A DNA stretch of 4,695 nucleotides, taken from the IMG/VR virus record IMGVR_UViG_2541047874_000001; one strand, written 5' to 3'. Position numbers and translations under genes: made by a program. This DNA is from a virus (lineage: Duplodnaviria > Heunggongvirae > Uroviricota > Caudoviricetes). Below the pieces are notes generated by a model. The model searched no databases and was not told the origin of the DNA. It worked only from the letters and a program-made list of their open reading frames with translations. Below, piece by piece: positions 1-4,695 of this stretch. How positions within the stretch are numbered: position 1 is the first letter of the stretch; the number at the start of each line of letters is the position of its first letter.

Positions 1-1
1 A

Positions 2-592
2 GAACGCCGTGATCTGTTGAATAACGTTCTGCGCATTGGTGGTTTTATGACACCAAAAGGGAAGCCTAAAGTGCCGGAAGCACTGTTTAAAAACATCTGC
101 GACTCTCTCGGCCTAAAAACAGGAAAACGTCGCGGCAGAGATGGCGATAAGCGCCCGACATTGCGTTTTGTTGAGCCTGAGTCTGTAGCATTTATGCTTG
201 ATATTCTTGCGCAACGTCAGGAGGACGGTATGACGTTGAAAGCTCGCAAGGCGGAAAAATCAACGACCGAAGTGGATCGCGATTTGTCATTAAATATATA
301 TATGAATGGTGAAACGCGATCCACAAACACGGTGGAACAGGATTCCCCTCGTTCAGCTATATCACAGGCTTTGGCCGTATTGCCGGTGGCTGTTCCTGAG
401 TCCTGGGCGATGAGTGCTCTGCCATCAGCTGAACTGGAATCTATCAGGGGGTGGTCAGTTGACAGCATCGCATACACGTTTGCAGCCCTTTATATGACTG
501 AGTTTATGGATTTGCTGTCCGGTCATGAGATTAAGTTGCTGAAGGCTTTTATAGGCCCACGACATGCCAGCGATGAGTTTTGTGTAGTTTAG
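2..592 (+). CDS. 3' end of a larger ORF truncated by the window edge; probably C-terminus of a RepA-like replication (primase/helicase) protein. A stand-alone 181-aa protein starting at ATG 47 cannot be excluded
   Basis: Frame 2 is open from position 2 with no stop until TAG at 590..592. The listed TTG start at 17 has no SD. ATG at 47 is preceded by a weak GGTGG. I see no recognisable catalytic motif in these 196 residues, so the product call rests on synteny with N15 (repA adjacent to the antirepressor locus, same strand), not on sequence recognition. Confidence 0.45.
   Translation, partial: ERRDLLNNVLRIGGFMTPKGKPKVPEALFKNICDSLGLKTGKRRGRDGDKRPTLRFVEPESVAFMLDILAQRQEDGMTLKARKAEKSTTEVDRDLSLNIYMNGETRSTNTVEQDSPRSAISQALAVLPVAVPESWAMSALPSAELESIRGWSVDSIAYTFAALYMTEFMDLLSGHEIKLLKAFIGPRHASDEFCVV
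273..323. repeat. 9-bp inverted repeat (TGGATCGCG 273..281 / CGCGATCCA 315..323) flanking an AT-rich spacer with an (AT)5 tract at 294..303; each arm carries a GATC site
   Basis: Read directly from the sequence; it lies inside the coding region of the 2..592 ORF. One such 9-bp inverted repeat within 50 bp is roughly expected by chance in 4.7 kb, so significance is modest. Confidence 0.3.
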
Positions 593-717
593 AGGGTAGA
601 AGCGTGGGAATGATGCAAGAGTGCCTCGTTTTGATTGAAGGGTATGAGCCGTATGTTGTTAACGTCAGCAGAATGGCTGATGCTAAAAAAGTTGATTGAG
701 TTGTGGAAGGAGTATTT

Positions 718-942
718 ATGAACTGTAACAAAAATGAAGAAACTCGCCTGGTTTGGACGGTAGTCATCGGAGATAAAAAGGGCGGTGAAGAGCCTCATTT
801 TGATTATTCTGTGGCTTTGCAGGCTCTCATCCTTGAAGCGCAGAGATACCAACAAGAGATGCAGAAGAACCCTCAACTGGAACCTCGACCAATTGGCCTA
901 TTCTGCGAGCGAGTATCAGCGGCGGAACTCCCTGATATCTGA
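718..942 (+). CDS. Hypothetical small protein (74 aa), no recognisable domain
   Basis: ATG at 718 preceded by a strong SD, GGAAGGAG (706..713), with 4-nt spacing; stop TGA at 940..942. The listed GTG at 703 overlaps the SD and is a less likely start. The overlapping +ORF 785..970 has no SD and is treated as a shadow ORF. Confidence 0.55.
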   Translation: MNCNKNEETRLVWTVVIGDKKGGEEPHFDYSVALQALILEAQRYQQEMQKNPQLEPRPIGLFCERVSAAELPDI

Positions 943-955
943 TGCCCTCCAACGG

Positions 956-977
956 CTGATCAGGTTCTGATCAGTTA
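956..977. repeat. Tandem 11-bp repeat containing two copies of the 8-bp palindrome CTGATCAG (956..963 and 967..974), each with a Dam GATC site, 11 bp apart
   Basis: Read directly from the sequence: CTGATCAGgtt CTGATCAGtta. The GATC sites at 958..961 and 969..972 are one helical turn apart. Confidence 0.5.
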
Positions 978-1003
978 GTAAAGCAAACTATAAAAACACC
1001 TGT

Positions 1004-1023
1004 CCCCGTGACTGGTCACGGGG
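1004..1023 (+). terminator. GC-rich hairpin (CCCCGTGAC tg GTCACGGGG), possible terminator or protein-binding palindrome after the upstream genes
   Basis: 9-bp perfect inverted repeat with a 2-nt centre. Followed by TAAAATG rather than a U-run, so it is a weak intrinsic terminator at best. Confidence 0.3.
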
Positions 1024-1043
1024 TAAAATGTCTTTGCAAATTA

Positions 1044-1073
1044 TTGACGTGTGCGTCGTTTTGACGGTAAAGT
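1044..1073 (+). promoter_or_regulatory. Candidate sigma70 promoter for the leader and antirepressor operon (-35 TTGACG 1044..1049, 18-bp spacer, -10 TAAAGT 1068..1073)
   Basis: Hexamer match only. A second TTGACG sits at 1061..1066, and an alternative extended -10-like TGTGTATATAAG sits at 1160..1171 just after the terminator. The true transcription start cannot be decided from sequence. Confidence 0.25.
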
Positions 1074-1135
1074 TACTCCGCTGCGGTAAATCCCGCAGCC
1101 GGGCGTGAGAACCCGAATATCCCAAGCGACGCACA

Positions 1136-1158
1136 ACACGCGCCAGCGTGTTTTTTTT
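1136..1158 (+). terminator. Rho-independent terminator
   Basis: Perfect 6-bp stem ACACGC (1136..1141) / GCGTGT (1146..1151), 4-nt loop GCCA, immediately followed by a run of Ts through 1158. Confidence 0.75.
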
Positions 1159-1190
1159 GTGTGTATATAAGCCTGCGCATATCCGAATTA

Positions 1191-1267
1191 TGGTGGCTCA
1201 GGCGGGGCAGCCGAAAGGCTGGCCGGTATCGTTTGGGCCGGTATTCTCACCCCCGTCTGGGCTACCA
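1191..1267 (+). ncRNA. Candidate structured regulatory RNA of the phage P1 c4 / P4 CI / N15 CA antisense class (about 77 nt)
   Basis: Closing helix 1191..1207 with 1251..1267 (17 pairs: 14 Watson-Crick plus 3 G-U). Inner hairpin CAGCC-GAAA-GGCTG (1208..1221) with a GNRA tetraloop. A second short CCGG-based hairpin (1223..1241). A single-stranded stretch UAUUCUCAC (1242..1250) whose core TTCTCAC (1244..1250) is complementary to GTGAGAA inside both copies of the direct repeat GCGTGAGAAC (1103..1112 and 1278..1287). Exact RNA ends are unknown; an alternative is a short RNA from about 1081 to the terminator at 1158. Confidence 0.4.
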
Positions 1268-1327
1268 CCCCCTTAGAGCGTGAGAACTCTGGTGGTAGCA
1301 CTGTTCTTCCAAACAAGAGTGCATACC

Positions 1328-1492
1328 ATGTTCAAATTCAAATTTGCGGCAGTCGTTCGCACAGACAAAAAGTCACACATCCATCATCTTTCCACTATCG
1401 CGTCATCTGAACGGGAAGCTCGTCGCCAGTTCGCCAGCCGGTTTGTCCTGGTATTGTCTGCCCGTATTCCGGTGCGCGAGGTGGCTGCATGA
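1328..1492 (+). CDS. Hypothetical small basic protein (54 aa), first gene of the antirepressor operon; occupies the position of icd in P1/N15-type immunity operons
   Basis: ATG at 1328 with a weak SD, AAGAG (1315..1319); stop TGA at 1490..1492 overlaps the next start (ATGA). The listed GTG start at 1280 lies inside the structured leader and is judged less likely. The icd assignment is positional only. Confidence 0.45.
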   Translation: MFKFKFAAVVRTDKKSHIHHLSTIASSEREARRQFASRFVLVLSARIPVREVAA

Positions 1493-1722
1493 ATCAGGTA
1501 AAAATGAACACTGTTGGCCTGCTGGAATCGTTGGATGAACGTCTGGCTCAGGTCTATGCGCTTGTGTCATCAGCCCATCGTACAGTCTCCAGTTGTGAGG
1601 CGTCGATTTATCTCTCAGAAGCCGGGAAGCTCCTTCAAATCGCGTGTGAGTTGACACACAAAGCACAGGGGTATTCAGCATCTCTCTCGTCGCAATTGCA
1701 GCACAATAAGGAGGCCAAATGA
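1489..1722 (+). CDS. Hypothetical protein (77 aa), middle gene of the antirepressor operon (antA position)
   Basis: ATG at 1489 preceded by GAGGTGG (1478..1484); ATGA overlap with the upstream stop and again with the downstream start at 1719, indicating translational coupling. Confidence 0.6.
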   Translation: MNQVKMNTVGLLESLDERLAQVYALVSSAHRTVSSCEASIYLSEAGKLLQIACELTHKAQGYSASLSSQLQHNKEAK

Positions 1723-2501
1723 GCGCGTTAGCTGTATTTTCGTTTCAGGAAGAGCATCAGGTTCGTGTAGTGATGATTGATAGCGATCCGTGGTTTGTAG
1801 CGGCTGATGTTTGTAATGCCATCGGGATTATCAATCATCGTGATGCTGTTGGTAAGTTGGATGAAGACGAAAAGGGGGTCGGTTCAACAGACACCCTTGG
1901 AGGTAAACAGGGAGTGACAATTATCAACGAATCCGGCCTCTATACCCTAATCCTCCGCTGCCGTGATGCGGTGAAGCAAGGCACAACAGCTTGGCGGTTT
2001 CGCAAATGGGTAACGAACGAAGTCTTGCCCTCTATTCGCAAAAATGGAGAGTACGTTTACATCGAGCCTGAGCCAATGCGAGCAGCAGAGCCGTTGAACT
2101 GGAGGCAGAAAGAGTATCTGCGAGGGCTGATTAACGATATAGCACAAAGTTTTCAGTACCGAAATGCCTGGATTAGCGGTGTATGGTTAGCTTTGCGTCG
2201 GGCGTGTCGTAATCCGTCCCCGAACCCCATAACTGTTGATGATTTGCCAGCAATTACGGCAGAACTGCGCCGGATTTTGACGGCTGCTGAGTCGGCATTG
2301 GGGAACATGCGCACGTATGAACGAGAGTTGTTGCGTGATGTTGTTCGTGGGGGTAGGCGGAGTATGTCGTGTGGTGATTTGCCCATCACCGATATTAACT
2401 CTGATCTGGAAAAGGCGTTACCCGCGCATTTTGAACTGGCAGTTCAAAAACTTGAGCAGTTATCCGCGCAGTTAAAGCCAGCAGAAATCACTAATAAATA
2501 G
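1719..2501 (+). CDS. Bro-N domain protein, phage antirepressor-like (260 aa)
   Basis: ATG at 1719 preceded by AAGGAGG (1708..1714). The N-terminal ~110 aa match the Bro-N pattern as I know it (FSFQ..VRVV..D..PWFVAADVCNAIGI...DAVGKLDEDEKG...INESGLYTLILR...A..F.KWVTNEVLPSIRKNGEYVY). The C-terminal ~130 aa do not look like the usual KilA-C/ANT domain to me. Confidence 0.85.
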   Translation: MSALAVFSFQEEHQVRVVMIDSDPWFVAADVCNAIGIINHRDAVGKLDEDEKGVGSTDTLGGKQGVTIINESGLYTLILRCRDAVKQGTTAWRFRKWVTNEVLPSIRKNGEYVYIEPEPMRAAEPLNWRQKEYLRGLINDIAQSFQYRNAWISGVWLALRRACRNPSPNPITVDDLPAITAELRRILTAAESALGNMRTYERELLRDVVRGGRRSMSCGDLPITDINSDLEKALPAHFELAVQKLEQLSAQLKPAEITNK

Positions 2502-2637
2502 GGTTGGCCAGCCCGAATTCATGCTCTTCTTAGTGAGGGGAAGTTTCGCAGTCGGGGCGGTGATGTCTGTGGTTGCAGCCGCGTTTCCACCGTTACTTCT
2601 GCCCTTTGCAGGGGGCGGGCGAGGCAGGCCACATAAC

Positions 2638-2663
2638 AAGGCACCGATTAATTCGGTGCCTTT
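2638..2663. terminator. Bidirectional terminator-like hairpin between the convergent antirepressor and protelomerase genes
   Basis: 10-bp perfect stem AAGGCACCGA (2638..2647) / TCGGTGCCTT (2653..2662), 5-nt loop TTAAT; 11 bp past the protelomerase stop (TAA, complement of 2674..2676) and 137 bp past the Bro-N gene stop. The T-tracts are short (3 Ts on +), so termination is likely partial. Confidence 0.5.
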
Positions 2664-2673
2664 AACGTATGCT

Positions 2674-4569
2674 TTAGCCGAAATATGTCAGCCATGCTAA
2701 CTGCATTGCTGACATGGGGCTGTTTGCACTGCCTGACCACGCATAATTCTGGCCATTATAATGAAACTCGACAACGTATGAGCCATCACCAATATTTCTC
2801 ACTGGCTTAAATACCGGCTTAGATACAGGCGAAGAAGGTGCAGGCGGTTGCTGTTCTTCTACGCTCTCTTCCTCTTCCTCTTCCTCTATCTCAATTTCGT
2901 CGTCATCCAGATCGTCATCCTCTGATAATTCATCCGCCAGTTCAGGTATTGCTTCCAGTTCTTCTTCGTCAGGCATAACGATTTCTGGAGTATCTATTTT
3001 CAGTTGCCATTGTCCGTTTTCGCCAACAAATTGCCCCAGAGCATCAGCAGCAAATTCCAGGTATCGACTAATCATTGTTGGGCTAAATTTGAACGCTCTT
3101 AGAGTGCTGTTCGTGATTTTTATAGAGGGGTCCTGCTCTACCAGCTGCTTAACTGTGTTATGCAGACGAACCCCGGCATCTCCTCTGGCGAATCCAGGCA
3201 TTTCGTCATCAAGCTGCTGCAATGCTTCCAGCCTGGTATTTTCGTTTCCAGTATTTGGCCTCCATGTCTTTGAGAAGTTGGCCAGCTTGAATTGCTTATA
3301 GTGTAATTGAGTGTTTTCATCGTCATGGCCTAAGATTTCCATAAAGAAAACATCCTCATCTACGTTTTTCCAACGAGGATCTACGCGGAAAAACATTTCA
3401 TACGCAATACGGGCATAAATAGCACGACTATCTTTATAAACACGGCGGTCATCTTTGAAAAATGATTTAACCCACGGGTTAAAAGCCTTTGCTAATATGG
3501 CATTAATACGTCCGTTTTCAGAGCGTGTGTCGTTATCTCCATAACCTTTAACGACATCATCAAAATCAGATGCTGCTGGGCATGAGCGAAGTACATTTAT
3601 TAAATAAACAAATGTTTTTGCTTCGCATAATGTATATATTTTTCTGGTTATATCATCAGAAGTTCTTTTTTTAGCTTGGCCTAAAAAATCAACGGTATAC
3701 TTACCAGAAACAGTAAATGTACCTTGATACATAATCTCAATCATTCGTCTTCCTGACAATGCAGCAAGTGCAAATGCCAAAGGAGCCATACCTGAACGAG
3801 TGTTTAGATTATTTAATGTAGCAGGGCTATTTATAATATCGTAAATAGCTTGCATATATTTAGGGTAATCAATGACCACCACGTTACGTTTCTTATTGTG
3901 CAGAACGTCCGCCCATCGTTGCTGGATAGATGCGCGTTCGGCAGGGCTTAGTTGAAGATGATAGAGAATCTCATGGTTAACTTTTAGCTGATTCAACTCC
4001 TCAAGCAAGGCAGATCCTTGCTGTAGTAATTTATATAAATAATCGCGCTTATCTTTCCAGTTATCGCTAGTTAAATCAGAAATGGCGAATTGCCACTCTT
4101 TATATTTATTTGATAATTTTAATAACTTATTATGACTTTTGTTATCACCAATTCTGATATTAGATAAATCTTCTGATAAAGGGAGAATTAATTTTAATTT
4201 TGCCTGTAAAGCTGACATTCTCTGTCGAATATCGGCAGCAGGTAGAGAAAGCCATGACAATAGCTCCTCATTATATAAAGGATACTTTTCAGATAGGCGA
4301 TGTATATTTTTTTCAAAGCTATGATGAAGTTTATCATCAAACCGTTTTCTGGCCCTGCTCATATAGGCATTGAATGTGTTGGCTGTAATTCTTTTTTCTA
4401 ATCCTTTCCCCCTAAACTTTCGCTTGTCATTAAATAATGCATTTTTAAATTTTAATGCAACAGCCTTTATTTTTTTTGTTTTTTCCCCTTGAGGACGGTC
4501 AGAGTTATCTATTGACTCAACATCGCTAACAAGTGAGTTTATTAATTCACCGATTTTTACTTTGCTCAT
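2674..4569 (-). CDS. telN: Protelomerase (telomere resolvase), TelN/TelK family, 631 aa
   Basis: The whole ORF reads as the TelN/TelK family from memory (MSKVKIGELIN..., NALFNDKRKFRGKGLEKRITANTFNAYMSRARKRFDDKLHHSF, SGRRMIEIM, RINAILAKAFNPWVKSF, KDSRAIYARIAYEMFFRVDPRW, ILGHDDENTQLHYKQFKLANF). 631 aa equals the length I recall for N15 TelN. The tyrosine in LHYKQF is residue 424 (codon TAT, complement of 3298..3300), the reported catalytic position; Arg275 and His415 are also present. SD GGAGAGGA lies 5 nt upstream of the ATG on the - strand. Confidence 0.93.
   Translation of the reverse strand: MSKVKIGELINSLVSDVESIDNSDRPQGEKTKKIKAVALKFKNALFNDKRKFRGKGLEKRITANTFNAYMSRARKRFDDKLHHSFEKNIHRLSEKYPLYNEELLSWLSLPAADIRQRMSALQAKLKLILPLSEDLSNIRIGDNKSHNKLLKLSNKYKEWQFAISDLTSDNWKDKRDYLYKLLQQGSALLEELNQLKVNHEILYHLQLSPAERASIQQRWADVLHNKKRNVVVIDYPKYMQAIYDIINSPATLNNLNTRSGMAPLAFALAALSGRRMIEIMYQGTFTVSGKYTVDFLGQAKKRTSDDITRKIYTLCEAKTFVYLINVLRSCPAASDFDDVVKGYGDNDTRSENGRINAILAKAFNPWVKSFFKDDRRVYKDSRAIYARIAYEMFFRVDPRWKNVDEDVFFMEILGHDDENTQLHYKQFKLANFSKTWRPNTGNENTRLEALQQLDDEMPGFARGDAGVRLHNTVKQLVEQDPSIKITNSTLRAFKFSPTMISRYLEFAADALGQFVGENGQWQLKIDTPEIVMPDEEELEAIPELADELSEDDDLDDDEIEIEEEEEEESVEEQQPPAPSSPVSKPVFKPVRNIGDGSYVVEFHYNGQNYAWSGSANSPMSAMQLAWLTYFG
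2851..2970 (-). other. Poly-acidic low-complexity tract within the protelomerase (residues about 534..573, including EEEEEEE), encoded by CTC/TTC repeats on the + strand
   Basis: Translation DEEELEAIPELADELSEDDDLDDDEIEIEEEEEEESVEE; the + strand reads ctcttcctcttcctcttcctc around 2861..2885. Confidence 0.8.
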
Positions 4570-4640
4570 CTTTCCTCTCCTGATTATCCGCTCGGATTAT
4601 CGTAACACAATTTGAGAATAAGATAACTAATAACGCGTTA
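4570..4640 (-). promoter_or_regulatory. Protelomerase 5' region: ribosome-binding site plus candidate operator or promoter repeats
   Basis: Direct repeat GATTATC at 4582..4588 and 4595..4601 (GATAAT, -10-like, on the - strand); 10-bp perfect palindrome TAACGCGTTA at 4631..4640; imperfect inverted repeat TATCCGCT (4585..4592) / AGCGGATA (4669..4676). No -35/-10 pair with good spacing identified. Confidence 0.25.
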
Positions 4641-4695
4641 ACTTAGCCACAAACTAACAGAACACAATAGCGGATAGTAAACAAAAACACAATAT

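Follow-up and report, generated by a model that had tools for sequence, protein, structure and literature searches.

The 4,695-nt stretch of DNA analysed here (the window) aligns over its full length with Escherichia phage YDC107_1 (genus Ravinvirus; N15-like telomere phages) at 96.8% identity. It opens in the 3' end of repA and reaches beyond the protelomerase gene telN, with secondary-immunity RNAs lying between repA and a BRO-N open reading frame (ORF), and the centre of the telomere palindrome falls 65 nt past its end (Table 1). In the YDC107_1 record (CP025712.1) the genes run in the order cB/cro, repA, small genes, secondary-immunity genes, BRO-family antirepressor and protelomerase. As deposited, that record runs through the hairpin telomere around 36742/36743, at a perfect palindrome whose arms are each 368 nt or longer, with the repA-to-telN region duplicated in inverted orientation and its CDS calls fragmented. 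Either the assembly of a hairpin-ended molecule produced this read-through as an artefact, or the record represents a head-to-head replicative dimer. TelN is a 631-aa protelomerase with a long acidic tract (…DEEELEAIPELADELSEDDDLDDDEIEIEEEEEEESVEEQQ…) ahead of its C-terminal domain.

Table 1. Features of the window and related sites in the YDC107_1 record (coordinates are those of the window unless CP025712.1 is given)
Feature	Coordinates	Strand	Remarks
repA 3' end	2..592	+	Last 196 codons and stop codon; primase-helicase replication initiator of an N15-like telomere phage
DNA-level constraint zone	263..325		Proposed origin core, 63 nt
Left arm, GTGGATCGCG	272-281		GATC at 275-278; imperfect extension to 291
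AT-rich spacer	282-314		33 nt, 18% GC; (AT)5 at 294-303; proposed DNA-unwinding element
Right arm, CGCGATCCAC	315-324		GATC at 318-321; imperfect extension from 305
isrK Hfq-binding RNA	1080-1156	+	Rfam RF01394, 67 bits, above gathering score; just upstream of C4
C4 antisense RNA	1186-1272	+	Rfam RF01695, 75.2 bits, above gathering score
BRO-N ORF	1719..2501		
telN (protelomerase)	2674..4569	-	Downstream of repA
sop-like palindrome	CP025712.1 28384-28397		repA codon ~127; homologous to the annotated partitioning site of phiKO2
Further sop-like copies	CP025712.1 18302, 18522, 21562, 25941		

The RepA C-terminus encoded in the window is, by tblastn, 98.5% identical to YDC107_1 RepA, 58.7% to N15 gp37 and 33.5% to PY54 RepA, and the translated 2-589 fragment is 100% identical to RepA of the E. 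albertii plasmid pEA26_5. The full-length homologue, of 1,327 aa, matches NCBIfam CyRepA1 at residues 525-1034 (255 bits) as well as Pfam Toprim_3 and Herpes_ori_bp, the last of these being the UL9 family, matched by residues 500-674 (E = 4e-7). The C-terminal 196 aa matched no family in Pfam or NCBIfam, and a solved-structure search with full-length RepA returned no match. The original prediction had taken the open frame for a probable replication gene; since it is homologous to RepA, the objection that it might be unrelated to RepA-type proteins falls away. At the extreme C-terminus (window 509-592, the last ~28 codons) amino-acid identity between lineages is 0.13-0.30, and the protein ends differently in each (…DEFCVV, …EAFYG, …QAVAI). 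This divergent tail, just 3' of the proposed origin, suggests a mosaic junction or a dispensable tail. In pEA26_5 (NZ_CP117614.1), a transposase downstream of icd-like genes occupies 6969-8177, at the place of the window's BRO-N ORF, so this plasmid is either not the window's source or a rearranged relative.

Between repA and the BRO-N ORF, positions 1080-1272 are, as judged from their Rfam matches, a secondary-immunity RNA locus of the N15 cA / P1 c4 / P4 cI type, and the stretch shares 82.9% identity with the P4 cI region. The isrK-like match ends in a terminator-like hairpin (1135-1152).

Within the repA frame we find an inverted repeat whose right arm, CGCGATCCAC, is the exact reverse complement of its left arm, GTGGATCGCG. 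The original prediction had described a 9-bp inverted repeat with a GATC in each arm; the repeat and its GATCs are present, but the perfect repeat measures 10 bp (272-281/315-324). When mismatches are allowed the arms reach 20 nt (272-291 / 305-324) with 80% complementarity (16/20). The AT-rich spacer and its (AT)5 tract were found as described, and within the spacer the segment 285-307 falls to 13% GC. The element also lies entirely in coding sequence, as had been stated, inside an open frame that ends in a stop codon. The interval to which it had been assigned, 2-592, is the whole of the partial ORF, whereas the element proper spans about 263-325. Shuffling the 591 nt (n = 1000 for each scheme) produced a perfect inverted repeat of 10 bp or more, with a loop no longer than 60 nt, in 2.9% of cases by dinucleotide and 2.6% by synonymous-codon shuffling, so that in this single sequence the repeat is only marginally beyond chance (P about 0.03). 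It is comparison with relatives, not the single sequence, that places the inverted repeat far beyond chance. Folded as single-stranded DNA, 262-334 reaches -15 kcal/mol (z = -3.8), and none of 200 shuffles folded equally well.

In windows of 15, 20, 30 and 40 bp alike, no duplex in the 3,984-nt repA is less stable than the AT-rich centre of the element (288-303), and GTGGATCGCG is unique in the 46.7-kb phage record, save for the artefactually duplicated copy of repA. In the window alone the clustering of GATC (two sites within 50 nt) is not significant (P = 0.6). Most relatives carry three to four GATCs within 47 nt; the element is the densest GATC cluster in each relative's locus, with P of 0.004-0.015 in the four-GATC lineages. 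Across the whole window GATC is depleted, with 10 sites against 17.8 ± 4.1 expected and at least 10 in 198 of 200 shuffles. The methylase encoded by the phage belongs to the N6_N4_Mtase family and is not Dam-like.

We then compared repA across 47 loci from IMG/VR, one from a scan of genome contigs, phage records (N15, phiKO2, PY54, P840 and MStein) and plasmids. The last 2.1 kb of the gene were aligned by codon in 42 distinct sequences, and synonymous constraint was calculated from pairwise identities among 12 clade representatives over 685 codons in 15-codon windows. A single outstanding maximum emerged, in the 15-codon window starting at nt 266, where third-position identity is 0.79 against a mean of 0.48 (z = 4.2) and synonymous-codon identity 0.90 against a mean of 0.55 (z = 4.5). 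The runner-up windows elsewhere reach 0.67 and 0.68, respectively, and none of 20,000 column permutations matched the peak. Amino-acid identity across the constrained stretch is 0.36-0.65, and the disparity is visible codon by codon: third-position versus amino-acid identity is 1.0 versus 0.56 at V91, 1.0 versus 0.35 at D94, 1.0 versus 0.45 at Y100 and 0.83 versus 0.26 at G103. This per-codon map sets the limits of the constrained zone at 263-325. Rare codons are fixed at the element, namely ATA (10 of 68 Ile codons) and CGA (7 of 104 Arg codons). Synonymous identity along full-length repA from six phages is likewise highest at this site, reaching 0.93 where amino-acid identity is 0.41. As a positive control, the scan also picked up the site in repA annotated in phiKO2 as a 'putative plasmid partitioning site'. 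The pattern argues that the element is selected as DNA and not as protein. The peptide encoded by it may be a disordered linker, judging from its low amino-acid identity and polar composition.

The architecture of the element is conserved as well. The distance between the outer GATCs is exactly 43 nt in 17 enterobacterial variants (16 of them aligned), including PY54, P840 and a Salmonella plasmid, and all 16 aligned variants share GGATC on the left, an ATATA.ATAT centre and GATC on the right. An Orbaceae plasmid, with a RepA C-terminus only 29.7% identical, has TGATCC, 40 nt of AT-rich sequence and GGATCA. The arms of Klebsiella-type origins hold two GATCs each (left GTGGATCaCGATTTgGATC, its partner read as complement GTGGATCgCGATTTATGATC). 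PY54-type origins have GGATCTAACTTGTGGATCT and, as complement, TGATCCAACTTGAGATCT, and the PY54 arm GGATCTAACTTG pairs with CAAGTTGGATC. Across lineages 60% of dyad positions are paired, compared with 31-49% in slid control registers, and the dyad covariation score of 0.124 was reached by none of 500 shuffles. The dyad symmetry is thus kept although the arm sequences diverge between deep lineages. Five of six other lineages have hairpin z-scores between -3.2 and -4.9. The exception is N15, and since its dyad is weak (fold z = -1.1, arm score 7) a long hairpin is not a universal requirement.

Aligning the window to N15 repA, as the original prediction had proposed, placed the repeat exactly on three 11-bp repeats annotated in the N15 record U63085.1. 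These comprise two direct copies (CGAAGTGGATC and CGATTTGGATC) and one inverted copy; they map onto window 267-328 and correspond to AF064539 nt 30145-30191, 283 nt before the stop codon. The two sites share a homologous host gene and a position about 280-295 nt before its stop codon, the left repeat GTGGATCGCG, an AATATA.ATAT core, a GATCC right repeat and the 43-nt outer GATC spacing, as well as a context of cB/cro, repA, secondary immunity locus, telN and telomere. They differ in that N15 has the second direct GGATC repeat CGATTTGGATC where the window reads TTGTCATTA, in the match between the arms (about 8 nt in N15, a perfect 10 bp in the window) and in the core, which is ATATAGATATA in N15 and (AT)5 in the window. 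PY54 likewise has its site, nt 27863-27909, in the homologous gene, 255 nt before the stop codon, with the same outer GATC spacing, an ATATA.ATAT centre and dyad symmetry. Unlike the window, with its two GATCs, PY54 carries four (GGATCT twice, AGATCT and GGATCA) arranged as a nested palindrome; its arm sequences are TAACTTG/CAAGTTG, and its RepA is 33.5% identical in the C-terminal part.

We take the N15 origin to be located in the 3' part of repA. The PY54 origin of Ziegelin et al. 2005 is reportedly 212 bp long and situated in the 3' portion of repA, and PY54 RepA is said to act on it in trans. For N15, the origin has been placed within repA (PMC4165912) and replication described as initiating there (PMC2847241), with RepA reported to work only in cis (PMC3155836). 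The element in the window sits at 93% of the length of repA, where the gene is poorly conserved close to its 3' end, and some 5.0 kb separate it from the hairpin telomere. From the literature placement within repA, the repeat annotation in U63085.1 and the 212-bp origin reported for the 3' portion of PY54 repA, we infer that the palindrome corresponds to the mapped N15/PY54 origin. The site shows the features of an N15/PY54-type origin, being contained in the repA of a protelomerase-encoding linear plasmid-prophage, with N15-homologous repeats, inverted repeats around an AT-rich centre and selection that appears to act on DNA. We therefore consider it highly probable that the vegetative/plasmid replication origin of this N15-like linear plasmid-prophage has its core at 263-325. 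An origin embedded in the ORF, which had been thought plausible, draws support from homology and position, purifying selection on DNA, the conserved dyad architecture with its spacing, a duplex less stable than any other in the gene and a motif that is unique in the genome.

Other classes of origin signal were also sought. DnaA boxes (consensus TTATNCACA) form no cluster: at the element there is a single 7/9 match, CGATCCACA (317-325), which is absent from N15 and PY54 at the homologous position, and across the window 7/9 matches are not enriched (21 against 14.8 expected). A DnaA-dependent, oriC-like origin was rejected, the boxes being neither enriched nor conserved. A search of 1-700 for iterons (at least three direct repeats of about 17-22 bp) revealed no direct-repeat family beyond chance, and no arm in the relatives has more than two direct GGATC units of 11-13 nt; an iteron-type origin (lambda O, P1 oriR, F/R6K-like) would call for at least three direct repeats. 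Cumulative GC skew over the YDC107_1 genome has its minimum at 27148, at the cB/cro divergent promoters, and lends no support for an origin; it is uninformative on this point because it follows gene orientation and transcription. Promoter and terminator scans of 1-1400 gave nothing at the element above shuffle expectation, the weak terminator-like match on the minus strand at 280-263 being within chance (three found against 1.5 expected).

The gene harbours further palindromes. The unique part of the YDC107_1 genome contains five copies of the sop-like palindrome GCGACC-NN-GGTCGC where 0.09 would be expected, and at the repA codon ~127 site PY54 carries the F sopC-like TGGGACCACGGTCCCA. A second palindrome in repA, GTGACCAGTCAC, is found at codon ~210. 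With the sop-like copy and these other sites, repA carries at least three overprinted cis sites. At 1003-1022 the window has a perfect palindrome, CCCCGTGAC-TG-GTCACGGGG. The palindrome core GTGAC-NN-GTCAC is present three times in the unique part of the YDC107_1 genome (0.02 expected), one copy being that at repA codon ~210; it is a dispersed site family separate from the origin motif and possibly related to partition or to a regulator.

Constraint at the DNA level carries by itself no information on which protein binds, and the element, a conserved palindrome containing GATC, might instead be the site of another protein: a SopB partition site, a CB/Cro operator, a TelN site or a Dam/SeqA-controlled regulatory site in repA. 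N15 does have a centromere site within repA (PMC2847241). The partition sites in repA lie elsewhere, however, that annotated in phiKO2 being about 380 nt from the repA start, and their motif (TGCGACC-NN-GGTCGCA, in PY54 TGGGACCACGGTCCCA) is dispersed in five copies over the YDC107_1 genome, where GTGGATCGCG is unique. Because motif and copy number differ, we reject the partition-site reading, and a SopB/sopC-type site, with consensus (T)G(G/C)GACC-NN-GGTC(C/G)C(A) in several dispersed copies, is excluded for the element. The palindromes upstream of repA are unrelated to it in sequence, and an extremely AT-rich centre of least stability would be expected in an unwinding element rather than an operator. 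Taken together, a site for a protein other than the initiator appears unlikely.

A hairpin in the repA mRNA, acting on translation, processing or transcript stability, would also yield synonymous constraint; the plus-strand hairpin is stable in most lineages (z -3.8 to -4.9), and some paired positions are G-T, acceptable as G-U in RNA. Yet invariance is greatest in the GATCs and in the AT-only centre, the latter forming what would be loop rather than stem, and N15, whose hairpin is no better than shuffles, retains the GATCs, the spacing and the AT core. We consider such an mRNA element very improbable because the GATCs and would-be loop are the most invariant part and N15 keeps the site without a good hairpin. 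Recognition of duplex DNA is suggested by the clustered Dam sites and by a spacing of exactly 43 nt, and the independent literature places a DNA origin in repA (PMC2847241, PMC4165912). The original prediction had itself offered a plainer alternative, that the repeat is a coincidence in ordinary coding sequence and the AT tract simply encodes NIYMNGE (N-I-Y-M-N over the tract). A perfect 10-bp repeat in about 3% of 591-nt shuffles and the unexceptional pair of GATCs (P = 0.6) would accord with this. The reading is rejected because third codon positions are invariant where amino acids vary. The fixed rare codons, a unique conservation peak that none of the 20,000 permutations equalled and an architecture kept down to 30-33% amino-acid identity also speak against it, leaving chance hardly credible as an explanation.

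For the origin at 263-325, which we thus prefer, we postulate the following course of events. RepA, a primase-helicase fusion, would bind the two inverted (G/T)TGGATC-containing arms, and the AT-rich centre (285-307) would melt between them; the opening may be stabilised by hairpins into which the dyad arms fold once the strands have separated. RepA would then load its helicase both ways and prime synthesis, and bidirectional replication would proceed to the telomeres, which TelN would resolve. With a GATC in each arm the element is a substrate for host Dam methylation, and hemimethylation together with SeqA could limit re-initiation there.

The proposed layout can be compared with those of better-known origins. 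The lambda ori lies inside the initiator gene O, in a weakly constrained protein segment, with initiator-binding repeats beside an AT-rich unwinding region; its four 19-bp iterons precede a separate AT-rich region, and host DnaB is loaded through P. The element in the window is similarly overprinted on a weakly constrained, polar segment of its own initiator. The lambda analogy has also been drawn by others (PMC7157519). Unlike lambda ori, the element consists of a single dyad around an AT tract, and RepA, which is not homologous to its lambda counterpart, brings primase and helicase domains of its own. Herpes simplex virus oriS has two inverted boxes for the origin-binding helicase UL9 around a short, pure A+T spacer, and its separated strands can form a hairpin. 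Here the analogy is one of layout only: the boxes have unrelated sequences, the host is a bacterium, and the match of RepA to Herpes_ori_bp is confined to the helicase core and includes no origin-binding domain. With the E. coli oriC 13-mers and P1 oriR the element shares GATCs in or beside an AT-rich unwinding region. It is unlike Dam-dependent origins in that the window lineage has two GATCs and its DnaA boxes are not enriched.

The sub-lineage to which the window belongs (the window, YDC107_1, E. albertii pEA26_5, E. coli pS142-3 and an E. fergusonii plasmid) is set apart by having two GATCs instead of three or four, the perfect 10-bp outer repeat and the (AT)5 core. Both inner GATCs have been lost from it, and the 16/20 complementarity of the arms has been kept. 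One tentative and rather doubtful explanation is that the origin was remodelled here, losing the inner GATC repeats that Klebsiella-type and PY54-type origins possess while the arms changed together and the dyad was preserved (left ...TTGTCATT, right-arm complement ...TTCACCATT). If so, RepA may need a minimal outer (G/T)TGGATC dyad, an extrudable hairpin and the AT core, not a four-site array, and this sub-lineage would have lost, or be able to dispense with, Dam/SeqA control through closely spaced GATCs.

The origin described here is of the known N15/PY54 kind, already mapped in related phages, and the window provides a further example with a lineage-specific simplification. Neither the origin assignment nor the cis sites in repA overturn current understanding. 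What is gained is that the origin of this prophage-plasmid lineage can probably be assigned to a 63-nt element, and that a synonymous-constraint scan finds three cis-acting sites on repA, one a putative origin and two partition-like palindromes. Within the origin family, GGATC, the 43-nt spacing to the second GATC and the ATATA.ATAT core emerge as invariant features, and the inner GATC repeats and long arm complementarity as dispensable ones. Linear cloning vectors (pJAZZ) are built on N15-type replicons, which are also frequent in clinical Klebsiella and Escherichia; the element should therefore be useful for annotation, for the design of minimal linear vectors and for predictions of incompatibility.

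Follow-up and report, generated by a model that had tools for sequence, protein, structure and literature searches.

An immA-type leader in an N15-like telomere phage, predicted to encode a C4-type antisense RNA with a P4-type junction seed and a different loop seed

Introduction

Among the closest described systems is immA of phage N15, where, as Ravin, Svarchevsky and Deho are said to have reported in 1999, a CA RNA controls the icd-antA-antB operon. In P1 and P4 the 5′ end of the corresponding small RNA is cut by RNase P. For P4, whose CI RNA acts with seqA and seqC, the operon under control is described as the one for replication of the satellite and not an antirepressor operon, and seqA as a target in immunity, not an activator. 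The immI region of P1, as annotated in AF234172, is laid out as a promoter, a1 in a hairpin loop, b1, a terminator-like hairpin, the 77-nt c4 RNA, a2, b2 at the icd Shine-Dalgarno (SD) sequence, icd and ant, and differences between the seeds of P1 and P7 are the basis of their heteroimmunity (PMC12197685). The IsrK/STnc1160/orf45-anrP locus of Gifsy-1 in Salmonella begins with an isrK-type 5′ module followed by a processed-RNA region; the short RNA made there is described as an activator of its operon, not a repressor, that acts via alternative mRNA structures (PMC4825925).

Here we analyze a leader in a 4,695-nt stretch of Caudoviricetes DNA (IMGVR_UViG_2541047874_000001), the whole of which we refer to as the window. 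A first-pass annotation had proposed that a GC-rich leader upstream of the antirepressor operon is an antisense-RNA immunity switch of the kind found in P1, P4 and N15, and had suggested an Rfam C4 search, alignment to N15 immA and covariation analysis as checks.

Results

Judged by its gene content, the window is part of an N15-like telomere (linear-plasmid) phage. The order of repA, small ORFs, leader, icd, antA, antB and then convergent telN is that of N15, the genes match N15 genes 37 to 29 one for one with the leader between the repA block and the convergent protelomerase gene, and a domain search found four TelK domains. The Icd-like ORF is 94% identical to its N15 counterpart, and the operon keeps the order of N15 genes 32-31-30. 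The leader is indeed GC-rich, with a GC fraction of 0.53 over 1024-1330 and 0.58 over 1080-1300 as against 0.45 for the whole window. Its identity with the cA locus of N15 is 76-79%, and N15 resembles the window not only in gene order from repA to convergent telN but also in carrying the pair of isrK and C4 Rfam matches and in the position of the terminator. A closer relative, YDC107_1, is 96.8% identical to the window overall; 36 of its 38 differences in 905-1495 sit inside the leader, and 22 of the differences in this interval lie in the 70 nt that the seeds and targets make up. The coordinates of the features are collected in Table 1; the hairpin at 1100-1115, the second set of seed and targets, the promoter-like site at 1044-1073 and the alternative hairpin at 1261-1299 had been missed in the first-pass annotation.

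Table 1. Features of the leader and of the operon downstream, in window coordinates
Feature	Position	Strand	Description
Promoter-like site Pa	1044-1073	+	-35 TTGACG (1044-1049), 18-nt spacer, -10 TAAAGT (1068-1073)
5′ leader module	1080-1158	+	hairpin 1, hairpin 2, single-stranded stretch, intrinsic terminator
Hairpin 1 of 5′ module	1080-1099	+	stem GCTGCGG/CCGCAGC
Hairpin 2 of 5′ module	1100-1115	+	upstream GTGAGAA (a1) exposed in loop
Upstream junction-seed target a1	1105-1111	+	GTGAGAA in loop of 5′-module hairpin 2
Upstream loop-seed target b1	1121-1129	+	CCCAAGCGA, single-stranded between hairpin 2 and terminator
Intrinsic terminator	1135-1158	+	7-bp stem 1135-1141/1146-1152, GCCA loop, eight T at 1151-1158
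C4/CA/CI-type antisense RNA gene (predicted)	1186-1272	+	Rfam C4 RF01695 match
Closing helix	1191-1207/1251-1267	+	17 pairs, encloses two hairpins
C4 RNA hairpin 1	1208-1221	+	GAAA loop (1213-1216)
C4 RNA hairpin 2	1222-1242	+	carries loop seed
Loop seed (b′ in P1 naming)	1229-1237	+	TCGTTTGGG in hairpin-2 loop of C4 RNA
Junction seed (a′ in P1 naming)	1244-1250	+	TTCTCAC, single-stranded between hairpin 2 and closing helix
Alternative hairpin	1261-1299	+	GCTACCACC (1261-1269) pairs with GGTGGTAGC (1291-1299); a2 in loop
Downstream junction-seed target a2	1280-1286	+	GTGAGAA
Downstream loop-seed target b2	1308-1314	+	TCCAAAC, adjoins icd Shine-Dalgarno
icd Shine-Dalgarno	1315-1319	+	AAGAG; icd ATG at 1328
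Regulated operon	1328-2501	+	Icd-like, AntA-like and AntB-like ORFs; stop/start codons overlap
Icd-like ORF	1328-1492	+	54 aa; NCBIfam phage_ICD_like NF033153, 1.1e-18
AntA-like ORF	1489-1722	+	77 aa
AntB-like ORF	1719-2501	+	260 aa; Pfam Bro-N, 1.2e-19

A consensus scan of 900-1500 returned Pa as the sole sigma-70-like site, with no further promoter in the stretch that separates terminator and small RNA; in P1, by comparison, there are two promoters and a C1 operator (Op51) at the c4 promoter. The immB region of the phage lies beyond the window. Both hexamers of Pa are kept in 13 aligned telomere-phage leaders, where the variants of the -10 element have the form TAnnnT. Transcription from Pa is predicted to start near 1080, the position at which the isrK model also begins. 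The 5′ module is homologous to IsrK of Gifsy-1 and to the P4 seqA region: it scores 67 bits with Rfam isrK RF01394 (threshold 50) over 1080-1156, covering model positions 1-77 of 77, and the elements of the isrK type (a pair of 5′ hairpins, then an unpaired stretch and an intrinsic terminator) are all present in its fold, which has an energy of -29.2 kcal/mol (z = -2.86). The Rfam c4-a1b1 model (RF03163) gives 43.3 bits at 1067-1119, under its threshold of 46.7, which is passed by the close homologs in phiKO2 (49.1 bits) and a Serratia plasmid (48.6 bits); because the overlapping isrK match covers the region, we regard this as a threshold miss and not as an absent feature.

The first-pass annotation had placed a 5′ hairpin at 1081-1098 and an intrinsic terminator at 1136-1158. 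Both are real, the hairpin stem occupying 1080-1099 and the terminator stem starting from 1135 with its eight T running to 1158. This terminator is the equivalent of P4 t1 and of the N15 terminator, and the N15 stem-loop with which it aligns is annotated in AF064539 as 'putative rho-indep. transcription terminator'. A candidate antiterminator, in which GCGTG (1103-1107) would pair with CACGC (1138-1142) at the expense of the terminator stem, was dropped as allele-specific, the pairing being absent in N15.

Beyond the terminator, the Rfam C4 search of the leader was positive, with 75.2 bits against a threshold of 45 for RF01695 (E 5.3e-14) over 1186-1272 on the plus strand, model positions 1-87 of 87. 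Here a 77-nt element (1191-1267) closed by a 17-pair helix had been described, with a GNRA-capped inner hairpin and a single-stranded TTCTCAC at 1244-1250. The element and its helix were recovered at those coordinates, the cap is the GAAA at 1213-1216, and TTCTCAC is unpaired in both the MFE and the centroid fold. The predicted energy is -50.2 kcal/mol (z = -4.83), a stability that 0 of 200 shuffles equal and that is strand-specific, since the minus strand has a z of only -0.88. In an alignment of 30 sequences that takes in P1, P4, APSE-7 and PY54, pairing holds in 99.8% of cells and changes on both sides, compensatory in kind, occur at 16 of the 27 pairs, with the outermost pairs of the closing helix (13 on the 5′ and 10 on the 3′ strand) wholly or partly fixed by the search pattern in 25 of the rows. 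None of 500 shuffles reached the observed level of covariation, and slid controls were at most 50% paired. The P1 c4 RNA has the same three-helix fold, and its alignment shows compensatory changes. In sequence P1 has little similarity to the window, and it was compared through its annotated record (AF234172) because neither blastn with the leader nor tblastn with the Icd-like ORF retrieved it. Alignment to the annotated 77-nt P1 c4 predicts a mature RNA spanning approximately 1192-1270.

The unpaired TTCTCAC is perfectly complementary to GTGAGAA in each copy of the direct repeat GCGTGAGAAC (1103-1112 and 1278-1287). The first-pass annotation had reported this repeat and its complementarity correctly, with the caveat that 7 nt of pairing and one 10-nt repeat could arise by chance. 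Following the P1 annotation (AF234172), TTCTCAC corresponds to a′ and its repeats to a1 and a2, and the loop seed described below to b′ with b1 and b2 as its targets. The chance expectation for GCGTGAGAAC is 0.01 matches, and two copies were seen in 0 of 200 dinucleotide shuffles. Among 46 distinct homologous leaders the junction seed has 7 alleles, and in 45 of them both targets carry the matching complement at conserved positions, as compared with a mean of 9.2 and a maximum of 19 when the junction seeds are shuffled among leaders. For a2, the matrix of matches between alleles is strictly diagonal, and 45 of the 46 leaders have a 7/7 match at a fixed distance (+5 to +11) past the RNA's end. 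Seeds in the homologs were set by anchoring on conserved CGGT stems because single-sequence MFE folds did not place them consistently from one homolog to another.

The second seed, in the loop of C4 RNA hairpin 2, is unpaired in the fold except for its last base, 1237, which forms a U-G pair closing the hairpin-2 stem. It can form 9 bp with b1 over its full length of 1229-1237 (one G-U; -14.0 kcal/mol) and, through 1231-1237, 7 bp with b2 (one G-U; approximately -8.4 kcal/mol). The b2 duplex ends at 1314 and so adjoins the SD, which starts at 1315, whereas the duplex of most other alleles includes GGAG. There are approximately 20 loop alleles among the 46 leaders, and each has two targets of its own that match it. 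For 45 of 45 leaders, no site taken from a leader with a dissimilar loop pairs as well with the loop as does the leader's own upstream site. Own duplexes average -12.0 kcal/mol upstream and -10.1 kcal/mol downstream, as against -5.2 and -5.4 for dissimilar alleles. Of the 33 leaders in which the start is of the icd type, 32 have a b2 duplex that ends 7-12 nt before the ATG and so covers or adjoins the SD. The transcript contains two seeds, each with an upstream and a downstream complementary site, as is characteristic of the C4 class, and, on the evidence of the alignments, both seeds co-vary with both their targets across homologs. The survey provides unusually clean three-way co-variation evidence for RNA-RNA pairing in this family, and the presence of a second seed with two targets, together with the co-variation of seeds and targets across 46 distinct leaders, removes the caveat about chance. 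Junction and loop alleles occur in at least 28 combinations among the 46 leaders.

In N15 the junction seed and its targets are TTGAGAA and TCTCAA(C), whereas those of the window are TTCTCAC and GTGAGAA; the loop seeds are TTCTTCTTGT and TCGTTTGGG, respectively. The P4 cI region is approximately 79-83% identical to the leader, with 82.9% identity over 1190-1299, and has the same layout of isrK-like module, terminator, C4-like RNA and a second set of targets, the last of which in P4 lies over an SD. The junction seed of the P4 CI RNA is identical to that of the window, as are both target contexts (CCGGGCGTGAGAACCCGA and GAGCGTGAGAACTC), and the hairpin at 1100-1115 that presents a1 is identical to a hairpin in P4 seqA. 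The loop seed of P4 differs (CCTGTGAA, pairing with TTCACAGG), and its RNA is approximately 100 nt further from the terminator than in the window. An Icd-like ORF (50% identity) also follows the RNA in P4. By sequence, then, the phage combines a junction seed of the P4/NAR688 type with a loop seed of the Kpn74/YDC107_1 type.

Positions 1261-1269 overlap the closing helix of the C4 RNA on its 3′ side and can instead form the alternative hairpin; this has an inner AGAG/CTCT stem and a predicted energy of -19.0 kcal/mol (z = -2.68). All 9 of its pairs are possible in 44 of the 46 leaders, changes on both strands in phiKO2 keep the pairing, and an equivalent is visible in P1 and P4. In the MFE structure of the full leader (1080-1345), a1 and b1 pair with the seeds in cis, the C4 fold is disrupted and the hairpin at 1261-1299 is formed. 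Because of this predicted structure, a conformational switch in cis may contribute to regulation.

Discussion

We conclude that the leader is very probably of the immA type, with a processed antisense RNA that pairs with the leader and keeps icd-antA-antB off. The antisense-switch reading put forward in the first-pass annotation is supported: the isrK and C4 Rfam families, both of which match the leader, also match the experimentally studied N15 cA and P4 seqA/cI loci; homology of the leader to N15 and co-variation of seeds and targets support it as well. The order of elements matches that of P1/P7 immI, and the antirepressor proteins differ, that of P1 being unrelated in family to the Bro-N AntB of the window. 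As the biology is of an established type, the result confirms and refines and does not surprise: the type of switch is already known in phages, and the combination of recognition sequences, a P4-type 7-mer with a different loop seed, is what is new here. On these comparisons, a function can be assigned to the 300-bp gap that precedes the antirepressor genes of an N15-like linear plasmid prophage.

In the proposed mechanism, the transcript from Pa would display a1 in a hairpin loop and b1 as a single strand just before the 1135-1158 terminator. Read-through transcripts would be processed, as in P1, P4 and N15, to release a stable small RNA of approximately 1192-1270. Pairing of this RNA with a1 and b1 on nascent leaders would, by analogy with the same three systems, increase termination at 1135-1158, and the increased termination would also limit the small RNA's own synthesis. 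On transcripts that escape, pairing with a2 and b2 would occlude the icd ribosome-binding site, and the loss of icd translation, together with polarity or termination, would keep the antirepressor off in the lysogen. The dominant step may be termination at 1135-1158, the translational block at icd or Rho-dependent polarity. Points against this main reading are that the b2 duplex of the present allele is short (7 bp, one G-U) and stops one base before the SD, that the MFE structure of the full leader lacks the C4 fold, and that the short RNA of Gifsy-1, a homolog of the 5′ module, switches its operon on.

The specificity of immunity would be set by the two seeds. Because both seeds and the junction targets differ from those of N15, the predicted specificity differs too, and from this combination of seeds we expect heteroimmunity between the phage and N15 as far as this locus is concerned. 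The predicted anti-immunity specificity also differs from that of the 97%-identical YDC107_1, and one seed is common to the satellite P4.

A further possibility, which we consider rather unlikely, is activation of the IsrK type, in which a short transcript of approximately 77 nt carrying a1 and b1 would serve as a trans decoy for the C4-type RNA, or would refold read-through transcripts, and so turn icd-ant translation on. The full-length 67-bit isrK match at 1080-1156 is consistent with it, as is the cis pairing between a1/b1 and the seeds in the full-leader MFE, which a switch of this sort would require. In Gifsy-1, anrP translation rose more than 100-fold when short IsrK was provided in trans, the processed RNA STnc1160 lies downstream, and a small ORF is translationally coupled to the antirepressor-like gene, much as in the window (PMC4825925). 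Against it, the account of seqA in P4 is that of a target which immunity requires and not of an activator (PMC3632133), and the sequence carries no sign of accumulation or regulation of a short RNA. Activation of this kind would add to the antisense explanation, and the leader would be a three-RNA toggle and not a simple repressor. More speculatively, and in our view improbably, the immA leaders of telomere phages could constitute combinatorial immunity types, in which two independent seeds are reassorted and changes copied to three sites, cross-regulation with P4 occurs, and the IsrK-like short transcript serves as a decoy, setting the point at which the antirepressor is released. On this view, as P4 and this phage have identical junction modules, the P4 CI RNA and the RNA of the phage could cross-regulate each other's leaders.

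A purely cis-acting attenuator, in which repeats and seed pair within one transcript to set access to the terminator and ribosome-binding site and no diffusible RNA is made, would also fit the MFE of 1080-1345, with its a1/b1-seed pairing and its hairpin at 1261-1299. We consider it very improbable. Conservation of the C4 fold is accompanied by many compensatory changes, its closing helix is acceptor-like and of the RNase P type, a device working only in cis would need no two sets of targets, and the homologs are described as trans-acting processed RNAs in the P1 annotation, in PMC3632133 and, for N15, in the title of PMID 10594823.

That 1148-1283 encodes a small protein and that the repeats are protein operators is scarcely credible: ORFs of 40-42 aa are present on the plus strand and CDSs are annotated over the homologous stretch in N15 U63086, LR883007 and P4 X51522 ('cA secondary immunity repressor', 'ash family protein'), but we rejected the coding interpretation because the element is 78, 79 or 80 nt long in close homologs, which would shift any reading frame, because substitutions are compensatory for RNA pairs and because neither ORF matches any NCBIfam family. 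The repeats, moreover, change in step with an unpaired segment of the RNA and stay its reverse complement, which a protein operator would have no need to do. On the antisense-RNA reading, public annotation can be corrected at this position, where 'ash family protein', 'secondary immunity repressor' and 'transcriptional repressor' are among the CDS labels that overlie the predicted RNA gene.

Family membership and architecture of the leader

By every testable feature except the c4-a1b1 threshold, which is a near miss, the leader belongs with the C4/CA/CI family and the N15-type immA loci. The Rfam comparison proposed in the first-pass annotation proved positive, the C4 antisense RNA model scoring 75.2 bits over 1186-1272 against a gathering score of 45; isrK scores 67 bits over 1080-1156, where the gathering score is 50, and c4-a1b1 reaches 43.3 bits at 1067-1119, narrowly below its cut-off of 46.7. 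The isrK and C4 pair also occurs at the N15 cA locus, the P4 seqA/cI locus, in phiKO2, PY54, a Serratia plasmid and APSE-7, whose record already annotates both RNAs and both pairing seeds. Blastn identity of the leader is 76-79% to N15 and about 79-83% to P4. Barquist et al. described IsrK and C4 as structural homologs of P4 seqA and CI RNA, with similar systems in P1, P7 and N15 (PMC3632133).

The features named in the first-pass annotation are all present where it placed them, including the 5′ hairpin, the intrinsic terminator and the 77-nt element in whose fold TTCTCAC is unpaired, and the leader is indeed GC-rich (0.58 in 1080-1300 versus 0.45 for the window). Folding of 1191-1267 gives -50.2 kcal/mol (z = -4.83, matched by 0/200 shuffles), whereas the reverse strand shows no such excess (z = -0.88), which assigns the RNA to the + strand. 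Pa, the sole promoter-like site found in 900-1500, is kept in 13 aligned leaders and places the start of transcription near 1080, the first position of the isrK match. The perfect 8-bp inverted repeat directly 5′ of Pa is shared by YDC107_1 (an Escherichia phage, genus Ravinvirus), and may be a terminator of the upstream operon or an operator.

Features of the leader and surrounding genes, in window positions
Feature	Position	Strand	Remark
Replication protein, C-terminal part	17-592		
Small ORFs			between replication protein part and gap
Gap, ~300 bp			before Icd-like ORF; N15 counterpart is the cA/immA leader
Inverted repeat	1004-1023		CCCCGTGA-CTGG-TCACGGGG
Pa	1044-1073		TTGACG-18-TAAAGT
5′ hairpin	1080-1099		
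Second 5′ hairpin	1100-1115		a1 in 8-nt loop; absent from first-pass annotation
Target a1	1105-1111		GTGAGAA
Target b1	1121-1129		CCCAAGCGA, just 5′ of terminator
Intrinsic terminator stem	1135-1141/1146-1152		then eight T
77-nt element	1191-1267	+	17-pair closing helix
GAAA-capped hairpin	1208-1221		
Hairpin 2	1222-1242		
Loop seed	1229-1237		TCGTTTGGG, in hairpin 2 loop
Junction seed	1244-1250		TTCTCAC
Alternative hairpin	1261-1299		GCTACCACC (1261-1269) with GGTGGTAGC (1291-1299)
Target a2	1280-1286		GTGAGAA
Target b2	1308-1314		TCCAAAC, adjoins icd Shine-Dalgarno on 5′ side
icd Shine-Dalgarno	1315-1319		AAGAG
Icd-like ORF	1328-1492		54 aa; NCBIfam phage_ICD_like, 1.1e-18
ORF	1489-1722		77 aa
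Bro-N protein	1719-2501		260 aa
Intergenic hairpin	2641-2659		GCACCGA-TTAAT-TCGGTGC
Protelomerase	2674-4569	-	631 aa, convergent; four TelK domains

Two seeds and a proposed mechanism

In addition to the junction seed, the RNA carries a loop seed that the first-pass annotation lacked, which forms 9 bp with b1 (-14.0 kcal/mol) and 7 bp with b2 (about -8.4 kcal/mol). The sites run target a, target b, then loop seed, junction seed, then target a, target b, and therefore each target set can form antiparallel duplexes with the two seeds together, at predicted energies of -25.0 kcal/mol for the upstream set and -22.5 kcal/mol for the downstream one. P1 is annotated with the same arrangement: promoter, hairpin loop with a1, b1, terminator-like hairpin, 77-nt c4, a2 and b2, the last lying over the icd Shine-Dalgarno and followed by icd and ant; in P1 naming TTCTCAC corresponds to a′, and b′ is the loop seed.

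With the parts and their mutual complementarity in place, the working steps can be proposed by analogy with P1, P4 and N15. Transcription from Pa would either stop at 1135-1158, yielding an IsrK-like RNA of ~77 nt, or read through, and processing of read-through transcripts would release the C4-type RNA, its mature form being predicted at about 1192-1270 from alignment to P1 c4. RNase P forms the 5′ end of the RNA in P1 and P4. Pairing with a1/b1 on nascent leaders would increase termination and thereby autoregulate synthesis of the RNA itself; such enhanced termination by the small RNA is described for P4 t1/seqA and for N15. On transcripts that escape, pairing with a2/b2 would block icd translation and, by coupling and polarity, lower antA and antB as well. 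Either of these steps may dominate. The alternative hairpin presents a2 in its loop and shares sequence with the 3′ side of the C4 closing helix; it cannot coexist with that helix in complete form. It can form in 44/46 homologs, phiKO2 retaining the pairing via changes on both strands, and may serve to switch processing or conformation.

A role of the short transcript as decoy or activator is a live addition to this antisense model, because in Gifsy-1 a short RNA homolog activates a downstream antirepressor-like gene via alternative structures (PMC4825925), and the full-leader MFE fold of the window contains analogous cis pairing.

Co-variation of seeds, targets and structure

Homologs came from blastn of phage and plasmid records and from a pattern scan anchored solely on the conserved closing-helix strands, leaving the seeds unconstrained, which together gave 46 distinct leaders. 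Their junction seeds comprise seven alleles (TTCTCAC, TTCCTAC, (G)TTGAGA(A), TTGCGAA, GTTCCAA, ACGCCAA and TTGTCAC), and in 45/46 exact complements flank the RNA on either side at conserved offsets; with seeds shuffled among leaders this number averages 9.2 and never exceeds 19. The allele-by-allele matrix for the downstream junction target is strictly diagonal. For the loop seed, with about 20 alleles, a leader's own duplex has a mean energy of -12.0 kcal/mol at the upstream target and -10.1 at the downstream one, versus about -5.3 for dissimilar alleles; the own site is better than every dissimilar one in 45/45 leaders upstream and 28/45 downstream. Where the start is of the icd type, 7-12 nt separate the end of the downstream duplex from the ATG in 32/33 leaders. 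Across 30 sequences, P1, P4, APSE-7 and PY54 among them, 99.8% of cells in the RNA fold are paired and 16/27 pairs are altered on both sides, a count whose outer closing-helix part (13 pairs 5′ strand, 10 pairs 3′ strand) is less informative because the search pattern partly fixed it in 25/30 rows.

Protein ORFs are annotated over the counterparts of window 1148-1283 as 'cA secondary immunity repressor', 'ash family protein' or 'transcriptional repressor', with coding sequences over the RNA gene in N15 U63086 (cA), LR883007 (JL014_RS24445) and P4 X51522 (cI). These ORFs are probably not real, given that the element is variously 78, 79 or 80 nt long, that substitutions preserve RNA pairs by compensation and that NCBIfam has no match for either ORF. 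Co-variation and length polymorphism indicate that the coding annotations are artefacts. Reverse-complement co-variation of seed and targets rules out both a protein operator and the chance origin that the first-pass annotation had allowed for the direct repeat GCGTGAGAAC, whose two copies have a chance expectation of 0.01 and recur in 0/200 shuffles.

Some viral contigs hold two to four C4-type leaders (homologous records L031, L033, L045 and L059, all from IMGVR_UViG_2609459977_000002, and L041 7411-7813), in one case as two copies 320 nt apart with different seeds.

Comparison with related elements

The window leader is a new specificity combination within a known switch type, confirming known biology without surprise; the reassorted two-seed pattern across telomere phages and possible P4 cross-talk are the sole parts beyond known descriptions. 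Both seeds differ from those of N15, whose gene order the window shares (counterparts are N15 genes 37 to 29), and the leader of the E. coli plasmid record NZ_LR883007 is 99.7% identical. YDC107_1 differs in the junction seed, with a coordinated swap of that seed and both its targets; of 38 differences in 905-1495, 36 fall in 1078-1308, and 22 lie inside the seeds and targets, which total 70 nt, a concentration that suggests recent exchange of specificity. The leader is a divergence hotspot, its identity to YDC107_1 being just 88.6% (1078-1308) versus 96.8% across the full 4,695 bp.

In P4 the loop seed alone differs. Its junction module (830-850 and 1050-1100 of the X51522 reverse complement) is letter for letter that of window 1100-1115, 1243-1251 and 1275-1290, with TTCTCAC in the RNA, hairpin CCGGGCGTGAGAACCCGA upstream and context GAGCGTGAGAACTC downstream in common, and P4 CI RNA and the window leader might therefore be partly cross-regulated. 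Just 3′ of its CI RNA, P4 carries an Icd-like ORF (1172-1327 of the same P4 record; 50% identity across 52 aa, E 7e-7), so the RNA-icd linkage reaches a satellite phage.

The intergenic hairpin between the convergent antB-like and protelomerase genes is probably a terminator common to both. The C4-like part (window 1189-1299) matches 1,777 plasmid records at about 78% identity, 1,401 of them predicted conjugative and many being 87-120 kb plasmids of E. coli, Salmonella and Shigella; matches (H87-H134, e.g. NC_002122) lack annotation or are labelled 'ash family protein'. Judged by these matches, C4-type RNAs seem common on conjugative plasmids.

Follow-up and report, generated by a model that had tools for sequence, protein, structure and literature searches.

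The leader of the secondary-immunity (anti-repressor) operon in an N15-like prophage can fold in two ways that compete for one RNA strand, and our comparison shows that both of the helices concerned are under selection. One of them is stem P1, which closes an antisense RNA of the C4/CA/CI type; the other, which we call ALT, joins the 3' end of this antisense RNA (the 'tail') to a strand X further downstream. ALT is a real, conserved RNA helix and not a product of chance, and two folds with a shared strand are a real design feature of the leader. What ALT may do is a question of graded answers: we consider it somewhat probable that it acts as a latch, which locks a self-neutralized fold of the leader, shows the target site a2 in a loop and removes the shape of an RNase P substrate.

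The leader and its antisense RNA

The window, i.e. the whole stretch of 4,695 nucleotides analysed here, belongs by sequence and gene content to an N15-like linear plasmid-prophage of Escherichia. Its layout is that of an N15-type immA locus, with the leader followed by icd, antA and antB and with a protelomerase gene adjoining, the latter being a minus-strand ORF (2674-4569) whose product contains four TelK domains. The nearest phage is YDC107_1, with 93.7% identity, and the top plasmid match reaches 94.7%. N15 itself has 80% DNA identity over the leader, a region labelled 'cA: secondary immunity repressor' in the N15 record, and P4 cI matches at 83% over 1190-1299. The system is thus identified by these identities to N15 and P4 together with the Rfam C4 and isrK scores, the neighbouring genes and the specificity loops a', a1 and a2, which covary across phages. 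It is a system that was already known, to which the locus adds one member with P4-like a' specificity. Upstream of the leader, two plus-strand ORFs (17-592, 191 aa; 718-942, 74 aa) gave no Pfam match, and a GC-rich hairpin at 992-1035 (CCCCGTGAC..GTCACGGGG), immediately 5' of the leader promoter, probably terminates the previous operon.

The promoter-like site (table 1) implies a transcription start near 1080, where the Rfam isrK match also begins. As in other isrK elements, two hairpins with the upstream target are followed by a rho-independent terminator, the sole canonical one called by the scan and located upstream of the antisense RNA. The Rfam family c4-a1b1 (RF03163) matches 1067-1119 with 43.3 bits (E=1e-8), i.e. 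just under its gathering score of 46.7. A 12-nt inverted repeat (1050-1061/1124-1135, 92% complementary) relates the flank of b1 and the terminator to the spacer of the promoter, which precedes the presumed start; this repeat would be relevant only if some transcripts begin further upstream.

The antisense RNA itself is matched by the Rfam C4 model at full length (1186-1272) with 75.2 bits (E=5e-14; gathering score 45), and the mature ends given in table 1 are deduced from the annotated C4 RNA of phage P1, a homologue. Among 54 aligned sequences, 98.1% of the alignment cells of the C4 fold are paired, 16 pairs carry changes in both partners, and covariation scores 0.521, compared with 0.208 after shuffling. 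The 17-pair helix, part of what the first-pass annotation had likened to the layout of an attenuator, is therefore the P1 stem of a known type of antisense RNA, and the 'candidate RNA' mentioned there turns out to be the same molecule. By analogy, RNase P would release the antisense RNA from the leader as a molecule of about 77 nt; the relevant features visible here are a tRNA-like stem and an ACC 3' end.

Two pairs of target sites, named a1/b1 and a2/b2 as in the annotated phage P1 genome (NC_005856), flank this RNA in the same transcript, one upstream and one downstream, as is characteristic of C4. The loop a' is complementary to a1 (1105-1111) and a2 (1280-1286), which lie within two copies of GCGTGAGAAC at 1103-1112 and 1278-1287, and b' is complementary to b1 and b2, its complementarity to b2 being taken straight from the sequence. 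At least five specificity classes occur among the 12 N15-like phages (GUGAGAA, UCUCAA, GUAGGAA, UUGGAAC and UCGCAA), with a', a1 and a2 changing together; these classes look like heteroimmunity made by loop swapping.

Table 1. Features of the leader and of the operon downstream (positions in the window).
Feature	Position	Strand	Details
Promoter-like site TTGACG, 18-nt spacer, TAAAGT	1044-1073	+	leader/anti-repressor operon
IsrK-like 5' leader RNA	1080-1156	+	Rfam isrK (RF01394), 67 bits, gathering score 50
Hairpin in IsrK-like leader	1080-1099	+	
a1 hairpin	1100-1115	+	loop CGUGAGAA at 1104-1111
b1 site CCCAAGCGA	1121-1129	+	
Rho-independent terminator	1135-1152 (stem), then T-run	+	terminator scan
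Stem P1 (17-pair helix)	1191-1207/1251-1267	+	3 G-U pairs included
C4/CA/CI-type antisense RNA	1192-1269	+	Rfam C4 (RF01695)
P2 hairpin	1208-1221	+	
P3 hairpin	1222-1242	+	b' UCGUUUGGG at 1229-1237, in and around the loop
a' (UUCUCAC)	1244-1250	+	single-stranded; DNA TTCTCAC
Shared strand (tail) GCTACCACC, RNA GCUACCACC	1261-1269	+	
Inner stem AGAG/CUCU	1275-1278/1287-1290	+	inside ALT loop
Strand X GGTGGTAGC, RNA GGUGGUAGC	1291-1299	+	pairs with 1261-1269 to form ALT
b2 (CCAAAC)	1309-1314	+	beside Shine-Dalgarno
Shine-Dalgarno AAGAG	1315-1319	+	
Strand Y	1318-1329	+	resembles tail
icd start codon ATG	1328-1330	+	
icd-like gene	1328-1492	+	NCBIfam NF033153, E=1e-18
antA-like gene	1489-1722	+	PHROGs anti-repressor families
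Bro-N anti-repressor gene	1719-2501	+	Pfam Bro-N, E=1e-19; PHROGs anti-repressor families
Regulated operon icd-like/antA-like/Bro-N	1328-2501	+	gene order as N15 genes 32-30

ALT, a conserved helix that excludes lower stem P1

ALT consists of nine Watson-Crick pairs between GCTACCACC and GGTGGTAGC, at exactly the coordinates proposed in the first-pass annotation. The same annotation had taken the whole of 1261-1269 for the 3' strand of the 17-pair helix, which is correct for 1261-1267, the 3' side of the lower seven P1 pairs, but not for 1268-1269, which form an unpaired 3' overhang; the tRNA-like ACC end lies at 1267-1269. Since ALT takes up both the 3' strand of the lower seven P1 pairs and this ACC end, it can form only when the antisense domain is incompletely folded. 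Within the 21-nt loop of ALT, the inner stem (predicted pairing probability 0.68-0.94) holds a2 (GUGAGAA) in an 8-nt loop, CGUGAGAA, identical to the loop of the a1 hairpin. The second copy of GCGTGAGAAC, which was said to be looped out about 40 nt before the first start codon of the operon, ends 41 nt before the ATG at 1328.

Within the window, a 9-bp inverted repeat is unremarkable by itself: the window has 11 inverted repeats that span 9 nt or more within 80 nt, ALT being the shortest among them, and by our own estimate about 0.6 perfect 9-mers are expected by chance. The case beyond chance rests on the relatives of this leader. Our comparison set comprised 12 aligned N15-like, PY54 and P4 phages and 120 further loci obtained from IMG/VR by a C4 pattern, with 93 sequences showing a proper stem P1. 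All of these 93 loci have a helix between the tail and a downstream segment (the median helix has 9 bp, and the loops comprise 16-25 nt), and cognate tail/X pairs outscored non-cognate ones in 10000 of 10000 permutations (20 tail classes). In a MAFFT alignment of 54 sequences, 89.4% of the cells of ALT and the inner stem are paired, as against 78% after shuffling and no more than 50% once the two strands are shifted out of register; the covariation score is 0.344 versus 0.19 (0 of 500 shuffles), and both sides have changed in 10 of 13 pairs, i.e. in six of the nine pairs of ALT and in all four of the inner stem. Compensatory variants include GCTATCGCC/GGCGATAGC (P4), GTCACCGCC/GGCGGTGAC, TCGCCACC/GGTGGCGA and CCTGCCA/TGGCAGG, and ALT is also found in phage P1, P4, N15 and Gifsy-1. 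G·U pairs are tolerated in ALT, which places the constraint on the plus-strand RNA and not on the DNA. RNAalifold applied to truncated alignments returned the a':a2 antisense pairing in one run and only four ALT pairs in the other, runs that are uninformative because the short variable loops align poorly.

That the complementarity is incidental, with X and tail preserved independently of any pairing—X, for instance, because it duplicates the P1 5' strand or serves as a protein site in the DNA—is hardly credible in view of these data. X (GGUGGUA) does resemble the P1 5' strand (UGGUGGC), and the lone repeat in the window would fit a coincidence; yet the compensatory double changes and the specificity of cognate pairing do not, X follows the tail by Watson-Crick changes whereas the P1 5' strand does not, so that X is no mere copy, and the tolerated G·U pairs would correspond to C·A mismatches in the opposite strand, a fact that speaks against a DNA palindrome. 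The earlier claim of two incompatible helices that share a strand has thus held up, with covariation supporting the conservation of each.

Signs of a balance between the two helices come from their base pairs and energies. In the alignment, where the shared strand carries U, its partner in stem P1 stays G (20 G·U pairs) and its partner in X becomes A (16-19 U-A pairs). Over the same seven tail bases in 34 distinct sequence combinations, G·U pairs make up 47 of 238 pairs in lower P1 versus 14 of 226 in ALT, the mean energy of the bare duplex is -9.4 kcal/mol for lower P1 and -15.2 kcal/mol for ALT, and ALT is the stabler helix in 31 of the 34 combinations. A lower P1 weakened by G·U pairs opposite a Watson-Crick ALT is what a balanced switch would be expected to show. 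For the window folded without its upstream leader, swapping the lower seven P1 pairs for ALT costs 3.6 kcal/mol (-57.0 vs -53.4), with a barrier of about 7.8 kcal/mol for the local exchange of strands between P1 and ALT.

The layout had originally been likened to that of attenuators and RNA-controlled switches. Both helices being selected speaks for two alternative folds by design, as do the alternative structures of Gifsy-1 isrK (PMC4825925), but the generic attenuator has to be given up: the leader is not a classical attenuator, since a conserved U-tract is lacking and a scan for terminators with loops of 3-8 nt called none at ALT, the sole canonical terminator lying at 1135-1152, and the Shine-Dalgarno sequence and AUG are predicted to be equally accessible in both folds. 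ALT as an intrinsic terminator was likewise dropped because U-tracts after X are rare.

A related reading, in which ALT is a terminator or pause hairpin—possibly equivalent to P4 t4—and P1 its anti-terminator, such that the leader would be a true attenuator after all, we regard as decidedly unlikely. Weinberg et al. 2010 (PMC2864571 supplement) noted for several C4 RNAs a predicted terminator hairpin whose 5' half overlaps with the 3' half of P1, and thought that this overlap might be cis-regulatory. X is followed by GUUAUUU in P4 and by CUGUUCUU, with 5 U in 8 nt, in the window. P4 t4 is said, in work by Briani and co-workers from 2000, to be an atypical Rho-independent terminator between cI and timm without a typical terminator structure, and this position near ALT keeps the terminator reading alive for P4-like elements. 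Yet at least five T in the 8 nt after X occur in only 11 of 84 distinct loci, N15 itself has no U-tract there, the 21-nt loop of the ALT hairpin is interrupted, the scan (limited to loops of 3-8 nt) called no terminator at 1261-1310, and a route by which an antisense RNA acting in trans would favour the ALT hairpin is not evident.

Other pairings of X and of the tail were considered as well. Positions 1292-1302 have an alternative partner in 1318-1329, a segment that reaches into the first two bases of the ATG, but this X:Y helix was rejected as a general output, as it shows no family-wide covariation: X paired with downstream sequence in general stood out in a permutation test (4/10000), whereas a specific test, confined to the last 14 nt up to the start codon, gave no significant result (3916/20000), and P4 shows no compensation there. 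A cis H-type pseudoknot of a':a2 with tail:X was set aside too; the strand order fits, but a linker of 4 nt hardly seems enough to span a 7-bp stem. No riboswitch family of Rfam matched the window at E up to 1. More generally, four strands of the region form two pairs of similar sequence (1189-1197, 1261-1269, 1291-1299 and 1321-1329; UGGUGG resembling GGUGGUA, and GCUACCACC resembling GCAUACCAU, which contains the first two bases of the ATG). They permit pairing either as 1:2 with 3:4 or as 2:3 with 1:4, and once ALT is forced the displaced 5' strand of P1 is predicted to pair with the start-codon region.

Predicted coupling to the upstream sites and a proposed latch

What could tip the balance towards ALT is suggested by folding models, all of them equilibrium thermodynamic predictions. 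In an RNA without the upstream leader (1186-1340), P1 is retained and the probability of ALT stays below 0.01. When the leader is included (1080-1340), the fold of lowest energy contains a1 paired with a' in cis together with ALT, the latter at a probability of 0.70; the a1:a' pairing is predicted to extend into the top of P1 and to unfold the C4 domain, and forcing P1 costs 3.1 kcal/mol (-110.6 vs -107.5 kcal/mol). Over 78 loci, ALT reaches a mean probability of 0.92 when the natural leader is present. This value drops to 0.23 once a1 is replaced by its complement and to 0.15 once the leader is shuffled; in the window, complementing its own a1 alone still gives 0.81. The predicted trigger for ALT is therefore cis pairing of the a1/b1 sites with the antisense domain.

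Folding of successive prefixes of the transcript adds a temporal order, in which a1:a' is favoured once a' has been transcribed (probability 0.93-0.97) and ALT forms once X has been transcribed. The barrier between the two global folds is estimated at about 17-28 kcal/mol, and a barrier of this height would mean that the choice of fold is made during transcription and not by later equilibration. The link between ALT and the pairing of a1/b1 is thus a prediction of these models, and so is the height of this barrier.

The same models speak to what the choice might control. The Shine-Dalgarno sequence is predicted to be alike in both folds (0.30 vs 0.32-0.35 unpaired), with similar values for the AUG. 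Because of this equal accessibility, and with the displaced 5' strand of P1 pairing with the start region, no translational output is predicted. Sequestration of the ribosome-binding site as the output of the switch was dropped, given this equal accessibility and the unsupported pairing of X with the start codon. The target a2, on the other hand, is predicted to be 97% unpaired when ALT is forced; the corresponding values are 94% for the full leader with forced P1 and 51% for the leaderless RNA.

These values also bear on a simpler view of ALT, namely as a static hairpin that presents a2 for fast kissing with antisense RNA acting in trans, much like the a1 hairpin upstream, and involves no switch at all, so that it would matter only in RNAs devoid of the P1 5' strand, generated by a cut inside the antisense domain or by decay. 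The identical 8-nt loops around a1 and a2, the covariation of all four inner-stem pairs and the rise in a2 exposure from the leaderless RNA to the RNA with ALT forced would all suit such a hairpin. Structured target loops are common in antisense systems. They are also remarked upon in the supplement to PMC2864571. However, the inner stem by itself already presents a2, which leaves a 9-bp outer stem built from the 3' strand of P1 superfluous, and the G·U weakening of lower P1, where ALT stays Watson-Crick, finds no explanation. We know of no RNA species lacking the P1 5' strand, and altogether we judge a purely static role unlikely.

In the latch model, which we prefer, each read-through transcript would be committed during its synthesis to either of two folds. 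In the first fold, the antisense domain with an intact P1 would be tRNA-like and cleavable by RNase P, and the repressor RNA would be released. In the second fold, the transcript's own a1/b1 would pair in cis with a'/b' and thereby open P1, and X would then capture the freed tail to form ALT. ALT would stabilize this self-neutralized fold, abolish the RNase P substrate shape and keep a2/b2 exposed, such that expression of icd and of the anti-repressor would be decided only by repressor RNA supplied in trans. The supposed effects of ALT on RNase P processing and on expression are what we infer from the structures. The model gives a structural form to a proposal made in 1990, according to which a1/b1 and a2/b2 compete for C4.

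A more far-reaching version, which at present seems to us possible but rather doubtful, takes tail:X as a universal fourth element of C4/CI/CA/IsrK leaders that makes for an irreversible co-transcriptional choice between a source of repressor RNA and an ALT-latched anti-repressor mRNA. Occupancy of a1/b1 by repressor RNA acting in trans would then set the ratio of the two folds. If true, this would amount to a bistable circuit made of RNA only and to a natural case of an RNase P substrate gated by alternative pairing.

C4/CI/CA antisense RNAs are textbook cases of RNA-based phage immunity and are widespread in enterobacterial prophages, satellites and plasmid-prophages. The role of a1/b1 has been a puzzle since 1990, and so has the way in which an mRNA with a built-in repressor can be expressed at all. 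A helix that forms only with the repressor domain unfolded offers a concrete structural handle on both puzzles. If the latch model is correct, it would explain how transcripts are partitioned between repressor production and anti-repressor expression, and why IsrK-like RNAs are activators; if it is wrong, the locus is simply another N15-like immA leader. Keyword searches of the literature, with the original N15, P4 and phage P1 papers outside their scope, did not yield a description of the ALT helix, the nearest remark found being the overlap noted by Weinberg et al. 2010. ALT is thus apparently new to models of the C4/CA/CI system, although it may be drawn in the original papers with a different role.

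Relation to known systems

The closest known counterpart is the N15 immA locus, in which CA RNA reportedly controls icd-antA-antB (Ravin, Svarchevsky and Dehò 1999). The window shares with it the gene order beside the protelomerase gene, the position of the terminator and an identical tail and X (GCTACCACC/GGTGGTAGC). In contrast, a' is UUCUCAC in the window and UUGAGAA in N15, and with different a' loops the window element and N15 are probably heteroimmune.

It is P4 that has the same a' specificity: the CI RNA of P4, known with its sites seqA, seqB and seqC from the Dehò/Ghisotti laboratory, has an a' and an a2 identical to those of the window, keeps ALT through the compensatory changes GCTATCGCC/GGCGATAGC and is likewise preceded by a terminator located between the a1 site and the antisense RNA. 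P4 differs in a longer spacer between leader and RNA, in its b' and in the absence of icd and ant genes downstream. Its regulation has been described as transcription termination. When 1190-1299 is compared with P4 (L003, 811-917), the a' loop, the a1/a2 targets and the whole 3' half are common to both and b' differs; partial cross-talk in immunity between plasmid-prophages and P4-like satellites is a possibility raised by this similarity.

The C4 system of phages P1 and P7 (Citron and Schuster 1990) has the same arrangement of a1/b1, and of a2/b2 before icd-ant, according to NC_005856. In the phage P1 version of ALT, CCUGCCACC/GGUAGCAGG, eight of the nine positions pair and the loop contains a2; unlike that of the window, it has a single C·A mismatch, and its loop measures 12 nt. 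The phage P1 operon is additionally under a C1 operator, and the mechanism described is a translational block of icd. Processing of phage P1 C4 by RNase P is established (Hartmann 1995), and competition of a1/b1 for C4 is a proposal of Citron and Schuster as quoted in the supplement to PMC2864571.

Experimental precedent for two leader folds comes from Gifsy-1, where an IsrK-like RNA is followed by a C4-like RNA in the leader of IsrK/orf45 (STnc1160)/anrP, as in the window. Alternative leader structures A and B were proven experimentally there (Hershko-Shalev et al. 2016, PMC4825925), structure A being formed by the middle part of IsrK with the C4-like region in cis, as established by mutation, compensation and native gels. 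Structure A corresponds to the fold with ALT predicted for the window. The Gifsy-1 tail and X (UCACCACC/GGUGGUGA) can form eight pairs around an a2-like loop, but the RNA folded in PMC4825925 (nt 1-180) stops before X, so that ALT lies outside that model. Gifsy-1 differs from the window in having no icd gene and in that its C4-like region is treated as a translated orf45; this orf45/STnc1160 region (L134, 448-560) is a full match to the C4 family, with 69 bits.

Finally, the leader shares with trp-type attenuators the principle of four successive strands that pair either as 1:2 and 3:4 or as 2:3. In contrast to these, it has no canonical terminator among its alternative hairpins and no leader peptide, and the trigger predicted here is an RNA–RNA pairing inside the same transcript.

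Follow-up and report, generated by a model that had tools for sequence, protein, structure and literature searches.

An Orthologue of the N15 immA Operon in an N15-like Telomere Phage: Probable Control by a C4-Type RNA and a Conserved, Unmodelled Core in AntB

We analyzed a 4,695-nucleotide stretch of phage DNA (IMG/VR record IMGVR_UViG_2541047874_000001; hereafter the window) that carries three overlapping genes. Homology identifies these genes as icd, antA, and antB, the orthologue of the published immA ("anti-immunity") operon of N15 and phiKO2. The operon is already known and not new, and the original prediction, made from the DNA alone, was mistaken in framing it as an unrecognized one. 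The three genes very probably belong to a secondary-immunity (immA) unit made up of a promoter, an IsrK-like leader with a terminator, a C4/CA antisense RNA, icd, antA, and antB. This assignment draws on genomic identity, orthology to N15, the phiKO2 gene names, the literature, Rfam matches, covariation, the retained junctions and Shine–Dalgarno sequences (SDs), the logic of P1 immI, and a parallel in Gifsy-1. In N15 and phiKO2, immA is described as the operon encoding AntA, Icd, and AntB, with the function of AntB not elucidated (PMC4488713; PMC10612081).

Results

The window is 96.8% identical over its whole length to Escherichia phage YDC107_1 (Ravinvirus), and this genomic identity marks it as part of an N15-like telomere phage, a linear plasmid prophage of E. 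coli. The operon is flanked by repA and by telN, as in N15 (Table 1), and the layout of repA, immA unit, and telN agrees with that of N15, phiKO2, and YDC107_1. Similar copies are found in N15-like plasmid records among E. coli RefSeq genomes: the query is covered to 80% or more in five genomes, and 24 of 662 matching places are plasmid-borne. The order of icd, antA, and antB and their overlaps are those of N15 (BLASTP E values of 2e-37, 7e-30, and 8e-150, respectively), and the phiKO2 record names its three orthologues by their similarity to N15 genes, namely icd, the antirepressor AntA, and the auxiliary antirepressor AntB. Seven related loci were compared with the window: YDC107_1, N15, phiKO2, KpLi5, NAR688, Kpn74, and PhiR46_1.

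Table 1. Positions of the immA elements and flanking genes in the window
Feature	Position (nt)	Strand	Remarks
repA, 3' end	1-592		flank of the operon, as in N15
Promoter-like site	1044..1073	+	TTGACG, 18 nt, TAAAGT; candidate immA promoter
Two leader hairpins resembling the C4 a1/b1 target element	1067..1119	+	second loop bears b1
Target b1	1105-1111	+	GUGAGAA
IsrK-like leader RNA	1080..1156	+	ends in an intrinsic terminator
Leader terminator stem	1135-1152	+	precedes a T run
C4/CA-type antisense RNA	1186..1272	+	putative secondary immunity repressor
Loop b'	1244-1250	+	single-stranded 7-mer UUCUCAC
Target b2	1280..1286	+	GUGAGAA
SD of icd	1315-1319	+	AAGAG
icd	1328..1492	+	54 aa, Icd-like; putative host cell division inhibitor
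SD at junction 1	1478-1483	+	GAGGTG
Junction 1	1489-1492	+	ATGA
antA	1489..1722	+	77 aa, orthologue of N15 gp31 (AntA antirepressor)
SD at junction 2	1708-1714	+	AAGGAGG
Junction 2	1719-1722	+	ATGA
antB	1719..2501	+	260 aa, orthologue of N15 gp30 (AntB)
AntB Bro-N (PF02498)	1758-2030	+	aa 14-104
AntB-C helical core, conserved	2073-2363	+	aa ~119-215
AntB terminal helix	2424-2471	+	aa 236-251, after a low-confidence linker
Hairpin, 10 bp, GC-rich	2638..2662		between convergent antB and telN; candidate bidirectional terminator
telN (protelomerase)	2674-4569	-	flank of the operon, as in N15

The three genes had been predicted to form a translationally coupled unit joined by ATGA overlaps, each with its own SD, and both the ORFs and the junctions are borne out. 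The gap from GAGG to the ATG is 7 nt at the first junction and the spacer is 4 nt at the second, whereas icd itself is preceded by a weaker SD 8 nt 5' of its ATG. All seven relatives retain the two 4-nt overlaps with their SDs despite saturated synonymous sites (dS >1), and the overlaps are therefore beyond what chance would preserve. All three genes are under purifying selection (dN/dS relative to N15: icd 0.032, antA 0.090, antB 0.070).

A possible objection is that the two small ORFs are not genes, that their conservation reflects RNA structure or RNA read-through, and that only the Bro-N gene is translated. Older annotations do mix RNA and protein at this locus: overlap with the C4 RNA is seen for N15 gene 32, for phiKO2 gp30, and for CDSs that PGAP calls "ash family protein". 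The substitution pattern refutes this explanation, to which we give practically no credence, as icd differs from its N15 counterpart by 23 synonymous and 4 nonsynonymous changes and the dN/dS of antA is similarly low. The start codons, SDs, and stop–start overlaps are kept in the seven relatives, the small proteins have matches to an Icd HMM and to PHROGs, and a 40%-identical AntA homologue occurs in an equal three-gene arrangement at a distant locus. Conservation and coding-type substitution of the small ORFs were among the features on which the original prediction had staked itself, and both are present.

The 54-aa and 77-aa proteins had been left unassigned, with only their positions suggesting icd and antA; homology now supplies both identities. 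The 54-aa protein matches the NCBIfam model NF033153 ("Icd-like") with 67 bits against a cutoff of 25, and it is 94% identical over 54 aa to its N15 orthologue, the C-terminal part of gp32. Inhibition of division is a prediction from the family. P1 Icd scores 52.6 bits on the same model; pairwise BLASTP of the two proteins gives no alignment, and the link between them runs solely through the NF033153 profile. Comparison among relatives places the icd start at ATG 1328. The longer starts GTG-1280 and GTG-1292, as used in YDC107_1 and N15 gene 32, were ruled out because single-nucleotide indels 5' of this ATG break the longer frame.

AntA is about 59–62% identical to N15 gp31 and matches phrog_6301 (E = 1e-36) and phrog_10889, "anti-repressor" (E = 1e-17). 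Its phiKO2 orthologue is labeled "similar to antirepressor encoded by N15 AntA". A word-indexed homologue search with AntA returned near-identical E. coli proteins only and is uninformative on wider distribution. Pfam family PF08346 ("AntA/AntB antirepressor") uses the same names for different proteins, and neither AntA nor AntB of the window matches it. In RefSeq E. coli plasmids, the 77-aa antA is still annotated as "hypothetical protein".

The unit does not start at 1328, as originally supposed, but about 280 bp upstream; the promoter-like site, the IsrK-like leader with its terminator, and the C4/CA RNA had been overlooked. The promoter-like site, a candidate upstream immA promoter, has 9 of 12 consensus matches in our scan, and TTGACGTG and the next block, GGTAAAGT, are conserved in six of six aligned relatives. 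The leader scores 67 bits with Rfam isrK (RF01394; gathering score 50; E = 2.7e-13) and has a fold energy of -30 kcal/mol (z = -2.9); each of the seven relatives carries it. Its terminator was detected by the terminator scan, and the N15 and phiKO2 records annotate a putative terminator at the same position. The two leader hairpins reach 43.3 bits with Rfam c4-a1b1 (RF03163) in the window, under the gathering score of 46.7, and score above gathering in phiKO2, NAR688, and KpLi5.

The antisense RNA matches Rfam C4 (RF01695) over its full length, scoring 75.2 bits (gathering score 45; E = 5e-14), and has a minimum free energy of -50.2 kcal/mol. It is present in seven of seven relatives, and the N15 record U63086 names the locus "cA: secondary immunity repressor". 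Annotation records place CDSs labeled "ash family protein" or "transcriptional repressor" across the real C4 RNA gene.

The loop b' is exactly complementary to target copies on both sides of the RNA gene, b1 upstream and b2 downstream, the latter 42 nt before the icd start codon. b1 covaries with b' across the relatives, and three-way covariation of b', b1, and b2 defines four specificities (loop:target): UUCUCAC:GUGAGAA in the window and NAR688, UUGAGA:UCUCAA in N15, UUCCUAC:GUAGGAA in phiKO2 and KpLi5, and UUGCGAA:UUCGCAA in PhiR46_1. An a'/a1/a2 pairing set as in P1 was sought in the window and its relatives, with no convincing covarying candidate. Because b2 lies 29 nt 5' of the icd SD, simple occlusion of the ribosome binding site by b2, as annotated for P1, is excluded.

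At the other end of the operon, the hairpin between antB and telN has a folding free energy of -18.7 kcal/mol on the plus strand (z = -6.7) and -19.9 kcal/mol on the minus strand (z = -6.0), and it may close the operon. The phiKO2 record places a putative bidirectional terminator at this position. The consensus terminator scan did not call the hairpin, which has a short U-tract.

Among known systems, N15 immA (cA RNA, icd, antA as gene 31, and antB as gene 30) shares with the window gene order, the location between repA and telN, the 4-nt overlaps, the upstream terminator, and a C4-type RNA. The two differ in loop and target sequences, which predicts heteroimmunity at the immA level, as well as in the variable cargo region upstream (593-1030), and of the genes antA has diverged most. 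Phages of Klebsiella hosts have this operon too, again with ATGA junctions, namely phiKO2 (gp29-gp28-gp27, with labels derived from N15), vB_KpnS_KpLi5, and NAR688, at 64–91% protein identity to the window.

Resemblance to P1-type operons, which the original prediction had raised, lies in the logic, and for the payload it is one of function only. P1 immI (c4, icd, ant1/ant2) has a processed C4 RNA, as predicted for the window, together with targets upstream (a1/b1) and downstream (a2/b2) and an antirepressor payload, and its Icd-family first ORF overlaps ant1 by 4 nt just as the window icd overlaps the next gene. The P1 immI record notes "repression of icd ant translation" and "icd apparently required for expression of ant". 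P1 b2 sits directly before icd and is annotated as a translation block, unlike the more distant b2 of the window. The payload proteins themselves are unrelated: the ANT/KilAC domain PF03374 of P1 Ant1 (E = 1e-30) has no match in AntA or AntB of the window at E up to 1, and neither protein has significant BLASTP similarity to Ant1.

In satellite phage P4, the CI RNA region (seqA/seqB/seqC) is 83% identical to window positions 1190-1299, which take in the RNA gene and about 30 nt beyond it. An Icd-like ORF of 50% identity follows it, as in the window, but P4 lacks the antA/antB payload. P4 CI RNA acts via premature transcription termination. The window leader is, by its Rfam match, a homologue of IsrK from the isrK-orf45-anrP locus of Salmonella Gifsy-1, in which some transcription passes the leader terminator and expression of an antirepressor-like gene further downstream depends on translational coupling (PMC4825925). 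The published Gifsy-1 model invokes no C4-type RNA (PMC4825925). The Salmonella loci that we found contain Q, isrK, and C4, followed by a Bro-N/AntB-C gene, and are without icd or antA.

AntB is about 73–75% identical to N15 gp30 over its full length. Its predicted Bro-N domain is confirmed by a match to PF02498 (E = 1.2e-19; 71.2 bits against a cutoff of 25.6; model positions 1–96). The C-terminal half was also correctly described as unlike KilA-C/ANT, given that P1 Ant1 matches PF03374 and AntB does not. The further description of this half as unrecognized holds in that it has no match in Pfam, NCBIfam, the PDB, or a fold library, and fails in that it is 81.5% identical to the same region of N15 AntB. 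Residues 115–260 gave no Pfam match at E up to 1, the known Bro-N/KilA-N partners (PF03374, ORF6C PF10552, P22_AR_C PF10548, and ORF11CD3) included, and the C-terminal 146 aa alone matched no PHROG family. No NCBIfam model covers the AntB-C core in a scan of 97 family members, and a sequence search of the PDB with the AntB profile gave a best E value of 0.46. AlphaFold2 models of AntB (pLDDT 70.5 and 71.7) contain helices at residues 128–142, 148–162, 173–210, and 236–251. Foldseek comparison of the full-length model with the PDB yielded nothing at E <0.001, the best match being the Mbp1 DNA-binding domain (E = 0.15), and nothing significant among the BFVD viral structures.

A profile search found the AntB-C core in 154 cluster representatives, which form an unmodelled family. 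The core is fused to six antirepressor-type N-terminal domains (Bro-N, ORF6N, PF08346 AntA, KilA-N, Rha, and P22_AR_N), with PF08346 as an alternative partner in 8 of 97 relatives, and it lies directly 3' of a C4 or sRNA-Xcc1 RNA in eight of ten informative loci. Its pattern is approximately EPL..D..NL.R.VW.I...F....AW.QG.W.ALR.ATG.PSP.PF.V..LP.LA.ELRRI, and W156, R160, P168, P177, E182, E201, and R210 are near-invariant in hosts from Enterobacterales to Marichromatium. That the core might be a diverged ORF6C was also considered and rejected: relatives with three domains have ORF6C ahead of the core, and an hhalign comparison of the core with the ORF6C region yields a probability of 3%. We tentatively propose, as a real possibility short of a probable one, that the AntB-C core is an undescribed effector domain, shuffled between six or more N-terminal modules of the antirepressor type and recurrent as the payload of C4- and sRNA-Xcc1-controlled cassettes.

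Two other roles for AntB were weighed. AntB could be the real antirepressor, its Bro-N and C-terminal domains binding and inactivating the primary repressor CB, with the 77-aa AntA as a chaperone or adaptor. RefSeq labels N15 gp30 as "anti-repressor Ant", and PHROGs put AntB in "anti-repressor Ant" families (E = 1e-50), but these PHROG labels are homology-transferred via the Bro-N half only, with matches mostly in residues 1–125. In other prophages, AntB-C-core proteins stand alone, without icd or antA, directly 3' of C4 or sRNA-Xcc1 RNAs, which favors this role because such lone genes occupy the antirepressor position of P1-type modules. Secondary literature (PMC4488713; PMC10612081) and the phiKO2 record nevertheless give antirepressor activity to AntA and treat AntB as auxiliary or of unknown function, and a gene of Yersinia phage vB_YenS_P840, there named antA, alone abolished PY54 lysogenization (PMC10612081). 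Moreover, some relatives do without antB: in PhiR46_1, where icd and antA are retained, antB is almost entirely lost, with a 54-aa stub left, and PY54 has no antB (PMC4488713). We consider an antirepressor role for AntB itself quite improbable.

Alternatively, AntB may not act on the repressor at all; it could be a regulator that binds DNA, or a factor directed at the host or acting between phages, and be produced together with the antirepressor solely because the switch from lysogeny to lysis calls for both. Bro-N is generally said to be a DNA-binding module, and the weak best fold match of AntB is to a DNA-binding domain. In addition, the invariant residues of the core are equal in Enterobacterales and Marichromatium, and such invariance across distant hosts fits a conserved AntB partner better than fast-diverging cognate repressors. 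Against this stand the nonsignificance of the fold matches, the absence of a match to PADLOC defense models for the window proteins scanned, and the phiKO2 label of auxiliary antirepressor; we judge this role unlikely as well.

Discussion

The reading that we prefer is that of an immA switch in which AntA acts on the primary repressor and AntB has an auxiliary part. From work on P1, P4, N15, and Gifsy-1, we infer RNA processing, a mode of repression, and activities for Icd, AntA, and AntB as follows. Transcription from the upstream promoter would mostly end at the leader terminator. Transcripts that read through would contain the C4/CA RNA, which, by analogy, may be excised. The 7-nt loop b' would then pair with b2 just downstream on transcripts of the same type, and this pairing would hold icd-antA-antB off in the lysogen, perhaps by premature termination or by a block of icd translation. 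The leader target b1 could compete for the C4/CA RNA. Once this control is overcome, icd would be translated and ribosomes would reinitiate at both ATGA junctions, so that Icd, AntA, and AntB are produced together. Icd would presumably block cell division, while AntA would inactivate CB, with AntB assisting.

The operon itself contributes little beyond a further example of a locus known from N15 since 1999, whose phiKO2 counterpart was assigned through homology. For annotation, the gain is an identity for a 77-aa "hypothetical" gene and the exposure of CDSs that overlap the C4 RNA. The four immA specificities obtained from covariation serve as a predictor of which telomere phage-plasmids can trigger each other. 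The AntB-C core, an unmodelled domain with a wide distribution and a link to C4- and Xcc1-type RNAs, offers a handle on the function of AntB; its family is worth a Pfam entry, and its conserved residues are concrete targets for mutation. If our tentative reading of AntB-C is true, the activity that these switches have in common would reside in the core and not in the N-terminal module, which varies, and sRNA-Xcc1 would be a second riboregulator of such cassettes.

An immA-Type Operon on an N15-like Element

Megablast against phage records aligned the whole window with Escherichia phage YDC107_1 (genus Ravinvirus) at 96.8% identity and, more weakly, with N15, phiKO2, and other telomere phages. 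The genes flanking the locus in the matching phage records encode the replication protein RepA and the protelomerase TelN, and ~46-kb plasmid records in E. coli RefSeq genomes carry similar copies of the window. Judged from these matches, flanks, and plasmid copies, the window is part of a linear plasmid prophage resembling N15.

Features of the window and the basis for each
Feature	Position	Strand	Basis
Large ORF, 3′ end	to 592	+	
Small ORFs	up to ~942	+	
79-aa ORF in cargo slot	703-942		phrog_21657, function not assigned by PHROG
Non-coding stretch, 385 bp	between ~942 and 1328		
Promoter-like site	1044-1073		consensus scan
a1/b1 target element, sub-threshold	1067-1119		Rfam 43.3 bits, gathering 46.7
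IsrK-like RNA	1080-1156		Rfam 67 bits, gathering 50
b1, loop of second leader hairpin	1105-1111		exact complement of b′
Intrinsic terminator ending IsrK-like RNA	stem 1135-1152 + T run		terminator scan
C4 antisense RNA, complete	1186-1272		Rfam 75.2 bits, gathering 45
b′, unpaired 7-mer of C4 RNA	1244-1250		
b2, just 3′ of C4 RNA	1280-1286		complement of b′
ORF 1 (icd), 54 aa	1328-1492	+	
ORF 2 (antA), 77 aa	1489-1722	+	
ORF 3 (antB), 260 aa	1719-2501	+	
Strong 10-bp hairpin between antB and telN	2638-2662		
telN, 631 aa, convergent	2674-4569	-	

The original prediction described three ORFs joined by ATGA junctions, each with its own Shine–Dalgarno sequence (SD), and inspection bears this out, with GAGGTG (1478-1483) ahead of the first junction and AAGGAGG (1708-1714) ahead of the second. 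Codon-by-codon comparison of orthologues from seven related loci put dN/dS against N15 at 0.032 (icd), 0.090 (antA), and 0.070 (antB), at dS > 1; the small ORFs are thus conserved with coding-type substitution, and both 4-nt overlaps and their SDs are kept in all seven loci. The same order, each gene overlapping the next by 4 nt, recurs in a more distant locus taken from a sequencing-run assembly: a 54-aa Icd-like protein (69 bits), an 80-aa protein with 40% identity to AntA, and a Bro-N protein of 249 aa. Together, these comparative data indicate that icd, antA, and antB are real, coupled genes.

The 54-aa protein matches NCBIfam NF033153, "host cell division inhibitor Icd-like protein" (67 bits, cutoff 25), and shares 94% identity with the matching stretch of N15 gene 32. 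The 77-aa protein has 59% identity with N15 gp31 and matches phrog_6301 and phrog_10889, the latter labelled "anti-repressor", and the 260-aa protein is 73% identical to N15 gp30 over its whole length. In the phiKO2 record, the three orthologues are labelled "similar to inhibitor of cell division encoded by N15 icd", "similar to antirepressor encoded by N15 AntA", and "similar to auxiliary anti-repressor encoded by N15 AntB". The immA anti-immunity unit of N15 and phiKO2 is an operon encoding AntA, Icd, and AntB, the function of AntB being "not elucidated" (PMC4488713; PMC10612081). On the strength of these homologies, labels, and papers, we regard the operon as the orthologue of this published locus and hence as already known. 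The original assignment of icd and antA, made from position, was therefore right, but the prediction missed that the operon was known and overlooked an RNA switch upstream of it. The RefSeq label for the AntA orthologue is still "hypothetical protein".

Positions 593-1030, from repA to the immA promoter, form a variable cargo slot, ~570 bp shorter in the window than in YDC107_1; in Klebsiella relatives, the interval from repA to the protelomerase gene holds genes for bacteriocin ("telocin") and immunity (PMC12042878), and PhiR46_1 has a gene annotated Spackle. The hairpin between antB and telN (-18.7 kcal/mol on one strand and -19.9 on the other, z ~-6 to -7) probably serves as a terminator in both directions, although the consensus terminator scan requires a longer U-tract. 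The YDC107_1 record (CP025712.1, 34494-39782; 6082-11265 of the fetched locus L001) contains antB and the protelomerase gene a second time, in inverted orientation, the latter broken into fragments. The second antB copy is 93% identical to the first at full length, and its C-terminal half is 99.3% identical to that of the window. The inverted copy probably reflects assembly through the hairpin telomere.

An RNA Control Region Upstream of icd

The C4 and IsrK-like elements are found at the same places in all seven relatives. In the window, the 7-nt loop b′ of the C4 RNA reads UUCUCAC, and both targets, b1 in the leader and b2 downstream, read GUGAGAA. An alignment of six elements showed that the three sites co-vary, with four specificities among six telomere phages: b′ and b1/b2 are UUCUCAC and GUGAGAA in the window and Klebsiella phage NAR688, UUGAGA and UCUCAA in N15, UUCCUAC and GUAGGAA in phiKO2 and KpLi5, and UUGCGAA and UUCGCAA in PhiR46_1. 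The window thus shares its specificity with NAR688 and differs from N15. Three sites changing together in this way are what a functional antisense RNA with two targets should show. In the same alignment, the stretch from b2 to the icd SD has indels of one nucleotide; the longer in-frame GTG starts are therefore non-coding, and icd starts at ATG 1328. Several public records annotate protein-coding features (window 1148-1316) over the C4 RNA gene as "transcriptional repressor", "ash family protein", or "putative secondary immunity repressor"; examples are N15 gene 32, phiKO2 gp30, and the RefSeq "ash family protein".

In the closing stem of the C4 RNA, the 3′ strand, GCUACCACC (1260-1268), is complementary to GGUGGUAGC at 1291-1299, which is almost invariant (5 of 6 aligned relatives). 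An alternative hairpin with b2 in its loop (1259-1301; -19.5 kcal/mol, z -2.1) is therefore possible in the unprocessed transcript.

This two-target arrangement has a counterpart in P1, where a1/b1 and a2/b2 sites are annotated. The likeness is one of design and not of payload. P1 Ant1 has an ANT/KilAC domain (PF03374, E 1e-30), and neither AntA nor AntB of the window is similar to it; the two Icd proteins both match NF033153 but give no pairwise BLASTP alignment. P1 also differs in the placement of b2, which in the window is 29 nt upstream of the SD of icd. Given this distance, pairing at b2 is unlikely to act by simple occlusion of the icd ribosome binding site. Termination as in P4, whose RNA region is 83% identical to that of the window, is at least as plausible.

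From these conserved, covarying elements we drew up the most likely working model; how the RNA is processed, how repression acts, and what the proteins do are inferred in it by analogy with the P1 immI record notes, P4, and Gifsy-1 IsrK (PMC4825925). The leader terminator would end most transcripts, and read-through transcripts would yield the processed antisense RNA, whose pairing with b2 would keep icd-antA-antB silent in the lysogen; the leader copy b1 could compete for it. If control failed, icd would be translated and ribosomes would re-initiate at both ATGA junctions, producing the three proteins together. Icd would then arrest division, and AntA would inactivate the primary repressor CB with the assistance of AntB.

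Salmonella prophage contigs (L013 3079-4091, L014, and L015) contain, in this order, a Q antiterminator, an IsrK-like RNA, a C4 RNA, and a Bro-N/AntB-C gene, without icd or antA, and resemble the isrK-orf45-anrP layout of Gifsy-1. The published Gifsy-1 "orf45", with its processed fragment STnc1160, may coincide with an RNA of the C4 type.

A Shared C-Terminal Domain in AntB

Pfam places the predicted Bro-N domain at residues 14-104 of AntB. The C-terminal half, described originally as unlike the usual partner domains, indeed has no Pfam family at E up to 1 and, in isolation, no PHROG match; an AntB profile found nothing among PDB sequences. AlphaFold2 models are of moderate confidence (pLDDT 70.5 at full length; pLDDT 71.7 and pTM 0.65 for residues 115-260), with helices at 128-142, 148-162, 173-210, and 236-251 and a low-confidence linker between, and fold searches with them returned non-specific helical matches only.

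We built a profile from 12 C-terminal halves and searched 1.84 billion cluster representatives exhaustively, obtaining 154 proteins with E ≤ 0.001, of which 60 reached E ≤ 1e-10. Almost all of them cover profile positions ~5-100, corresponding to AntB residues ~119-215 (the AntB-C core). With these homologues and 81.5% identity in N15 AntB, the domain is not an orphan; no Pfam or NCBIfam model covers the core. A Pfam scan of 97 core proteins identified N-terminal Bro-N (49), ORF6N (13), AntA (PF08346; 8), KilA-N (7), Rha (6), and P22_AR_N (4) domains. In three-domain proteins the core comes after ORF6C, and profile-profile comparison of the core with the ORF6C region gave a probability of 3%. 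Among 49 aligned members, at least 92% keep W156, R160, P168, P177, E182, E201, and R210, and P43 proteins of APSE phages have the core at ~26% identity.

The Bro-N half is mosaic among relatives (alignment columns 28-70, residues ~28-66), with at least three unrelated central-segment variants attached to C-terminal halves that hardly differ, which indicates that recombination has taken place within antB. In PhiR46_1 (L005 4103-4267), antB is reduced to a 54-aa stub beside intact icd and antA. A 137-aa Klebsiella protein, P0052, has a DUF5448 N-terminus fused to the final ~70 aa of AntB and looks like the product of a deletion spanning the whole immA locus. Both sequences fit AntB, or the whole locus, being dispensable.

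We scanned the loci of 12 distant core members with Rfam; in two, the upstream DNA was too short for a judgement. In five loci, a C4 RNA immediately precedes the core gene, including Salmonella L013 and L014 (Q, IsrK-like RNA, C4, gene) and the ORF6N-type L021. In three others, two encoding Rha-type proteins and one a Bro-N-type protein, an sRNA-Xcc1 match (L010 1260-1352, L017 2369-2458, and L019 59-149; 56-77 bits) lies 40-45 nt upstream, in the position held elsewhere by C4. Neither RNA was found upstream in two loci. The resulting 8 of 10 informative loci are a small sample, and the association of the core with C4- and Xcc1-type RNAs is suggestive, a lead only.

Loop and target covariation predicts heteroimmunity groups at the level of immA among telomere phages. 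What remains of interest is the unmodelled C-terminal domain of AntB and its association with C4- and Xcc1-type RNAs, which could help explain what AntB does.

Follow-up and report, generated by a model that had tools for sequence, protein, structure and literature searches.

A TelN/TelK-type protelomerase gene of an N15-like Escherichia coli phage-plasmid and the predicted position of its palindromic resolution site

Introduction

Does a protelomerase gene lying 126 bp from the end of a viral sequence mark a linear replicon with hairpin ends, and where would the site be that its product resolves? The DNA considered here (the window, the whole stretch of 4,695 nt that was analysed, from IMG/VR virus record IMGVR_UViG_2541047874_000001) raises this question at its right-hand end. 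Genetic, biochemical and structural studies have described protelomerases of the N15 type together with their telRL sites, and a tyrosine is the established nucleophile of TelN, TelK and ResT. A sequence-only reading of the window had assigned its 631-aa ORF to this family and had proposed a linear, hairpin-ended replicon whose true resolution site probably lies beyond position 4695. We followed up these proposals by comparing the window with N15, phiKO2 and a set of closer relatives (designated L001 to L013).

Results

The telN gene encodes a TelN/TelK-type protelomerase

The gene and its predicted catalytic codon are placed as follows.

2674..4569, minus strand: telN, 631-aa ORF with an ATG start, TelN/TelK-type protelomerase (telomere resolvase)
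3298..3300, minus strand: TAT codon of Tyr424, the predicted active-site nucleophile, from alignment to N15 Y424 and TelK

All four Pfam protelomerase domains were found in the window protein, each scoring above its gathering threshold and all following the usual order: N-terminal (TelK_N, PF22853, 2e-41), muzzle (TelK_muzzle, PF20849, 1.2e-50), catalytic (ResT-TelK_cat, PF16684, 4.5e-25) and stirrup (TelK_stirrup, PF20818, 3.4e-48). The match to the TelK structure (PDB 2v6e) covered residues 1-536 and all four structural domains (E=2.3e-295), and the protein also matched phrog_5272 (E=1.7e-300). Full-length alignments, catalytic region included, gave 492/635 identities (77%) with N15 gp29 (TelN), which is likewise 631 aa long, and 480/639 identities (75%) with phiKO2 Gp26 (TelK), a protein of 640 aa from a phage of Klebsiella that has a longer acidic linker. 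Against N15 TelN, 150 of the 171 positions of the catalytic domain were identical, and the acidic linker and C-terminal tail just 52-61% identical.

Tyr424 pairs with Y424 of N15 TelN and with the corresponding tyrosine of TelK in 2v6e (Y425 in TelK numbering), inside the invariant block ILGHDDENTQLHYKQFKLANFS. R275, K300, Y378, R382, H415 and Y424, which from the TelK and ResT literature we take to be the active-site residues, are all the same as in N15 TelN. Judged by these alignments, the assignment to the protelomerases is far above chance in both family and orthology, and the sequence-only reading was right about the ORF and about the position of its catalytic tyrosine. The cleaving-joining chemistry of the window protein is predicted, being carried over from N15 TelN and phiKO2 TelK; the hairpin-forming reaction has been demonstrated for N15 TelN and PY54 Tel (PMC3540006).

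Telomere resolvases generally use a tyrosine nucleophile, and their catalytic fold and tyrosine chemistry are common to tyrosine recombinases and type IB topoisomerases (PMC11317167), so that the protein might be read as a recombinase or integrase-like enzyme performing conventional two-site recombination, with no hairpin-forming telomere resolution. We regard the chance of this as practically negligible, given the TelK-type-specific muzzle (1e-50) and stirrup (3e-48) domains, the 75-77% identity to two biochemically characterised protelomerases, and contig ends in relatives that are palindromic fold-backs (see below) rather than att-like junctions.

The window is part of an N15-like phage-plasmid

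The window carries the 3' end of repA (a phrog_4913 match), a C4-type antisense RNA, the anti-repressor genes icd, antA and antB, and telN, and the annotations of N15 and phiKO2 list the same genes in the same order. In N15, sopBA lies on the far side of the site, with antB/antA/icd/C4-type RNA and repA on the near side, as here. The far side was seen in three relatives (L004, L006 and L007), in which an intact site is followed by sopA/sopB; together with the genes of the window, this completes an N15-like synteny, in which small ORFs stand between repA and the C4 RNA. Contigs encoding the identical TelN carry the full N15-like set (tail genes, sopBA, cB/cro/Q and repA), and the same protein, 100% identical, was listed in 292 blocks of public assemblies. 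One further feature lies between the gene and its neighbour.

2638..2662, strand not applicable: hairpin with a 10-bp stem, just 3' of the telN stop, between the convergent antB and telN

Its folding energies were -25.4 and -21.8 kcal/mol on the two strands (z-scores -5.5 and -5.3). In phiKO2, a 'putative bidirectional terminator' is annotated at the equivalent place, after the gene and ahead of antB/antA/icd, and the window hairpin is likely a bidirectional terminator between antB and telN.

Among phages, plasmids and complete E. coli genomes, the best megablast match was YDC107_1 (CP025712.1; 96.8% over the whole window). The closest full-length relative, found through an exact-protein lookup, was contig JASYTQ010000045.1 (L010; 99.74%). 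YDC107_1, PhiR46_1 (PV340565.1) and phage-plasmids of E. coli, E. albertii, E. fergusonii and Shigella form the clade of the window, differing from it only by point differences and, in the interval from repA to the C4 RNA (window ~593-957), by insertions and mosaic swaps. Away from the C4/icd region, divergence from N15 DNA is too great for megablast. The window is a slice of a common N15-like (Ravinvirus) E. coli phage-plasmid.

Relatives carry a palindromic site centred 65 nt past the window end

Eleven relatives that extend beyond the window (L001, L002, L004-L009 and L011-L013) contain a perfect palindrome of at least 22 bp centred 190-191 nt upstream of the telN ATG. TelN is identical to that of the window in nine of them (L004-L009 and L011-L013); for the remaining two, DNA identity is 96.8% and 92.9%. 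The 22-bp core, CCATTATACGCGCGTATAATGG, begins 179-180 nt from the ATG in these 11, was present in every examined relative reaching that far, and is the same as the cores of N15 and phiKO2. The palindrome centre in the relatives falls 65 nt past window position 4695. The N15 cut site (24802/3, ~191 nt from the ATG) and the phiKO2 telRL (centre ~190 nt upstream of the gene) are annotated at the same distance from the gene as the relatives' core, and in PhiR46_1 a telL site is annotated at the record end. These observations agree with the earlier statements that the site lies directly upstream of the gene in N15 and phiKO2 and that, for this element, it would be found beyond 4695 as a palindrome of 20 bp or more.

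Because the window ends before the site, we infer its presence in the window's own molecule by extension from these relatives: the core is predicted to occupy the positions 55-76 nt past 4695, centred at ~4760 in window coordinates. Over 4570..4695, L008 differs from the window at 1 of 126 nt and runs on into the core palindrome; L010 shows no mismatch there, and its contig ends in adapter sequence before the core. The window's last 40 nt had no exact match in the viral and metagenome collections. Past position 4695 the sequence would be expected to read ...CGGAACGTTAAAAATTGTTCCTTGACTTTGTTCTGAAAATCAGCACATAAT(T/A)CCCCATTATACGC, followed either by its own reverse complement (hairpin) or by the sopA/sopB-side arm (phage form). 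The proposal of a palindrome beyond 4695 stands as far as intact sites such as those of the relatives are concerned and does not extend to the prophage state, which would lack the full palindrome past the window because its DNA ends in a hairpin at +65. The end of the window itself (…CACAATAT) was considered as a hairpin tip and ruled out, since all relatives run 65 nt further, through non-palindromic sequence, before the true centre.

The outer telRL arms read ATCAGCACATAATT(T/C/A)CC in the window's relatives as against TATCAGCACACAATTGCC in N15, and the relatives' two arms lose symmetry outside the central 24-42 bp to a greater degree than those of N15. Yersinia phage PY54, considered here from the literature, has the same enzyme class and genome logic in Tel/pal, with a site that adjoins the tel gene. 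It is more distant, with ~60% sequence identity between PY54 tel and N15 telN (PMC3540006). Its site is a 42-bp perfect palindrome for which flanking sequence is needed in vivo (PMC3540006; PMC10612081), and it shares the central 10 nt, TACGCGCGTA, with N15 telRL (PMC3540006) and therefore also with the core in the window's relatives.

Three repeats upstream of telN keep fixed distances from the palindrome centre

The 126 bp between telN and the window end contain the following features.

4570..4695, minus strand: telN leader and outer, telN-proximal part of the extended resolution region (126 bp; assigned by alignment)
4604..4611, plus strand: AACACAAT repeat 1, ~157 nt from the predicted centre
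4661..4668, plus strand: AACACAAT repeat 2, ~100 nt from the predicted centre
4686..4693, plus strand: AACACAAT repeat 3, ~75 nt from the predicted centre
4631..4640, strand not applicable: 10-bp palindrome TAACGCGTTA, the longest perfect palindrome of 4570..4695

This stretch aligns column for column with the N15 stretch from the cut site to telN, and with phiKO2. The sequence-only reading had credited it with a 10-bp palindrome only; that length was correct for the longest perfect palindrome, but the three repeats had been overlooked. TAACGCGTTA was rejected as a resolution site: it is conserved within the clade, not in N15 or phiKO2, and palindromes of similar size occur elsewhere in the window. 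AACACAAT has three exact copies in the whole window, against an expectation of 0.26, and all of them lie within 4570..4695; as many as three copies arose in none of 200 shuffles.

When the repeat positions were examined separately, N15 was found to carry AACACAAT at -157 (repeat 1), AACATAAT at -100 (repeat 2) and AACACAAC at -76 (repeat 3), so that its three arm repeats occupy the same positions as those of the window. PhiKO2 has a one-base variant of AACACAAT as its first arm repeat, AACACAAT itself at -100 and AACATAAT at -76; in L007 all three are in the same places as in the window. The distances from the centre are constant in the clade, N15 and phiKO2 (with one-base variants in the latter two), whereas the DNA between the repeats diverges. 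Since these distances from the palindrome centre are fixed, the outer part of the extended site lies inside the window. Depictions of 'tos' in the N15 literature already include these repeats.

Two readings of what the repeats may do were weighed. They may, tentatively, be auxiliary TelN-binding sites, dispensable for catalysis, through which TelN would cap the DNA next to the telomere and control its own promoter. AACACAAT resembles the conserved outer telRL arm, CACA[C/T]AAT, adjacent to the core; the copies on both arms are oriented toward the palindrome centre and those on the telN arm keep their distances from it in three lineages, a pattern that additional binding sites of this same dimeric enzyme would be expected to show. 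On the other reading, which we likewise consider possible but doubtful, the repeats lie outside the TelN recognition region and serve a different regulator of telN as operators or promoter elements, or are motifs for partition or replication. The 56-bp telRL alone is reported to be sufficient for cleaving-joining by N15 TelN in vivo and in vitro (PMC3540006), and the outer repeats are therefore not required for catalysis. They fall within the terminal 191 nt of the linear plasmid, which run from the telomere to the telN ATG and must contain the telN promoter; a simple sigma-70 scan called no clear sigma-70 promoter in 4570..4695. The likeness to the telRL arm, the orientation and the spacing listed above speak against this second reading.

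Contig ends and plasmid location of the relatives

An abrupt contig end or a flip in read orientation had been proposed as a sign of hairpin ends, and both were seen in relatives. Five contigs (L008, L009, L011, L012 and L013) fold back perfectly and stop 6-55 nt past the centre. Two further records (L001 and L005) are mirror-image read-throughs that form perfect palindromes about the centre, with mirror arms of 368 nt in L001 and of 9,810 nt in L005, the latter reaching the end of the sequence examined. Many plasmid records stop 14-63 nt past the position of the window end. The signs of hairpin telomeres in the prophage are indirect and all came from relatives, namely these fold-back ends and mirror read-throughs and the one annotated telL.

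In complete E. coli genomes, the telN segment is exclusively extrachromosomal: it was present in 17 of 5,426, at 23 places on plasmid records and none on a chromosome, so that the chromosomal integration named earlier as counter-evidence to a linear replicon was not encountered. A telN that is a mere relic of a defective or chromosomally integrated prophage, its site lost and with no linear hairpin replicon, would find its sole point in the fact that the window stops before the site, which is not directly seen. We judge this very improbable, as the ORF is intact and an identical protein is found in the 292 assembly blocks, all 23 places are on plasmid records, in relatives with identical TelN the core palindrome is present and the N15-like gene sets are complete, and the upstream arm is the same or nearly the same as in relatives possessing the site. 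The linear, hairpin-ended replicon originally proposed is thus supported by the relatives' site, by the signatures at their contig ends and by the plasmid-only location.

Discussion

Taken as a whole, the window is almost certainly explained by an N15-type TelN, a telRL site ~191 nt upstream of its gene and a hairpin-ended linear phage-plasmid. The position and sequence of the site were observed in relatives with identical TelN, as were contig ends that fold back or flip in orientation; the window's own molecule probably continues as they do.

Staggered cuts, fold-back and the genome layout of such elements have been described (PMC10612081), and we considered that the window's element should function similarly. 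After injection the genome would circularise, and TelN dimers would then bind the palindromic telRL, its centre ~191 nt upstream of the telN start codon. The dimers would make staggered cuts about the centre through a 3'-phosphotyrosyl intermediate at Tyr424, and each self-complementary overhang would be resealed on itself, giving two hairpin telomeres. After plasmid replication, the duplicated telomeres would be resolved by the same TelN reaction. In this arrangement telN would come to lie right at one end of the linear plasmid, with the hairpin tip (in phage-form DNA, the palindrome centre) predicted at ~4760, 65 nt past the last base of the window, and the last 126 nt of the window would form the outer arm of the extended site on the telN side, with its three AACACAAT repeats related to the telRL-arm motif.

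The system in the window is already known, a well-known N15-type protelomerase of textbook standing. N15-type protelomerases and telRL also serve as biotechnology tools (linear vectors, doggybone DNA and TelN/tos cloning). The practical value lies in annotation: the window can be labelled as part of a linear phage-plasmid of the N15-like group, its end lying ~65 nt short of the expected telRL centre or hairpin tip. Assemblies of such elements are often artefactual at the telRL centre: they fold back, are duplicated as mirror images, are falsely circularised or retain remnants of adapters. If the AACACAAT repeats were auxiliary TelN-binding sites, they would merely add detail to a known system, in which they would couple telomere occupancy to enzyme supply.

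The protelomerase gene and its surroundings

The window covers part of an N15-like phage-plasmid, with the following features (the names icd, antA and antB are borrowed from the phiKO2 annotation).

Features of the window
1..592: 3' end of repA, a large replication gene (phrog_4913; so annotated in relatives)
after repA and before the isrK-like RNA: small ORFs
1080-1156: isrK-like RNA (Rfam, over gathering score, 67 bits)
1186-1272: C4-type antisense RNA (Rfam, over gathering score, 75 bits)
1329-1492: icd-like ORF
1489-1722: antA-like ORF
1719-2501: antB-like ORF, Bro-N anti-repressor
2521-2700 (+): 59-aa ORF (phrog_35352, 1e-39; hypothetical in relatives)
2638-2662: hairpin with a perfect 10-bp stem (AAGGCACCGA..TCGGTGCCTT) between the convergent antB and telN
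2674..4569 (-): telN, convergent with antB
4582-4601: direct repeat GATTATC (4582 and 4595), directly upstream of the telN ribosome-binding site

Region 1080-2501 forms an N15/phiKO2/P4-type anti-immunity module; its C4 segment alone shows 80-90% identity to P4 cI and to several hundred E. coli chromosomes (P4-like/satellite prophages). The strong hairpin at 2638-2662 has fold energies of -25.4 and -21.8 kcal/mol, with z-scores of about -5.4 on both strands, and probably acts as a bidirectional terminator, the annotation given at this place in phiKO2; a consensus terminator scan did not pick it up because no T-run follows the stem. The 59-aa ORF crosses this hairpin and extends into the 3' end of telN. 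It may be a genuine small gene, or else a GC-rich intergenic stretch whose over-annotation was propagated. Window ~593-957, lying between repA and the C4 RNA, is a mosaic, insertion-prone zone matched by some relatives only; the phage record YDC107_1 carries an additional ~570 bp at window ~675. IS elements were found elsewhere in relatives of the region: an IS605 OrfB/TnpB-like gene sits at the antB position in the contig L009 (2288-3484), and plasmid records contain ISKpn26 and IS200/IS605 transposases.

The sequence-only reading had assigned the 631-aa ORF, which starts with ATG, to the TelN/TelK family with its catalytic tyrosine at residue 424, and both assignments were borne out. All four domains of TelK-type protelomerases were found by Pfam in canonical order.

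Pfam domains of the window TelN
Residues 4-78: TelK_N (2e-41)
Residues 81-198: muzzle (1.2e-50)
Residues 257-427: ResT/TelK catalytic (4.5e-25)
Residues 443-533: stirrup (3.4e-48)

The only solved-structure match was 2v6e, the phiKO2 TelK-DNA complex (E=2.3e-295, residues 1-536). The protein is 77% identical to N15 gp29 (TelN), at equal length, and 75% identical to phiKO2 Gp26 (TelK). Tyr424 (codon TAT, 3298..3300) lies within the block ILGHDDENTQLHYKQFKLANFS, which is invariant across all three proteins, and R275, K300, Y378, R382, and H415 are the same residues in N15, with 150/171 identities over the catalytic domain. Conservation relative to N15 was lowest in the acidic linker (52% identity over residues 536-585) and in the last 46 residues of the protein (61%). 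Residues 536-631 (window 2677-2964) comprise this linker, which is of low complexity, and a conserved segment of ~45 aa at the C-terminus (GDGSYVVEFHYNGQNYAWSG...), both beyond all Pfam protelomerase domains and the crystallised TelK fragment.

Relatives and replicon state

The closest annotated record was Escherichia phage YDC107_1 (CP025712.1; Ravinvirus; 96.8% over the entire window), and the draft-genome contig L010 matched the window gaplessly over its full length at 99.74%. The element is well sampled in public data: 292 blocks of public assemblies list the identical 631-aa TelN. Integration of the element in the chromosome, which the earlier reading had named as a refuting result, is ruled out because, among 5,426 complete E. 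coli genomes, the 17 that carry the telN segment always had it on plasmid records (23 places, against 0 chromosomal).

Position of the resolution site

The window stops short of telRL, the palindromic cleavage site, so its position was read from relatives past the equivalent of 4695. Beyond that point YDC107_1 and PhiR46_1 read CGGAAC(G/A)TTAAAATTTGTTCCTTGACTTTGTTCTGAAAATCAGCACATAATTTCCCATTATACGC|GCGTATAATGG..., and the central 22-bp core, CCATTATACGCGCGTATAATGG, is the same in relatives and in the annotated N15 repeat (cut site 24802/3). In 11 relatives, nine of which encode the identical TelN, the core begins at a distance of 179-180 nt from the telN start codon and is centred at +190/191. 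The spacing is the same in N15 (ATG 24995, cut 24802/3) and phiKO2 (ATG 29336, telRL 29121-29170). Given the window ATG at 4569 and this spacing, the centre should fall near 4760 in window coordinates, 65 nt past 4695, and the core should span +55 to +76; the earlier placement of the site just outside the window was thus accurate. Over the 126 upstream nt, L010 is identical to the window throughout, and the core-bearing contig L008 has one difference.

Within 4570..4695 the longest perfect palindrome is the 10-bp TAACGCGTTA at 4631..4640, as the sequence-only reading had stated, but that reading overlooked three copies of AACACAAT (4604, 4661, and 4686). No other copies occur in the window (3 observed against 0.26 expected; 0/200 shuffles reached three). 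When the telN-proximal arm, between ATG and centre, was aligned across three lineages (window clade, N15, and phiKO2), the complementary motif ATT(G/A)TGTT formed three conserved islands amid diverged sequence, whose distances to the centre are about 157, 100, and 75-76 nt in all three. The motif is similar to the telRL outer arm, CACA(C/T)AAT adjoining the core, and copies in the far arm, on the sopA/sopB side, are in the opposite orientation, toward the centre. We take the three repeats to be those counted in the extended 'tos' region of the N15 literature. They probably serve as auxiliary elements for binding or regulation, since a 56-bp telRL is reported to be sufficient for processing (PMC3540006). 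The GATTATC pair flanks a small inverted repeat, ATCCG..CGGAT; these repeats are kept within the window clade, though not in N15 or phiKO2, and may be a clade-specific operator.

Hairpin-end signatures in relatives

The abrupt contig ends and orientation flips that the earlier reading had proposed looking for were seen in relatives. Five short-read contigs, each encoding the identical TelN (L008, L009, L011, L012, and L013), extend 55, 33, 23, 13, and 6 nt beyond the centre and then end, and all their sequence beyond it is a perfect reverse complement of the preceding sequence. The locus L005 folds perfectly about the centre, with arms of 9,810 nt that reach the end of the sequence available for it, and contains two head-to-head telN copies. 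The YDC107_1 GenBank record has a 368-nt perfect fold at 8330/8331, followed by >2 kb more with few errors, and this 'complete genome' contains a second, frameshifted telN copy (8522-10421) annotated as three CDS. These two public records contain hairpin read-through artefacts.

In PhiR46_1, telL is annotated at the record end, and many plasmid records stop 14-63 nt beyond the window end. Several plasmid records reach 1.3 to 2 times unit length and match at two places. Several of 60-90 kb match the window twice, which is probably the same read-through artefact. Three other relatives (L004, L006, and L007) carry an intact site (24-42-bp perfect palindrome) followed by sopA/sopB and tail genes, the arrangement of the N15 phage form. 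In L010, the contig closest to the window, the core palindrome is replaced at L010:1-40 (GCA_030469895.1, JASYTQ010000045.1) by what we take to be the Nextera mosaic-end adapter (CTGTCTCTTATACACATC), so that a telomeric contig end in this public assembly would be contaminated with adapter.

Proposed mechanism

The family of the window protein is demonstrated, as are the site and the fold-back signatures in relatives, and we infer that the window molecule continues past 4695 as the relatives do. By analogy with characterised orthologues (PMC3540006, PMC10612081, PMC11317167), the injected genome would circularise, and a TelN dimer on the palindrome would make staggered cuts through a covalent 3'-phosphotyrosine intermediate, presumably at Tyr424 in the window protein. 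The self-complementary overhangs would then fold back and be rejoined into two hairpin telomeres, giving a linear plasmid circularly permuted relative to virion DNA, with telN ~191 nt from one tip. The earlier reading was correct, though ordinary: the window protelomerase belongs to a system that has long been known and whose structure and biochemistry have been characterised, and the identical TelN is already widespread in public data.
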